Shown here in pieces: positions 1 through 64,000 of a stretch of 64,000 nt of DNA; positions within the stretch are counted from its first letter, which is position 1, and every line of letters begins with the position of its first letter. The stretch lies in the NCBI GenBank assembly GCA_963751455.1, contig CAVVUN010000011.1:33361-97360 (forward strand), in the 5' to 3' direction. This DNA comes from Nitrospirota bacterium (lineage in GTDB: Bacteria; Nitrospirota; UBA9217). Below the pieces are notes generated by a model. That model did no database searches and was not told the origin of the DNA. It saw only the letters and a list, made by a program, of their open reading frames with translations. A program made the position numbers and the translations under genes.

Positions 1-312
1 AAGCCCTGTTGGGCCTCGAGTATCATCAGTATTTTTGTTTGATTTTCAAGGACCGCTGTGCGTTGATCAGGCTTAGTTTTACTGCAGCTGGTGAGTAGCG
101 CAGTTGAATAAACAACGGCAAGGATCAGAACAAGCAGGCTTTTCCATTCACCGATCAAGCCGTACTTCACAGTACCCATATTTTCCTCCTCTCCGTCTTC
201 TTTTGCTACTGATTGCTTATGGGGCGGGGGCGGCGGCACGCCTGAAAATCAGCTCGAAGATACGCCAGGTGGAACCCAATCAGATTCTGCGCCGGTCTCG
301 ACAGGCACCCCT

Positions 313-1029
313 GTGGAGTCAACGATCACCGGTAATGAATCCCATTATTTTTCCTTTACCACGGGCGCATACAGCGGATCATACGGTGTTGCAGTTACCG
401 GGGCCGAGGCTGATATCAGTTGGGATCTCTACGCTGCCCCTGATTATTCGTCCGATTTCATTGCCAACTGCGATAAACACTTCACTGCAGTAAATGAAAT
501 CTGTTCCGTAACGCTGGAAGCAAATACAGCATATTACCTCAAAGTCAGGAGTTGGGACGACATCACGAGCACATATACCCTCATCGTGACTTTCCTTGAC
601 CCCGCAGCCGGGTGCGGCACCGGGCAGTGCATCAACTTTGAAAGCGGATCAGTCCCCGCGTCAATCATGGCCTCAGGAAATGCAGCCTGGGTAATCGATA
701 ATTCGACCGCGGCGTCAGGAAGCTACAGCATTCATTCCGGCGTCATCTCCGACAACGAGATGAGTTGCTTTGAATACACACCGTCGGGCAATACGGAAGT
801 TGTGCTCTTCAGTTTGAAGACGGACAGCGAGCTATGGGTTGATCAGCTCAAATTCTATATAGATGGAGTAAAACAATCCTCTTCATGGTCGGGATTAGAC
901 ACTCCGTGGGTCCGCGTTATTTTCGGGACGAGCGCGGGCTCGCATAGTTACAAGTGGTGCTACGACAAGGACGGCTCATTCTCGAAAGGAACAGACATGG
1001 TCTGGGTGGACGACATCGAATTCAGATAG
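313..1029 (+). CDS. Exported/lipoprotein-like protein with PPC-like and beta-sandwich domains; 5' end probably frameshifted
   Basis: 238-aa ORF whose frame stays open upstream (GGGGTPENQLEDTPGG). A signal-like LLLLLIAYG stretch lies in another frame at ~197-223. Motifs: ADISWDLY...YYLKV (PPC-like) and WCYDKDGS..GTDMVWVDDIEF. Confidence 0.55.
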   Translation: MESTITGNESHYFSFTTGAYSGSYGVAVTGAEADISWDLYAAPDYSSDFIANCDKHFTAVNEICSVTLEANTAYYLKVRSWDDITSTYTLIVTFLDPAAGCGTGQCINFESGSVPASIMASGNAAWVIDNSTAASGSYSIHSGVISDNEMSCFEYTPSGNTEVVLFSLKTDSELWVDQLKFYIDGVKQSSSWSGLDTPWVRVIFGTSAGSHSYKWCYDKDGSFSKGTDMVWVDDIEFR

Positions 1030-1108
1030 TTGCTTGATGCAAAGGCGTAAGGCCAAATAATCGCGGACTTCAATTGTCTTTGGATATCAACAGCTTCGGG
1101 GAGGTTAT

Positions 1109-4100
1109 ATGATGCAGGCAAAGAGATTCCTGTCGGGAGCAGTGTTGTTTCTTATCCTCATCGTATTCGGCAATCAGTATATCGAGGCCCAAAGCATTCC
1201 ATCTCCAACTCCTCTGACAAATAGCGGGCACGTGGAGACGGACACATTCGCCGGCAATGTTCACATCCCCAGCGGCAGAGTATTTTTTACCGAAACAGAC
1301 CTGACTGTGGATTCTCCGGGCATCCCGCTAATCATAGAGCGAAGCTACAACAGCGTAATCTATCCGGGACCAGACCCTGCCCGGAGTTTTTACACGAAAA
1401 ACCCGCTCGGAAAGGGTTGGACGCTTTCATTCTGGCTGCGCTTATTCGATGAGAGTGAAACGGTGACCCTGCTTGACAGTGAAGGAGAAATTTATGTTTT
1501 CACAAGGACCGAGAGCGGCGGCTATGTCGCGCCGCCGGGCTTCCCTGCGGTGCTTTCAAAAGAGAATGCCGGTTTCCAGCTCTTAACCAGTGAAAACCTC
1601 ATATTCAGGTTTTCGACTGATGGCTACCTCCTTTCCATCAGCAACTTACGCGGCCTGAGTCTGTCTCTTTCTTATGATGAATCAAATCGGATCAAGGAGA
1701 TTAGTGATACACTCAACAGGAAAACCTTTTTTACTTACCAGGATGAACTTTTAATCTCAATTCAATCTCCCGTGGGATTCATCGTATCCTATACGCACGA
1801 TTCAGAAAAACGCCTGATTAAAAAGACCGACACATTCGGAAACACGGTCGAATATGAGTATGAATCTTTGACTTCTAAACTCGCTAAAATCACAACTGCC
1901 GCAAACACGGTCCAGTACCAGTATGACAGCGACGGCCGGGTGGTGAAAGAGCTATCGACATCCGGCAAGAACGACTTCACCTATTCGACAGAGCTGCATC
2001 AGACCAACCGGACCGATAACGCAGGCGGCCTAACCATCTATACCTATAACGAAAACGGCCTGGTGACCCGCATTCAATCCCCAGACAGGTCTATTACGGA
2101 GTATACGTATGACGGAAACTACAACAGGACTTCCGTTATCAATCCGGATGGATCCGTTTCTCATAAACAATATGACGAAAACGGAAACGTTATTCAGGAA
2201 ACGGACAGCACGGGTAAGACCACGACCTATACATACGATGCCTATCTCAATCTCGTATCGTCCATCAGATACTTTGACGGCCGGACGGAGACATTCGTGT
2301 ACAACTCATACGGAGAGCTGGTGAGAAAAACAACTTCTGCCGGCACATCGACCTACACCTATAACGATTACGGCCAGCTTATAAACTATGAGGGACCGGA
2401 CGGGAAAAGCGCCACCACATACGACGAAAATCAACGAGTAAAGACATACATGGGTACAGACAACGTTACCATGACTTATACGTACGATCAGTACGGCAGG
2501 GTGACCGCAGAAGCGGGGTCGGACGGAAGCAGTAGAGCGATCACGTACGACGACCAGGGGAACCCGGTATCGGTCACCTACGAATGCGGGGCGAGCGAGA
2601 AGTTCGACTATGACGGAGCGGGAAGAGTGATTGCTGCGTATGATCTCAACGGGAACAAAACGGAATATACGTACGACGACCAAGGGAATCTCTCGGTGAT
2701 GAAAGACGCCCTCGGCTTCACCACGAAGTACACCTATGACAGCCGGAACAATGTGAAGTCCGTCACGGATCCCCGCGGCAACACAACCACCTTATTGAAC
2801 AATGACGCCGGTAAGCCGACATCGATCACCGACCCTCTTCAAAACGTTGTATCCCTGGCTTACGATCAGAGCAACAACATGACCGCCATTACAAACGCGA
2901 GAGGCCACAAAACGAAGATCACATATGACGCGAGCGCGAGAGTAACGAGCAGTGAGGACTCTGCGGGTGCAAAGACTATCTATACCTATGATTCGTATGA
3001 CAACGTGACACGCGTTGAAAGGCCGAACGGCGGCGTTACGCAGTTTTTTTACGTGCACAACGAGGCATTCAACGACCTCAGGATCCCGGACATGCTGCTC
3101 GGAGCTATTCCTTTGGACAAGCTAAAGATCGACAAAAAGAGCAGAATCACAAAAATAATCGACGCTGAAAACAACATCGCGATATACACCTACGATGCCA
3201 AGGGCAACCTGATATCGTCAAAAGACGCTAAGGGCAACTTTTCTACCTATACGTATAACGACAAGAACCAGATGATCAAAGCGACTGATCCGCTTGGCCA
3301 TTCCACTGCATTTCTGTATAATGATAAAGGAGACCAGTCATCGGTGACCGATCCGAATGAAATGAGCACATCGATGACATATTTCTACTGCGGAACGGTA
3401 AAGCGGGTTGCGTCCATTGTAGACCCGCTCGGCCGTGAGACGAAGTATCAGTACGACAAGATGGGCAACCTCCTTTCTGTGAAGCTGCCCGACGGAGCAA
3501 CGACCACCTATGTTTATGATGCCGTATACAGGTTAATATCCCAAAAAGACTCAACGGGCGCCGGTACAACTTACGGTTATGATGAAGGAGGCAACCTGAT
3601 TTCGGTAACCGACTCTCGGGGATACAAGACGACCTACGAATACGACTACCTGGGCCGCGTGACGGTAATAAAAGATCCTCTCGGCAACATTACCAGTATT
3701 GGCCGCGACCAAGTGGGTAATATCAACCAGGTGACGAATGCACTCGGCGAGCAAACGACAAACCTGTACGATCAACTTAACCGCACGACCGAAGTGATTA
3801 ACTCGCTCGGCCGGTCCTTCAAGTATGCCTACGATAATTCCGGGAACCTGTTATCCGTAACGGACCCAAAGGGGAATAAAAACGCCTATGGCTACGATAA
3901 ACTGAACCGTCTCTTGAACATTACGAATGCCCTTAATCAGAACACGCATTTTGAATACGATGCCCTGGGAAACCGCGTTGAAGTCAGGGACGCCAAGGGC
4001 CTTTCCAAACACTATGTGTATGACTCCGCGAACAGGCTTGTCAAAATTAAGAATGCGAAGGGCGGAGAAACGACCCTTTTCTACGACAACATAGGGAATG

Positions 4101-6838
4101 CTATTAAGAGCATCGACCCGAACGGCAATTCTACTACGTTTAGCTATGATGCTCTAAACCGCGTGACTAGAAAGCAGGACGCTTTTGCCAACGCGGTCTC
4201 GTATACGTATAATGCAGCAGGAGCGGTGACGACAATCACCGATCCCAACGGGAACGGGACGCAGTATGAGTACGATTCCATGGGCAGGCTGACAGCGGTC
4301 ATAGACGCTCTGGGAGAAAGGACCACCTACTCCTTCGACCCGGCGGGTAATCTCGTAAAGATATCGGACGCAAACGGGAACGCGACCGAATACGGCTATG
4401 ATCCCCTGGGAAGAATTGCGCAGGAGCTGAAACCGCTCGGGAACAAAACACTGTACGAATATGACGCCATCGGAAGACTGGCCAAGGTTACGACGCCGAA
4501 GGGTGAAGCAATCGAATATGTCTATGATGCCGCGGGAAACCTTATTACAAAGAAGCTGCCCCACGGCAACCATCTGCAGTTTACCCATGATGAACTGGGG
4601 AATACAATTTCCGCCCAAACGCCCTATTTCCGGGAAGAAATGAAGTACGATCCGCTGGGACGGCTTACCAAGAGGCGTGTCACAACCTGGGACAAAACAA
4701 CCGAGTATGCGTACGATCCGGTGGGAAACCTCACCCGCCTGACCGACCCGCTCGGCAATACGACCCATTATACTTATGACGAGATAGGGAAGGTTTCGGA
4801 GGTTACGGACGGACAGGGCAATAAGACTACTTTTGCCTATGATGCCGGCAGCAGGCTTGCGCAAAAGACCTATCCGAACGGGGTCAGCACCCTGTACAAA
4901 TGGGACGAGGCAAATCGGCTCATAACACTGATCGCCCAGTCACAGAGGTTCGGCCAGGTGAACGGCTACTCTTATCAATATGACAGCAGCGGCAACCGGA
5001 TAGCGGCCATCGAGGACGACGGCATCGGAACAACCTACGATTACGACGCATTAAACCGGCTCGTAAAAGTCAACTATGATTACGACAGTCTCATGAAAGT
5101 TCGAAACACCTGCCTGGTGCCGCCGTGCCCCAAGGGCAATGCCTGGGGCGCGGGAGGAGTGGACACGTCCATCTTCCCGAACCTTGAAGATCCGCTCCAT
5201 TATGAGAGTTTCACCTATGACAGCGTCGGCAACAGAGCAAGCCTGGAGCGTGATGGAGTTTCTGTATCTTATACCTTCGACAAGGCGAACAGGCTCCTGA
5301 ACGCAAGCGGAAAAGGACAGCCAGTTACGTTCGAGTACGATGAAAACGGCAATCTTGTAAAGGAAACCGGGCCGGACGGCGTGATCACGTACGCATACGA
5401 TGCCGAAGGAAAGCTCACCGAGGTCGTTCTTCCCGACGGCACCGGCATCAAGAATCTCTACGATGCTTTTGGGAGAAGGATCGTGACTGACGAAACCTAC
5501 TGGCAGAACAAGAACCATGTTTTCTTCGACGAAACGAAGATGCTGTACAGCGGCATGGGCTATTTGCCGGAAGCTCTGGGCAGGATGGGAGTGATAAATC
5601 CCTATCTGCCGGGATTATCCTCCGGGACATCGCCTATTGCGGGGCAGAATGTACTCATGGAGTTCACCGAGCAGGACAATCCGATGAATGCCTACATTTA
5701 TGCGAATGGCGAAATCATATCCAAGCGCATGTGGGGCTTCAAGGGAAGAAAAGACCCCGGTGCAGTCGGAAATATAAGGCATCGGGGCAATACTCTTTAC
5801 TACCATAGCGATGCCTTGGGAAGCGTCGTGGACATCACGGACCACCTTGGGGAAAACATCATCAAGAACCGCTACCTTGCTTTCGGCGCGCCGGTTGCCG
5901 GTGACTTCGCTCCCTACGGCAGGTTCGGGTTCGCCGGCATGCCGTTCGAGGAGAAAATAGGGAAATACTATGCCGGGAGCAGGTTCTATGACTACCAGGC
6001 GGGAAAGTTCCTGACTCCCGATTTTCATAAAGGCGGAATACTCACGCCGGCCTCGCTGCACCAATACATCTACGTTTTGAATAACCCCGTAATGTATATT
6101 GATCCAATGGGCTACGGCCTTCGAAAGTGGGCCAAGCGGGCGGTTCGAAAAGTCACCCAAAAGATGGGCCAGCAGCTTGATAGAGGTTCCAGATGGGCGA
6201 TGCGAAATGCAGTGAAAACCGTGCAAAGACTTCCTGACAATGCCGTGGGCAGTGTATTTAAAGGTTTGTTTGGCGCAGTTTATTCCACGGCAGCGTTCGG
6301 AACAATGATTGTCATGGCGCCGGTCAGTGCATTGATTGATCCGGCCTGGACGCAAAGCTACCTTCAACTGACGTACAATTTTACTCCGACCGGCCAGCTT
6401 CAGAACAAGCAACGAACAGGGGACTACGCAACGTTAGAGATGTTTGAGGGAGCCCCCTATGTTCGGGACAGTCTTTGGGGAGGCGGCCGAGGCCATGGCA
6501 CCACATGGGGACCAGTAGCGTTTATTGGGAGGACCGATCATCTTACGTCGACACAAGAACTTGCCTTGCTTCGCCATGAATATGGGCATATACTGCAATA
6601 TGAGGAGATGGGGGGCTGGCGCTACCAAAGGCAAGCGGATGATGGTGGATATGAAATGGGTGCCTTTGAGTGGGGTGCGGATGTGGCGGCCACGGAATAT
6701 TTCGATGTCGACGTGTGTGCATACCGACATGCATGCCATCCCAATGATCACTGTCACCGGATAGGATACATGTGCGTGAACGGCCAAGAACAATATTGTC
6801 CAAGTGGCGATTTAAGCAACTGCTTTGGGACGCCGTAA
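1109..6838 (+). CDS. RHS/YD-repeat protein with signal peptide, DUF6531-like N-domain, RHS core and C-terminal HExxH metallopeptidase-like toxin domain
   Basis: Dozens of YD/YTYD repeats. RHS core motifs YYHSDALGSV, RFYD..GKFLTPD and NNPVMYIDPMG. C-terminus contains HEYGH and FEWGAD. Hydrophobic N-terminal signal and GGAGG RBS. Confidence 0.92.
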   Translation: MMQAKRFLSGAVLFLILIVFGNQYIEAQSIPSPTPLTNSGHVETDTFAGNVHIPSGRVFFTETDLTVDSPGIPLIIERSYNSVIYPGPDPARSFYTKNPLGKGWTLSFWLRLFDESETVTLLDSEGEIYVFTRTESGGYVAPPGFPAVLSKENAGFQLLTSENLIFRFSTDGYLLSISNLRGLSLSLSYDESNRIKEISDTLNRKTFFTYQDELLISIQSPVGFIVSYTHDSEKRLIKKTDTFGNTVEYEYESLTSKLAKITTAANTVQYQYDSDGRVVKELSTSGKNDFTYSTELHQTNRTDNAGGLTIYTYNENGLVTRIQSPDRSITEYTYDGNYNRTSVINPDGSVSHKQYDENGNVIQETDSTGKTTTYTYDAYLNLVSSIRYFDGRTETFVYNSYGELVRKTTSAGTSTYTYNDYGQLINYEGPDGKSATTYDENQRVKTYMGTDNVTMTYTYDQYGRVTAEAGSDGSSRAITYDDQGNPVSVTYECGASEKFDYDGAGRVIAAYDLNGNKTEYTYDDQGNLSVMKDALGFTTKYTYDSRNNVKSVTDPRGNTTTLLNNDAGKPTSITDPLQNVVSLAYDQSNNMTAITNARGHKTKITYDASARVTSSEDSAGAKTIYTYDSYDNVTRVERPNGGVTQFFYVHNEAFNDLRIPDMLLGAIPLDKLKIDKKSRITKIIDAENNIAIYTYDAKGNLISSKDAKGNFSTYTYNDKNQMIKATDPLGHSTAFLYNDKGDQSSVTDPNEMSTSMTYFYCGTVKRVASIVDPLGRETKYQYDKMGNLLSVKLPDGATTTYVYDAVYRLISQKDSTGAGTTYGYDEGGNLISVTDSRGYKTTYEYDYLGRVTVIKDPLGNITSIGRDQVGNINQVTNALGEQTTNLYDQLNRTTEVINSLGRSFKYAYDNSGNLLSVTDPKGNKNAYGYDKLNRLLNITNALNQNTHFEYDALGNRVEVRDAKGLSKHYVYDSANRLVKIKNAKGGETTLFYDNIGNAIKSIDPNGNSTTFSYDALNRVTRKQDAFANAVSYTYNAAGAVTTITDPNGNGTQYEYDSMGRLTAVIDALGERTTYSFDPAGNLVKISDANGNATEYGYDPLGRIAQELKPLGNKTLYEYDAIGRLAKVTTPKGEAIEYVYDAAGNLITKKLPHGNHLQFTHDELGNTISAQTPYFREEMKYDPLGRLTKRRVTTWDKTTEYAYDPVGNLTRLTDPLGNTTHYTYDEIGKVSEVTDGQGNKTTFAYDAGSRLAQKTYPNGVSTLYKWDEANRLITLIAQSQRFGQVNGYSYQYDSSGNRIAAIEDDGIGTTYDYDALNRLVKVNYDYDSLMKVRNTCLVPPCPKGNAWGAGGVDTSIFPNLEDPLHYESFTYDSVGNRASLERDGVSVSYTFDKANRLLNASGKGQPVTFEYDENGNLVKETGPDGVITYAYDAEGKLTEVVLPDGTGIKNLYDAFGRRIVTDETYWQNKNHVFFDETKMLYSGMGYLPEALGRMGVINPYLPGLSSGTSPIAGQNVLMEFTEQDNPMNAYIYANGEIISKRMWGFKGRKDPGAVGNIRHRGNTLYYHSDALGSVVDITDHLGENIIKNRYLAFGAPVAGDFAPYGRFGFAGMPFEEKIGKYYAGSRFYDYQAGKFLTPDFHKGGILTPASLHQYIYVLNNPVMYIDPMGYGLRKWAKRAVRKVTQKMGQQLDRGSRWAMRNAVKTVQRLPDNAVGSVFKGLFGAVYSTAAFGTMIVMAPVSALIDPAWTQSYLQLTYNFTPTGQLQNKQRTGDYATLEMFEGAPYVRDSLWGGGRGHGTTWGPVAFIGRTDHLTSTQELALLRHEYGHILQYEEMGGWRYQRQADDGGYEMGAFEWGADVAATEYFDVDVCAYRHACHPNDHCHRIGYMCVNGQEQYCPSGDLSNCFGTP

Positions 6839-6850
6839 TATAAAAGTTTT

Positions 6851-7250
6851 CAGTTAGATCATAGTGGAGCCCCCTCCGGCAGGAGCCGGAGGCTCCCCTG
6901 AACAACGCGACCTCCCAGCGGACTACGGCGCATTACCCCCGGCAAGAGCCGGGGGATTGCAAGTCGCGGGATTCACATGGTGACCGTTATACCGCCGAGA
7001 ATTGCAGTTGCCGATGTTGTTCAGTTCATTAAGTCACAATCGGCAAAAAACTTAAGGCGAAATTTCCTTTTCTGCGAAAAACATATGCGAGCAAAGAAGG
7101 CATTTGGTCGCGAGGATACTGTGTATCGTGTATCGGCCTGAACGAAAAGGAAATTCTCGCCTATGTCGCCTATCAAGAAAAGAAAGACAAAGGGCAACTG
7201 CAATTAACGTTGTGATTTAAGAAACCCCCGGCTCCTGCCGGGAGGGTCAT
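6851..7250 (+). pseudogene. tnpA: IS200/IS605 tnpA (HUH Y1 transposase) 3' remnant with right-end hairpin
   Basis: Removing 6864-6971 restores LDHIHMVTVIPP...IKSQSAK[frameshift]LKAKFPFL...IWSRGYCVS..AYVAYQ. A CCCCGGCTCCTGCCGGG hairpin follows the stop. Confidence 0.85.
6864..6971 (-). mobile_element. 108-bp non-autonomous IS200-type miniature element, copy 1
   Basis: Exact reverse complement of 19807-19914, with two GC hairpins and no target duplication. Confidence 0.85.
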
Positions 7251-7438
7251 TCGTCTAGTCGCAAAATTGACCATGTTTAATATTTCCTTTCAGTAGTGTC
7301 TGGTTATCGTTTTTCTAATGTGCGATAACTCGCTGTCATTCAAAGATAAAAGAGACTGTATGCAACTTTTCGATTTGAACTTAATTTATCCAGAATCATC
7401 CTATAATCCACCTCATCTATGCATGAGGAGGGACGAAG

Positions 7439-8745
7439 ATGAATTCCGGAAAGACGGTTTTTGCTCAGCTGATCCAGCATCTACCACGGTACGAGTTCAA
7501 CCAATGCGTCCTTCGTTATCACGGCAATCACAAAGTCAGAAGCTTTTCATGCATGGATCAGTTTCTCTGCATGGCATTTGCCCAGCTGACCTATCGCGAA
7601 AGCTTGCGCGATATTGTAACGTGTCTCAACTCCCATCGACCAAAGCTTTACCACATGGGCTTTCGAGGGAAGGTCGCCAAATCCACGTTGGCGGACGCCA
7701 ACGAGCTTCGAGACTTCCGCATCTATCAGGACTTCGGCTATTTGCTCATCGACATCGCCAGCAAACTTTATCGGAACGAGGAGTTTGCCCGTATCCCATT
7801 TCGTCGATGAGGCAGCTAAATCAATCATTTGTTTTGTTGCCAATTTTTACCTCAAAAGGCGGGCAGTGGAAGCATCCCCGGTCAAGTGCAGAGCATATTA
7901 TCTCTCTTGATAAGGCGAGGATACGAGGCCTCGACCTGAAGCTCTCGGTCTTTGCGCTGGACTCAACGATCATCGATCTTTGCCTTTCCACGTTCCCTTG
8001 GGCGACGTTTCGGAAAAAGAAAGCAGCCGTCAAGATTCACACTTTGCTCAACGTGCAGGGATCGATTCCAACCTTTATTTTCGTGACTCCCGGCAGCGTT
8101 CACGATGTCAATATGATGGATACTGTCCCGTTCGAAGCCGAATCGGTCTATACAATGGATCGCGCTTACCTCGACTTCGAGCGACTTTACCAAATCGATC
8201 AACTGTCCGCGTTCTTCGTTATCAAGAGCAAAAGCAATACCCGGCTTCGTCGCGTCTACTCTGCTCCCGTGGACAAAGCCGACGGGGTGCAAGCCGATCA
8301 GACGGTTATGCTCATTGGCTACAAATCCCGCAAGGCTTATCCAGATCCATTTCGTCGGGTGCGCTATTACGACACCGAACGAAACAAACGCTTGGTGGTT
8401 CTTACGAACAATTTCCTTATCCCGGCCAAAACAGTCGCGGATATTTATCGCTCGCGTTGGCAGGTAGAGCTGTTCTTCAAGTGGATCAAGCAACACTTGC
8501 GGATCAAGTCGTTCTTCGGGACATCTCCGAATGCGGTCAAGATCCAAATCTGGATTGCCGTAAGCGTTTATCTCCTCGTGGCGATTGTCAAGAAGAGATT
8601 GAATCTGCCCGGCAGCCTCCACACAATTCTACAGATTTTGGAGGTCAACCTTTTTGATAAAATACCGATTTCTCAACTGGTTGAAGACACTATCAATCAC
8701 GAAAACGAATATCGCGACGATAATCAATTGAATCTATTTACGTAA
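7439..8745 (+). pseudogene. IS4 transposase split by a 140-bp insertion
   Basis: MNSGKTVFAQL...LYRNEEF continues in another frame as GLDLKLSVFALDSTIIDLCLS...MDRAY...YRSRWQVELFFKWIKQHL. Confidence 0.88.
7788..7927. mobile_element. 140-bp MITE-like insertion
   Basis: Ends CCCGTATCC...GGATACGAG (8/9 inverted match). Its removal restores TTT GGC CTC (F-G-L) in the transposase. Confidence 0.65.
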
Positions 8746-8797
8746 CAACCGGACACTACTGATTTCCTTTATATTGGTGCTTTTAAGGAGGCGCGAT

Positions 8798-9184
8798 ATG
8801 CTCGGGCAAATCTTAACAAAAAAACAGATGTATTCTCTTTGCCTAATTGTATTTGCCTTGCTGTTGCTTACGAGTTGTAAAGGTGCTACGGATTGCTCAA
8901 AGAGGATGACTGTTGAAGGGGTTGTTGCTGATTCAAGCACATCACAGCCGTTAAGCGGCGTAAATATCTTTAGTCAAGATGTTGATGTTCGAGACATTAC
9001 AGGTGAGGATGGGACATACAGCTTTACGGATTGGACCCTCGGAGGTTTTGTTGGCGATGTAGTTCGATATGAGAAAACCGGTTACCAGACGGCATATTCG
9101 GAGCCGGTTACCCAAGAGGAAACAGGATTTGATAGTTGCGGTGATTTTAGCATTACACGAAACGTAGCGATGATACCGCAATAA
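8798..9184 (+). CDS. Lipoprotein with carboxypeptidase-regulatory-like beta-sandwich (candidate RHS immunity protein)
   Basis: AAGGAGG RBS, lipobox LLTSC, and VEGVVADSSTSQPLSGV..TGEDGTYSF..EKTGYQT pattern. Confidence 0.7.
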   Translation: MLGQILTKKQMYSLCLIVFALLLLTSCKGATDCSKRMTVEGVVADSSTSQPLSGVNIFSQDVDVRDITGEDGTYSFTDWTLGGFVGDVVRYEKTGYQTAYSEPVTQEETGFDSCGDFSITRNVAMIPQ

Positions 9185-9481
9185 GTTGTTATGGGGCAAT
9201 CTGTGAAGAAACGTACAGTTGCGTGTATTAGCGTTTTTCGCGTAGAATCACAGCTTTTACGGATCAGCCGGCTATCAGACACTCGAAGCCGAACCTTTTA
9301 CAGTAGTAGAGGCCGGTTGTGACTTTGTGGTTCCATTGCTTTGATGCGCGACGCAATTCTGCAGCCAGAATAGAGAAAGTGCTGATCGGGGTACGATAAA
9401 CGAATTTACGGTACTTTCAAGGCGGGGTACATTACGTCAATAGCTGAGCCTTATACGGCTTCCGAAACAGGTGGCCGCGAG

Positions 9482-9625
9482 TCATGTGGATAGATTACTG
9501 TGACTCGTGACGCAGTCATGTATCCGCAGTGACCGCAGAGACCAGCTGCAGCGCGAGGGCAACTGGGCAGGATATGGTGAGCAGATAAAGAAACTGGAGG
9601 AGATCCTCAGGCGGCTGGCGAAATA
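9482..9625 (+). pseudogene. 3' fragment resembling a UPF0182 C-terminus
   Basis: QREGNWAGYGEQIKKLEEILRRLAK* with no start. Confidence 0.4.
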
Positions 9626-9697
9626 AAATAGTGCGCCGCCGGATATAAGAAATAAACGTCCCGCTCCTGCATGGATGCCGCTGGATAAAATAACGTT

Positions 9698-10039
9698 ATG
9701 ACAGAAAATAATTCCAGATTGGTCTATTCGACGGAGCACGCTGTCCCGAGGAAGGAGAAGCCGGCTGCTCGGAAGGTTACGACAGCCGTTGCTCCTTCAA
9801 AATGCAAGCTGAGTGTACGTCTGGACCGGAAGGGCAGGGGCGGCAAGTCAGTCACTGTCATAGATGGTCTTCAGCTTTCAATTGAAGACAGCGAAAAACT
9901 CCTGAAACAATTAAAGGCGAAACTCGGTACGGGAGGGGCCGTTAAAAACGACACGCTGGAAATCCAGGGAGACCATTGCGATGGAGTCCTGACCTTATTG
10001 TCCGGCATCGGCTACAGGCCGAAGCGTTCAGGTCGATAG
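9698..10039 (+). CDS. yciH: SUI1/YciH translation initiation factor-like protein
   Basis: RLVYSTE, RKGRGGKSVTVIDG, LGTGGAVK..IEIQGDH-type motifs. Confidence 0.9.
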   Translation: MTENNSRLVYSTEHAVPRKEKPAARKVTTAVAPSKCKLSVRLDRKGRGGKSVTVIDGLQLSIEDSEKLLKQLKAKLGTGGAVKNDTLEIQGDHCDGVLTLLSGIGYRPKRSGR

Positions 10040-10187
10040 CCGAAAAGCGTCTCTTTGTCACCCAGTTGCCATTCGTAGATCTATCTTCAGTTTCACCGTC
10101 GCCTTATTGTCGTTGTTCACGCTTCTAAGCCGGTTTCACCCGCGTAGTTTCCAGTCTCCTTTGCCTCCGCCACCCTACTGATGTATA

Positions 10188-10541
10188 ATCCTGAATACGG
10201 CAGTTGGACGCAGATGAACGCAGATAACCGCAGATCAAACAAAAGAATTTTGTAACTATTCAGCTTCTTCTCAGAACAGCATTAAGACAAATCTAAGAAA
10301 AAACCCTTCTATCCGCAGATTTCGCAGATTGACGCAGATTCTAAAACCGGAATTCTGTTTTTGTGTTATTATCTGCGAAATCTGCGTAATCTGCGGATAA
10401 AAAAATGACCTGAGTAGTTACAGAATTTTTAGAGAAAAAATTCACCGCAGGGTGATTGCTTGTACGATACAAGAACGTTTTTTTATCCGACCTTATCTGC
10501 GTTTATCCGATTTTTCTGCGTCCCAAATGCATTTTTAGGAT
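10188..10541. repeat. Nested palindromic element: outer CGCAGAT-repeat hairpin element containing a GTAACTATTCAG-ended MITE (10252-10421)
   Basis: Outer IR ATCCTGAATACGGCAGTTGGACGCAGA / TCTGCGTCCCAAATGCATTTTTAGGAT. Inner IR GTAACTATTCAG/CTGAGTAGTTAC flanked by AGAATTTT direct repeats. Confidence 0.75.
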
Positions 10542-10570
10542 AATGGAGTGTTATATCGGCAGGTTATCCA

Positions 10571-11347
10571 ATGATCGTCAAAGAAATCGAAGCAAAAACC
10601 ATCCTCTCCAAGTCCCAGATCTACGACTATACACTGAACGCCTACGTCGGCTGCGCGCATAACTGCGTTTACTGCTACGCCAAGTTCATGAAACGCTTCA
10701 CCGGGCACCGTGAACCCTGGGGAGAGTTCGTCGACGTGAAGATAAACGCTCCTGAGCTGCTGCTCAAAGAGGTGAAGAAAAAGAAGAAGGCAAGAGTCTG
10801 GATCAGCGGAGTGTGCGACGCGTATCAAACGCTCGAGGAGAAGTATAAAGTCACCCGGAAATGCCTTGAAATTCTGATCGACAATGGCTGGCAAGTAACG
10901 ATCCAGACCAAATCTCCGCTGGTCCTGCGTGACATCGATATCTTGAAAAGATCTACGGACGCCGAGGTCGGGTTCACCATGACCACCGCGGACGAGAAAG
11001 TGAGGCGGATTTTCGAGCCGACTGCGCCGCCGATAGAGAAGAGAGCCGAAGCGCTGGCGGTTCTTCATTCCGAGGGGATAAGAACCTATGTCATGGTTGC
11101 GCCCATGCTTCCCGGCGCCGAGGAGCTGGCCAGTCTGCTGAAGGGCTCCGTGGACCATGCTTTGATCGACCGGTACAATTATCATTATGCAGACCGGGTA
11201 TATAAAAAACACGGGATGGAATGGGCCAGGGATGATGAATTTTTCGATCAGAAAGGAGAGGAATTGAGGGCTGCCTTTGAAAAAGAGGGGATACCCTGCA
11301 GGAAGCTGTATTCGCCGGTCGAAGCAATCAGCCGCAGACGTTCATAA
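10571..11347 (+). CDS. Radical SAM protein, spore photoproduct lyase-like family
   Basis: LNAYVGCAHNCVYCYA (CxxxCxxC), DAYQ..E and TKSPLVLRDID motifs. Confidence 0.88.
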   Translation: MIVKEIEAKTILSKSQIYDYTLNAYVGCAHNCVYCYAKFMKRFTGHREPWGEFVDVKINAPELLLKEVKKKKKARVWISGVCDAYQTLEEKYKVTRKCLEILIDNGWQVTIQTKSPLVLRDIDILKRSTDAEVGFTMTTADEKVRRIFEPTAPPIEKRAEALAVLHSEGIRTYVMVAPMLPGAEELASLLKGSVDHALIDRYNYHYADRVYKKHGMEWARDDEFFDQKGEELRAAFEKEGIPCRKLYSPVEAISRRRS

Positions 11348-11356
11348 AGGCAGACA

Positions 11357-11512
11357 TAGAAGCGACGAGAACCGACGAAGGCGACTTGAAACGACCGGAT
11401 GACGATGAAAAACAGGCGCGACGGCGACGGATAGTCGGGCATAGTCGTTTCTAAGTCGCTTCACGCCGCCTCTTCGTCGCTCTCCGGTCTGCTTCACCCA
11501 GCTTCACCCGTC
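11357..11512. repeat. Intergenic GCGAC-repeat inverted palindrome
   Basis: AGAAGCGACGAGAACCGACGAAGGCGAC ... GTCGCTTCACGCCGCCTCTTCGTCGCT between convergent genes. Confidence 0.55.
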
Positions 11513-11513
11513 T

Positions 11514-12140
11514 CTAATACCTGTAGCCGAGATTGATAGTGCTCATGATTCCGTTCAATTTAACCTGCTGCCCGCCGTAGTCGGCTTTGACCCACAGATA
11601 CCTGCCTTCGACGCCGATGAACATTGTGTTCGCAATGTCTATGTCGAAACCGAGGCCTCCATGGAAGCCGTAGGCCTTTTTTGACTTGCTCGAGAAGCTG
11701 CCGGTGTTGCCGCTTACCTCAAGTTTCGTAATATACGCGCCGATGCCCGCCGAGAAGTACGGTCGAAAAGTTCCCGTTGACATAAAGTCCTTTGCAGTTA
11801 TGACAATCGGGACTGCTTTAAGCTTTGCGCTGCCCGGTTCAGCAGACGGAGAACCTTTGCTCTCAAAGTATCCGATGCCGAGTTCAAGAACCATCTCAGA
11901 GTCGGAGAATTGGCCGAGCGCCATCTCCCAGTTGGACCCGGTCGTCATGTCCAGGCGAGAAGTCGTGCTTCCGTTAAAATTACTGATGTCGTACGTTTCG
12001 CTCGGAGAATAGCGGCCTCCCTTTAACACGAAGTAACTCGGTTTGTCAGGGACAGCGTTATCAGCGGCATAGACTGCCGGTGCGATCCCTGTTAATGAAA
12101 CTGCAAGAACAAAGAGTACGGCTGGTTTAAACGTGTTCAT
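11514..12140 (-). CDS. Outer-membrane 8-stranded beta-barrel protein (OmpW/OmpA-TM-like)
   Basis: Signal peptide (AVYA|A), PYFSAGIG, GVEGRY and C-terminal LGYRY. Confidence 0.85.
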   Translation of the reverse strand: MNTFKPAVLFVLAVSLTGIAPAVYAADNAVPDKPSYFVLKGGRYSPSETYDISNFNGSTTSRLDMTTGSNWEMALGQFSDSEMVLELGIGYFESKGSPSAEPGSAKLKAVPIVITAKDFMSTGTFRPYFSAGIGAYITKLEVSGNTGSFSSKSKKAYGFHGGLGFDIDIANTMFIGVEGRYLWVKADYGGQQVKLNGIMSTINLGYRY

Positions 12141-12347
12141 GGTTCTCCTTTTCCCGGAAAAAACGGCATCACTGTTTGCCGGGTGAACTGTTCTTATCAG
12201 TGTATTGTCGAAAGCAGCCGGTGTCAATGGAAAAGGGATGAAGGATTTTATTCTTTACTATCAGTAAAATTACGTTATAATTTTGCGAAATTAAGAGAAT
12301 GGTCTTTCGCGCATATTCATTTGAAGCGCTGAAATGCCTGCCCCGAG

Positions 12348-12722
12348 ATGGTTGTGAATAAAACATCGGATAAAAGAGTAAAGTACATTGCGAAAGATGC
12401 TATCTTTACGGTCGATATATCGGGACCAATGGATGAGAGCACGTTGGCTGATATATCCGGGGCATTAAGAGATTGCATTAAATCCAAAGTAAAAGGCAAT
12501 AAAGCACTTAAATTTCTATTTGATTTTAGAAATGTTCAATGGGATTCGGAGGCAACCCATATGCAAGCGCGAAAGATATCCGGAAAAACTTTACAGGACG
12601 TGCTTCGCGGCCGTAATTATTTCTCGGCGATATTGAATAATCAGCTTGAAGGTCAGTCATCTGAAAATGAATTCTTTTTTAGTCACGAACAAAAGGCGTT
12701 GGACTGGTTAAGAAAGAAATAG
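12348..12722 (+). CDS. Hypothetical protein, SpoIIAA/STAS-SEC14-like
   Basis: LFDFR motif and FFSHEQKALDWL C-terminus. Confidence 0.55.
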   Translation: MVVNKTSDKRVKYIAKDAIFTVDISGPMDESTLADISGALRDCIKSKVKGNKALKFLFDFRNVQWDSEATHMQARKISGKTLQDVLRGRNYFSAILNNQLEGQSSENEFFFSHEQKALDWLRKK

Positions 12723-12743
12723 AAATCAGAAAGGAGATAACGG

Positions 12744-14048
12744 ATGAAGATCGGATTGCAGACGTGGGGCAGTGACGGCGACATTCGTCCTTTTCTTGCC
12801 CTGGCAGGCGGCTTGCGTGCGAGGGGCCATGAGGTTTCGCTGGTCGTGACCAGCGTGGATAACAAGGATTACAGCTCTTACGGCAAGGAAATGGATTTTG
12901 CGCTGTCACACGTCGGCAGGCTGACCTATGATGATAAAACAGTTCGTCTTTTTCGGGATAAGATACTGGGGGCGCCGAATTCCCTGACCCAAATTGAACT
13001 TATCCTGGATCAATATTTTACTCCCGTAGTATCGGAAATGTTCGATGCCGCAAAGCAGCTCTGCGCTGAAAACGACGTAGTCATAGGTCATTTCCTCCAC
13101 TATCCTCTGCAAGCCGCTGCTGAAAAAGCCGGCAAGTCTTATGCAACTGTGACGCTTAACCACGCCGGGATTTATTCAAAACACACCCGGATGTTCGGCG
13201 TGCCTAACCTGGGGAAATGGATGAACCCCTATTGGTGGAAATTATTTAATTTTCTGGTGGATCGTTCAATCGGAACAGACGTAAATAAGTTGAGAAAAAC
13301 AGCCGGATTGCCGCAGGCTTATAAAATCCCGGATACTGTATGGGTGTCTAAGGAATTGAATCTCATTCCCGTGACTTCCGCAATCAGTCGAGAACAGACG
13401 GACTGGCCGGAATATCATCACGTCTGCGGCGTCTTCACTGTCCCGAACACGGCTGAAAAATGGACCATGCCGGACACCTTGAAGCAGTTCCTCAAAAATG
13501 GTCCTGCGCCGGTCTTTATAACTCTGGGAAGCATGTTTTCCCTGGACGCGTCGCCGGACATAACTACGAAAATTCTTGTTCAGGGAGCATTGCTTGCCGG
13601 ATGCAGGGCCATTGTTCAATCCCAATGGGACGAGCTTCGGGAAATTCCCGATCATCCGCAGATCTATAAGATACGGAAAGTGCCTCACCAGTATATTTTC
13701 CCGCATTGTTCCGCGATTGTTCATCACGGCGGCGCAGGCACGACTCATTCGGCGATGCTTCATGGCTGTCCCTCGATTGTCATAGAACACTTCGGGGACC
13801 AGCTGTTTTTTGCTAACGAATTGCAGCGCCTGGGTGTGGCCCCTGAGGTTCTGCACAGAAAAAACCTTTCTGCGGATAAGTTGGCGAAGGCAATAAGGAC
13901 GGTTCTGGGTGATCCTGATATGAAAAAACGGGCTGAAGCTCTTGGTGGAATAATGATGAAGGAAAATGGCGTAAAAAGTGCGGTGGAATTGATAGAAAAG
14001 CGTTTCACTATAAAGGCGGTTGGAACCGCAGGTGAACGCACTTTCTGA
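12744..14048 (+). CDS. GT1 glycosyltransferase (sterol glucosyltransferase-like)
   Basis: GSDGDIRPFLALA..L.ARGHEV, VHHGGAGTT and GDQ motifs. Confidence 0.9.
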   Translation: MKIGLQTWGSDGDIRPFLALAGGLRARGHEVSLVVTSVDNKDYSSYGKEMDFALSHVGRLTYDDKTVRLFRDKILGAPNSLTQIELILDQYFTPVVSEMFDAAKQLCAENDVVIGHFLHYPLQAAAEKAGKSYATVTLNHAGIYSKHTRMFGVPNLGKWMNPYWWKLFNFLVDRSIGTDVNKLRKTAGLPQAYKIPDTVWVSKELNLIPVTSAISREQTDWPEYHHVCGVFTVPNTAEKWTMPDTLKQFLKNGPAPVFITLGSMFSLDASPDITTKILVQGALLAGCRAIVQSQWDELREIPDHPQIYKIRKVPHQYIFPHCSAIVHHGGAGTTHSAMLHGCPSIVIEHFGDQLFFANELQRLGVAPEVLHRKNLSADKLAKAIRTVLGDPDMKKRAEALGGIMMKENGVKSAVELIEKRFTIKAVGTAGERTF

Positions 14049-14091
14049 AGTATCCGTGTTTTAACCGTGTTAATCCGTGGTTACTACCGTT

Positions 14092-15042
14092 TCAGGATTT
14101 CTTCCATTCTTTCTGCCGTGCCTCGGCCTCGCCGGCCTCTACTTCGGACAGCAGTTCGAGATAGGTCTCATAGCGTTCCTTTGATACCAGCCCGCGTGCA
14201 ACCAGGTCGGCAACTGCGCAGCCGGGTTCGGTTCGATGACGACAGTCTCGGAAACGACAGGTCTCCTCACCCGTCTTCTCAAATCCGGGGAAATAGGCCG
14301 CTAGGTCCTCAGCCGAAATATCAACCAGACCGAAGTCCTGAAATCCGGGAGTATCGATCAACTCGCCGCCGGAAGCAAAGGAATGGAGCGTGGAAACCGT
14401 GGTCGTATGGCAGCCGCGGTTGCTGATGCCGTTGATCTCCCCGACCTTGAGCTCGGCTCCCGGGCAGAGAGCGTTCAGCAGGGAGCTTTTTCCCGCACCG
14501 GTTATGCCGACAAAGGCCCCGCGTCTGCCTTTCAAAAAATCCAAAACAGAGTCAAGTCCGTCTCCCGCAGAAGCGCTTAGGGGAAAAACCGGGACCGCTC
14601 CGTCATAGGCGGTTTTCAGGAGGTCCACCAGGTCGTCGGAGCCGGCAAGGTCGCATTTGTTGACCACGACAAAGGGAAGTAGGTCTGCGGCCCGCGCTGC
14701 AACGATTGCCCGGTCAACGAAGCCGGGAGGAGGCACGGGCAGCAGGGCCACAACCACGCCGAGCACGTCAAGGTTCGCTCCGACCAGGTGAATGCCTCCC
14801 CGGGCGTCCTTGCGGAGCAGTTCTGTTCTTCGGGGCAGCCGGACCAGTATCTCGTCGGAAATCCGTACGCCATCGCCGACCACGTGGCCGGACCGCCGCT
14901 TGACCCCGATCATGCTGCGGAGGCCGTCGGTGAACAGCACTTCAACCGATACGCCGTGGTGGGCGACGATCAAACCCTCTTTCCCCGTGAACAGACGGGA
15001 AGGATTAACAGGCTTGCCGGATTTATACCTTTCTTTTTTCAA
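14092..15042 (-). CDS. rsgA: Ribosome small subunit-dependent GTPase A
   Basis: Circularly permuted NKCD, GITGAGKSSLLN, HTTT, DTPG motifs and CRFRDCRH..EPGC Zn site. Confidence 0.93.
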   Translation of the reverse strand: MKKERYKSGKPVNPSRLFTGKEGLIVAHHGVSVEVLFTDGLRSMIGVKRRSGHVVGDGVRISDEILVRLPRRTELLRKDARGGIHLVGANLDVLGVVVALLPVPPPGFVDRAIVAARAADLLPFVVVNKCDLAGSDDLVDLLKTAYDGAVPVFPLSASAGDGLDSVLDFLKGRRGAFVGITGAGKSSLLNALCPGAELKVGEINGISNRGCHTTTVSTLHSFASGGELIDTPGFQDFGLVDISAEDLAAYFPGFEKTGEETCRFRDCRHRTEPGCAVADLVARGLVSKERYETYLELLSEVEAGEAEARQKEWKKS

Positions 15043-15123
15043 GCAAACACCATGGTCAATGATTCATCCCCAGCGATATATATTTTCAAAACTCGAAAAC
15101 CGACTTAAAATAGAACCAAATTT

Positions 15124-15254
15124 TCGCGCAAAGGCGCAAAGAAAGGATAAAAACGGTCATATGTAAGTAAAGTTATTAATAAAGTCCTTAAGGATCATAA
15201 GTTTTTTCAGTAAGAGTTTCGTTTTTCTTTGCGCGCTTCGCGGCTTTGCGCGAG
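15124..15254. repeat. Intergenic CGCAAAG-repeat inverted palindrome
   Basis: TCGCGCAAAGGCGCAAAG ... CTTTGCGCGCTTCGCGGCTTTGCGCGA. Confidence 0.6.
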
Positions 15255-15276
15255 ACAGATTCAAGTGATGATCGGT

Positions 15277-15879
15277 TCAGCGTTTCGCGTCTTTCAGTCC
15301 GATGGTGACCCGTGCGATACTGTCGGCGATGATGTCCTCAATCTCATCCAGCATCTTTGCTGTTGCAGCCGGGTCCTCATCCGCTGCCTTCGGGTCGAAT
15401 TCCGCGCACTCGGCGATATATTTATCCAATCGCGTTGACGCCTCCGTCAGTTCGTGCATCGCGTCAACCGCGTCTTCGGAAAAGTCGTCTTCTTCCGTTC
15501 CGCCAAGATTCAGTCCTGCTATGAAGTATTGCACCATCGATAGATTGTCTGTCAGGTGCTGCAGCACGCCCTGATAATTGTCAGGATACTCCGTCTCCGG
15601 AAAATAGAAGGGGTCCTCTTCAGGTTTCCGTTGAGCAATGAAGTTCCAGAGCGACTGCAGATTGTCCCTCAGGTTTTCAGCGTCTGCTGCGGAAACAGGA
15701 GAGGCGGGATCTTCCTCGAAAATCACGGGCAGATACTCTTCAGGATCGGCCGGGTCAGGCGCGGCCATGCCTCCGTAAAAAAGGCCGTAAATCTCATGGA
15801 GCGTTCGTTCAGACCCGACCTTCGTGAGCGCTTCGCGCGTCACGTTGTCGTCAGTATAGCTCGTTAACGTATTTCCCAT
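15277..15879 (-). CDS. UPF0149/YecA-like protein
   Basis: LHEIYGLFYGGMAAP..P.EYLPVIF pattern in an acidic helical protein. Confidence 0.65.
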   Translation of the reverse strand: MGNTLTSYTDDNVTREALTKVGSERTLHEIYGLFYGGMAAPDPADPEEYLPVIFEEDPASPVSAADAENLRDNLQSLWNFIAQRKPEEDPFYFPETEYPDNYQGVLQHLTDNLSMVQYFIAGLNLGGTEEDDFSEDAVDAMHELTEASTRLDKYIAECAEFDPKAADEDPAATAKMLDEIEDIIADSIARVTIGLKDAKR

Positions 15880-16077
15880 CGGCTTGTAACCTCTCTCTCA
15901 GGTTCTTCGTTGCTTCACATCATTATACGTCATTAGCAACCCGATTTACAGAAAAGGTTCGGCTCCGCCCGAACGACATAAACCTATTCGCAATCCGCAA
16001 TCCGAAATCCGAAATTGGATATTTCCCTTGCCCCTTACTTCAAAATCCGTTATTCTCGCCTTAATGGGGGAGGTTCA

Positions 16078-16602
16078 ATGAATATTCTCGAAATCATCAA
16101 AACCAGGCGGAGTGTGCGGGAGTTCATCGACCGGAAGATCCCTGAGAACGCAATTGATGTTCTGATCGAGGCTATTCGCTGGGCGCCCAGTGCCGGAAAT
16201 CTTCAGAGCAGGAAGTTTTATTTTGTCTTCAATGAGGAATTGCGAAAGAAGCTCGCTCAGGCTGAGCTCAAACAGAATTTCGCAAGCTTTATCACGCGTG
16301 CGCCTCTCGTGGTCGTCGCTTGCGCGGACCACCAACTCGCTTCACGCTATGGCGAGCGGGGCATCCGCCTCTACTCCATCCAGGATACGGCTGCAAGCGT
16401 TCAGAACCTTCTCCTTGCTGCGCACGATCTTGGCCTGGGCACCTGCTGGGTCGGTGCGTTTAAAGAGGAGAACGTGAAGGAAATTCTGAATCTGCCTGAC
16501 AACCTGGTCCCTGTTGCCGTCATCCCGGTCGGGTATCCTGCGCTGACCCCTAAAGCCCCTGATCGTGTATCCAGGATGGATGCGGTAAAATTGGTACCCT
16601 GA
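16078..16602 (+). CDS. Nitroreductase family protein
   Basis: RRSVREF, WAPSAGNLQ and LGLGTCWVG motifs. Confidence 0.92.
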   Translation: MNILEIIKTRRSVREFIDRKIPENAIDVLIEAIRWAPSAGNLQSRKFYFVFNEELRKKLAQAELKQNFASFITRAPLVVVACADHQLASRYGERGIRLYSIQDTAASVQNLLLAAHDLGLGTCWVGAFKEENVKEILNLPDNLVPVAVIPVGYPALTPKAPDRVSRMDAVKLVP

Positions 16603-16655
16603 CTTTTCAGCAAGAAGCCAAGTCCTCCGGTAATAAGATATGATGAAAGCGATAT

Positions 16656-17141
16656 ATGACTACATTGAAAGAAGTTCAGATCTACACAGACGGCGCATGC
16701 AAACGGAATCCCGGGCCCGGCGGATACGGGGTCGTTCTCCATTATAATGAACATGAAAAGACCCTTTCCGGAGGGTTTCGTTTGACCACAAACAACCGGA
16801 TGGAGATGCTGGCCGCGATAGCAGGACTTGAAAGCCTTTCCGGCGCGTGCAGCGTCACCATTACCAGCGACTCGAAATACCTTGTTGATGCCATAGATAA
16901 GGGCTGGGCCCGCAAATGGAGAAGCAAAAACTGGAAGAAGAGTGATGGCGAAAAGGCACTGAATCCGGACCTCTGGAGCAGGTTGCTGGATCTCTGCGAT
17001 CGTCACCGGGTGAGATTCGTGTGGGTCCGCGGGCACGCCGGGCACGCGGAAAATGAGCGCTGCGACGAGATGGCAACTACCGCGGCTGCCGGAGAAAACC
17101 TGCCCGCGGATGAAGGATATGAACTAATCGCAATCCAGTAG
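16656..17141 (+). CDS. rnhA: Ribonuclease HI
   Basis: IYTDGAC.NPGPGG, TTNNRME, SDSKY and [15 protein letters not shown] motifs. Confidence 0.97.
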
Positions 17142-17198
17142 TATCTGAGCTTTGGATCATCACGTACATACCGCTTATTCAAACGCAGGAGGTAGTGC

Positions 17199-17990
17199 AT
17201 GCAACTTGAAGTGATATCAAAAGAACCTGCCTCCGACAATCCCCGCCCCACGCCGCTCCTCTTTGTGCATGGCTTCTACGTTGGAAGCTGGGTCTGGCCC
17301 GAACACTTCCTCGGCTACTTCGCTGCACACGGCTACTCCGCACACGCGCTGAGTTTGCGCGGACATGGGCAAAGCGAGGGCCGCAAGGGGTTACGCTGGG
17401 TGCGCCTCGCTGACTACGTTGACGATCTGGCACAGGTTGTTTCGCAGTTGCCCACGCCGCCTGTCCTTATCGGACACTCGTATGGCGGCGCAATCGTCCA
17501 GAAGTATCTCGAAACCCGGACCGTGCCGGCTGCTGTTTTGCTCGCTTCAGCGCCGCCCCAGGGTCTGTTGCAGACACTGTTGCGTATGGCACGGCAATAT
17601 CCGTTGTTGTTTCTCAGGGCGAATCTCACCTTTAGCCTCTATCCGTTTGTCAGCACGCCTGCCATAGCCCGCGCTCTTTTTTTTTCGTCTGGTATGTCAG
17701 AGGAGAAGGTGCGTGAGTCTCAAGCGCGTATGTCGGACGAATCGTATCGTGGCTTTCTTGACATGCTGTTCCTGAATCTGCCGAAACCGAAGCGCATCTC
17801 CTCACCGATGCTGGTATTGGGTGCAGCCGATGACAGGACTTTTCTGCCGAGTCAAGTCGAAGCTACTGCGCGCGCCTATAACACCCAGGCCGTTATTTTC
17901 CCGAACATGGGGCATGTGATGATGTTGGAAGAAGGGTGGGAGGCAGTAGCCGGGCGGATAATCGCGTGGTTACAGGAAAAGGGATTGTGA
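17199..17990 (+). CDS. Alpha/beta hydrolase
   Basis: FVHG, LRGHG, GHSYGG and GH.MMLE motifs. Confidence 0.92.
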   Translation: MQLEVISKEPASDNPRPTPLLFVHGFYVGSWVWPEHFLGYFAAHGYSAHALSLRGHGQSEGRKGLRWVRLADYVDDLAQVVSQLPTPPVLIGHSYGGAIVQKYLETRTVPAAVLLASAPPQGLLQTLLRMARQYPLLFLRANLTFSLYPFVSTPAIARALFFSSGMSEEKVRESQARMSDESYRGFLDMLFLNLPKPKRISSPMLVLGAADDRTFLPSQVEATARAYNTQAVIFPNMGHVMMLEEGWEAVAGRIIAWLQEKGL

Positions 17991-18119
17991 GAAGATTGTA
18001 TTTAGACGCGATGGCAACGGTCAAAGCTTTATTTGCTGCATCATATTGATAAATCGATGTTAACGTGATAGAGTTCCGTTTATTAATTGTGGTTTCATAG
18101 ATTGCGCATTGAGGCCTCC

Positions 18120-19340
18120 ATGATAAAACTGATCTGGTTACCCGCTGTAATGATGCTATCAGCATGCATAGGGGCCTATGTTCCTTCACTCACGAAAATG
18201 CCCACCGATTCTGTCCGATCGCTCTCGACAACAACTGACGAAACCGCAGTACGCTATGTTCCGGGCAGCAGCCGAAAAATATGCCAGTTGACCGGAGACT
18301 TTGACTGGGAACGGGACGAATTCACGCCGAACAAGACGCTGCACGTCGGCATACTCGGGACTGATCTTGGTTCATCGTTCGTCCATGCAGGCAGGACGTA
18401 TTTTCTGTTCGGAGATACAGCGGGCCTGTCGCTCCTCGCTGACGATAGCATTGCGTTCACGACAGACATTGATCCCGAACACTGTCTCAAACTTCAATTC
18501 GAGACTAACGCCTTCGGCTTGTTCAGGTCATTGCGCATTCCCGGCGTCTCCACAAGGTTCATGGAGGTGCCGACCGGCGGGTTCAGCGCGCACGGGAATA
18601 TGTACATTATTTATGCGACGGATACAACGTTGCTCAAAAAGATGGGCCGGTCTGTTTTGGCTCGTTCAAGCGACCATGGGAAGCATTTCACCTATCTCTA
18701 CGACCTGTCCGTCAACAAGTTTATCAATGTCGCTCCGGTCGTTGTAGAGAATGCAGAAATTCCCGGTCTGCCTGACGCGTCAGGCAAGAGTGTTCTTCTT
18801 TGGGGGAGCGGAGTTTACAGGAAAAGCGATCCCTATCTGGCATATCTTCCTCTGGAGAGCGTGGATGATCCGAAGACATTACGCTACTATGCCGGACTGA
18901 ACGAGAACGGGACCCCGCGGTGGAGCAACCGGGAATCCGATGCGAGCGCTCTTTTCGATCAGGGCTGTATAGGTGAGCTCTCAGCAGCATGGAATCCCTT
19001 CATCCGCAAATGGCTGCTGCTCTACAACTGCCGCGGCCGAGGGATCTTGTTCCAGACAGCGGATTCACCCTGGGGACCCTGGTCGCAGCCCCAGGTGCTC
19101 TTCAATGGCTGGAGAGACGGGGGGTATTGTCATTTCATACATGCGAGCTGGCTGTCCCGTTGGTGCGATGCGGTCAATGATCTGGGACGAGGATTTACCA
19201 CGGGCGGGGTATATGGACCTTACATGCTTCCCGGCTTCTTTAAGGGGAATGAAAAGTCTACGACTATTTATTTCGTGATGTCCACCTGGAATCCTTATCA
19301 GGTTGTACTGATGAAAGCGACACTCGCAATTAGTGATTAA
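18120..19340 (+). CDS. DUF4185 family lipoprotein (5-bladed propeller, glycosidase-like)
   Basis: Lipobox LSAC, GTDLG, FLFGDT, GELS, PWGPWS, YGPY and MSTWNPYQV motifs. Confidence 0.85.
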   Translation: MIKLIWLPAVMMLSACIGAYVPSLTKMPTDSVRSLSTTTDETAVRYVPGSSRKICQLTGDFDWERDEFTPNKTLHVGILGTDLGSSFVHAGRTYFLFGDTAGLSLLADDSIAFTTDIDPEHCLKLQFETNAFGLFRSLRIPGVSTRFMEVPTGGFSAHGNMYIIYATDTTLLKKMGRSVLARSSDHGKHFTYLYDLSVNKFINVAPVVVENAEIPGLPDASGKSVLLWGSGVYRKSDPYLAYLPLESVDDPKTLRYYAGLNENGTPRWSNRESDASALFDQGCIGELSAAWNPFIRKWLLLYNCRGRGILFQTADSPWGPWSQPQVLFNGWRDGGYCHFIHASWLSRWCDAVNDLGRGFTTGGVYGPYMLPGFFKGNEKSTTIYFVMSTWNPYQVVLMKATLAISD

Positions 19341-19366
19341 CACACCTCAGGCTCAGGATTGCTATA

Positions 19367-19855
19367 GTGCACATTAAAAGATTCCGACATATCGCCCTTG
19401 TGACTGGCGATTTGGACAAAATGATTAATTTTTACACTCACGTGCTGGGTTTTGAGGTGAAACGCCGTTTTGAAATTAAGAGCGGAGATTTTCAAAAGGG
19501 GATTGGTGTTGTCGGAGCCGAGGCCAAAGGAGCCCATTTGGCTATTCCAAACTCCAATGTGGAAATGGAACTATTCCAGTTTACCAACCCTTTGCTCCAT
19601 ACCACTGGTTCTTCTTTGCCGGCGAATCACCCGGGATATCGTCACATTGCGCTGATCGTGAGCAACCTGCATGAAGCATATCTGGAACTTAAGAACAAAG
19701 GTGTTGTATTTCTGTCAGAGCCCGTCATTGTGAAGGAGCCTAAGGAAGTGGCAGGGTTCCAATTTGTATATTTCCGGGATTCCGAGGGGAACATCATCGA
19801 ATTGAATCCCGCGACTTGCAATCCCCCGGCTCTTGCCGGGGGTAATGCGCCGTAG
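19367..19855 (+). CDS. VOC/glyoxalase family protein with C-terminus replaced by mini-element sequence
   Basis: HIALVT.DL..FY..LG, ELFQF, HIALIV and YFRDSEGNIIEL motifs. Confidence 0.9.
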   Translation: MHIKRFRHIALVTGDLDKMINFYTHVLGFEVKRRFEIKSGDFQKGIGVVGAEAKGAHLAIPNSNVEMELFQFTNPLLHTTGSSLPANHPGYRHIALIVSNLHEAYLELKNKGVVFLSEPVIVKEPKEVAGFQFVYFRDSEGNIIELNPATCNPPALAGGNAP

Positions 19856-19914
19856 TCCGCTGGGAGGTCGCGTTGTTCAGGGGAGCCTCCGGCTCCTGCC
19901 GGAGGGGGCTCCAC
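19807..19914 (+). mobile_element. 108-bp non-autonomous IS200-type miniature element, copy 2
   Basis: Identical to the reverse complement of 6864-6971. Inserted after TTGAA; removal restores ...IELNQLPEWA*. Confidence 0.85.
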
Positions 19915-20280
19915 TCAACTGCCGGAATGGGCCTAACACCGGCTTAACGAGTCGTTCAATGTTTGCCTTTACATTCCGCAATCCGAACTCCTCCAATTCA
20001 ACCGTCTCCCGTCACCCCATCGCATCTCGGCCTCCGAAGTTCTTCCTGACCTGTTGCCGCATCTATTAGCAATATAACAACTTTATATAGTAATTTGCAC
20101 ATACCCTGAAAATACCCCATCGTTATCATTGACATCTTCTTATATCAAGCATATAGTCATCAAATACTGCCATCTGAGAATAAACCACCTGACTATCCAC
20201 GTAAATCGAGTAAACAAACCTGCGTACTATTTTGAAGAGATAGATAAAATTCCGTCGAGTACGCTTCATAATGGAGTCTT

Positions 20281-23200
20281 ATGAAAAAAACATTTCTGTT
20301 TTGGACATTGCTTTTGTCCGCTATCGCGATTCTGACATCTTGTGGTGGTGGAGGTGGTGGCGGCGGCAGCACCAACAACAGTAATGACATAACGCCGGAT
20401 ACCAATCAACTGACCTGGACCAAAGCAAGTGCGCATGTTCCGGCCGGCGCGTGGGGCGGAGGTCATTATAGGTCCACTGCCTGCGGAAACAGCGTCTGGG
20501 TCGCGATCGGCGACGATTTTACAAGCTGGAGCACAGACGCCGCCAACTGGACATCATCGATGTTCACGCCGCCCCCCTATACGCTCGGCCACGTGACATT
20601 CGGCAATAATTTATTTGTCGCTCTTGGCGGTTCTTATTTCTTGAAGAGCACGGATGGAAAAACGTGGACGTCTCAGAACTTTGTCTGGAACAACCAGACC
20701 GGAAGCGGAAGCCAAGGGGCGCAATCTCTTGCGGACATAACCTACGGCAACGGAAAGTACGTGGCTGTGGACAACAGGTTTCTCACCAATGATGTCATCA
20801 TGGTATTTACCAGCACAAACGGATCAAGCTGGTCACAGCATACCGCATCCAACACATACGCCCAGCCAACCGCAATAACCTACGGTAACGGCATGTACGT
20901 AATTGTGGGGTATGGAGGTCTGGTTCTAACGAGCACTGACGGCGCAACCTGGATGAGCCGCAATCCTGGGGCCTCCGCCGGGCTGATGGGCGTTGCATAC
21001 GGGAATAATATCTTTGTTGCGGTCAGCAATCAGGGCGGGAAAATTTACACGAGTCCGGACGGCATAACATGGACGGCATCCACTGCGGGTCCGAACGGAT
21101 TCACCGCAGTGGCGTTCGGCAACGGATTATTTGTCGCTGTTGGAAATGCAATTACCACCGGACAAATCTATACCAGTACGGACGGCAAGACATGGACGAA
21201 GCAGACCGGTGCATTACCCGGAGAACTGGAAGCGGTTGCATACGGGAATGGCCGCTTTGTTGCGGTTGGCGCTGACGGCAATATTGAGATCTCCCAGAAG
21301 TCGACCGCGAGCTCCGCATTCACCGTGACCTATAACGGCAACGGGAATACCGGCGGCAGCGTCCCGGGTGACTCGACCAACTACCTGCAGGGCCAGACGG
21401 TCACGGTGCTCGGAAATACAGGCAGCCTCGTAAAGAACGGATATTCCTTTGTGGGCTGGAACACGCAGGCGAACGGATCCGGAACGACTTATACGCAGGC
21501 GCAGACTTTCACGATCGGTGCGGCGGATGTCACCCTGTACGCGAAATGGACCGCAAGTCCCACATACACCATAACATATAACGACAACGGCGCTGCCGGC
21601 GGAAGTGTCCCGAATGATTCAACCAACTATTTACTGGGGCAGACCGTCACCGCGCTCGGGAATACAGGCGGCCTCGTAAAGACAGGGTATTCCTTCTCGG
21701 GCTGGAACACGCTGGCGAACGGGTCCGGCACGACTTATACGCAGGCGCAGACCTTCACGATGGGTGCGGCAAATGTCACCCTGTACGCGATGTGGACCGC
21801 AAACCCGACATATACCGTTACCTATAACGGCAACGGCAACACCGGCGGAAGCGTCCCGATCGACTCATACAATTACTTGCAGGAGCAGACCGTTTCAGTG
21901 CGCTGGAATGAAGGCAGCCTCGTAAAAACCGGGTATTCCTTCTCGGGCTGGAATACACAGGCGAACGGGACCGGCACGACCTATACACCATGGCAGACCT
22001 TCACGATGGGTGCGGGGAATGTTACCCTGTACGCAAAGTGGAACGCAACATACACCGTAACCTATGACAGCAACGGCAGTACCGGCGGCAGCGCCCCGGT
22101 CGACTCAACCGCCTACGTGCAGGGACAGACCGTCACGGTGCTCGGAGATACAGGCAGCCTCCTAAAAACCGGATATTCCTTCTTGGGCTGGAACACGCAG
22201 GCGAACGGATCCGGCACGACGTATACGCAGGCACAGACCTTCACGATGGGTACTGCAAATGTCACCTTATACGCGTTATGGATCGAATCCACTTACACCG
22301 TAACCTATAACGGCAACGGCGCGACAGGCGGCAGCGTCCCGATTGACTCAACCATCTACTTACAGGGGCAGACTGTCACGGCGCTCGGGAATACAGGCAG
22401 CCTCGTAAAGACGGGGTATTCCTTCTCGGGCTGGAACACCTGGGCTAACGGATTCGGAACGCCGTATACGCCGGCGCAGACCTTCACAATGGGCACGGCA
22501 AGTGTCACCCTGTACGCGAAATGGACTGCAAACAGTCCAGGCGCTGCCTTTGCCTACATGGCGAGCGGCGGCAACACAGTCTCGCAGTACACTATCGGCG
22601 CGAATGGTGCGCTCACACCCATGACCCCTGCTACGGTCGCGGCAGGGACTGGTTCCCAATCCATCGCGGCTGACCCCTCGGGCAAGTTTGCCTACACGGC
22701 TAACTGGAAAAGCAACAACCTCTCGCTGTATTCAATCGGCGCGAATGGTGCGCTCACGCCCATGACCCCTGCCACCCTCTCGGCGGGGTTGAGCCCGTGG
22801 TCCGTCACTGTCCACCCCTCGGGCAAGTACGCCTATGTGGTAAACGAATCCGAGAACACCGTCTCGCAGTACACGATCGGGGCAGACGGGATGCTCACAC
22901 CCATGACCACTGCCAAGGTCGGGGCAGGCGGGAGTCCGTGGGTCATTACGGTCGACCCCTCGGGCAAATACGCCTACATTGCAAACTACAGCGGCTCCGT
23001 CTCCCAGTACACGATTGGGGCGAGCGGAGAGCTCACAAGTATGAGCCCGGCTACCGTCGCGGCGGGGACGGGCTCCCACTCCGTCACGGTCGATCCTTCC
23101 GGCAGGTATGCCTATGTGGCAAACTACAGCAACAACGTCTCTCAGTACACGATTGGGCCGAGTGGAAAACTCACACCTATGAGTCCTGCCACGGTCGCGG

Positions 23201-23523
23201 CCGGGATAAGTCCGTGGTCTGTAGCCGTCGATCCATCGGGTAAGTACGCCTACACCGCAGACGGCGGCGGCACGGTCTCGCAGTACACGATCGGCGCGAA
23301 TGGTGCGCTCACACCCATGACCCCGGCTACGGTTGCGGTGGGGTTAAGCCCCACGTTTGTTACGATCGATCCTTCCGGCAAGTACGTTTACGTTGCGAAT
23401 GCGGGTTACCCCTGCATCATCTCGCAGTACACGATCGGCGCGGATGGTGCGCTCACACCCATGAGCCCGGCAACGGTCGCGGCAGAGACTGGATCCAGTT
23501 CCATCGTCATTGTAGTAAAATAG
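20281..23523 (+). CDS. Large surface lipoprotein: N-terminal beta-propeller, 5 Listeria-Bacteroides (InlB B/Flg_new) repeats, C-terminal 7-blade lactonase-like propeller
   Basis: LTSCGGGG lipobox; YGNG.FVAVG/STDG.TW repeats; 5x TVTYNGNG..GYSFSGWNT..TLYAKW; 7x VSQYTIGA.GALTPM. Confidence 0.88.
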   Translation: MKKTFLFWTLLLSAIAILTSCGGGGGGGGSTNNSNDITPDTNQLTWTKASAHVPAGAWGGGHYRSTACGNSVWVAIGDDFTSWSTDAANWTSSMFTPPPYTLGHVTFGNNLFVALGGSYFLKSTDGKTWTSQNFVWNNQTGSGSQGAQSLADITYGNGKYVAVDNRFLTNDVIMVFTSTNGSSWSQHTASNTYAQPTAITYGNGMYVIVGYGGLVLTSTDGATWMSRNPGASAGLMGVAYGNNIFVAVSNQGGKIYTSPDGITWTASTAGPNGFTAVAFGNGLFVAVGNAITTGQIYTSTDGKTWTKQTGALPGELEAVAYGNGRFVAVGADGNIEISQKSTASSAFTVTYNGNGNTGGSVPGDSTNYLQGQTVTVLGNTGSLVKNGYSFVGWNTQANGSGTTYTQAQTFTIGAADVTLYAKWTASPTYTITYNDNGAAGGSVPNDSTNYLLGQTVTALGNTGGLVKTGYSFSGWNTLANGSGTTYTQAQTFTMGAANVTLYAMWTANPTYTVTYNGNGNTGGSVPIDSYNYLQEQTVSVRWNEGSLVKTGYSFSGWNTQANGTGTTYTPWQTFTMGAGNVTLYAKWNATYTVTYDSNGSTGGSAPVDSTAYVQGQTVTVLGDTGSLLKTGYSFLGWNTQANGSGTTYTQAQTFTMGTANVTLYALWIESTYTVTYNGNGATGGSVPIDSTIYLQGQTVTALGNTGSLVKTGYSFSGWNTWANGFGTPYTPAQTFTMGTASVTLYAKWTANSPGAAFAYMASGGNTVSQYTIGANGALTPMTPATVAAGTGSQSIAADPSGKFAYTANWKSNNLSLYSIGANGALTPMTPATLSAGLSPWSVTVHPSGKYAYVVNESENTVSQYTIGADGMLTPMTTAKVGAGGSPWVITVDPSGKYAYIANYSGSVSQYTIGASGELTSMSPATVAAGTGSHSVTVDPSGRYAYVANYSNNVSQYTIGPSGKLTPMSPATVAAGISPWSVAVDPSGKYAYTADGGGTVSQYTIGANGALTPMTPATVAVGLSPTFVTIDPSGKYVYVANAGYPCIISQYTIGADGALTPMSPATVAAETGSSSIVIVVK

Positions 23524-23530
23524 CAATCGA

Positions 23531-23620
23531 TCCCGCGACCTGGAATCGCCCGGCTCCCGCCGGGGAAGAAAATCGCAATAAGGGGAACCGTCATCACCTG
23601 GATCATCACGTACATTTATC
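23531..23620 (+). mobile_element. Degenerate left end of the same IS200-type family with possible HUH fragment
   Basis: TCCCGCGACCTGGAATCGCCCGGCTCCCGCCGGGG aligns with the mini-element start. A DHHVHL peptide is encoded just downstream. Confidence 0.55.
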
Positions 23621-23624
23621 GTCG

Positions 23625-23810
23625 AAAGACGGGAGAACGATCAGCGTTCCGCTGGCATGGTCCTGGCGCTTGTCGGAAGCAACGCCCGAGCAGCGAGCGC
23701 ATTACGAGTTAATCGGAGACGGCCAGGGGATCCATTGGCCGGAAATTGATGAAGACATCAGCGCCGAGGGCATGCTGTACGGTATTCCGGCTCCGCGACC
23801 AAGGAAATAA
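23625..23810 (+). pseudogene. DUF2442 antitoxin-like 3' fragment
   Basis: DGRTISVPLAWSWRLSEATPEQR..YELIGDGQGIHWPEIDEDIS with no start. Confidence 0.75.
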
Positions 23811-24085
23811 ATATACTGTCTATCGTATGCCGTTACGCACTCCGCACTGATAACGTCTCCCAGTCGCTTCTCGTCTCTCTGTCAGCCTTCCGAACGCCCA
23901 ACTCCAAACTCGGAACTCTGAACTCTGAACTAACTCACTCCGTCTCCCCGTCGCTTCTCCGTCGTCTCTAATCGCTCTCTCTGTCAGCCTTGCGTCATGA
24001 CTGGTTCTGCTTGACATCAAAGGGTACGTCTGTTATTTTTCATCAGGAAAAATCATGCACCCGTACATATATGAGGAGACCGGAA

Positions 24086-24709
24086 ATGCAGCCTGAGGAT
24101 GTTCTGTCGATGCGCAATGAAACTTTACAGACGATAAATAAACGCCACAGTATTAGGACGTTCACCAAAGATGAAGTGACCCAGGAGGAGATCAACGTCC
24201 TCCTGAATGCGGCGAATGTGGCGCCATCGGCACATAATCAGCAGGCCTGGAAGTTTATCATTCTCAGGGGAGAGAAGAAGCACGATCTGGCCCAGCTCGT
24301 GACCACACAGTCTTCATCCTTTCCGAGGCCGGCTGCTGCCCTTCTCCGCATGGCCGCAAAGAGCATCATTTCCGCTCCCATCGTGATCGCCGTTACAAAC
24401 ACAGGGGACCTCATCAGGCACGGGACAAAGCTCTTCCAGGTGGAAAAGGAGACAGCCCACGATTTCTTCCGGACCATGGAGATCCAAAGCTCGGCCGCTG
24501 CAGTGGAGAATATCCTGCTCGCTGCCACGTCCCTTGGTCTCGGCACAGTCTGGCTCGGCGTGCTCTATCTTATGAAAGATCAAGTGCTCCGGTTCCTTGG
24601 AGAACCCGAAGGCGAGTTCATGGCCGTTGTGCCGGTCGGCCGGCCTGCCAGGGTCAGCAGCGGACCGAAAAAGCAGCCAGTTGAGATGAAGGTGAAGTTA
24701 TTGGGCTGA
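24086..24709 (+). CDS. Nitroreductase family protein
   Basis: RHSIRTF, APSAHNQQAW and LGLGTVWLG motifs; TTGACA-17-TATTTT promoter at ~24011. Confidence 0.9.
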   Translation: MQPEDVLSMRNETLQTINKRHSIRTFTKDEVTQEEINVLLNAANVAPSAHNQQAWKFIILRGEKKHDLAQLVTTQSSSFPRPAAALLRMAAKSIISAPIVIAVTNTGDLIRHGTKLFQVEKETAHDFFRTMEIQSSAAAVENILLAATSLGLGTVWLGVLYLMKDQVLRFLGEPEGEFMAVVPVGRPARVSSGPKKQPVEMKVKLLG

Positions 24710-24933
24710 ACGATGGTCAGCCGATGAAAGCTTGCGGCTCATCAGCATTTCACTTCGGATTTATGAGTCAGGTGTCCTTAGAAGACCCTTTATTTTTGTA
24801 ACCTTCTGTGATATTCTCAGCTTATCTAAAAGCCGGAAATCTTCTTGTTTCCTCACCAGTGCCAGAACGCAGATTCAGCTAATCAACGAACAACAAACTG
24901 TGAAACCACAATTTTTGACCGAGGAGCTTAATC

Positions 24934-25488
24934 ATGCCGGTTCCTGATTTCCAGTCTTTCTTTAAGCCCTTGCTGGATGTTGCCGCTGACGGCAAAGAGC
25001 ATTCCATGAAAGAGGCGAGGGAGATAATCGCCAAACGCATGAAGATTGCGGACGAAGACCTAAGGGAATTGCTGCCCAGCGGTACGCAGACGAAGTTCGA
25101 CAACCGAATCGCATGGGCAAAGAGTTATTTCGTTCAGGCAAATGTGGTTGAATCTCCGCGTCGGGGTTACTTTAAACTAACTGAACGCGGCAAGGAACTG
25201 CACGAGAAAGGGCATGATCGCATTGACGTAAAGATACTCAATCAATTTCCTGAATTTGTCGCGTTTCACACTGCGAAGACCGATCAAGCGACCACTGGTA
25301 ATCACACCGATATTTCTTCCGTAGAAACTCCTGAAGAGACTCTTCAAAAGGCATATTTAAATATTCGGGCCGACCTCGCATCCGAGATATTGGAACGAAT
25401 CAAAGCAAATTCTCCCTGGTTTGCGCGTCTATGCGTTCTTGACAAGGTATCGAATTTCACTATAATGAACATATGTTCGATAAAATGA
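24934..25488 (+). pseudogene. mrr: Mrr type IV restriction endonuclease, N-terminal half only
   Basis: MPVPDFQS..PLL, LPSG.Q..FDNRIAWAKSY, PEE motifs. Homology stops at NSP, before the catalytic domain. Confidence 0.85.
25439..25478 (+). promoter_or_regulatory. Consensus sigma70 promoter with palindromic operator for the MNT-HEPN pair
   Basis: TTGACA-16bp-TATAAT immediately followed by the perfect palindrome GAACATATGTTC. Confidence 0.75.
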
Positions 25489-26078
25489 AAACATCCTCAA
25501 AAAAAGCAAATGCCTTGGGTGGCTTGCTTGTCAAGACGACCCATCAAAAGGTCCTCGCGTTGTTTCTGGCCTATCCGGCGCGGCATTTTTACGGCTCCGA
25601 AATTTCTAAGAAGATTCGAATCAGCATCGGCCAGACGAGCAAGATCCTGGGCGATCTGCTGAGCGCGGGGGTAGTTGTAAAAGAGCGCAAGGGAAAGACT
25701 GAACTTTATAACATCGCGGAGATGACACCTGAGCTGAGACTTTTCAAGGCGTTGAATACGGTCATAAATATTGCGCCCCTCATCGATCGCCTCAAGCCGG
25801 TGAGCAAAGCAGTTCTTCTCTACGGGAGCTGCGCAAAGGGCATGAATACGGAAGAGAGCGACCTCGACATCCTCGTGGTGAGCGGCGATAAGGACCGGGT
25901 CCTTGATGCCGTGACGAAGTACTCCCCGAAGGAGCGTTACGGTTTTGCTGAAATCAAACCGGTCACGAAAACCCCGGCGGAATGGGCCGGCCTGGAAGCG
26001 AAAGATCCGGTTTATTTTGCCGAAGTGCACAAGGGCTTCGTACTGTACGAAAAGGAAATCGATGAGTCGAGACTTTAA
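25473..26078 (+). CDS. HTH + minimal nucleotidyltransferase (MNT) antitoxin
   Basis: N-terminal wHTH and LYGSCAKG...SDLDILVV motif. Confidence 0.88.
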   Translation: MFDKMKTSSKKANALGGLLVKTTHQKVLALFLAYPARHFYGSEISKKIRISIGQTSKILGDLLSAGVVVKERKGKTELYNIAEMTPELRLFKALNTVINIAPLIDRLKPVSKAVLLYGSCAKGMNTEESDLDILVVSGDKDRVLDAVTKYSPKERYGFAEIKPVTKTPAEWAGLEAKDPVYFAEVHKGFVLYEKEIDESRL

Positions 26079-26502
26079 GGACTGCTTCGATAAGAAGAAG
26101 CTCTATCGGTCCGATGCCGCGAAAGCACTGGCGGGAAAGGAATTCAAGTCCGCGACCGATGATATTACCGAAGCCGAGCTGAGCCTTTCACAGAGGCGGT
26201 ACAAGTGGGCGACCATCCAAGCATACTACGCTATGTTTCATGCAGCCCGCGCGATGCTGTATTCCCGTGGCTATCGTGAACGCAGCCATTTCTGTGTCGT
26301 TGCCGGGCTCGAACACCTCTTCGGAGAAACAAAACTGATCGAGCTCAAGTGGGTGAGAGCCATCAGAAATGCCATGTCGCTTCGCGAAGATGCGGATTAT
26401 TCAGATGCCTATTCATCGGAAGGCGCCGAGGCCTCAGTCCAAAATGCAAAGGGGTTCATGCAGGAAGCGAAGCGTATCCTGGAGAGCAGCAGGGAGAAAT
26501 AA
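26062..26502 (+). CDS. HEPN domain toxin
   Basis: AYYAMFHAARAML, SH and LREDADY motifs; overlaps the MNT stop. Confidence 0.88.
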   Translation: MSRDFKDCFDKKKLYRSDAAKALAGKEFKSATDDITEAELSLSQRRYKWATIQAYYAMFHAARAMLYSRGYRERSHFCVVAGLEHLFGETKLIELKWVRAIRNAMSLREDADYSDAYSSEGAEASVQNAKGFMQEAKRILESSREK

Positions 26503-26602
26503 CGGGCAGGTTTCTCGGGATGTTTGGAACGTAAGGTCCTAAATTGACTTATTCATATTTGCCTGCACAGAAATCAAAACTTACAGTGGTATTATGACGT
26601 GA

Positions 26603-26665
26603 TGAATCCTCTTTTTACAATCGGCTATTCGAATCGATCAATCAATGATTTCCTGGCGCTTCTCG
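26603..26665 (+). pseudogene. DUF488 5' fragment
   Basis: LFTIGYSNRSINDFLALL, similar to the start of 31497. Confidence 0.6.
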
Positions 26666-26819
26666 GAAGAACGGCGGATCGAGAATGACGTGAAGCCAGC
26701 AGAACTTGATGAGGCGTGCCTGATGTGCAGCGAGCATCTTCTTCGAGCATTTTTCGGCATGGAAGGAAAAGGCCGGCGAGTTTGGGTTTCATTATGATCC
26801 GTACAACTTCGACTCTAAC

Positions 26820-27063
26820 CCTGAGAAGCATAAAACTGAAAGAACAAAAACGCGTGACCGGATTGGTCCTCGGTATAACCGATGCCTTGTTTGAAAAGCC
26901 GGTTATTTCCGCCCCTGAGGTTGCCAGGGAATTCAAGGTAAGCCATCAAGGCGCCATGAAGGCGCTTCAGGGCCTAGAAAAGCTTAAGGTATTGAAGCTA
27001 ATGCCTGATAGACAGCGAAATAGACTTTACGTTGCTAAAGATATCGTCAAGATTATGGAATGA
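26820..27063 (+). pseudogene. Fic-family C-terminal wHTH fragment
   Basis: DALFEKPVISAPEVAREFKVSHQGA..L..LEKL.VL...RNRLY pattern; no Fic motif upstream. Confidence 0.55.
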
Positions 27064-27219
27064 AAGTGAACTTGCATAAGTCGATCTGCATGTAACTCTA
27101 CTTTCATTAAGTTACATTGCTGGCGACTAATGTAACTCGAGTTCCATAAGGAATGTAGCGATACTTGAATAATACTAAAGTCGGGAAATCAAGGCATTCT
27201 GCGGAATTGCAGTTTCTCG

Positions 27220-27519
27220 CAAACGATATCGATCGAGATCGATGAATTCATTTCTCCAACCATCATCGAACGCCTGTCCCAGCAGGCTGGCCTCTTGAAA
27301 CCGAAGATCGACGAATGGCGGGCTATGGTGGACTGCGTGATGATAGATACGGCCTATGGCGGAAAGGTCTTCAATGTTGTGCTTTCGGATGTGCCCGAGA
27401 AGAAGACCGACTATGTACAGGGCAGATACGAACTTCCGGCGACAAAAGATGAGATCATCGTGGCCGTTAAGGTCATCGATATGCTGGGCGAGGAAGTGCT
27501 GATACAGAAGAGCGTTTAA
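27220..27519 (+). pseudogene. C-terminal fragment of a type III-like (Mod) DNA methyltransferase
   Basis: WRAMVDCVMIDTAY.GKVFNV..SDVP...VAVKVIDMLGEE. Confidence 0.65.
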
Positions 27520-27536
27520 CAACAGGGCGGATTCTC

Positions 27537-28307
27537 ATGGACCTATCGAGGAAACAGCGGCAATATCGCCGCAGAATATTAACGGACGACGAAGTGCGCG
27601 CTTTTGCGAAGGCCACGAAAGCTCTCTTGGGACCGGAGCTCTTGGCCATCTCGAAAAACCATCATCTCGGCATGGAAGACAGTCTGCGGTACATGTCGCT
27701 TGCCGCCCGTCTGGAGGATGCGCGGACGGAACGAGGACTGACGCTGAAAGATGCCGCGAAGGATTTGAGGGCGCCGAAATACCGGCTTGAGGATGTCGAG
27801 AAGGGTGATCTGAAAAACCTCAAACCAGGTTTACTGCTTCAGTATGTCGATTATCTCGGCCTGAAGGTCTGGTTCAGCAAATGGAAAAAGGCGAATGTCG
27901 AGTTTTCCAAACGTCTTGGATTGTCCTCCGGTGCTGGTAAAACAGCAGGCGGCGAAAGTGCATCAATTCCCGCCCTTGTGAAAACGCTTGCGGAGAAGAA
28001 GATCGAAGCCTTTCTGAAAAAACGTCTGCCACCCTGGGCAAAGGATCAAATACGGCTTTCGCACCAGTTCCGCGGCAATACGGTCACGCTTTTCGAGCAT
28101 CGGGCGCCCTTGATGAAGGGAGACGCAGAGTGGTCCGTGATGTCCGCGGCGCAGCTTCGCTATGATGTGTAGAACGGCATGTGGACGCTCTATTGCGCGG
28201 ACCGGAATTCACGGTGGCAGGAATACACGAATGTCCCGCCCGCGAAGGACCTTGACAGTTTGCTTGAGGAAATCGGCCGCGATCCGACGGGGATTTTTTG
28301 GGGATAA
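27537..28307 (+). CDS. XRE-HTH + DUF3024 fusion interrupted by in-frame TAG at 28170
   Basis: ARTERGLTLKDAA HTH, then AQLRY-DV*NGMWTLY..DRN.RW..Y...DPTGIFWG in the same frame. Confidence 0.75.
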
Positions 28308-28313
28308 CGGCAA

Positions 28314-28718
28314 ATGAAGAAAAGTGATCGACCAATGACACTGCGCGAACTGTCGCCGGATTTCGACGATTGGCCGCGGCGCTGGATGGGGATGCCGGAA
28401 GACCTCGCATACGGGAAGAAACTCCTTCCCTACATGGAGACATTTCTGAATGACCTCATCAGTCGTGGTCTATCGAAAAAAACCTTGAAGAATTACATAG
28501 ACCACACCTGGCTCCTCGGCGGATCGATCATCACATGGGTATCTAACAACGAGGAATATAACTCACCTCCGCTCAAGATGCTTCGGAAATCCGTCGAATT
28601 GGGCGGCATCCTTCCGGACGGGTACGACCACATGACGGAGAAAGAGGCGCGGGTATTCGAGCGGACTTGCGAGCTGTTCGAAAAATTTCTCAAAAGGAAT
28701 AAAAGCAATGGTAATTGA
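28314..28718 (+). CDS. Hypothetical protein
   Basis: 134-aa ORF with plausible composition, tightly coupled to its neighbours. Confidence 0.7.
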   Translation: MKKSDRPMTLRELSPDFDDWPRRWMGMPEDLAYGKKLLPYMETFLNDLISRGLSKKTLKNYIDHTWLLGGSIITWVSNNEEYNSPPLKMLRKSVELGGILPDGYDHMTEKEARVFERTCELFEKFLKRNKSNGN

Positions 28719-29766
28719 TCCGACTATCGCTAACCGGTTTATCAACGAATATAAACGCTTCTTGTTGTCGATCTATCAATCCGAAGGCGCGGACGATGAC
28801 GGGAAGCGAATGATTGACAAGCTGCATTCAGCCAGGAAACAATTCATAGCAAATCGGGGTTTGTTGGACGAATATATGAAGAAGATGGAAGACGGCACGG
28901 ATCCGATCGACCGCAAGATACTGCTCGCGATCAGAAATATCGAATATTCCAGATGGGTGTACCTGCGCGATTTGAAGTCGTGCTCGATATTCCTCAAGGA
29001 CGGCGCTGAGTATGGCGCCGGCGTTCTTGGCCTGACGGACGAAATAAGTGTTATGACCGGGGGGCCGGGAGTGCTTTTGGAGACCGGGGTGTTTCCCTTT
29101 GACGATCACTATGTTTGCGATGGGCTGATCGCGAGCCTCGTCCACTTCGGGCCGAACATCAGGAAGAGCTTCAATGAGTCGTATAGGGAACTGCGCGAAG
29201 CAGGAAAGTTTCAGGTGAATCCCTTGCTGCCGCAGACGTCGCCGGCTGAACCGCGGCAATCGTATCGGCCGGTTGGAAGGCGAGGCGTCCGAATGATGCC
29301 GGACGAGGGTCGCAAGACCGGGAAAAATCTTGATGCGAGAAAACAGGAGCGGATAGGCGAAGTGGCCGCTCTTCTTGATGCCTTTTCCCAGGCCCATCTC
29401 ACGCCGGAACTTGCCGGCTATGCGCGGGAACTCTGGGGTCAGATCGGCCGGAAGAGGAAATACGTGATCACGGGCGGAGCGAAAGAGGTGTGGGCCGCGG
29501 CTGTGGTGTACGTGATTGCCAGGCTGAACTTTCTCTTTGACTCCAAAAGCGCGAATTATCTGACCGCGGACGCCATAAGCGCTTTCTTTGGAACGAAAAA
29601 GACGACCGTGTCGGCGCGGGCCGCGGACATTGAAAAGGCCTGCCGCGTACGCATGGGGCAGGAGGAATTGTGCAGTCCGGACATCGCCGACGCGCTTACG
29701 TTAGTCAAGCTTCCGAACGGCATGGTTATCCCGAGGAATATGGCGAGAGAAGCGGGTTTGATTTGA
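28708..29766 (+). CDS. Two-domain protein with C-terminal DUF6398-like domain
   Basis: WAAAVVYVIARLNFLFD...I..FFGTKKTTVS motif. Confidence 0.65.
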   Translation: MVIDPTIANRFINEYKRFLLSIYQSEGADDDGKRMIDKLHSARKQFIANRGLLDEYMKKMEDGTDPIDRKILLAIRNIEYSRWVYLRDLKSCSIFLKDGAEYGAGVLGLTDEISVMTGGPGVLLETGVFPFDDHYVCDGLIASLVHFGPNIRKSFNESYRELREAGKFQVNPLLPQTSPAEPRQSYRPVGRRGVRMMPDEGRKTGKNLDARKQERIGEVAALLDAFSQAHLTPELAGYARELWGQIGRKRKYVITGGAKEVWAAAVVYVIARLNFLFDSKSANYLTADAISAFFGTKKTTVSARAADIEKACRVRMGQEELCSPDIADALTLVKLPNGMVIPRNMAREAGLI

Positions 29767-29779
29767 GCGAAGGCGGGCT

Positions 29780-30160
29780 ATGCCCATGAGCGCAAATCGC
29801 GCCGATTTGGCCGGACACCTGCGGGAGGCCGCGACGACGTTGCTGGAGGAGAATGGTTACATCAGTTTCGTAGATGTTCTCCTGCGCATGGGGCGATTGA
29901 CGGAAGAAGATCACGACGCCTGGAGATTCGGCAAAACGCCTTGTCTTGAGAACGTCATCACGCTGAACTTGGCGAAGATCGGTCTTTTACTGCGCTCCTT
30001 TCAGCAGTACGCGCGATCCCATGATCTGCGACCAAGCAAGACAGCGTACCTTTCGTGGGGCAAGGGGCCGAAGCGGCAGCTCCGGTTCTCAAAGTCGGGA
30101 ACTCCAGCCCTTGAGGATGCATATGCCACGCACTATTTGAAGCCGAAAGAGGGGTCGTAA
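29780..30160 (+). CDS. Conserved hypothetical protein
   Basis: WRFGK.P.LE.VI..NL and LRFSKSG.P.LE.AYATHY pattern. Confidence 0.7.
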   Translation: MPMSANRADLAGHLREAATTLLEENGYISFVDVLLRMGRLTEEDHDAWRFGKTPCLENVITLNLAKIGLLLRSFQQYARSHDLRPSKTAYLSWGKGPKRQLRFSKSGTPALEDAYATHYLKPKEGS

Positions 30161-30171
30161 GGGTTATACAG

Positions 30172-30549
30172 ATGAAAGCAAAGAAGCAGACAAAAAAGGG
30201 AAAGAAGAAGGAACTGGCGCGCGAAGAACGCATTTCTCAGGAAATCGTTGTTGATGCCTACGGCGCCTGGGAGCAGGCAATGGGTTGGTATTACCTTGAG
30301 TTCCCGTTTACTGCGATATGCGTTAAGAAAAGGGCGATCTCGCCGCTGAAGCTCAAAGAAAGCGTGGAAGTCGTCGGATTGCCGCCCATCAACGAATGCG
30401 AGCGGGAGATGTTTGTTGAGATCCTCTGGAGAGACCGAAAATTCTCAGTTCCGATAGACCAACTGGAGTGCGACAGCCGCGATAAAGAAACCAGACAAGC
30501 CGTTGAAGATTGGCATTACTGGGTCAGGCAGGGCTATCAGTTCGGATGA
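30172..30549 (+). CDS. CcbP-like 'calcium-binding' family protein
   Basis: EIVVDAYG..EQAMGWYYL.FPF...QAVEDWHYWV..GY.F. Confidence 0.8.
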   Translation: MKAKKQTKKGKKKELAREERISQEIVVDAYGAWEQAMGWYYLEFPFTAICVKKRAISPLKLKESVEVVGLPPINECEREMFVEILWRDRKFSVPIDQLECDSRDKETRQAVEDWHYWVRQGYQFG

Positions 30550-30697
30550 CCATGAGAGATCAAAGCAACGGAAAAACGGATGGGAAGCTATTTGAAGTCG
30601 GCCTGTCGTGGCTGACGACGAAAAAGAAAGGGACAGAAGCCTATCAACTGTTTGATGATTTTGCCACCTGGATCGTTAATTGCCAATGAGGGCCGCC

Positions 30698-31387
30698 ATG
30701 AATGAGAACAAGGGTGATAGAAAAAAGCTTAAGGTCGATCTCTCCGAGCTCGTCTTCGAAATGGAGCTGGGCGACAATATGGAACGAAGCGGCTATCTCG
30801 ACACGGAAACCGGCGAGATTATCGACATGCCCGACGATATCATGCGCGGCGTTGAGGAGGGAGAACCCGGTTCGGTGTTGGTTGAGTGGGATGAGGAACT
30901 CGCGGAGATAGCCGATAAGATACTGAGCGATGAAAAAAACCGGTTTCTGCTGATTCCGAGGCGCGAATCGAGCGAAGGATATGAAATCATGGTTTCATTC
31001 ACGGGGACCGTGGCCGGCAAGGAACTCAAGGCAAAATTGACAGTCGCTCTTGACGGCAAGGGCGCGTTTCGCAGGTTCAGGAACGTACTGGACCGGCACC
31101 CCGGCGAGCTTGAACGTTGGTACAAGTTCAAAGAGGACTGGATGCGGGACGAAGCGATTCAGTGGCTTCTCGAAAACGGGATCGAGCCGGTGCAGGTGAT
31201 CTCCGGCTATTTCAACGACGACGGGACCGAGATCAATCCTGACCTGGTTTCGAAGCCGGGGCTTTGCCTTACGTGCAAGAAAGACCACGCGAGCGGCAAG
31301 GAAGAAATTCTCTGTACTCTGACGCGGAATGACCAGAAGGATGAAGATGATTTTGAATGCGGGGCGTTTGAGCCGAAGCAAGGGTAA
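30698..31387 (+). CDS. UPF0158 family protein with extra Cys-rich C-terminal domain
   Basis: YLDTETGEI, GKGAFRRF and W..F...WL motifs; tail CLTC...C...C. Confidence 0.8.
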   Translation: MNENKGDRKKLKVDLSELVFEMELGDNMERSGYLDTETGEIIDMPDDIMRGVEEGEPGSVLVEWDEELAEIADKILSDEKNRFLLIPRRESSEGYEIMVSFTGTVAGKELKAKLTVALDGKGAFRRFRNVLDRHPGELERWYKFKEDWMRDEAIQWLLENGIEPVQVISGYFNDDGTEINPDLVSKPGLCLTCKKDHASGKEEILCTLTRNDQKDEDDFECGAFEPKQG

Positions 31388-31496
31388 CCCGCAGGCGACA
31401 GCGCGCCTGACAGAGAACAGATAGGGTCTTGAATGTTGCTGTTGACAGAACGTAGAAGAGAGGATTCTGTAAGAACCCTATACGAGTAATGATTTT

Positions 31497-32144
31497 ATGT
31501 CTGGCACTCTTTTCACAATCGGCTATTCAAACCGATCAATAGAGGATTTCATCGCCCTTCTCAAACAGCACAAGATCAGTGCGCTCTGCGACGTTCGATC
31601 CGCGCCCTACAGCAGCCGCAACCCGCGGTTCAACCGTGAGTTGCTCAAACAGTCGCTGAAATCTCATAATATCGAATATGTATTTCTTGGCGAGGAACTC
31701 GGAGCGAGGCCAAAAGACCTGTCATGCTATGTCGAGGGGAAGGCAATCTATGAAAAGATTGCTGCAGCAACTTTATTTAAAAAAGGCCTGGAACGAATCA
31801 AGCACGGCATGCAGAAAAATTACGTGATTGCCTTAATGTGCGCTGAAAAAGACCCAATAACATGCCATCGGACGATATTAATATGCAGAAATCTGCGCGC
31901 ACAGGGAATCGATATCCAGCATATCATTGATTACGAAACCACTGAATCGCAAGTTGACCTTGAGAAGCGTTTGATCGCACAATTGAAACTTCATCTCGAT
32001 ATGTTCAAAGACTCTGACCCGAATGGCGTGATCGAGCGCGCCTATGATATTCAGGGTGATCGGATTGCCTATGTTGAGAAAGGAGATACAGAAGTTGAAG
32101 AGATTACACCGGAAACTGAGAGAGAAGAGCATGAGCACTATTAA
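31497..32144 (+). CDS. DUF488 family protein
   Basis: TIGYS, DVRS.PYS, LG.RP and LMCAEKDP..CHR motifs. Confidence 0.9.
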   Translation: MSGTLFTIGYSNRSIEDFIALLKQHKISALCDVRSAPYSSRNPRFNRELLKQSLKSHNIEYVFLGEELGARPKDLSCYVEGKAIYEKIAAATLFKKGLERIKHGMQKNYVIALMCAEKDPITCHRTILICRNLRAQGIDIQHIIDYETTESQVDLEKRLIAQLKLHLDMFKDSDPNGVIERAYDIQGDRIAYVEKGDTEVEEITPETEREEHEHY

Positions 32145-32454
32145 AATTTATACAATCGGGTTCACCCAGAAAAAGCTCTTCCAGGTGGAAAAGGAGACAG
32201 CCCACGATTTCTTCCGGACCATGGAGATCCAAAGCTCGGCCGCTGCAGTGGAGAATATCCTGCTCGCTGCCACGTCCCTTGGGCTCGGCACAGTCTGGCT
32301 CGGCGTACTCTATCTTATGAAAGATCAAGTGCTCCGGTTCCTTGGAGAACCCGAAGGCGAGTTCATGGCTGTTGTGCCGGTCGGCCGGCCTGCAAGGGTC
32401 AGCAGCGGACCGAAAAAGCAGCCAGTTGAGATGAAGGTGAAGTTATTGGGCTGA
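32131..32454 (+). pseudogene. Chimera: second DUF488 start fused to a duplicated nitroreductase 3' end
   Basis: MSTIKIYTIGFTQK followed by sequence nearly identical to 24427-24709. Confidence 0.85.
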
Positions 32455-32814
32455 ACCAGCGGTCGACCTGATGCAAGCTTGTGGCTCATCATAGGACCCA
32501 ATCCTAGATTACATATATAGTTAGCTGAAGAAGGGGAAAGCACTTGGAGAACCATGTCCGCACGGTTCTCACGCCCTAAGAATGCGACAAGTACTTCCTG
32601 AAAGTGCTGATCACGATGCAGCCGATCTATTGAATGTTTCGCTCCGTAATTGATATAGCAGAACAGCAGTCTATTTGGGTCACTACGTCCCTCCGGTGAT
32701 CCAAATTGGGGGTAGCTCCGTTATGCGCTAAACACATCGACGTCCCCTTCGCCCTAATCCGAGAGCATAGCTATCCAGCTATGCTCTTTTATTTTTTAAA
32801 TCATCAGAATGTTT

Positions 32815-34257
32815 TTAGTACTTCGTCTCAACGATATGACCGGTTCTGCCGGAACAGGGATAGCCCATCTGGTTCTTGTGCGGATTCAGAGAAGTGTCGT
32901 ATGAACTGCGGTTAAGTTTCTTCTCACAGTAGGGGCACTGAATGACATATGTGGGACCCCAGTTTGTTTTGATCTTTGCTGTTCTTCGTGGCGTCGAAAA
33001 TGGCTTACTTGCTCTCGGTGACCGTGCTACACGTGCGGGGGCAGTGCGCCTGGTGGTGGGCGGCGCAAAGATCGGAGCGGCAGGCGTGAGCTCGATTACA
33101 TAACGCGGCTTGAATGAAACAGTAGACGCTTCGGCGCTTTGGAACCGATCAACCCGATACGATCTGGGCTCTCCTGTTTCGTGCTTGACAGCAGCAAGCA
33201 GAAGGTTGCCGTCCTTGGATCGTCTCAGAGAATACGGCTCGATTAACCGCCTGGTCCCATTGTACCCCAGCACAACACAAAGCCTGTTAGCTGCTGCGAA
33301 CCGTACCACTTCAAGCGGCACTGGTGCATGCCATGCATGACCCATCGACGGCGGCTGCCACGCGAGATCGACATCCACGCCGAAGGGCATAGGCGATTCT
33401 GCAACACCTTGCGGTTGTTCGCCGTGCAGCCAGGCAAAAACAGCAGGCAGTTCATTCCAGAACTGCGCGAAGTCTGGCAGCATCGGGAGCTGATGGCCAA
33501 GCATGTTTACCCATTCTGCCTCCAGTTCAGCCCGTTCGGGTCTGTTCTCGAGTGACTGCATGGTCGGCACAGGGATGCCTTTGAAAGCGCATTTCTGCTC
33601 AAGCGTCCTCAGGATCTGCTCGCGGCTGGCTTTCAGCTCCTCGTGCCGGAACAGATGGATCACATCATAGAGATCACGCGGCCGTTCCCGTTCAGCCAGA
33701 GCGCGTATCTTTTCAGCAAAGATTTCCTCGAAGCTGTAGCACCGTACATCAATGCCGTCATCAGGATTGTCCGAGTAGGGGTGGTGGACTTCGCGGGAGA
33801 CGGGTTCAAGTACAAGCACTTCGTCATTGGTAAAATCCAACTTAATTCTTGGCAGATCGCCGCGCGGCTGGAGCGGGCCGCGATAGCCGATCTTGCCTTG
33901 CGCAGAGACCTTGCCTCGCGAGTTAGTATATATTTCAAACCGTATTGCGTTCTCCGGGATCTCGATACCCGTATTGTCGTAAACCCATTGCGTCACGCCG
34001 GCAAATGATCGCTTCAGGAAATCCTGATCAAGATGGGCGGCAGCGGTGAGCGTAAAATCGAGGTCTTCGGAAAAGCGGTAGGTTTCGAAGAAGCACTTCT
34101 TGATGCAGGTCCCCCCCTTGAATACCCATGAAGGGCCGAGCTCCGCATGACTCGCTATTCCAGCCAGGAACCAGCCGAGGACATAGTCCTTTTCAACAAC
34201 GTTCGGTGCGAGCGCGAACTCTCTCGCAAACTCCATGATTTCCTGTCTGTCAATCAC
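32815..34257 (-). CDS. abiEii: AbiEii nucleotidyltransferase toxin fused to a WYL domain and a Zn-finger-like tail
   Basis: EKDY, FKGGT, RFSEDLDF, AEKIRA and PRDLYD motifs, then R.IEPYSL...RSYRVDR (WYL) and CPYC..H..C. Confidence 0.88.
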   Translation of the reverse strand: MIDRQEIMEFAREFALAPNVVEKDYVLGWFLAGIASHAELGPSWVFKGGTCIKKCFFETYRFSEDLDFTLTAAAHLDQDFLKRSFAGVTQWVYDNTGIEIPENAIRFEIYTNSRGKVSAQGKIGYRGPLQPRGDLPRIKLDFTNDEVLVLEPVSREVHHPYSDNPDDGIDVRCYSFEEIFAEKIRALAERERPRDLYDVIHLFRHEELKASREQILRTLEQKCAFKGIPVPTMQSLENRPERAELEAEWVNMLGHQLPMLPDFAQFWNELPAVFAWLHGEQPQGVAESPMPFGVDVDLAWQPPSMGHAWHAPVPLEVVRFAAANRLCVVLGYNGTRRLIEPYSLRRSKDGNLLLAAVKHETGEPRSYRVDRFQSAEASTVSFKPRYVIELTPAAPIFAPPTTRRTAPARVARSPRASKPFSTPRRTAKIKTNWGPTYVIQCPYCEKKLNRSSYDTSLNPHKNQMGYPCSGRTGHIVETKY

Positions 34258-35065
34258 CGGTTTTCTCCCTGGTCCATGCCGCAGGCACCCACAGTTTCCA
34301 TGCCGTAATGAGTCGGTCTGACGGCAAGGAAGGATCGAGTTTCGCGTTTCCGGCGGTCAAACGCAACCGACAGGCTTCAATCAGGTTCTTCTCATCTTTA
34401 GCGATCCGTTCCGCAAGAAAACCGAGGCGTTTGAAGACCGCGCCATTTCCGAGCCGGTCAGCATAGGAAATGAGCAAACTGATATCCTTCTGATCTGATT
34501 TCAGATAGCTTTTGAACACGTCCACGAATGGACGGAGACCGCCGCCAAGAGACGGATCGTTCAACATGTCCAGGATTGTTCGGGTCTGATCGGAGACATT
34601 GACCTTTACCTGCCCCCGCCATATCGGTTTCATCCCGAACAGCGCTTTCTGCGGGACGGTCCTGATGAGGAAATTCGTGCCCTTGATCGACGGCTTTCTG
34701 TCGCGCGGCTTCCGGATCGTCATCACAATGATCGTGCGAAAGAGCTGCTCCGTCATGCCCCAATATTCAGCAGCGGACCATCCGCCGAGATAGCAGGGTG
34801 AATAAAGCTGTTCAGCTATGATCCAGGGATCTTCGAGCGCAATGTCGGGTGTGCGGGCTTCGAGCGGCACAGGGACGTACAGGCCTTGACGCACGCGTGA
34901 AAGCCAGCCCTGATTCGCCCAGCGGGCAAGGAGCTTGGATGCGGCAGGGGCGGGGAGGCTCAGAATCTTTGCTGCTTGCTCAACCGTGATCGTGCCCTTT
35001 GTCTCGCGAATGATTTGAGCGAGACGGATTCGTGATTCTTTTCCTATTCCAGCAACAGTTTTCAT
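34250..35065 (-). CDS. abiEi: AbiEi type IV TA antitoxin / transcriptional regulator
   Basis: N-terminal wHTH (GWLSRVRQGLY), YLGGWSAAEYWG, RTILD and KRLGFL motifs; TAGTATATT/AATATACTA inverted repeat upstream. Confidence 0.88.
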   Translation of the reverse strand: MKTVAGIGKESRIRLAQIIRETKGTITVEQAAKILSLPAPAASKLLARWANQGWLSRVRQGLYVPVPLEARTPDIALEDPWIIAEQLYSPCYLGGWSAAEYWGMTEQLFRTIIVMTIRKPRDRKPSIKGTNFLIRTVPQKALFGMKPIWRGQVKVNVSDQTRTILDMLNDPSLGGGLRPFVDVFKSYLKSDQKDISLLISYADRLGNGAVFKRLGFLAERIAKDEKNLIEACRLRLTAGNAKLDPSLPSDRLITAWKLWVPAAWTREKTGD

Positions 35066-35161
35066 TTTAGTATATTGCGAGTGGTTTAATTCCTAAATTA
35101 TGCGAAATATAGCACATAGAATATACTATATCAAGGATAAAAAAGCCTTAATTCAATCACT

Positions 35162-35407
35162 TTGACGTTCACTCCACGGATCGAAGGACTGGAAGACGAA
35201 TTGAAGGGATTGCAGAAGGCTTGGAACCAAGTGTCCCTGAGCATTCTGACCGCGGCCCTGATCGTCGGTCTCGGGCTATTGATGCTGATCTATCACCCGC
35301 CGGGGTGGAAGGACTATGGAGGATGGTTCTTCGGGATATTGTTCGTCTTAACGGTTGTTTTCGGAGCAGGGCTGTTGTGGTCAATTTGGCGGTCCCGGGA
35401 CCGGTAG
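35162..35407 (+). pseudogene. 3' fragment resembling a UbiB/ABC1 kinase C-terminal TM tail
   Basis: N..SLSILTAALIVG..two TM helices..LLWSIWRS with no proper start. Confidence 0.5.
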
Positions 35408-35704
35408 GGTCTATAACCTGATAAAGCTTACGAAATAAATTTAGAAAAGAATAAGTTTCTTCCTGTAATCTTTGTCGAACACGAAATAGGAAACTTCAAT
35501 ATTACATTCGGTAATTGATATAGTATTTCGAAATATAGTCTCGGTGTATGGCTTTACATTCCACAATTCGAAATCAGCAATAGATATAATTCCTCTTGCC
35601 CCTTTGATGGAAATATAGTACGCTTGCCGCATTAGAAAACATGGCCCGTTCCTGCTGATCCTTCACCAGCTCCGAATTTGACGCGTAACGGAATTTATCA
35701 AAAA

Positions 35705-36535
35705 ATGTCAAATAACCGGGAATCAATCGAAGACAAAGCTGTAGAATTTATTCGAAACGAATTATCAAAATCCTCGCCCTCAACTCGACGGAGGGTTTTT
35801 GAGAAGTTTATGCTTGCAGCTTTAGGCAGCATCCCATGGGTGGGTGGATTTATAAGTGCGGCAGTGAGCGCCAAGATGGAGGAGGGCAAGGCTCGCACAA
35901 CCAGTTTGCAGAATGAATGGCTGGAAGAACATACAAAAAAGATAAAGCGCCTTGCTGAAACGCTCAATGAAATAGCAGCGCGATTTGAGGCATTGGGAGA
36001 ACAAATTGACGATCGGATCCAAAGTGAACAATATCTTGATGTAGTCAGAAAAGCGTTTAGAGCCTGGGATCATGCCGATACTGACGAAAAACGCAAATAT
36101 GCTGCCAATATTGTCGCAAATTCAAGTGGAACAAAATTGTGTTCGGATGATATTGTTCGATTATTTATTGATTGGCTGGGAACATATCACGAGTCCCACT
36201 TCGCAGTTATTCGAAAAATTTACCAAAAACCCGGTGTCACGCGATATGATATTTGGCAAGAACTACATGGCGAGTTCCCTCGTGAAGATTCAGCAGAAGC
36301 TGACCTTTTTAGACTGCTGATAAGAGACCTCAGCACAGGGGGTGTCATCCGGCAAGCACGTGATACAACCGAAGACGGCCAATTTCTGAGAAAACATCCA
36401 TCACGTTCGAAAGGCCGAACCCCGACAACCATGGAGTCAGCTTTTGAGGATTCAAAACCATATGTTCTAACAGAACTTGGGAAGCAATTCGTTCATTATA
36501 CGATGACGGAAGTGGTTCCGAGGATTAGCTCCTAA
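35705..36535 (+). CDS. Hypothetical protein, Abi-alpha/DUF4393-like
   Basis: GSIPWVGG helix, EKRKYAANI and C-terminal LTELGKQF wHTH-like end. Confidence 0.6.
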   Translation: MSNNRESIEDKAVEFIRNELSKSSPSTRRRVFEKFMLAALGSIPWVGGFISAAVSAKMEEGKARTTSLQNEWLEEHTKKIKRLAETLNEIAARFEALGEQIDDRIQSEQYLDVVRKAFRAWDHADTDEKRKYAANIVANSSGTKLCSDDIVRLFIDWLGTYHESHFAVIRKIYQKPGVTRYDIWQELHGEFPREDSAEADLFRLLIRDLSTGGVIRQARDTTEDGQFLRKHPSRSKGRTPTTMESAFEDSKPYVLTELGKQFVHYTMTEVVPRISS

Positions 36536-36572
36536 TACATTAACATGAACAACTGCTGTTGAAAGGTACGAA

Positions 36573-38003
36573 ATGGACATTAAATCTATAAGGCTCGAAA
36601 ATTTTAAGGGGTTCAAAAACGCTACTCTGCCGTTGAAACCACTCACTGTCCTTCTTGGCCCTAACAGCGCAGGCAAATCGTCCTTTGGTCAAGCCCTGGT
36701 CGCCTTAAGTAAGAGCAATGCCAGCAAGGGTATTCCTAGTCTGAAGTTCGATCCGACTTCATCTGTTGAATTCGGAAGTTATTCAGATTTAGTGCACCAA
36801 GGAAACGCTGATCAGCCTGTTATTATCGAGTTAGGATTGACTTCGGGGAAAGTGACACTCGCTTTTGGAAAAGCGAATAAACTGGCGGGGGTCAATGAGC
36901 TGGATCTTGAATCATTCAATTATGATATTCTTCCTCGTGACTATGGTTCAGCACAGACATTGATACCTATCGTCGTAGACTCGAAGAATAGATTGGTAAG
37001 CGAGGTGAAACGCAACAACATCTCAGATTGGACGGTCATTAACGCCAATAACGAGGCCCATTTTTATAAGCTCGACGTTGACGGAGTAATTTCGATCACG
37101 AGCGCTTCTGATTTAACTGTGACAACGGGAATGGGGGTTCCAAAACCTGTTCCCGTTGAAGAAGCACTGCCTGGATTCAAACTGAAATCTGAAGACCTTG
37201 GTAGCCTCTTAAGAAGTATTTCCTACCTCAGACCAGATAGGCATAAGCCTGAAAGATCACGTCCTATTAATCCATCTGATAGTGCATGCATAGATGATTG
37301 GGGTGGCGGTACAGACCTGTTTATTTATAAGAATAGAGATTTGAAAACCGAGGTATTTTTCTTCCCCCATCTCCCTCTATTGACCAAAGAAGAAGCGAAG
37401 AAGAGTCTATCAACATATTCGCAGCTAGTGGCCTATGAAATGGAGTTTCTCCCGGCCTTAACCAAATGGCTTACTGAACTTGACTTGGCTTCCTTTCTTG
37501 ATGTCAAATCGATTGATCGAGAACGCTTAATACAATTAATTGTCACGCCGAGTAAGCAAAAACATGCACGACCGTTGACAGACGTTGGCTTCGGGCTGAG
37601 CCAAGTACTCCCAATTCTTGCTAAGGGCCTCAGTTTAGAAAAAAATGGATTGTTGGTAGTTGAACAACCAGAAGCTCAACTCCACCCAAGCCCCCAAGCG
37701 GCGCTTGCAGATTTCTTTTGTTCTATGGTCAAATGTACACGGAATGTTCTCGTCGAAACTCACTCTATAGAACTCTTTCACAGATTAAGATTGCGAGCAT
37801 CAATGGATGATGAGTTAGCTCAACAAATTGCTGTCTATTTCATTCATGAACCTCAAGATGGTCATTGTAGCGAGCCTATAGCTGTACCGCTGCTAGAAAA
37901 AGACGAACTTGATTGGCCGAAAGGTTTTCTCCCTGAGGGAATTAAGAAGGAAATGGAAATTTTAGCCACGCGGTTAGCGGCCCGGAAGGAGAGAGTTAAG
38001 TGA
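36573..38003 (+). CDS. AAA_15/AAA_21 ABC-type ATPase with DUF3696 (Menshen NsnB-like)
   Basis: LENFKGF, Walker A GPNSAGKSS, DVGFGLSQVLP, Walker B VVEQPEAQLHP, ETHS and WPKGF motifs. Confidence 0.88.
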   Translation: MDIKSIRLENFKGFKNATLPLKPLTVLLGPNSAGKSSFGQALVALSKSNASKGIPSLKFDPTSSVEFGSYSDLVHQGNADQPVIIELGLTSGKVTLAFGKANKLAGVNELDLESFNYDILPRDYGSAQTLIPIVVDSKNRLVSEVKRNNISDWTVINANNEAHFYKLDVDGVISITSASDLTVTTGMGVPKPVPVEEALPGFKLKSEDLGSLLRSISYLRPDRHKPERSRPINPSDSACIDDWGGGTDLFIYKNRDLKTEVFFFPHLPLLTKEEAKKSLSTYSQLVAYEMEFLPALTKWLTELDLASFLDVKSIDRERLIQLIVTPSKQKHARPLTDVGFGLSQVLPILAKGLSLEKNGLLVVEQPEAQLHPSPQAALADFFCSMVKCTRNVLVETHSIELFHRLRLRASMDDELAQQIAVYFIHEPQDGHCSEPIAVPLLEKDELDWPKGFLPEGIKKEMEILATRLAARKERVK

Positions 38004-38959
38004 ATCCACTCTATCTCTTAGATCCGTGGCTTCTCGCTCTCAATAATGAAGATACGCAGGAAACCATTCTAAACCGCGGTAATGCATTGAGAATCATGAG
38101 TGAGCTTCATCGAACATATGGAATGCGACGGGTACAGTTCATAACCGAGGAGCAGATTTCTGATTTTTATATAAAAGCTAGTTGGCGCCGACGGGACGAT
38201 TACGTGGAAGTATTCCGAATTATTAGTAGCTTACTATTAGATGATGAAGCGGAAGGACGGCCAGCTGTAATAAAGGAAACACCATGCCCTACTCTTACTT
38301 CTCAATGGTTGACTGCGCTTGGCGCGCACGGGAGTAATGACTTGCCCCCAACGTGGCGAACGCCAATAATTTTTGTTCCCGAAATGAGATCTGGTGAATG
38401 GCCTAATCAAGACATAGATGGGCGCGAGCTTAAGTATAAAATCGACGACAGGACGGAAATCAATTCGCGGAATTTGGTTTCATTAGAGCGTTATGAAGAG
38501 CATCGCAATTTTGAACCCGATTTAGATCCTTGGCGGTATGGAGCTACAGGGAGACCACCTGAAACTGTGGGTGGAGCTGTGGATGAAAGGCGTGAGGCTC
38601 TTAGAAGGTTGCCACGACCTCCCGAAGATATTTTACCGCTGCATTTAACATTTTCAGAAATTGTACAACGTTTAGAACGACGTCTTGACTGGACTTGTGG
38701 GCGACCGGGGAGAGTATACTATATCCCCCCAGAAGGATGGGATCCCCGCACTAAATATCGGGAGGAATGGAGAAGCGGTGACGTTTTCCCAAAGGGATTC
38801 GTTAAAAAAGAAGATGGTAGCCGATATTATGGGCCAATTGATCGCGAAAAAAGAATCTGGTTATGGGATTTGAAAGAAAATCATCACTGGGACGTCCAGT
38901 TGCCAAACGGTAAACATTTAAACGTATCGCATGATGGCATTGCTCGGGAGCTGGATTAA
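38000..38959 (+). CDS. Putative effector with C-terminal Ntox17-like (BECR) ribonuclease domain
   Basis: GTGA overlap with the ATPase stop; C-terminal G.IDREKRIW.WD...HWDVQL...HLNVSHDG. Confidence 0.65.
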   Translation: MNPLYLLDPWLLALNNEDTQETILNRGNALRIMSELHRTYGMRRVQFITEEQISDFYIKASWRRRDDYVEVFRIISSLLLDDEAEGRPAVIKETPCPTLTSQWLTALGAHGSNDLPPTWRTPIIFVPEMRSGEWPNQDIDGRELKYKIDDRTEINSRNLVSLERYEEHRNFEPDLDPWRYGATGRPPETVGGAVDERREALRRLPRPPEDILPLHLTFSEIVQRLERRLDWTCGRPGRVYYIPPEGWDPRTKYREEWRSGDVFPKGFVKKEDGSRYYGPIDREKRIWLWDLKENHHWDVQLPNGKHLNVSHDGIARELD

Positions 38960-40443
38960 GTCCACTTTTCAAAAAAAATCTTTTGGTAAATTTCATCGTT
39001 GCAAAAGCACTCCGGCTCCTTTGCTCGTTTGACAGTCCAGTGTGTTGGCGGTATCCGCATTACATCATCCCAGATTATTAACGGCTCAGTCTGCCCCCTC
39101 TCTGCAAGAACCGGGTCAGATCGCTTAATCAGTTCTGCGGCCATCAAAATACCAGCCAATACTGATTGATGCGCCAAGGGTACTGTGGCTACTCGGCCAA
39201 TGCCGGCAAGATCAAGACCTACCTGCCCACAAATAACTCCCGAATATACATCTTGAACTCGCTTCCCTTTCCAATCGGCAAGTTTCCCTGGTGAAAGACT
39301 TAAATGGGTTTCAACTATTTTGATTACATCCGCTTCAATAGGTTTTTCAGTTACCCATAAGGCAACAAGCTGATCATGTGGTAATCCTAATGCCTGTGCT
39401 GCGAGCTCCGTTTGGCTGAGGCTGGCTTTTTTCGGCTGATAAAGACACGCTAGGCATGCACCATCCCCGATAAACCTGTGCCAGGACGCGCCGAGCCCGT
39501 TGTCACTCGTCCAACCGTTTACGACAAGACGCGGGAGGAGAGCCTGCGCTGTTCTACGGCCATCGATATTGTCTACGGACACACAGATAGAAGGAAGATT
39601 TTCGATGCCATCATAGTTCTTGGCAAAGTCTTCGATTGAACAAGGCCACACTCTGTGTGATAGTTTTGTGTTTGATAGTTGTCGTGCGGCTAATTGCGTT
39701 TTACCGAGACCAACATCATTGCGAAAGGCAAGGCAATAACGCTGAAGATTTGATAACTCAAGATCTTCAGGATCGATAAGGTGGAGTTCACCTATGAGTC
39801 CGTCATGTTTTGACCAAGCCCATAATGCAGGATTTCCAACGGCACCGAGACCAGCAACGGCTACTTCACCGATATTTACCTCGGGTAAAGTATCATTCGC
39901 GCCTGATTCTGTACCGTAATCAAGAAGAGAAAGAGAGATATCTGGAATCGTTTGTGCTGATGGAGCTTTTTGCGAAAATATAGTCTGAAAGACTCGCCAT
40001 GCTGCCAATGCAGCCGCAGCACCAGAGCTATAAGGATTGAGCGGACCATTTGCTTTGGAGTTCATTCCGACGTAAGCCACCCACCCATGAGCACTTGCCG
40101 TAAAACCATTCTCACTCGGGACCGCTTCGCCAAGATACACATTTATTGTCGTATTCTCAAGATTTGTCTTGATTTCAATATCAGGGTTGATTGCTAGAGC
40201 AATCTTGGAGAGGTATTCACATGCTGCGGTGTGTCCAGAAATTGCTAGAGTAGGATATAGACGAGCCAGAAGGTTCGCCAACAATTCAGAAATCCATTTT
40301 TCGTTTCCCTCGGTGCTGCATGGTTCGCCAGCATAAATACCGACTACATGACCAGAGAGAATCTTTTCAAGTTCCTCACGAGTAATCCCGAGATGCGCAC
40401 CAAGTGCCGAATAGGTCCGTGAAAAAAAAGGGGCAAGCGCCAT
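38956..40443 (-). CDS. E1/ThiF adenylation enzyme (BilD-like)
   Basis: Inactive N-terminal domain, GLGAVG, DPE..ELSNLQRY, VSVDN..GR, CLACLY, candidate catalytic VICG and ECFC. Confidence 0.88.
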   Translation of the reverse strand: MALAPFFSRTYSALGAHLGITREELEKILSGHVVGIYAGEPCSTEGNEKWISELLANLLARLYPTLAISGHTAACEYLSKIALAINPDIEIKTNLENTTINVYLGEAVPSENGFTASAHGWVAYVGMNSKANGPLNPYSSGAAAALAAWRVFQTIFSQKAPSAQTIPDISLSLLDYGTESGANDTLPEVNIGEVAVAGLGAVGNPALWAWSKHDGLIGELHLIDPEDLELSNLQRYCLAFRNDVGLGKTQLAARQLSNTKLSHRVWPCSIEDFAKNYDGIENLPSICVSVDNIDGRRTAQALLPRLVVNGWTSDNGLGASWHRFIGDGACLACLYQPKKASLSQTELAAQALGLPHDQLVALWVTEKPIEADVIKIVETHLSLSPGKLADWKGKRVQDVYSGVICGQVGLDLAGIGRVATVPLAHQSVLAGILMAAELIKRSDPVLAERGQTEPLIIWDDVMRIPPTHWTVKRAKEPECFCNDEIYQKIFFEKWT

Positions 40444-41078
40444 CAGATAGCTCCCGCAGGAGCCCAATTGACTGTTGGATTAGGCGGCTGTAAAATCAAG
40501 TTGGGATTTGCATTCAAGACACAAGTTTTCCATATAGTATCAATAGTGGAAAACAAACCAACATGCTTTCTGTATTGCATCCAGTCGTCGCCTGTGTGTT
40601 GAGGATGCTCGTGATATTCGCGAATGCCACGCATACATAAGAAAGGTTTTTTGGTTATAGGATGACCGTCCAGAAGCACATTAAAGCCCTTTCCATTATC
40701 GCCAATATGGTGCCCGCGATGAAGCTGATTGTATGAAAGCTCCTGCCATGTGAATGGATCACAAAAGACGACAGAAGGAGCTCGCTGGTCAAAATCATCA
40801 AGAGAAATTCTGACGCCAAATGATCGCGCAGCGAGATTGGGAATCTCGAAGGTTGCCATTTGAATTTTTATACTCCCCGGAATGATCAGATTGCCGCTTG
40901 GAGGTTGCACAGGAAGAGTCAGTTTTAGGTAGCTGCGTGGTATAAATACTGTTTCTATGATAGGGAATTCAATTTTCTGAATGACCACACCGCGCTGCCG
41001 TAACGTTTCCGACTGATTGCGCGCGCGTTCAATTTCTTGGTCAAATTTAAGTCTTGATACGCGAACATCTATTCTCAT
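40443..41078 (-). CDS. Prokaryotic E2-like protein (BilB-like)
   Basis: DFDQRAPSV.F.DP and HP.T.KPFLCMRG.REYH.HP.H motifs; ATGA coupling to E1. Confidence 0.8.
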   Translation of the reverse strand: MRIDVRVSRLKFDQEIERARNQSETLRQRGVVIQKIEFPIIETVFIPRSYLKLTLPVQPPSGNLIIPGSIKIQMATFEIPNLAARSFGVRISLDDFDQRAPSVVFCDPFTWQELSYNQLHRGHHIGDNGKGFNVLLDGHPITKKPFLCMRGIREYHEHPQHTGDDWMQYRKHVGLFSTIDTIWKTCVLNANPNLILQPPNPTVNWAPAGAI

Positions 41079-41341
41079 TCTTTCCCGCCAGCTCCAACCC
41101 TGAGATTAAGGAATAGACGAGTTCCATCAGTAAGGCCGAGTTCCTCAATTTTTTTGTCTGGGTCAAGAGGCTTACCCGCAGCGTTATGTATTTCCCATTC
41201 ATCCATAGGGCGCCCGGTATTATTACTGTCGGCTAAAGCGCGATTCCGGGCCTCCTTAAGCGGGCTGTGTAGGTTGGCTTCAACCCGAACGTCTACACCG
41301 TTTACAATGAATATTAACGTAATTGAATTTTTAGACGACAT
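41075..41341 (-). CDS. Ubiquitin-like protein (DUF2604/BilA-like)
   Basis: Beta-grasp pattern IVNG...WEI..AG..LD....GL.DG..LFL.L..GAGG-KE. Confidence 0.85.
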   Translation of the reverse strand: MSSKNSITLIFIVNGVDVRVEANLHSPLKEARNRALADSNNTGRPMDEWEIHNAAGKPLDPDKKIEELGLTDGTRLFLNLRVGAGGKE

Positions 41342-41360
41342 GGTGCCTCCATTTAGATGA

Positions 41361-41888
41361 TTAAATCTTTATTGAAATTCCCTTTTTATTGGAGTCGGTG
41401 GTATCTGGTTTTTCTTCAATTATAAATGTAGTTTTAACTTCTCTCGCTGATAACTTTTCCCATGACCCTTTGACTAGCCGATATGTGGCCCAATTATATA
41501 AGTCCGAAGGCCCAAAACCAAAATCCGGAACCACTATTGAAAAGCCACCTTCTGCCGTGACAATGCAATATCTGTCATCTGCACTCGAATGGTATGCTCG
41601 GCCTGGGTGACTGTGAACTTGAGCTAGCAATCGTAATCCGGTGCTTGATAATAATTTATTTAAGCTGAAAAGGGTTTCAGATGTTACGAAATATCCAACA
41701 CCATCTTCGCTTTTTATAGAATCTTGAGGAGGAACCAAAATTTTTGTTACATGGCTAGTTTGAACATTATCAATGTTTCCAAGCCACAATACTAGTCCCT
41801 CGCACTGCTGTTCACCAAACTCTCGAAGGCACTCACTCGTTTCGTTTAAAATATTATAGGGAATATATACTTTTTCAATTTGCTTCAT
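41361..41888 (-). CDS. JAB/JAMM peptidase (BilC-like)
   Basis: EGLVLWLG and QVHSHP..AYHS..DD motifs. Confidence 0.88.
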   Translation of the reverse strand: MKQIEKVYIPYNILNETSECLREFGEQQCEGLVLWLGNIDNVQTSHVTKILVPPQDSIKSEDGVGYFVTSETLFSLNKLLSSTGLRLLAQVHSHPGRAYHSSADDRYCIVTAEGGFSIVVPDFGFGPSDLYNWATYRLVKGSWEKLSAREVKTTFIIEEKPDTTDSNKKGISIKI

Positions 41889-42416
41889 TTTATCGTTAGG
41901 CAGGCAGCAATTACTACACTTGCTGTTTCCCCCTACTCTGAGAAAAATTTGAATTTGTTGTTGGCGACCTTTTTTTGCCGTATTCAGCCCTCTTTCCAGA
42001 TGAACTGATTTTACTACTATGTCATGATAGTTTCGATTTGTCAACAAGTTACCTGATCTTTCTCGGTTTTCCTATATATCATTTTAGAATGGAAGGTTTC
42101 AATTTTCTAAATGTTTCAATTTGTATTTCGCAGCTTTTTCTCCTGGCATTATTGAGCAGTTGTAGGCGAAGTCAACAGGACAGCAGTAGTAAACCCATTC
42201 CGTACTCCCTGCCGATTTGCTTCGACTTTGTAGGACAACCACTTACAAAGAAATAGGCATCCGTCCCATTTTCTTTTTTGTCAAACTTAGGTATACTCTC
42301 AATTGCCGCTCGGAAATCCTTGTTCTCCTTGTCAAACCAGGCTGCATTACTCTTTTTTAACCGGGGACGGGGACATGTTCTCCTCCAGGAGCAGGCCGCA
42401 ACAGGAGAGATACGAG

Positions 42417-44678
42417 ATGACACTTGTTGACAAAAGAATCATCTTCACGTCAATAGCTCTTACAGTAGCTGTCTTCATAGTCAACGTCCTTACTCCCATT
42501 GGATTTGCAACCTGGCTGCTCTACATTATTCCGATGCTGGTCGCTGCTCCCGTAGTTAATAATCGCCTGCTGCATCTTCTTCCTGTTGCCGGCAGCCTCC
42601 TTATCATCGCAAGTTACTTTGTATCTCCTCCCGGCGGCGATCTCTTTCGTGCGATTATCAACAGATCCATGGGTATCCTGACCCTCTGGGCCATTTCCTT
42701 CATTGTCATGAGAAGAAAACAGGCAGAGGATGCGGTTCAGCAGCATTCAGCGGAAATCCAGGCGGCCAATGAGCAGCTTAAGCAGAAGAATGCGGAACTC
42801 GCCCGCGCAGGGCAGGATATCCGCCAATCCCAACAGCAGCTTATCAACATCATCGATTTTTTCCCGGACCCGATATTTGTGGTCGATAACGATAAGAAGG
42901 TAATTATCTGGAACAGCGCTATCGAGGCAATGACCGGGTTGAGCAAGGAGGAAATGATCGGCAGGGGCGACCACGCTTATTCAGTTCCTTTTTACGGGAA
43001 ACAAAGGAAACAGCTCATCGATCTTTTTGACGAAAACGATGACGGTCTTTCCGCACGGTACCAGGATGTTCAGAGAAAAAACGGAATTCTGTACGCCGAG
43101 GCCTTTTGCCCGGCGCTTTACAAAGGAAAAGGCGCTTATGTCTGGGCGTCGGTTGCGCCGCTCTATAATCCGGACGGAAAGCGCGTAGGCGCGATCGAAT
43201 CGATACGCGATACCACGGACCGAAAACAGGCGGAGGAAGCTCTCAGAAAGAGCGAAGCCCGTTTCCGCGGCTACTTTAACCTGCCGCTTGTCGGCATTGC
43301 CGTTACTGCCCCGGACAAGCGCTGGATCGAAGTGAACGACCGGCTTCGGGAAATGCTCGGATACTCCCGTGAGGAGCTTGCGGTGCTGACGTGGGCCGAT
43401 TTGACGCATCCGGAGGATCTGGCTGCGGATGTGGCGCAGTTCAACAAATTGCTCGCCGGAAAAATAGAGAGTTATACCCTGGAGAAGCGTTTCATACGAA
43501 AGAACGGAACAGTTCTCTGGACCACGCTTGGCGTGGGGTGCGTCCGGAGAAGCGACGGTTCTCCTGATTACATCGTCGCGCTTCTGAACGACGTCACCAT
43601 GGGAAAGCTGGCCGAGACAGAGCGCGATCTTCTTTCAGCAGCGGTCGCGTCCTCTTCGGATGCTATTGTTATAACCGACAGACCCCAGGGTACGATTCTC
43701 TACGTCAATAACGCGTTCGAACAGCTTACGGGATACGAAAAGCACGAAGTAATAGGGGAGAGCCTGCAGATTCTCGACAGCGGAAAACATGACGATAAGT
43801 TCTATCTCGATCTCCGGAAGTCCCTTACCCAGCACGGAGTTTGGTCCGGACAGATGATCAATAAGAAGAAAGACGGCACGACCTATTACGAAGCCTGCAC
43901 GTACTTCACGGTAAAGGGTAAGAACCGCGAAAGTATCAATTACGTCGCAGTCAAGCGGGACATAACGGAAAAGCTGAGACTCGAGGCGATAGCGGAATCA
44001 GTCAATGCAATGGAAAACATCGGTTATATCTTTTCCGGGATAAGGCACGAGATTGGAAACCCGATCACCACCCTGAAGATGGTCCTCACCCTCCTCGAGG
44101 GGAAGCTTGAGACAGCCCCGAAGGAAACCATCAAACAGTACTTAAGCCAGGCCGTGGAGCATGTATCGCGCGTGGAGTACCTCCTGAGATCGCTGAAGAG
44201 CTTCAATATGTACGAGTCGCTGGAGTTCCGTGGCGTGGTCGTCAGTTCATTTGTCGAAAAGTTTTTATCGCTTGTGTCGGAGGATTTTAAAAGCAAGGGA
44301 ATCGAGATCAGGCAAACCGTTTCCTGCAACGGCGATAAAGTGTACGCCGACTCCCGCGCTCTGCAGCAGATCCTGCTGAACATTTTTACGAATGCGGCAG
44401 ACGCTTTGGAAGGTCGTGATAAGCCGCAGATCGACCTTCGGGTATCGAGCGACGACGGAATGGTCAGATTTGCCATAACGGACAACGGCTGCGGAATGAC
44501 CGGGGAACAGCAGAAGAACCTTTTCAGGCCGCTCTTCACGAACAAGAAGCATGGAACCGGCCTCGGCATGGTGATCGTCAAAAAGATGATCACGAGCATG
44601 AACGGCGTTGTCGAGGTCCAGAGCAAGCAGGGGGAAGGCACAACCGTTGAGCTGCTGATTCCCAAAGAGGGGGCATAA
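42417..44678 (+). CDS. Membrane multi-PAS sensor histidine kinase
   Basis: TM helices, three PAS domains, HEIGNP, N-box NAADA, DNGCGM and GTGLG motifs. Confidence 0.93.
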   Translation: MTLVDKRIIFTSIALTVAVFIVNVLTPIGFATWLLYIIPMLVAAPVVNNRLLHLLPVAGSLLIIASYFVSPPGGDLFRAIINRSMGILTLWAISFIVMRRKQAEDAVQQHSAEIQAANEQLKQKNAELARAGQDIRQSQQQLINIIDFFPDPIFVVDNDKKVIIWNSAIEAMTGLSKEEMIGRGDHAYSVPFYGKQRKQLIDLFDENDDGLSARYQDVQRKNGILYAEAFCPALYKGKGAYVWASVAPLYNPDGKRVGAIESIRDTTDRKQAEEALRKSEARFRGYFNLPLVGIAVTAPDKRWIEVNDRLREMLGYSREELAVLTWADLTHPEDLAADVAQFNKLLAGKIESYTLEKRFIRKNGTVLWTTLGVGCVRRSDGSPDYIVALLNDVTMGKLAETERDLLSAAVASSSDAIVITDRPQGTILYVNNAFEQLTGYEKHEVIGESLQILDSGKHDDKFYLDLRKSLTQHGVWSGQMINKKKDGTTYYEACTYFTVKGKNRESINYVAVKRDITEKLRLEAIAESVNAMENIGYIFSGIRHEIGNPITTLKMVLTLLEGKLETAPKETIKQYLSQAVEHVSRVEYLLRSLKSFNMYESLEFRGVVVSSFVEKFLSLVSEDFKSKGIEIRQTVSCNGDKVYADSRALQQILLNIFTNAADALEGRDKPQIDLRVSSDDGMVRFAITDNGCGMTGEQQKNLFRPLFTNKKHGTGLGMVIVKKMITSMNGVVEVQSKQGEGTTVELLIPKEGA

Positions 44679-44709
44679 ACGATTCGGGGCAAATGACCGC
44701 AACCACAAT

Positions 44710-44878
44710 GAACCTGAAAAAAGCAGTTGGACACGGATAAAATCTGATCAACACGGATTTATAGGAAGTTACGAACAGTAATGGATTCACCCAAAAGGCG
44801 AGATGGCTTTTTGCTCTATCACATTGTTTTGATCCGCTGTTTCCGTGTTCATCCGTGTTCAAATGCCGTTTTTAGGAT
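44710..44878. repeat. CACGGAT-repeat palindromic element, same end family as 10188-10541
   Basis: AACCTGAAAAAAGCAGTTGGACACGGAT ... ATCCGTGTTCAAATGCCGTTTTTAGGAT. Confidence 0.65.
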
Positions 44879-44983
44879 GAAAGGCTTTTTGCCGCAAGGA
44901 TGCGCAAAATGCGCAGAATAAAACGGCCTCTTTGAGGTTTTCTTGCGCTTCCTGCGCATTTTTGCGGCTGGATTACATCTTAG

Positions 44984-45113
44984 CAGGCTGTTGAAAAACC
45001 ATCCGCTCACCCTTCGACAGGCTCAGGGCGAACGGAGGTAGCCTTGAAATCATTTGTTTTATCCGTTCATGGTGAGCCTGTCAAACCACTCAAACAACTT
45101 TTTCAACAGCCTG
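44984..45113. mobile_element. MITE with CAGGCTGTTGAAAAA ends carrying a REP-like unit
   Basis: 15-bp terminal IR; the internal CCCTTCGACAGGCTCAGGGCGAACGG is repeated at ~45173-45248. Confidence 0.7.
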
Positions 45114-45263
45114 TAAGAGGGGCACAAAAAGCAACTAGCAAGCTGTGATGGTTTCGTAAAAAGTCAACTTGGCCCTTCGACAGGCTCAGGGCGAACGGTG
45201 TAAGCTATTGATATTCCGTTCGTGCTGAGCTTGTCGAAGCATGAACGGGATTAGCGGACGAGG

Positions 45264-46169
45264 TTATTGAACCGTTCCGTTTGAAGTATTGAGCTTATTG
45301 ATCAGCGCCTGCATATCGGCGACGGTCAGGCCGGATCTGTTTACAGCCGTATTCATCATGAATGTGGTCATTGCGCTCGCGAGCCCGCTGGTCCCGGCCG
45401 TGGCCTGCATATTGCCGCCGCCCATCATGCCGCCCATCCCGTTCATTGAAACCGGCGTACCCCCCATCATTCCGTTCATAACTCCATCCGAGGCGTCATT
45501 CATCATTGCCGTTACCATGCCTGATGAATTGGGCATTCCGAGCGATCTTGCCTGCTCCGACATCGCTGCTATGGCCATTCCGTAATTTCTCATGTCCTGA
45601 TTGGCCCCCGCTCCTGACCCGGGGGTCAGCGGGTCCATCGGCTGCGTATGAAGGATGTCGCTCACCACGAAATAGTTTCCTACAGCAGTGTTCGCCGCAG
45701 TGCTGTTCGTGGTGGTCATGCCGCCTGCCATGTTGCTTGCCATTGTCTGGGCCATGGACGTAAGGGGGGTCATCTTGATTCCGGTTACTGAACCGCTGCC
45801 CGGGATCGACGGAACGACCGCAGTAATCACATCGCTCGCTCCCATTGTCATCACTGCCCCTGTTGCCTCGTCCGTATAGGAGCCGCCGCTCAGCTCAAGC
45901 ATGAGCGGACCCGAATAGGAGCCTATGGACATGCTGAAATTGCCCAGTGTGTCGGTCGTTGCGCTTGCCAGCTGATTGCTTTTGATTCCATTGTTCACGG
46001 CAAATGCCGTTACTGCGCCGTTGTTCACAGGTCCCTTGATCGCTGCCCCGCTGATCGTCCCTGCGGTGACAAAAGGAGTCGTACCATTGCCTCCTCCACC
46101 GCACCCGAAAAGCAGGAACAGGGAACCAATCAGCAGCGAAATAGCGATACCAGTCTTTCTTCTCTTCAT
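45264..46169 (-). CDS. Lipoprotein with Met/Gly-rich C-terminal region
   Basis: LFGCGGGG lipobox, KGPV..GG.YTDEATG pattern and MNGMMGG..MGGMMGG; GAGGAGG RBS. Confidence 0.75.
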   Translation of the reverse strand: MKRRKTGIAISLLIGSLFLLFGCGGGGNGTTPFVTAGTISGAAIKGPVNNGAVTAFAVNNGIKSNQLASATTDTLGNFSMSIGSYSGPLMLELSGGSYTDEATGAVMTMGASDVITAVVPSIPGSGSVTGIKMTPLTSMAQTMASNMAGGMTTTNSTAANTAVGNYFVVSDILHTQPMDPLTPGSGAGANQDMRNYGMAIAAMSEQARSLGMPNSSGMVTAMMNDASDGVMNGMMGGTPVSMNGMGGMMGGGNMQATAGTSGLASAMTTFMMNTAVNRSGLTVADMQALINKLNTSNGTVQ

Positions 46170-46582
46170 GTTAGCCTCCTCATAGCTGTATTCGTACCCA
46201 TCTGACGAAAAACCCGGATCATAGCCGAAGCCCACCGCGCTGTTCTTCAGCTCGAGAAACGCGCCCTGTTTCTCATTCTTTATCCTTCTTAATTCAAAGG
46301 CAGTTATTTTGCTTATTCCTAATATTGCTGTCAACAGCTCTCTTGTCAAGCCCTTGTCAATCTTTAGTCAGGAAGGAATTTTCCATATTAGAGGCGCTTA
46401 GTGCACAAATCCCTGGAGCCGGGGTTAAATCGCCTCTTACTGATATTTTACTATAATTAAAATACAGTATGAATACTGTCGATGAATCACGTAAATATCG
46501 ATTCTATTAATGAGACCATCACGAGTGAAATCGAGTGATCTCAAATTATGGGACTCAAAAGAAATGTAATAATCGCCGTTGT

Positions 46583-46817
46583 TAAGTGGACCCCTCTGTC
46601 AAGACAATAAAGGGGTGAGATTAAGATGGTAACCGACCAAGCCGCAGCTGCATGGCGCTGCCCCGGTTTCTACCTCTCCCTGAGGTTCTTTTCGCTCTTT
46701 GAATTTATCCACAATCCTTGCTCCACCGCCGTTCGCTGTTCGATAGATCACATCCGGTGTGCTGTAGTCCAATGATTGATGTGTTCTTTCCGTGTTGTAG
46801 AACATAAAGTATTTCGT
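46583..46817 (-). mobile_element. IS3-family 3' remnant
   Basis: FYNTERTHQSLDYSTP..Y integrase-core tail and terminal ...GGGGTCCACTTA. Confidence 0.75.
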
Positions 46818-46858
46818 CAGCCCCCGATCGGCGCATAAATGTCCGCACTCTTGAAAAG

Positions 46859-47629
46859 ATGAAGCTGGAAGGCAGCCTGCAGCAGACGCTCGAGCGCGGA
46901 GAACTGCTGGTGTACTATCAGCCCCAGCTTGATATGAAAACCGGAAAGATCCTGAATGTCGAGGCGCTGGTCCGCTGGAACCATCCCGAGTTGGGTCTGC
47001 TCGAGCCGAGCCGGTTTCTCTATGCAGCGGAAGAATCCGGCTTTATCATCGCAATTGACAGCTGGGTGCTCAAGACCGCCTGTTCCCGGATAAAGTCCCG
47101 GCTCGATGCAGGCCTGGCCCCGGTCGGTGCTACCGTGAATCTCTCCGCCAGGCACTTTCGGGACCCCGGACTCGCTGATAAGATATCGGAAATACTGCAG
47201 CAGACCGGATTGCCGGCGAAATACCTCGACGTGGAGATCACGGAGACAGTAGTCATGAGCAATATCGAACGCACCATCGCCCGGCTGAACGAGCTGGTCG
47301 CGCTCGGAGTCCATGTTTCCATCGATGATTTCGGGACAGGCTTTTCATCGCTCAATTACCTGAAACGCTTGCCGATTCAAAAGCTCAAAATAGACCAGTC
47401 GTTTGTCAGGGATATCGCGACAGACCGCGATGACCGGGCGATCATCAACGCGGTCACCGCGATGGCGCATAATATGGAGATACGGGTGCTTGCGGAAGGT
47501 GTGGAGACAGCGGAACAGACGGAGTTTCTCCGCGAGGCCGATTGCGATGAAATGCAGGGATTTGCGGTAAGCAGGCCGCTTTCCTGGGATGGATTCGAGG
47601 CGTTCATGAGAGAAAGCGTGAAATACTAG
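46859..47629 (+). CDS. EAL phosphodiesterase domain (probably a 5'-truncated GGDEF-EAL gene)
   Basis: YQPQ, EALVRW, EITE, DDFGTG, KIDQSF, EGVE and QGF motifs; abuts the IS3 remnant. Confidence 0.85.
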   Translation: MKLEGSLQQTLERGELLVYYQPQLDMKTGKILNVEALVRWNHPELGLLEPSRFLYAAEESGFIIAIDSWVLKTACSRIKSRLDAGLAPVGATVNLSARHFRDPGLADKISEILQQTGLPAKYLDVEITETVVMSNIERTIARLNELVALGVHVSIDDFGTGFSSLNYLKRLPIQKLKIDQSFVRDIATDRDDRAIINAVTAMAHNMEIRVLAEGVETAEQTEFLREADCDEMQGFAVSRPLSWDGFEAFMRESVKY

Positions 47630-47729
47630 ATGGAATATTTTGAATCGAAAACGTGCCTTGTGTAAAAGCAGTATTCATGTTTAAAGAGAAGCGCCGCCCT
47701 CGATCTCATCGAGGGCAGCCCTCCAACGT

Positions 47730-48431
47730 TTAATTTGCGAGAGACGTTCCGACAAAATGGCAAACGATACAGAAGCCGGTTCCCATGCGCGCTGCCTGAG
47801 CGCCGGAAGAGCCCCCGTGCACAGCGTGACAGCCCTGGCACGCCTTTCCAACGAACAGGTAATTGAACGGCTGAAACACCCCCATGGTCACGATCGCTTC
47901 TTTATGACAGGTGAAGCAGATGTGCGCTTTCATGGTAATGAGCATTTCAGATTTGCCCTTATGCCCTGAATGGCAATCCAGGCACGCGATCTGCCGTTTC
48001 TTTCCCTGAAACCCTACGCTCATGAACACTGAGTGCTTGTCGTCGGGATTGATCGCGCTCTTGCCCAGTATGGCCTGGTTAAAATGACATTTGCCGCAAG
48101 TCGTGTTCTGTTCCGTCTTGTCCAGTTTTGCCGGGTTCCCGGGCTTGACGTTGGAATCGGCTACATGACCCGCGATATTGTCATGGCACGCGCCGCATCC
48201 GCGCAGTTCCTTGACCGGAACGACTGCCATGTAGTCCTCGCTCGAATGTCTTGTCTTCATCCAGGAATCGTACTCAGCCTGGTGGCAGGACTGGCATACT
48301 GATGCCGGCGGGGCCTCCTGTGAAGGCCGATAGGATTCGATAGGAGTGGATTCCCAGGTTCTGGCGGCGCAACCGGCTATGAAAAGAAAGAGGATGAGGA
48401 TTGGAAATGCAGCAGGACGCTGTTTTTTCAT
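47730..48431 (-). CDS. Heptaheme c-type cytochrome lipoprotein
   Basis: Lipobox IAGC and 7 CxxCH motifs. Confidence 0.88.
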   Translation of the reverse strand: MKKQRPAAFPILILFLFIAGCAARTWESTPIESYRPSQEAPPASVCQSCHQAEYDSWMKTRHSSEDYMAVVPVKELRGCGACHDNIAGHVADSNVKPGNPAKLDKTEQNTTCGKCHFNQAILGKSAINPDDKHSVFMSVGFQGKKRQIACLDCHSGHKGKSEMLITMKAHICFTCHKEAIVTMGVFQPFNYLFVGKACQGCHAVHGGSSGAQAARMGTGFCIVCHFVGTSLAN

Positions 48432-48722
48432 TGTACTAGACCCCCTTTGTCAAAAGTTATGTCGGCGAAGTGTATAACAAAGCAAAAATTATTGCAAGCC
48501 CCGGGTTCTGCTTCTCTGCAATTCAGACAGTGTGAAGCGAAGGCAACATGGCCACGAGAGTTTTTCCATAAGTCGGGTTTTGCCAGGCTGTGAGGGTAAA
48601 TACATTCAGGATTTTTAACGTAGAAGGAAACTGTCATCTGATAAGGAGAACAAAGCCTCTTCATCAGAGCTGCCGGCTGTGTCAAGGAGTAACAGGGGTA
48701 CGTGGGAGATACATCAATGATG

Positions 48723-50420
48723 CTATGGGGCGCGGGGCTTTGTAAGTTGCTCGGCCAGACTCCGGCGAAGTTTGCGGGTTTTGGCGAGGATCTTCTTGCG
48801 GGCCTTTTCGTTCAACGTGAGCACGAGTTCCTGGTGCTCAAGAGGGCTCAAGTAGGCCACATAGCGTTGGTAGAAAATGAGGATCGCCGTGGTCGTCGGA
48901 CGGAGCAAATCCAACGTCCGCGTGCGGGTTTTGGCATTCAGTTCCTCGCGCCCGATTCGGAGGAGATACCATTGGAGCAGGCTATAGGTGAGCAGAACGA
49001 AAACGACCTGATTGACGATCAGGCTGAAATCCCTTGACGTGAACGCCTCCAGGTCGGAAAAGCATTTCAGTTGGCGATGCCGTTCCTCGATCGTGGTACG
49101 CAGGGCGTAGTCCCGGCGGCCGACGGCAGGATCGTCAAGCCGCGCGGTCGAAACGAGCACCCAATAATCCTCATGCCCGTCGGCATACACCTCCTTGTTG
49201 ACGACGGCGTCTAACGGGACCGGGCAGGTTGAGAAGGTCGTCAAAGCATGCACCACGGCGGTTTCGGACCGCAGGAGCGTCTTGTCCGCCGGTCGGGCCG
49301 GCGCCGGGTTCTCGGCCTTCCGTTTCGCCAAGGTGCGCTGTCTCGCCTCCTCGCGTTTTCTTACGCGCTCGGGCCGATGCACCGGAATCGGCTTGCCTTC
49401 CGCAGGAGAAGGCATCCAAGGCTTAAACTCCAATGTTCCTGCTTTGGCCAGCCCCACAACATCGGAGTAGATGTCCATATCACGGCGCACGGGAAGCAGC
49501 ACATCGATTCCGAGCTCTTTTTTACAACGCCCGATCCGGACGCCGTCCAGGAAACCACGATCCAAAATCAGCTTCTTCATGACCCCCTTGCCGTGAGCCT
49601 TCACAAACTGATCGACCAGTTTGTAGAGGATCGGGCTCTCATGCTCCTTGCCGGCCACAACCTTCACGGCGGCGTACAGGAAGAAAGCGCCGGTCCGGTT
49701 GGTGTGGATCAGGCTCACCAACTTGTAGCAGCGACGCCAAGTGCAGCGGGCGCGCTGTTCGGCTGACAGTTTCTTAGGGTCTACCGGATGATTGTGTTCA
49801 TCGAAAAGCATGCGGGAGGAGCCCTCGTAGTTTTCATTGTCCGGCACAAACAGGTACGAGGCATCGCCGATGCATATCCCCTCGGGGTCGAAAGCATGGT
49901 GCTGCTTGAAGATCCCGACGACATCACGATTAAACCAATCCATCAAAAGCGTCTCGTCGGTTCTCTTTGCCGTTTTTCTGAGGTGATCCTGATCGCAGGG
50001 AGTCTGCCGGTCATACTCGTTCTTATTGTTGAATCCGGAGCAACACAGGGTCACGTCCTTCGTGTCGGGGTGGACCGCCTTGTGTCCCATGGCGGGACCA
50101 AAGGCATTAACCATCCCGCCGGAGCGTACCACGTAAGGAAAGGCGTTAAAGCTGTGGACCCCGTGAAAGCGCAGGGAAAGCTCGGCTGCTATATACACCC
50201 ATAAGGGCACGTCGTGTTTCTTGTTCGGGGTCGGGTACGTGGCAGCGAGCTTCTCCAGGACCTTTTTGTCGGTGATGGCTCTGAAAAAATCCGTTTCGCA
50301 CACCTCGGAGACGCCTTCGAGATAGTCGAACTCACCTCGCTGGAACGCCTCGATCACCAGCCGGTCGTTGCGCTCAAGGAGCATCCCCCCGGCCGTCTGC
50401 TCTCCCGTAAGAGCCCTCAA
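48723..50420 (-). CDS. IS4-superfamily DDE transposase
   Basis: GDAS, ILDRGF and Y..R..IEE.HR.LK (YREK-like) motifs. Confidence 0.85.
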   Translation of the reverse strand: MRALTGEQTAGGMLLERNDRLVIEAFQRGEFDYLEGVSEVCETDFFRAITDKKVLEKLAATYPTPNKKHDVPLWVYIAAELSLRFHGVHSFNAFPYVVRSGGMVNAFGPAMGHKAVHPDTKDVTLCCSGFNNKNEYDRQTPCDQDHLRKTAKRTDETLLMDWFNRDVVGIFKQHHAFDPEGICIGDASYLFVPDNENYEGSSRMLFDEHNHPVDPKKLSAEQRARCTWRRCYKLVSLIHTNRTGAFFLYAAVKVVAGKEHESPILYKLVDQFVKAHGKGVMKKLILDRGFLDGVRIGRCKKELGIDVLLPVRRDMDIYSDVVGLAKAGTLEFKPWMPSPAEGKPIPVHRPERVRKREEARQRTLAKRKAENPAPARPADKTLLRSETAVVHALTTFSTCPVPLDAVVNKEVYADGHEDYWVLVSTARLDDPAVGRRDYALRTTIEERHRQLKCFSDLEAFTSRDFSLIVNQVVFVLLTYSLLQWYLLRIGREELNAKTRTRTLDLLRPTTTAILIFYQRYVAYLSPLEHQELVLTLNEKARKKILAKTRKLRRSLAEQLTKPRAP

Positions 50421-50800
50421 GGTTCCATCCGCCTGATACGCTCGATTTGATCGATCGTCGCCAACATCTTTTTGGCGATTGACGCGACCTCTGCACGCGC
50501 GCCGCGAAGACGCTGATACTCCTCGCTCTTCCCGCGCAGTTCCGCAAGCCTCTCGGGAGGGACGGACATAAGCCGGGTCTTCCCTTTGTGGCTCCAGCTT
50601 AGGACCATGCTACGGTGCAACTCTCCCCGCGCACAGGCGCAGGAAGGTTTCCCGCACTTCCTGGCCATTTCGTAGACCGAACCTTTAACGAGAGGGTCAC
50701 GGCCGAATACCGCCTCAATAGATCGTTCCAGGTCTGCAACGAGCCGACGCAGATCCTGACGGAGGCGGCTAAGGGTTTGGGTATCTGTTTTGCTCTGCAT
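50417..50800 (-). CDS. DUF6788-like transposon accessory protein
   Basis: KGS.....KCGKPSC.C..G..H motif; overlaps the transposase start. Confidence 0.75.
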   Translation of the reverse strand: MQSKTDTQTLSRLRQDLRRLVADLERSIEAVFGRDPLVKGSVYEMARKCGKPSCACARGELHRSMVLSWSHKGKTRLMSVPPERLAELRGKSEEYQRLRGARAEVASIAKKMLATIDQIERIRRMEP

Positions 50801-51226
50801 GTTATAGATACTATAGCATACAGATTTGCCTAAGTCCAGAAAAAAAGAAAGGGCTTAAAGAAAAATGAATATCAGGGAGTTACGGAAAGCACTGCTGGCG
50901 GGAGGATCATTACTGCTTTATGCTACTGTCTGAATTGCAGTTCTGCTTTTATTATAATAGCTCCCTTTGTTCAGCATCCAGACATTCCGAGAAAATACAC
51001 TGCACCAATCGCTTTCCGCTGATAGCACCTATGGTCGTGGTCACCGAAATGAATCTACGAATTGCATGCAGCTTGAAACAATATTTTAAAACGTATTTTC
51101 CCCTATAATGAATAAGTCCTTCGAACTTTGGTTGACAACGTCGTAATTCCTCTTGAACATGTACTTCTAAGCATAAAAAAGCGATCGTAAATATTGCTTT
51201 ATACCGCACCTTAGTGAATAAAATAT

Positions 51227-51252
51227 AGACTGGGGTCGTCGGACCCCAGCCT
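51227..51252 (-). terminator. Probable terminator after the VIT gene
   Basis: CTGGGGTC-GTCG-GACCCCAG hairpin with an AT-rich tail. Confidence 0.55.
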
Positions 51253-51266
51253 GTTTGATCTAAATG

Positions 51267-53594
51267 TTACAACGATCCCAGCTTCAGCTTCACCGTGATT
51301 CTCGTTGACTTACCGGCATTCTTCGGGAACTTCCATTTCGAGATCGTGTCGATTATGCATTTCTGGAGTTTGTTCCCTGGTGCACCTGAAAGAACTTTCA
51401 TGCTTTGTATTGTCCCGTCCGGGTTCACTATCAGCTCCAGCCGGAAAGGTTTTTTAGTCCCGCAGCCCACAAGTGTTGCAGTCTGCTGCTCGATTGCTTT
51501 CCTCGCTTCTTCCCTGGACAGTCCTCCGGTTACCAACAGATCCTCGATTGTAGTCTTCTCCGGGGCCGTTTCGTGTGCCGCTGATTTGGCCTTTGGCGAT
51601 GCAGGCCCTTCTGCTTTATTGGCCAGGTACAGCGCCCCCTCTTCAGTATGAGCGAACGGCTTTCTCGCCGATCCTCTCATTGCATATCCCTGCCCTGCAC
51701 CGAGAGCATAATCGGAAATGCCTTCAGGAAGGGGAAGGGGCTGGTGCACGGTGGTTTGTTTCCCTTCTGCGTTTCTCTTCTCGGAATCCACGGCAACAAA
51801 GGAGGTAAAGGCCGTTAGAAGGTTATAGGTGAGACCGAGGTTCGTCACCTCTTTGACACGCTCATCGGTTTTGCGGAGCATGTTGTAATCGGACAGCAGC
51901 ATGATCCGGTGGCGGGCCCAGAGATACTGAAGAGCGCTATTGCCCTTTGCTGGTCCTGCCTTGTCCGGATCGATCGTTTCTTCATACTGCCGGTCTCCGC
52001 CCATGCCGGATACAACGATTTTGCCGCACGGTTCTCCGCGCCATTTGCCGAATACGATTACGGGCCGGTCCGCCAGAATATCGGGAATCGATTTGGGCTC
52101 AACGTCATATACCTCGAAGCCTTTGAACTCCACCTTTACGTTAGTCAGTACAGGCGACTTGATGAGGCTGCGGAAAGCCTCGGCCTTTGCGGGCGCCTGA
52201 TCAGGCTTCGTGATCACGAACGGCTCTCCCATGCCGACATGCGCCATACCCTCGATCAGATGCCGGTTGACCGAAGAGCCGATGCCGAACACGAACATAT
52301 TCGCGTTCCCGAGATTGCTGCGAATAAGATCGAACACCTGTTCCTCGACCGTTACGTAGCCGTCCGTGGCGATCACAATCGTTCTCGAGAAATTTTCAGG
52401 TCCGGGAAGCTTGAGCGCCCGTTCAAGCGCGGGAAGAAGCTCGGTTCCGCCCCCGCCGCGCTGTTGGTCGATGATGTTGATCGCCCGTGTGATGTTCTCC
52501 TGTGTTGCGGGAAGGGACTGCTCCGACAGGACCGAGGAGCCGCCCGCGAACAATACGACATTGAACAGGTCGCTTTGCCGGAGATTGCCGATCAGGTCCT
52601 TCAGAAGCTTCTTAGATATGTCGAGCGGAAAGCCGTGCATCGAACCGGATACGTCGACGATGAAGATGTACTCACGCGGCGGGACCTCAGCAAGCGTAAC
52701 CCGCTTCGGCGGCTGGAGCATCAGGAGAAAGAAGTTTTCTTTCCCGACCTTTGAGAGAAGGAGACCCGACTCGACCTGGTCTCCGGCGAGCTGGTATTTC
52801 AGGATGAAGTCGCGGTTGCCGCCGGACGCTTCTGATTGATCGAGGCTGACCTGCGCGCGGGACTTGGCGTTGTATGTTATCGCTACCTTGTGGGAAGGGG
52901 AGATAAGTTGCCTGATAGGAAGACCGGCATGCAGCGCCACGGAAATATCAAATGCGTACATCGGTGCTTCTCCCTCATGGAGATAGGGGTTATGGACCCA
53001 TTGTTCGGAAGGAGGAGCGGATTCCGTTCTCTGGTTGGAATACCGCGGTCCTACCACTGTGGGGTAGATGAACTCGTACATTCTGTCAACCGGCACAAGA
53101 AGTTCGGTGTAGCTCATCTCGACCTTGATTTCGTCATTGGGCATGATGTTCGCGATGTTCATCTGGAAGACGTTCGGCCGCTGTTGTTCCAAAAGCGAAG
53201 CGCTTTTGCCCTGTTGCTTCGCCTGCTCGTACTCCTGCCGGGCCTCCTCGCGCTTTTTGATCTTCGCATTGATGACGCGCTCTCCGATGGACATTTTCAT
53301 CGCATACACCGCAGCCCTTGTTGATCCGGGAAACACATAAATCGCTTCCAGCGGCCTTTTGCCCGCGTTTTTGTAGACCTGGGTCACCTGCACGTCGGCT
53401 ATCACACCCGAAATGCTTACGGCTGCAGATGTCGACTTGAGCGGAAGCCGGTCCACCTCCGGGTCCTCGCTTTTGACGAAAAAGTAGGGGGACAAAGTGC
53501 GGTCTCCGGTTTCCTCCTCTTGTGCTGTTCCGGTTGCTCCTGCCATAATGCCTGCTGCAATAATCAGTGCCATAAACCATCTAAGCCGTTTCAT
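51267..53594 (-). CDS. Exported VIT + vWA protein with AgmX/TonB-C-like tail
   Basis: Signal peptide, LEAIYVFP..LLEQQRPNVF (VIT), DVSGSM, GGTEL, TDG and WKFP motifs. Confidence 0.9.
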   Translation of the reverse strand: MKRLRWFMALIIAAGIMAGATGTAQEEETGDRTLSPYFFVKSEDPEVDRLPLKSTSAAVSISGVIADVQVTQVYKNAGKRPLEAIYVFPGSTRAAVYAMKMSIGERVINAKIKKREEARQEYEQAKQQGKSASLLEQQRPNVFQMNIANIMPNDEIKVEMSYTELLVPVDRMYEFIYPTVVGPRYSNQRTESAPPSEQWVHNPYLHEGEAPMYAFDISVALHAGLPIRQLISPSHKVAITYNAKSRAQVSLDQSEASGGNRDFILKYQLAGDQVESGLLLSKVGKENFFLLMLQPPKRVTLAEVPPREYIFIVDVSGSMHGFPLDISKKLLKDLIGNLRQSDLFNVVLFAGGSSVLSEQSLPATQENITRAINIIDQQRGGGGTELLPALERALKLPGPENFSRTIVIATDGYVTVEEQVFDLIRSNLGNANMFVFGIGSSVNRHLIEGMAHVGMGEPFVITKPDQAPAKAEAFRSLIKSPVLTNVKVEFKGFEVYDVEPKSIPDILADRPVIVFGKWRGEPCGKIVVSGMGGDRQYEETIDPDKAGPAKGNSALQYLWARHRIMLLSDYNMLRKTDERVKEVTNLGLTYNLLTAFTSFVAVDSEKRNAEGKQTTVHQPLPLPEGISDYALGAGQGYAMRGSARKPFAHTEEGALYLANKAEGPASPKAKSAAHETAPEKTTIEDLLVTGGLSREEARKAIEQQTATLVGCGTKKPFRLELIVNPDGTIQSMKVLSGAPGNKLQKCIIDTISKWKFPKNAGKSTRITVKLKLGSL

Positions 53595-53734
53595 AATGAC
53601 CTCCTTCGGGAATTTGACGTACTGTCAAAATTCTACGTTTGAATCTCTTAATTGCTTTTGCTTTTCAAGGTGTTCGTAACAATAAGCTTGCCTCCCCCCT
53701 GAAAATCGACTAAAAGTAGTGTTGAAGGGAGAGC

Positions 53735-55212
53735 ATGCTCATGTCGAATTCATCGCGTATTGCTCGTTTTATCATCTGGATCTGTTCAAAGTTCACGCGT
53801 GTCGAAATTGAGCAGATCGCCGCCGGTTTATTAGATGTCCTCCAAAATCGTAATCCGGAAGTGAAACCGAAGGACGATTTTAAAGAGAAGCATCCCAACT
53901 ATCGGCAGTTCTCGGTCGATCCCAAGCCGCCGCTCACCGAACCGCCTCTTCAAAAAAAACTTCAGAGACGAAAGATTACAAGCAGCTCTTAGCTCAGTTC
54001 GAGGCGCTTCACGGTAAGCCTCTTGATCCTGTCAAGCGCTGGGACAAATCTCACATGGTCCCGGAACTGATCGTGTGCCCTATCTGCAACGCCCCGCACG
54101 ACTATCTCTACTACAACGACGGCAAGAAAAAATCTCAAATCAGATGCAAGGTCTGCGGCCACCTGTTCCAGGCTAACCGGAGATTCCGTAAAAACGAGAA
54201 GTCAAAATACTTCTGCCCTTACTGCAACCATGCTCTCTTTCTCTGGAAGGCCCGGAAAGAGGTCACGCTCTATAAATGTTGCAACGACGACTGCCAGCAC
54301 CGCGTCCAGGCCCTCGCGAAGCTTAATCCGGCTGAACGGGCATTACAGAAAAAACGAAGCTCGCAGTTCAAGCTCAGCTATCAGTACCGGGAGTATCATT
54401 ATAAGCCTCAGGAGCTTCTGCACTCGGCCCCCGAAGAACCCATCGTCGAGCTTACGAAGATCCATAACTCCGAAAACGTCCTCGGCCTGATCCTCGCCTT
54501 TTATGTCTCCTTCGCCGTTCCAGCAAGGAAAACCGCGGCTATTTTGAAGTCCGTCTTCAATATCAAGGTCTCTTATCAGACGGTCTTGAACTATGCGGCG
54601 GCTGCGGCGTTTTATTGCCACAGCTACAACCTCCAGCATAAAGGCCCAATCGATTCCATCCAGGCGGGCGATGAAACGTATATCAGGGTCCTGGGAAAGC
54701 ATCAGTACGTCTTTTTCTTCATCTCCTCAAAGAACCTGAAAATCACCGCCTACCATGTTGCGGACAACCGGGGAACTCAACCCGCGATCATTGCCATGAA
54801 CGAGGCGATCCGTACCGCAGCCCCCGGCCAGGAGATCATCCTCGTTACCGACGGCAATCCTTCCTACCCAGCCGGCATCCATTTTTTGAATGCTCAGGAG
54901 GGCGATGATCCCGATATCCAGCACCACAAGGTCATCGGCCTCCAAAACCTCGATGCGGAATCAGCGGAGTGAAGGGCGTTTAAGCAGCTCATCGAGCGCT
55001 TAAATAGGACTTATAAGTATCATGTGAGGCCCGCTGCCGGTTTTAACAGCAACAACGGGGCCGTGGTCCTGACCACGCTCTTCGTAACTCATTACAACTT
55101 CCTTCGCCCGCACATGTCGCTGAACTACAAGCCGCCAGTTCAATTGCCGGAGCTTCATGCGATCACCACGCTCCAAGGCAAGTGGGCGAAAATTCTTTCT
55201 CTCGCTGCTTAA
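53735..55212 (+). pseudogene. DDE transposase (IS6-like) with A-run frameshift and in-frame TGA
   Basis: CP.C/C..C Zn motifs, GDETYI, VTDGNPSY, then *RAFKQLIERLNRTYK..HYNFLRPH. CAAAAAAAAC at ~53951. Confidence 0.8.
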
Positions 55213-55921
55213 AAACTCTTGCCTGTATTCTCAAAGAACGATCGATTCGTCGTTAATGGACTGCTATTGCCTGTTGCCTCTTCTTTTGTGACTTCAGACT
55301 TGCTCATTTGCCGTCTGGACTGTCGCCGGTTCGTTTTGCTCGATCATTTCATAGAGCCGCCTGCTGTTTCATAGAAACTTTGACACTATCGAAATTTGCA
55401 ATTTCTGGTCATTTAGACAAGGAGGGGAGGCAAAAAGTTCCTGAAAAAAACAAAGAAAGATCAATTAGGACAAACAGTTCTTCCTGTAAGCCTAAGTAGC
55501 TGCATCTTCTCGAAACTGCTATATTTCACACTAAAATTATGACTTAGCAGCTTAGCTAGAACGTCCTTTATTTTTGTAACCTTCTGTGATATTCTCACCC
55601 TATCAACAAGCCCGAAATCTTCTTGTTTCCTCACCAGTGACAGAACGCAGATTCAGCTAAACAACGAACGACAGCCTCCTGTGAGACCGCAATTTTTAGA
55701 CCGAGGAGCTTAATCATGCCGGTTCCTGACTTCCAATCTTTCTTTAAACCTTTGCTGGATGTTGCCGTGGACGGTAAAGAGCATTCCATGAAAGAGGCGA
55801 GGGAGATCATCGCGAAACGCATGAACATCGCGGAGCAGGATTTGCGGGTGATGCTGCGGAGCGGAACACAGACGAAATTCGACAACCGTCATTGCAGACT
55901 GTTTATGTGTCTGAAATTAGC

Positions 55922-55962
55922 TTGTTTTTTGAATAGGCATGAAATATAATGTATATATACAT
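55922..55962 (+). promoter_or_regulatory. vapBC promoter/operator
   Basis: TTGTTT-17-TATAAT overlapping the palindrome ATGTATATATACAT. Confidence 0.6.
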
Positions 55963-55980
55963 CACATGGGAGGCGGAGCA

Positions 55981-56217
55981 ATGAAGCGCACGCAAATATA
56001 TATCGATGATAAAACTTATGTCAATTTGAAAAAGGAAAGCAGGCTCAAAGGTCTTTCCATATCGGAAATCATCCGGGAGAGCGTGCAAAAAAAGCTGAGC
56101 GGCAGAGTCGATAAGATGCTTCGGGCGACCGACAGCGTAAGCGGTCTCTGGAAGGACAGACGGTTCGACGTTGATGATTTTATTCGCGCCGCGCGCAAGG
56201 ACCGGAAAGCATGGTAG
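55981..56217 (+). CDS. RHH/CopG antitoxin (VapB-like)
   Basis: MKRTQIYID..SISEIIRE..GLWKDR pattern. Confidence 0.85.
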   Translation: MKRTQIYIDDKTYVNLKKESRLKGLSISEIIRESVQKKLSGRVDKMLRATDSVSGLWKDRRFDVDDFIRAARKDRKAW

Positions 56218-56588
56218 TTGCTGATACCGACATTCTCATTTGGATCCTCAGACAAGATCGCGCCCTGGTCGAGCGGTTTAAGGATGCCATCAGAGAAACA
56301 AGCGGGCATGTTTTTATCACTCCTGTACAGGTGGCGGAGATCTATTCCGGCATTCGTCCCAAAGAGAAGGTCAAAGTGGAGACGTTCATCGAATCGCTGA
56401 ATATTCTCGATATCGACAAAAGGACAGGGAAGCTGGCTGGTGAATTTCTTCACGGCTACGGCAAGTCGCATTCGGTCACCATGGCCGACGCGCTCGTCGG
56501 AGCAGCCGCGAAGGTAAATGTTTTTCAACTCTGGACAATGAATAAAAAACATTACCCCATGTTTGAGGACGATGAGTTTTTTGAATAA
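56211..56588 (+). CDS. vapC: PIN domain toxin
   Basis: ADTDILI, AEIYSG, ADALVGA and T.NKKHYP motifs. Confidence 0.9.
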   Translation: MVVADTDILIWILRQDRALVERFKDAIRETSGHVFITPVQVAEIYSGIRPKEKVKVETFIESLNILDIDKRTGKLAGEFLHGYGKSHSVTMADALVGAAAKVNVFQLWTMNKKHYPMFEDDEFFE

Positions 56589-57125
56589 GGCGACGGGAAT
56601 CGATCACGCTGATACTTCTGCTGTAGAAACTCCGGAAGAAACGCTTCAAAAGGCATATTTGAATATCCGGGCCGATCTGGCGTCCGAGATATTGGAACGA
56701 ATCAAAGCAAATTCTCCTCAGTTCTTCGAGCGACTGGTTGTTGACATCATGGTAGCGCTCGGTTATGGCGGTTCTCATGCAGATGCTGGTAAATCCATCG
56801 GTCAAAGCGGCGATGAAGGAATCGACGGAATTATCAATGAAGATCGTCTTGTTGGATGTGATCTATCTGCAGGCTAAAAGATGGGACGGTACTGTGGGGG
56901 CGGCCTGAGATTCAGAAGTTCGTCGGTGCTCTTCATGGGAAAAGAGCAAAGAAGGGAGTCTTCATCTCGTTCAAATCTAGCTCAGTGTGATCTTTTGTCA
57001 GCGTATTGACCAATGCAAACTTAAACTGTTGCTTCAAGCTTTGAGCAACAATGAAACATGGTATGCCTGCGTTTACAACATCAATGCAAATGAAGCGCGG
57101 GTAAAAAATCGGCACGATTAGTCGA

Positions 57126-58148
57126 TCAGTTCTGCTGAACCTGTTTAACGATCCTGATCTCTAGAATAGTTCCTTCCCTTCGAAATTCCCCGGCGTCGAT
57201 ACCCTTCAATTCTCCCAGGGTTTTAAGCCTCTCGATAAACCGGTTTCTGCTTGCGGGGTCCATGGTCACCGTGAGGGACAATGCCCCGTGAGCCGATTCT
57301 TTCCGGCCGATTTTCCCTCCGTGCTCCTTGACCGTATCCTCCACTCGTGCAGCAGCCTGGTCCACATCGGAAACAACAAGTGTTAACATCTGTTTGTCGT
57401 TCATCTCAGCACGATCGGTTGCAGATTTCTTTTTTGCCATGGCTGCTGCCGGGGCTTGGGATGCTGCTCCCTGGCCTGAAAATTCTTTTTCCGGCGCCTG
57501 GTACTGCATGCTATCAAGTGTCCTCTGATCAGTTGACTCTCGTCTCGGAGAAGGTTCGCTTTTCAGCGCTCGTTGCTCCTCTGCGGGTCTCGCTGGTTCG
57601 GGAGCGGGGGCGGGTAGGGGAGGTTTGGGTTTCTCGTATGCCGGTTTCATGTCAAGGGCCTTGTACTCCGGCTTCTGGGGTACATCCTTTTTACGCTGCA
57701 ATGATTCTTCGGGCTTGGCAGCCTTGTCCTCTTTTGCCGTACCCTTGGCCGTGGGCGACGACTCCTGAGAATACGTCTGTACGGGCGCTTCCGGGAAAGG
57801 TTGCTTCGTCTCTTGTGCTACGAAATATACGGTCACGGCAATGAACAGGACGCCGATGGTTTCGAGCGGCAGTTTGATATGGAGAGGGAAGAACAGGCGG
57901 TGGAAGAGTCCTTGTTTCTTCGTCTCTTCCTCCGCACGTACTCTGGCCATGATCTTCTGCGTCATCCATGCAGGCGGTTCGACCTCTTCAACCTTCCCGA
58001 TATGCTCGACGGTCTTCCGCAGCTCCATGACGGCGCTGCTGCAGTCCGGACAGGTTTTAAAATGCTCCTCGACTGAGGCCTTTTCTTGAGGCGAAAGGGT
58101 TTCGTCGATATATTCGGAGAGCTTATGGCGTATGTCGTTATGGTCCAT
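57126..58148 (-). CDS. Zinc-finger anti-sigma factor (zf-HC2, TM, DUF4349-like tail)
   Basis: LSEYID..EEHFKTCPDC and a TM helix; located downstream of the ECF sigma. Confidence 0.88.
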   Translation of the reverse strand: MDHNDIRHKLSEYIDETLSPQEKASVEEHFKTCPDCSSAVMELRKTVEHIGKVEEVEPPAWMTQKIMARVRAEEETKKQGLFHRLFFPLHIKLPLETIGVLFIAVTVYFVAQETKQPFPEAPVQTYSQESSPTAKGTAKEDKAAKPEESLQRKKDVPQKPEYKALDMKPAYEKPKPPLPAPAPEPARPAEEQRALKSEPSPRRESTDQRTLDSMQYQAPEKEFSGQGAASQAPAAAMAKKKSATDRAEMNDKQMLTLVVSDVDQAAARVEDTVKEHGGKIGRKESAHGALSLTVTMDPASRNRFIERLKTLGELKGIDAGEFRREGTILEIRIVKQVQQN

Positions 58149-58179
58149 GTTCGTACCTTGCGTCAAAAACAATATCTTA

Positions 58180-58412
58180 AACCGCGAAGTCGCTAAGGAC
58201 GCGAAGAAATCTTAACTTCTTAAATTCAGGTTATTATTATAAAAACTCAATTCAATGAATTAAAAATCAAGACTTTTAAACCGGTCTCACATGAAGCCAC
58301 AAAGAAATACAGGATTCAAAATTCCGGATTTACGCTTCTCTTTGTGGCTTTGTGTGAAAATCAAGTACTTTAAAGCTTTTAAAACCTTCGCGCTCTTCGC
58401 GTCTTGGCGGTG
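58180..58412. repeat. Nested CGCGAAG / CACAAAG palindromic element between sigma and anti-sigma
   Basis: ACCGCGAAGTCGCTAAGGACGCGAAG...CTTCGCGCTCTTCGCGTCTTGGCGGT with an inner CACATGAAGCCACAAAG/CTTTGTGGCTTTGTGTG. Confidence 0.65.
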
Positions 58413-58421
58413 AAATATTCT

Positions 58422-59069
58422 TTAAAGCATCTCAAGTGCTTTTTTCAGGCACTCCTTTACTGCCTCGCGCGCCCGGAACAGCCGCGATTTGATTGTTCCT
58501 TCTCTTGCCTTGACAGCAACCGCAATCTCTTCATATGTAAAGTCCTGAAGGTCGCGCAAAATTATCACTTCACGGAATTCAGGCTCCAGGGCATCGATGC
58601 ATTTCCTCACCCGGTCGCGTATGTCTTGCGACTCGAGCTTGTCCAGCACTGAAGGTCCGCTCGAAGCCGGCTCGAACTTCAATTGTCCTTCCTCTGTCGC
58701 GATCGGGTCGTCCAGCGAGCCGGCGATTGTTTTTGCATGAGCTGCGATTTGCTTCAGCCGGTTTCGGGCGTGGTTCAACGTGATCGAGGTCATCCACGTT
58801 GTAAATTTTGCCTCTCCCCGGAACGCGGCGATATTTTTCCAGGCTGCTACAAAAGCGTCCTGCACAACCTCGCATGCATCGTCGTAGTCATTGATCATGC
58901 GATACGCAATGTTCAGCATTCGTTTCTGGTGTTTTGCCACGAGCTGTTCAAAGGCATCCACATCGCCGGTACGGGAGCGGGCCGCGAGCGCCATGTCCTC
59001 GTCCGGCGAAGCAGTCCGCCACTGCTCTTGATAATAAGACAACCCGGAAGCAGGATTTGTTCCCTTCAT
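58422..59069 (-). CDS. ECF sigma-70 factor
   Basis: GDVDAFEQLV, FRGEAKFTTW and TYEEIA..GTIKSRLFRAR motifs. Confidence 0.93.
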   Translation of the reverse strand: MKGTNPASGLSYYQEQWRTASPDEDMALAARSRTGDVDAFEQLVAKHQKRMLNIAYRMINDYDDACEVVQDAFVAAWKNIAAFRGEAKFTTWMTSITLNHARNRLKQIAAHAKTIAGSLDDPIATEEGQLKFEPASSGPSVLDKLESQDIRDRVRKCIDALEPEFREVIILRDLQDFTYEEIAVAVKAREGTIKSRLFRAREAVKECLKKALEML

Positions 59070-59247
59070 GATATGTTGATTCTATCCTAAATATTTTAAA
59101 ATTCCACAGAAATTTTACGGATTTTATCCCATGATGCCGTACCACGCTCAGATCCTGTTGCTCCTAATAGGGCCGTTTTTTTAATGGCCTCATAATAATC
59201 TGTACTCTTCTTGAACGTCATTCTGCGAAAGCAGGAATTCGATTCCC

Positions 59248-59442
59248 CTAGTGTAGTGTCTCACAAACGAATGGTGTTATTGCGGCCATAGTCACTTTCC
59301 CAAGACGGTCATTCCGGCAAGCGAAGCGCGTCGGGAATCCTTCTGAATGGGTGGAAAGATTCCGGACAAGCCGGAATGACGAGATAAGGACGATTTGTCG
59401 CTCCATCTTATAACACCATCTATTTAAGAGACTCTACACTAG
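59248..59442. mobile_element. CTAG-flanked MITE containing a GTCATTCCGG REP-like palindrome
   Basis: CTAGTGTAGTGTCTC...GAGACTCTACACTAG; inner GTCATTCCGG...CCGGAATGAC. Confidence 0.7.
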
Positions 59443-59514
59443 TGCTTCGCGTCTCGCGCTAAAGTGCATTCTTGTGTTGACTCTTTATCCTGTTATGGTA
59501 AATTAGCGGTTACC

Positions 59515-60963
59515 GTGAATGATTCAAAAAAAGCTGCCATGCTCCTTCTGTTTATTCTTTTCGTTTCATGGCCCCATGCCGTTCTTTCAGTAGAATCCGA
59601 TTTTAAACCTCTCTCGCTGTATCTTTCCGACGATCCGTATATTCTCGGGACCGGTGGTCTGGACCTTGGAGATAATCTCCTTTTTTCGGATTTATATAGA
59701 CCGTCATCCTTCATTAACCGGCCGGGCCATTTTACCTTGCAATATAAAGACGGGAACGTAGTGCATTTGAGAAGGGGCGACTGGAATGGGTCTTCTGCGG
59801 AAGCGATCACGAAGGAAGGCTCCGGGCTCCTCCCGTTGACACTGCCTTTTCTCGGGAGAAGTGCCTTAGCTTTTTCCTATAAAGATTTCCGGTATATCGC
59901 CGATGCTCAAGCTGAAGACGGTTCCTCGTACAGAGCTCTTCATGATTACACGGCCGGCACGGTCGCCCTTGGCGTGGCCCCTTTTTCATTTCTCCACGCA
60001 GGCGCAGGAAGAGAGACATACCGCGACCATGATGATTGGTTCTACGAAACAGCGCTTATCCCTGCCGAGGGAATGTCTCTGAATTATCGTTGCTTCAGGC
60101 GGGAAATGCATCTTCAGAATGCATTCATAAAGGAAGGCGACCTTGCAGAACTTACCCTTGATCCTTCAGAGAACGTGAGGGAATTCTCTCTCCATGTCGC
60201 CGTTCCCGGAGAATTGACCTCCGTTGCCGTGCTGGAGACCGGCAACCCCGAGAACCGTGAATTCCTCTTGAAGATATTTCCAACCCGCTTTTCATCGCTC
60301 AAGTATTATCTGCGCGAGCGCGAACTCGATTTATTTGACAAGATCATGGTAAACAGTCTGCCCGAGGGCCATATTACCGGTAATGTTGACTATTCAAACA
60401 AGGGCATGGAATTGGAAATATATGATGCAGCCACCCGCTACGTTATCGCTGTCAGGGAAACGTCTTTCAAAATGACCGGTTCAGGCAAGATCAGCGGCAG
60501 CTCGGTACTGAGCTTCTGGGAAGATCTGCTGGCCGGAGACCGGTATTACACACTTAACCTCGATCTGCCCTCGCTTCAATACAACCTCGGCGTGGAGAGT
60601 AAGACCACGGACAAGCTGATTACACGGGGAGGTCTCCAGTATATAATTGTAAAAGGCGACGGTGAATTCCGCAATTGGACTCCCTATCCGCTGTTCAATA
60701 TAGGAAGGCTTGACGAGCAGGTATTTACTCCGGAATACAGAAAGGCAGTTCTCGGTGTGGTTGCCTTCGGTTTCACATACCGGTTGAACGCTGTGGAATT
60801 CACGTACGGCTTCGGGCAGATTATTCCCATAAAACTGTACAAAAAAGAAGATGAAGGGTCAGAGGGCGGGGGAGGCGGCGGCCGGAATGAAAGCACCCGG
60901 GATAAGATAAAACACGACCCGGGAGGGAACATCCACAGCATAAAAGCTGCGTGGTATTTCTAA
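59515..60963 (+). CDS. Putative outer-membrane beta-barrel protein
   Basis: Signal peptide, amphipathic strands and C-terminal AAWYF. Confidence 0.6.
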   Translation: MNDSKKAAMLLLFILFVSWPHAVLSVESDFKPLSLYLSDDPYILGTGGLDLGDNLLFSDLYRPSSFINRPGHFTLQYKDGNVVHLRRGDWNGSSAEAITKEGSGLLPLTLPFLGRSALAFSYKDFRYIADAQAEDGSSYRALHDYTAGTVALGVAPFSFLHAGAGRETYRDHDDWFYETALIPAEGMSLNYRCFRREMHLQNAFIKEGDLAELTLDPSENVREFSLHVAVPGELTSVAVLETGNPENREFLLKIFPTRFSSLKYYLRERELDLFDKIMVNSLPEGHITGNVDYSNKGMELEIYDAATRYVIAVRETSFKMTGSGKISGSSVLSFWEDLLAGDRYYTLNLDLPSLQYNLGVESKTTDKLITRGGLQYIIVKGDGEFRNWTPYPLFNIGRLDEQVFTPEYRKAVLGVVAFGFTYRLNAVEFTYGFGQIIPIKLYKKEDEGSEGGGGGGRNESTRDKIKHDPGGNIHSIKAAWYF

Positions 60964-60964
60964 A

Positions 60965-61002
60965 TAAAAAGCCCCCTGCACCGGAATGCAGGGGGCTTTT
61001 TT
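60965..61002. terminator. Bidirectional rho-independent terminator
   Basis: AAAAAGCCCCCTGCA-CCGGAA-TGCAGGGGGCTTTTTT. Confidence 0.9.
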
Positions 61003-61019
61003 CAGGCAATCAAATCAGG

Positions 61020-64000
61020 TTACGGCGCAACGAAGGAATATAACTTGTTATCATCGACCATCCAGAGCTTGCCGCCCGTGTAAAGGCCGGCAGCCATATC
61101 GTCCCCTGCATACTCCTTGACGACTGATCCCGTTGCAGGATCGATTTTGCTGATTGAAGCATCGCCGATCCCGGAAGCCCACAGATAACCGCCGCCAAAG
61201 CTCATATCCCACGGCATTCCATCCAACGCTGTAAAAGGAGAAGAAGGTATTTCGGTAACGGCAGCCGGGTCGAATTTAACGAAGCCGAGATCATTGACCG
61301 AGCCCATCAGATCAACGCCTACGTACAGATTCGTGCCGTCGCTGGTAATGCCGCCGATACCCTGGCCTCCTGTATCGATTCCGGAGCCTGCCGGCAACTG
61401 ATTCATTGAGAGCCCTGTCGCAAGGTCGATTTGGAAGACGCCTTGCTTCCAATTGCCGGAACCATCATAATAGTTCCCTCTCGCCCACAGGCCGCCGTTG
61501 TGCCACACTAATGCTCTTATCCAGGTTATTCCGTTCGGCGTGTAATTCATGTTGATTGTGTAAGCAGCTGCCATGACCCCGGTAAGAGGATTGATTTTCG
61601 CTATTGTCCCGCTTCCGTCTGTCCAGTTTGCTTTGAAACCATAACCCCAGGTTCCGTCGGATGCAATAACAGTGCTGCCCGGTCCCCATGTTGCCTGGTC
61701 AAGCAGGACCGCGGGTGTCGAAAGATAGATGAGGGCATCAATACCCGGGATGTTATTCGGGAAAATGCCGTTCAAGGTGAAATCAGTCAGATTACTTGTA
61801 ATGTAAATCCCGCTCTGCACGATCTGCTGACCGACAACGCTGTTGACTGGTTCTTTGTATTCCTGGGACAGCGTTCCGTTTATGGGCAGATCATAGCCGA
61901 AGGACGGCAGATTTGTTCTTGTTAACGGGTTGATAAAGAATTTCGTGACATTGAAAGCAATGCTTTCGGTTCTGTTCTGATCGCCGCTGTACCATGTATC
62001 GATGGTTATGGTCTGGCTGCCGTTTGATAATGTTTCCGTTTCCAGCCCGGCGCTGACAATGTCCGTAAACGTGACCTGGCCGCCGAGCACCATTTTGGCG
62101 ATGTCAAAGCCCTGTCTCGTATCAGTGTCGTCATCGGCTGTAAACCAGTACGGGTCACACGTGTTATACGCATTATAGTTACTATGCCACCGGAGCCCGT
62201 TGTCCGTAACGGTTTTGGTGGGATACAGGTACGGGTAGCCGCAGGGCTGCGTGGGCGCGGCCTGGTAACCCCACTGGTTAAATACATATACATAAGCAAG
62301 TTTCGCCTTATCCATGGCGTCAATCAGGTTTAAGAGAGCGGAATTCATCTTCGAGGCGCCGGTCGTTTTAAGCGTAAAGAACCTGGTATGGTCGACAGAG
62401 GAAGTGAGGCCGCCCGAAGGTCCGTTGAGCGCGCTCAGGGGGTCGGCCTCGATGATATTATAGTCTACATCCAGGTTATACGCTGTCATAATGTTCAAGA
62501 CCGAGCTCAGCCCATTCAGGATTGCGTCAAAGGCATAGAATTCTCCGTCGTCCAGAATTGTATTGACGGTTTCTCCGCCCCCGGTCATTGCCGGTGTAAT
62601 CGTGAACGTGTACGACGAACCCTGGACCTTGCGGACCTTTGCTATTGCTCCGGTGATCGTCGGGAGCACCTTATTGTCTATGACCGCCTGAAGTTCCGAC
62701 GGCGTGGGTGCTGCTGATGGTATGGAGCTTGAGACAGCCCTCATGACCTTCTGGAACACGGTTTGCCTGTTTTTCGGCAGCTTGCTGTAGAGTCCGTTCA
62801 GCTCCTCAAGAATGCCTGTGCCTGATCCCGAAGCGGATCCGGCTGACGCCTTGCCGAGCATAGCGGGCTTGGTCGCCGATGCTGTCCCGGACGTTTTGAT
62901 CGTAACGCTGGTTGAACCCGTATTGGCCTGCATCATCCAGATGGAAGCGTCCAGGGAGGTACCGCCCAGAATAACGGTCAGTCCGTCATTTGTCGCTGAA
63001 CCAAGATTCCAGCCGGCCACATGACCCGAGGAACAGAACTGGTAGCCTGCGTTCACGTTGCCGCTCGATGCGGTTACCTGGTCAAGCGTTATTTTGCTGT
63101 ACGGCCCCGCATAGACCATGTAATAGGTGTAGGATCCGCTGAAAGTGAACGGAGATGAAGTTTGCGAAGTGGTCAATTTGGTATAGCCATGACCAGCCGG
63201 GTCGGTGCCGCAGTAGGGAGTATTCCCTCCGTATACCGAGAAGTTGTTGGTCACGGCATCATAGACTAGATTCTCCACTGTCGGCGCATATGCGTTGAAT
63301 TTTTCAATCATAGTTACGACATCAGGATCTTCGATCAGGGTGATTATTTCAGTGAGCGCGGCCCCGAGGTTCGCATCCTTGTTGTCAGGAGCAGAGCCCA
63401 GGGCTTCCTGGAATTTTGCCTTGGCCGTCGGTATATCCTGGTTTTCCAATGCTGTTCTCGCAGCCGTAATGAGCGGCGCAACGTCCACGACTGCCGCGGT
63501 CGTGGTGGCGCAGGCACTGCTGCTTGCGGAGGAAACGTTCCCGGCCGCGTCAAACGCTTTTACGGTATAGCAGTATTGCGTACTGGCCGAAAGACCGGAA
63601 TCCGTATAGGTGGATGCACTCGGCGAGGCAATTTTGGCGGATGCGCGGTAAACATAATATCCGGTTGCGCCACTGGTCGTGGAGGCAGTCCATGCCAGGT
63701 TTATCTGGCTGCTGCTGACCGCAGTTGCAGTAAGGCCCGTCGGCGTATCAGGCGCGGTGGTGTCGCTGGACGGCGTAGTGACGCTTGCCTGGTTACTCGC
63801 TGGAGATTCGTTTTTCGCAGCATCTACTGCCGTAACGGTGTACGCATAAACGGTTCCCGCTGTAAGGCCGATGTCACTGAACTTTGTCTGGTTAACCATC
63901 GCAATTACCGTCCCGTTTCGGAAAACGCGATACGCTGTCACATCGGTATCGGCGGGAGCCGTCCATATAAGATCTACGCGGCCGCTCAGGGCTGTTGCTG
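61020..64000 (-). CDS. Large exported protein with fibronectin type III repeats (5' end outside window)
   Basis: FN3 motifs (YTVTAVDAAKNES, YTVKAFDAAGNVS); the frame stays open to the window edge; C-terminal propeller-like region. Confidence 0.85.
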   Translation of the reverse strand, partial: ATALSGRVDLIWTAPADTDVTAYRVFRNGTVIAMVNQTKFSDIGLTAGTVYAYTVTAVDAAKNESPASNQASVTTPSSDTTAPDTPTGLTATAVSSSQINLAWTASTTSGATGYYVYRASAKIASPSASTYTDSGLSASTQYCYTVKAFDAAGNVSSASSSACATTTAAVVDVAPLITAARTALENQDIPTAKAKFQEALGSAPDNKDANLGAALTEIITLIEDPDVVTMIEKFNAYAPTVENLVYDAVTNNFSVYGGNTPYCGTDPAGHGYTKLTTSQTSSPFTFSGSYTYYMVYAGPYSKITLDQVTASSGNVNAGYQFCSSGHVAGWNLGSATNDGLTVILGGTSLDASIWMMQANTGSTSVTIKTSGTASATKPAMLGKASAGSASGSGTGILEELNGLYSKLPKNRQTVFQKVMRAVSSSIPSAAPTPSELQAVIDNKVLPTITGAIAKVRKVQGSSYTFTITPAMTGGGETVNTILDDGEFYAFDAILNGLSSVLNIMTAYNLDVDYNIIEADPLSALNGPSGGLTSSVDHTRFFTLKTTGASKMNSALLNLIDAMDKAKLAYVYVFNQWGYQAAPTQPCGYPYLYPTKTVTDNGLRWHSNYNAYNTCDPYWFTADDDTDTRQGFDIAKMVLGGQVTFTDIVSAGLETETLSNGSQTITIDTWYSGDQNRTESIAFNVTKFFINPLTRTNLPSFGYDLPINGTLSQEYKEPVNSVVGQQIVQSGIYITSNLTDFTLNGIFPNNIPGIDALIYLSTPAVLLDQATWGPGSTVIASDGTWGYGFKANWTDGSGTIAKINPLTGVMAAAYTINMNYTPNGITWIRALVWHNGGLWARGNYYDGSGNWKQGVFQIDLATGLSMNQLPAGSGIDTGGQGIGGITSDGTNLYVGVDLMGSVNDLGFVKFDPAAVTEIPSSPFTALDGMPWDMSFGGGYLWASGIGDASISKIDPATGSVVKEYAGDDMAAGLYTGGKLWMVDDNKLYSFVAP

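Follow-up and report, generated by a model that had tools for sequence, protein, structure and literature searches.

A mobile cassette joining ubiquitin-like conjugation genes to an ATPase–toxin pair points to ubiquitin-style tagging as a possible bacterial alarm for suicide defence against phage

Introduction

Which genes form the defence system around a putative toxin gene of a Nitrospirota bacterium, and what might set the toxin off? The DNA analysed, referred to as the window, is a stretch of 64,000 nucleotides (GenBank assembly GCA_963751455.1, contig CAVVUN010000011.1, positions 33,361 to 97,360); all positions below are those of the window. An initial annotation had proposed a three-gene, Menshen-like anti-phage system at this locus. 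The question extends beyond one locus: known Bil systems have no effector and are thought to spoil phage tail proteins physically, and the downstream meaning of the ubiquitin-like (Ubl) tag in bacteria has been named an open question (Gong, 2024).

Gene content of the locus

The genes under consideration are as follows:
35705..36535, plus strand: 276-aa protein, possibly Abi-alpha-related, outside the system (0 of 18 loci; widespread family)
36573..38003, plus strand: NsnB-like OLD/ABC ATPase, 476 aa (Pfam AAA_15 E 3.5e-24, AAA_21; PADLOC NsnB E 2.1e-54)
38000..38959, plus strand: effector, 319 aa; N-domain PIN-like, C-domain a predicted RNase related to Ntox37/Ntox17 (conservation, models, fold matches, Pfam)
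38956..40443, minus strand: E1, BilD-like, Prok-E2_C + ThiF (Pfam ThiF 4e-12, Prok-E2_C 2e-9; PADLOC BilD 1.6e-12)
40443..41078, minus strand: E2, BilB-like, CEHH type, 211 aa (Pfam Metal_CEHH 5.7e-22)
41075..41341, minus strand: ubiquitin-like protein, BilA-like (DUF2604), 88 aa (Pfam DUF2604 3.8e-23)
41361..41888, minus strand: JAB/JAMM peptidase, BilC-like, 175 aa (Pfam Prok-JAB; PADLOC BilC 2.2e-12; HSHP motif)

The three plus-strand open reading frames (ORFs) are all real and co-directional, the ATPase and effector genes share a GTGA start–stop overlap at 38000–38003, and GC content is 44–46%, against 51.4% for the genome, all of which bears out the initial description of three AT-rich genes with GTGA coupling. 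The effector gene abuts a four-gene Ubl conjugation operon (38956–41888) that is equally AT-rich (GC 38–47%, the 38% being that of the longer JAB ORF), with E1 and effector tail to tail and their stops overlapping by 4 bp. The observation as first described is partly confirmed: genes and motifs stand, and the boundaries given to the system were wrong, in that the ATPase–effector pair belongs to it, the 35705 gene does not, and the four Bil-like genes had been overlooked. The first interpretation as a whole is partly supported.

The minus-strand operon holds the complete family set of type II Bil systems, namely a DUF2604 Ubl, a CEHH-type E2, a JAB, and a multidomain E1, with catalytic motifs intact in all four proteins. 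The E1 gene likely starts at ATG 40443 (495 aa), its longest ORF beginning at TTG 40467, and the JAB gene likely starts at ATG 41888. Cysteine C413 of E1, conserved in 29 of 29 sequences and in three outside E1s, is likely the catalytic cysteine, and the catalytic C148 motif of E2 is intact and present in every full-length homologue. The Ubl ends in GAGG plus a two-residue tail (G83, A84, G85, and G86 invariant, 24/24), which the JAB would trim.

The 35705 gene

According to the initial annotation, the 35705 gene was an Abi-alpha-like replacement for DUF262 in a three-gene Menshen-like system, and its position on the same strand as the ATPase gene, across a 37-bp gap and with similar GC, speaks for that proposal. 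Its product had no Pfam match above cut-off, and none to PF14337 (Abi-alpha) at E ≤ 0.1; an Atlas look-alike cluster (25% PF14337, score 0.94) counts toward the same proposal, as a lead only. However, the gene occurs in none of the 18 metagenome loci with sufficient upstream DNA, so that the neighbourhood conservation put forward as a check is lacking, and it is absent from both further genomic loci studied, L001 and L002. The family is also far larger, with 3,984 homologue clusters, and around one homologue elsewhere (66% identical) the 16 kb examined contain neither the ATPase–effector pair's genes nor a Bil gene. On these findings the 35705 gene was rejected as a member of the system and as a DUF262 replacement; the three-gene reading is largely refuted already, and we give it hardly any credence. 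Its place next to the pair is that of a bystander sharing a defence island.

The ATPase

The best PADLOC model for the window ATPase is NsnB (E 2e-54, aa 3–455), other matches being PDC-M55A (3.5e-34), the HEC-03B model (4.8e-33), and AriA (5e-26). The initial annotation credited this protein with complete ABC motifs and WPKGF; all of these can be located (GPNSAGKS of Walker A at aa 29, the GFG signature at 338, ETHS at 395, and WPKGF at 448), but the ABC set is not canonical, Walker B being a degenerate LVVEQPE, as described likewise for NsnB (Li et al., 2025, PMC12065111). As to the label of DUF3696 ATPase, the Pfam DUF3696 model has no match in the window ATPase at E ≤ 0.1 and none at E ≤ 1 in the four Bil-linked homologues tested, and it matches all three more distant non-Bil relatives, two of them over the cut-off. 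The C-terminal WP.GF and helix are nevertheless conserved in the family. Two cysteines, C383 and C432, are invariant in the Bil-linked copies (23/23) and absent from four non-Bil relatives, and the search for clade-specific conserved lysines returned none apart from that of Walker A and K22 (19/23). The ATPase likely keeps the effector inactive.

The effector

The effector family was sampled as 148 representatives at 50% identity, and profile scans covered 128 homologues. The window protein comprises an N-terminal PIN-like domain (about residues 1–175) and a C-terminal domain (about 235–317) carrying GPID..RIW.WD at 278, HWDVQL at 296, and HLNVSHDG at 306, with D281, W287, W289, H296, W297, D298, Q300, and G313 conserved; among the homologues, H296 is kept in 123/128 and D298 in 127/128. 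Fold comparisons gave the colicin E3 cytotoxic domain (4v5k_AY) as the first of 11 rows for the C-domain, weakly (Z 3.1, rmsd 3.6, 67 aligned), and seven of 50 rows titled PIN or VapBC for residues 1–170, also weakly (Z 3.6–4.4), these values falling within the range that the tool calls common. A CdiA-CT toxin (4ntq_A) was fourth of the 11 C-domain rows (Z 2.4), and beyond the seven titled rows further N-domain rows are, we presume, PIN. The C-domain model is confident (pLDDT 93), and the domain is a predicted RNase, perhaps of the colicin E3-like (BECR) kind, whose hallmarks are a helix plus antiparallel beta-meander and catalytic His and acidic residues; the PIN-like N-domain, which clearly retains D8 alone among the acidic residues of PIN domains, is likely inactive. 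Neither the whole effector nor its C-domain had a Foldseek match in the PDB at E ≤ 0.001, sequence searches of the PDB gave no useful match, and an Atlas search gave scores of 0.81 or lower only.

The initial annotation had called the effector an Ntox17-like RNase. The relation to toxin tips holds, but the nearest Pfam model is Ntox37 (PF15535), matched weakly by 10 of the 128 homologues (best E 0.0043, below the curated cut-off), with a score of 14.5 bits set against the 27.8 required, the C-domain also having the Hx[DH] motif and a beta-meander. Ntox17 (PF15524) is matched by a single homologue of the 128 (E 0.094), likewise below its curated cut-off; the distant relatives without Bil genes match it at E 0.001–0.24 (12–20 bits against a cut-off of 25). 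Ntox17 was dropped as a firm label. The suggestion that the C-domain is common to polymorphic toxin tips gained an RHS-type toxin in L044 (hhalign probability 97%), a comparison that is partly circular since L044 was retrieved by the effector motif itself. None of the 128 homologues matches the PADLOC NsnC or AriB models, the comparison on which the novelty of the effector had been staked, or TOPRIM (DUF4435) models; PDC-M60A matches two (E 0.002), and no other ATPase-partner model matches.

Linkage and inheritance of the six-gene cassette

Linkage was counted in 35 metagenome loci with 33 distinct effectors, found with the effector motif only, each denominator being the loci whose DNA extends to the gene position in question. 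E1 follows the effector in 34/34, E2 in 23/23, and Ubl in 22/22, and the ATPase precedes it in 29/29, with JAB in 20/20. The same linkage is found in a deltaproteobacterial MAG (L001) and in Granulicella of the Acidobacteriota (L002). In L001, effector and E1 are both frameshifted. The commonest layout places the ATPase–effector pair inside the Bil set, between JAB and E1, and in 21 loci (L002 and 20 from metagenomes) JAB–ATPase–effector converges on E1–E2–Ubl. The window and L001 have the Bil gene order JAB–Ubl–E2–E1, with JAB relocated; in most other loci JAB lies on the ATPase strand, immediately upstream, usually with a 1-bp or 4-bp overlap at the start of the ATPase gene.

Gene junctions vary among loci from 37-bp overlaps to 24-bp gaps, and linkage is kept through gene rearrangement and down to 25–33% protein identity. 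Across 16 complete loci the identity matrices correlate (ATPase–E1 rho 0.83, ATPase–E2 0.80, effector–E2 0.72, and E1–E2 0.84; reached by 0 of 2000 permutations), a co-divergence that shared descent alone would lead one to expect, kin loci not being independent. Two quick trees unite the linked ATPases (SH-aLRT 100) and the linked E1s (SH-aLRT 99) in a single group each, and both have the window branch as sister of all other linked copies. Flanks differ among loci (integrases, conjugation genes, Thoeris, restriction genes), and those of the linked loci contain no seventh conserved cassette gene. DUF262 is absent from the window neighbours and from 92 scanned flanking proteins (92 of 122 selected ORFs; 90 from linked loci, two from L039 and L043), which, with the NsnB match, upholds the earlier idea of a Menshen-like pair without DUF262. 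The sole DUF262 of the window's genome sits on a different contig. One mobile cassette carries JAB, ATPase, effector, E1, E2, and Ubl and is inherited as a unit.

Relatives of each half occur alone. ATPase–effector pairs with the same toxin domain and no Bil genes were found in five loci (L039–L043), whose partners match the effector family's C-domain profile alone and not its N-domain profile, and two canonical type II Bil operons (L045, L046) have no ATPase–effector pair; thus each half can exist on its own in other lineages. The effector profile found no further genome among 400 of the window's phylum and none in plasmids, and the E1 search found none in viral contigs. Among 400 more genomes of L002's phylum, E1 gave one distant match (27%; JAB and E1 only, no pair), and a PF14455 search of 400 + 400 genomes gave one weak new match (G703), the counts from the Bil side resting on too few new loci to yield a rate for the E1 clade without the pair.

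These stand-alone relatives speak for two independent defence layers that were fused once into a compact cassette and, without touching each other at the molecular level, stay together only because their genes overlap, converge, and move jointly. Convergent orientation implies separate transcripts, and a JAB upstream of the ATPase makes the loss of either half harder, which also fit that explanation. Yet neither half has been lost in 34 informative loci and two genomes, despite minimum identities of 25–33%, and the linkage survived variable junctions and at least one rearrangement while all other neighbours were swapped freely. We consider independent layers improbable.

Proposed mechanism

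In Bil systems, JAB trims Ubl to its glycine, E1 activates it, and E2 passes it to target lysines (Chambers et al., 2023, 10.1101/2023.09.26.559546), and during infection Bil operons tag a phage tail protein, according to the summary in Gong (2024). For NsnB-type ATPases, the prediction is that their C-terminal helices clamp NsnC by its inactive PIN domain (Li et al., 2025, PMC12065111). The linkage data show that the Bil genes and the ATPase–effector pair are joined genetically, and we infer a molecular link between their products. We give an even chance to the cassette being an abortive-infection anti-phage system in which Ubl conjugation serves as the infection signal that frees the predicted RNase from the ATPase; conjugation likely takes the place of the Menshen DUF262 sensor. 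In this scheme, an ATPase oligomer would hold the effector via its PIN-like domain; infection would lead to Ubl conjugates, attached either to proteins of the phage or to the ATPase complex, and these would change the nucleotide state of the ATPase so that it lets go of the effector. The effector's C-domain, colicin E3-like, would then cut host RNA, probably rRNA, and translation would stop, while JAB, usually co-transcribed with ATPase and effector, would remove stray conjugates and set the threshold. This fuller picture, with a free Ubl tag acting as a signal instead of a steric block, read by or placed on the ABC ATPase and releasing a ribosome-cutting RNase of polymorphic-toxin origin under a JAB threshold, is more tentative, at somewhat under even. 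No obvious conjugation lysine (clade-specific and invariant) was found in ATPase or effector, and no clade-specific lysine of the effector is conserved above 50%; C383 and C432 of the ATPase might carry Ubl as a thioester.

PARIS and PrrC back up restriction systems. By analogy, the Bil half could defend alone by tagging virion proteins, with the ATPase–effector pair firing if a phage protein inhibits or depletes the Bil machinery. The same linkage and co-divergence would follow, a lack of conjugation lysines agrees with it, and in L043 a related pair lies directly behind a type IIG restriction-modification gene, which fits a plug-in beside varied first-line defences. Against such a guard, no anti-Bil trigger was found here, and the explanation accounts neither for the invariant cysteines particular to this clade nor for JAB having joined the operon of the ATPase. 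We regard this explanation as unlikely, if worth keeping in view beside conjugation as the trigger.

Significance

In several phyla, a full E1–E2–Ubl–DUB cascade has stayed linked to a toxin that an ATPase would gate, and a single construct therefore gives access both to the meaning of the Ubl tag and to the Menshen trigger. If conjugation is the trigger, bacterial Ubl tagging would be read as an immune signal for cell suicide, as in eukaryotic innate immunity, and bacteria may thus use ubiquitin-style tagging as an alarm for suicide defence against phage. The cassette also shows the NsnB/NsnC module to be a plug-in missed by DUF262-centred surveys, and Ntox17/37-type domains become open to study in a clonable intracellular setting.

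Comparison with known systems

A coupling of Bil genes, ATPase, and toxin was not found described in the literature covered, which does not include Krishnan et al. (2020; ABC ATPase classification). The text on Menshen (Li et al., 2025, PMC12065111) has no mention of "ubiquit," "JAB," "Bil," or "ThiF"; that of Chambers et al. (10.1101/2023.09.26.559546) has none of ATPase, nuclease, or toxin, and the 162 operons that it tabulates carry no note of genes of these kinds and include no Granulicella.

Several systems share the logic of the cassette in part. HEC-03, PDC-M55, PARIS, and Septu have ATPase-gated effectors, but their partners are PIN, TOPRIM, or HNH nucleases and they have no ubiquitin machinery; the cassette has no TOPRIM (DUF4435) partner of the PARIS kind. 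Type II CBASS (Cap2 E1–E2, Cap3 JAB) and the FtsH ternary systems (Kaur et al., 2020, PMC7159879) tie Ubl-like conjugation to a cell-damaging effector. However, CBASS conjugates its cyclase and signals by nucleotides, whereas the cassette has a free Ubl and no cyclase, and the ternary systems are built on vWA-MoxR/AAA+, RING E3, and caspase-like effectors, whereas the cassette has an ABC ATPase and no E3. In being small and mostly beta, the C-domain of the effector resembles Ntox37/Ntox17 toxin tips and colicin E3-like RNases, and its H296-W-D298 corresponds to the Hx[DH] motif that Zhang et al. (2012, PMC3482391) give for Ntox37. Unlike these tips, it falls below Pfam cut-offs, is intracellular, is fused to a PIN-like domain, and has no immunity gene, and the fold match to colicin E3 is weak.

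In Menshen NsnABC, as in the cassette, an NsnB-type ABC ATPase with a degenerate Walker B and a GxG signature is followed by an overlapping gene for a PIN-like domain, weakly so in the cassette, and a swappable toxin domain, a predicted one in the cassette (Li et al., 2025, PMC12065111). Filing the cassette as Menshen was rejected. It has no NsnA (ParB-DUF262) upstream of the ATPase; the Pfam DUF3696 model is also unmatched, and its toxin domain is Ntox37/17-related, whereas the Menshen paper names Ntox18 and Ntox21. With type II BilABCD (Chambers et al., 10.1101/2023.09.26.559546), equivalent to the "6C/CEHH" operons of Iyer et al. (2006, PMC1779556), the cassette shares a DUF2604 Ubl, CEHH-type E2, JAB, and two-domain E1 with catalytic residues kept. 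Those systems form a single Ubl–E2–DUB–E1 operon without effector genes; the gene order of the cassette differs, its E1s (about 32–34% identical to rhizobial BilD) form their own group, and its Bil genes, unlike those of type II BilABCD, are always joined to the ATPase and toxin.

Gene content of the locus

The window features considered here are as follows.
31497-32454: DUF488 gene and a short ORF 3' of it
32815-35065, minus strand: AbiEi/AbiEii pair, AbiEii with a C-terminal WYL domain and a Zn-ribbon-like tail
35705-36535, plus strand: gene initially assigned as Abi-alpha-like
36573-38003, plus strand: ABC ATPase
38000-38959, plus strand: effector (319 aa)
38956-41888, minus strand: operon encoding JAB, DUF2604 Ubl, CEHH E2 and E1

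The three plus-strand ORFs were recovered as initially annotated, with a GTGA overlap joining the last two. The stop codon of the effector also overlaps by 4 bp that of the opposite-strand E1 gene, the last gene of a JAB-Ubl-E2-E1 operon missed in the initial annotation; the GC content of this operon is as low as that of the ATPase and effector genes, and the catalytic motifs of its Bil (bacterial ubiquitin-like conjugation) proteins are all intact. The ATPase, described as having complete ABC motifs, has Walker A, the GFG signature, the H-loop and WPKGF, but Walker B is degenerate (LVVEQPE). The Pfam DUF3696 model gives no match to it; among PADLOC models, Menshen NsnB fits best (E 2e-54). 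ATPase residues C383 and C432 are invariant in 23/23 Bil-linked ATPases and in 0/4 non-Bil relatives.

The DUF488 gene matches PADLOC PDC-M45B (E 1e-71). The short ORF 3' of it suggests a deletion scar, because it starts like a second DUF488 gene and ends as a nitroreductase fragment.

Conservation of the gene neighborhood

A scan of species genomes identified two loci. In a deltaproteobacterial MAG (L001) the gene order is that of the window minus the 35705 gene; the effector and E1 both carry frameshifts (L001:10001-12461; decay or assembly error), with ATPase, E2 and Ubl intact. In Granulicella (L002), JAB-ATPase-effector converge on E1-E2-Ubl. A search of 400 further genomes from the window's phylum with the effector profile gave no match. 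A metagenome scan, queried with a 47-sequence subset of the effector family and a pattern that selects on the effector only, ignoring its neighbors, yielded 41 loci, 35 of them within the effector family (33 distinct effectors). Where enough DNA was available, these loci encode E1 (34/34), E2 (23/23), Ubl (22/22), ATPase (29/29) and JAB (20/20), neighborhoods being known for these loci only, versus 148 effector representatives in all. No family among 122 flanking ORFs is present in more than two loci; those scanned (90 from Bil-linked loci plus two from L039/L043) include integrases, conjugation proteins, Thoeris, restriction and AbiE genes, and none of these 92 encodes DUF262, in agreement with its originally noted absence. 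JAB, ATPase, effector, E1, E2 and Ubl are shown to form one mobile, rare six-gene cassette.

The 35705 gene, initially counted as a system member, is present in 0/18 metagenome loci with enough DNA. Its homologues fall into 3,984 clusters, more than 100 of them at 66% or higher, an Atlas lead points to Abi-alpha, and the 16 kb around a 66% homologue in another genome (G292) lacks the six cassette genes. This gene and the AbiEi/AbiEii-WYL pair are island cargo. The 35705-36535 family is large and very conserved, lacks a Pfam model, and possibly represents an Abi-alpha-related stand-alone defense gene. Contig C1 carries a 98%-identical copy of the AbiEi/AbiEii pair, the AbiEii match covering only 390/480 aa.

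The remaining six metagenome loci (L039-L044) have only the toxin domain in common, with no Bil genes. In L039-L043 it is paired with more distant ATPases (3/3 tested match DUF3696), and the sixth is an RHS-type toxin. An extra N-terminal domain (~180 aa, no Pfam match) is fused to the DUF3696-type ABC ATPase in L039:3966-6766, L041 and L042:394-3281, where the HWDVQ toxin domain recurs in the partner gene behind a different N-domain, with no DUF262 or Bil seen; these fused ATPases represent another exchange of the sensor on the NsnB/NsnC chassis. A further locus (L051:7331-14560, genome G748) encodes JAB and a distant E1 adjoining a 1690-aa gene, gives no match to E2 or DUF2604, and is possibly another system; the gene preceding this pair is presumably ImmA/IrrE-like.

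Effector family and domains

The window effector matches no model in Pfam, NCBIfam or PADLOC. A word-based search retrieved 20 proteins; searching exhaustively gave 148 representatives at 50% identity, almost all of 290-320 aa or fragments. Across 128 aligned full-length sequences (fragments excluded), D8, W103, W119-R120-P122, W134, D174-x-D176-P-W, L204-P205, P243, W257-R258, F263, G278, D281, W287, W289, H296-W-D298-V-Q300 and G313 are nearly invariant. None of the 128 matches PADLOC NsnC or AriB, an end-to-end match to which had been named beforehand as refuting the candidate. The proposed Ntox17 label was not kept as a firm one; Pfam toxin-domain matches were weak, to Ntox37 in 10/128 homologues and to Ntox17 in 1/128.

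In the whole-effector model (pLDDT 78), residues 1-170 align weakly with many PIN/VapC proteins (Z 3.6-4.4); PIN/VapC titles account for 7 of 50 fold matches, among which unrelated Rossmann-like folds score level and several others are, we assume, PIN proteins. The C-domain model (pLDDT 93) comprises a short helix and six antiparallel strands. Of its 11 fold matches, all told, the best is the colicin E3 cytotoxic domain (Z 3.1, rmsd 3.6, 67 aligned; weak) and the fourth a CdiA-CT toxin (weak score), both of which we take to be rRNA-cutting toxins. In the L044 cassette (L044:122-1368), an RHS-type protein is tipped by this C-domain; the shared domain supports an origin among polymorphic toxins, although L044 itself was found through that motif. 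The small gene that comes next encodes a candidate immunity protein of 218 aa with no match in Pfam. The window effector would share the architecture described for Menshen NsnC in Li 2025 (PMC12065111), an inactive PIN plus a variable toxin. D8, H168, D174 and D176 are conserved in the N-domain despite its supposed inactivity.

Co-inheritance and proposed mechanism

Across 16 loci with six intact genes, mean identity is 58% for E1, E2 and JAB, 57% for Ubl, 47% for the ATPase and 39% for the effector. Identity matrices correlate for ATPase-E1 (0.83), E1-E2 (0.84), ATPase-E2 (0.80), effector-E2 (0.72) and ATPase-effector (0.69), and most weakly for JAB (0.42-0.56). In rapidly built trees (LG+G4 with SH-aLRT support only; L040, L048 and partial genes excluded), two rhizobial BilD and a distant E1 fall outside the single group of linked E1s (with a long-branch warning), four non-Bil ATPases fall outside the single group of linked ATPases, and in both trees the window branch is sister to the remaining linked copies. 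The correlations and trees show a single origin and joint descent of the linked genes, as distinct from physical contact.

In Bil, the Ubl is matured by JAB and conjugated by E1 and E2 (Chambers 2023, bioRxiv 10.1101/2023.09.26.559546), the tag of Bil operons going onto a phage tail protein (Gong 2024). Li 2025 predicts that NsnB clamps the PIN-like domain of NsnC, in the manner of Septu and PARIS. We give an even chance to the reading that the Bil cascade would fill the position of NsnA (DUF262) in Menshen, with its conjugates triggering release of the predicted RNase. Neither linked ATPase nor effector has a clade-specific invariant lysine, which counts against a simple conjugation site. That the ATPase-effector pair instead guards the Bil half is rather unlikely, and independent co-travel of the two halves is less likely still. 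A possible guard arrangement occurs at L043:217-6307, where a type IIG restriction-modification gene directly precedes the DUF3696 ATPase and Ntox17-like effector.

Comparison with known systems

Some Ubls carry long, charged, His/Glu-rich N-terminal extensions (L002:12914-13387, L020, L027, L009), resembling the varied N-termini that Bil Ubls are reported to have. The literature search, on the source text available, returned no paper in which Bil/6C operons are linked with an ABC ATPase and a toxin; Krishnan 2020 and the journal Bil papers lay outside it and may mention the arrangement. The term Menshen is absent from the accessible part of the Millman 2022 preprint. In the two rhizobial plasmid loci inspected, beside which ten further plasmid matches exist, canonical type II Bil has the order Ubl-E2-JAB-E1, and neither an ATPase nor an effector lies within 6 kb. 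Assignment to Menshen was rejected; the effector half is Menshen-like and the other half Bil-like. The six-gene system is real, conserved and apparently undescribed, and there is a fair chance that it represents a new signaling logic.
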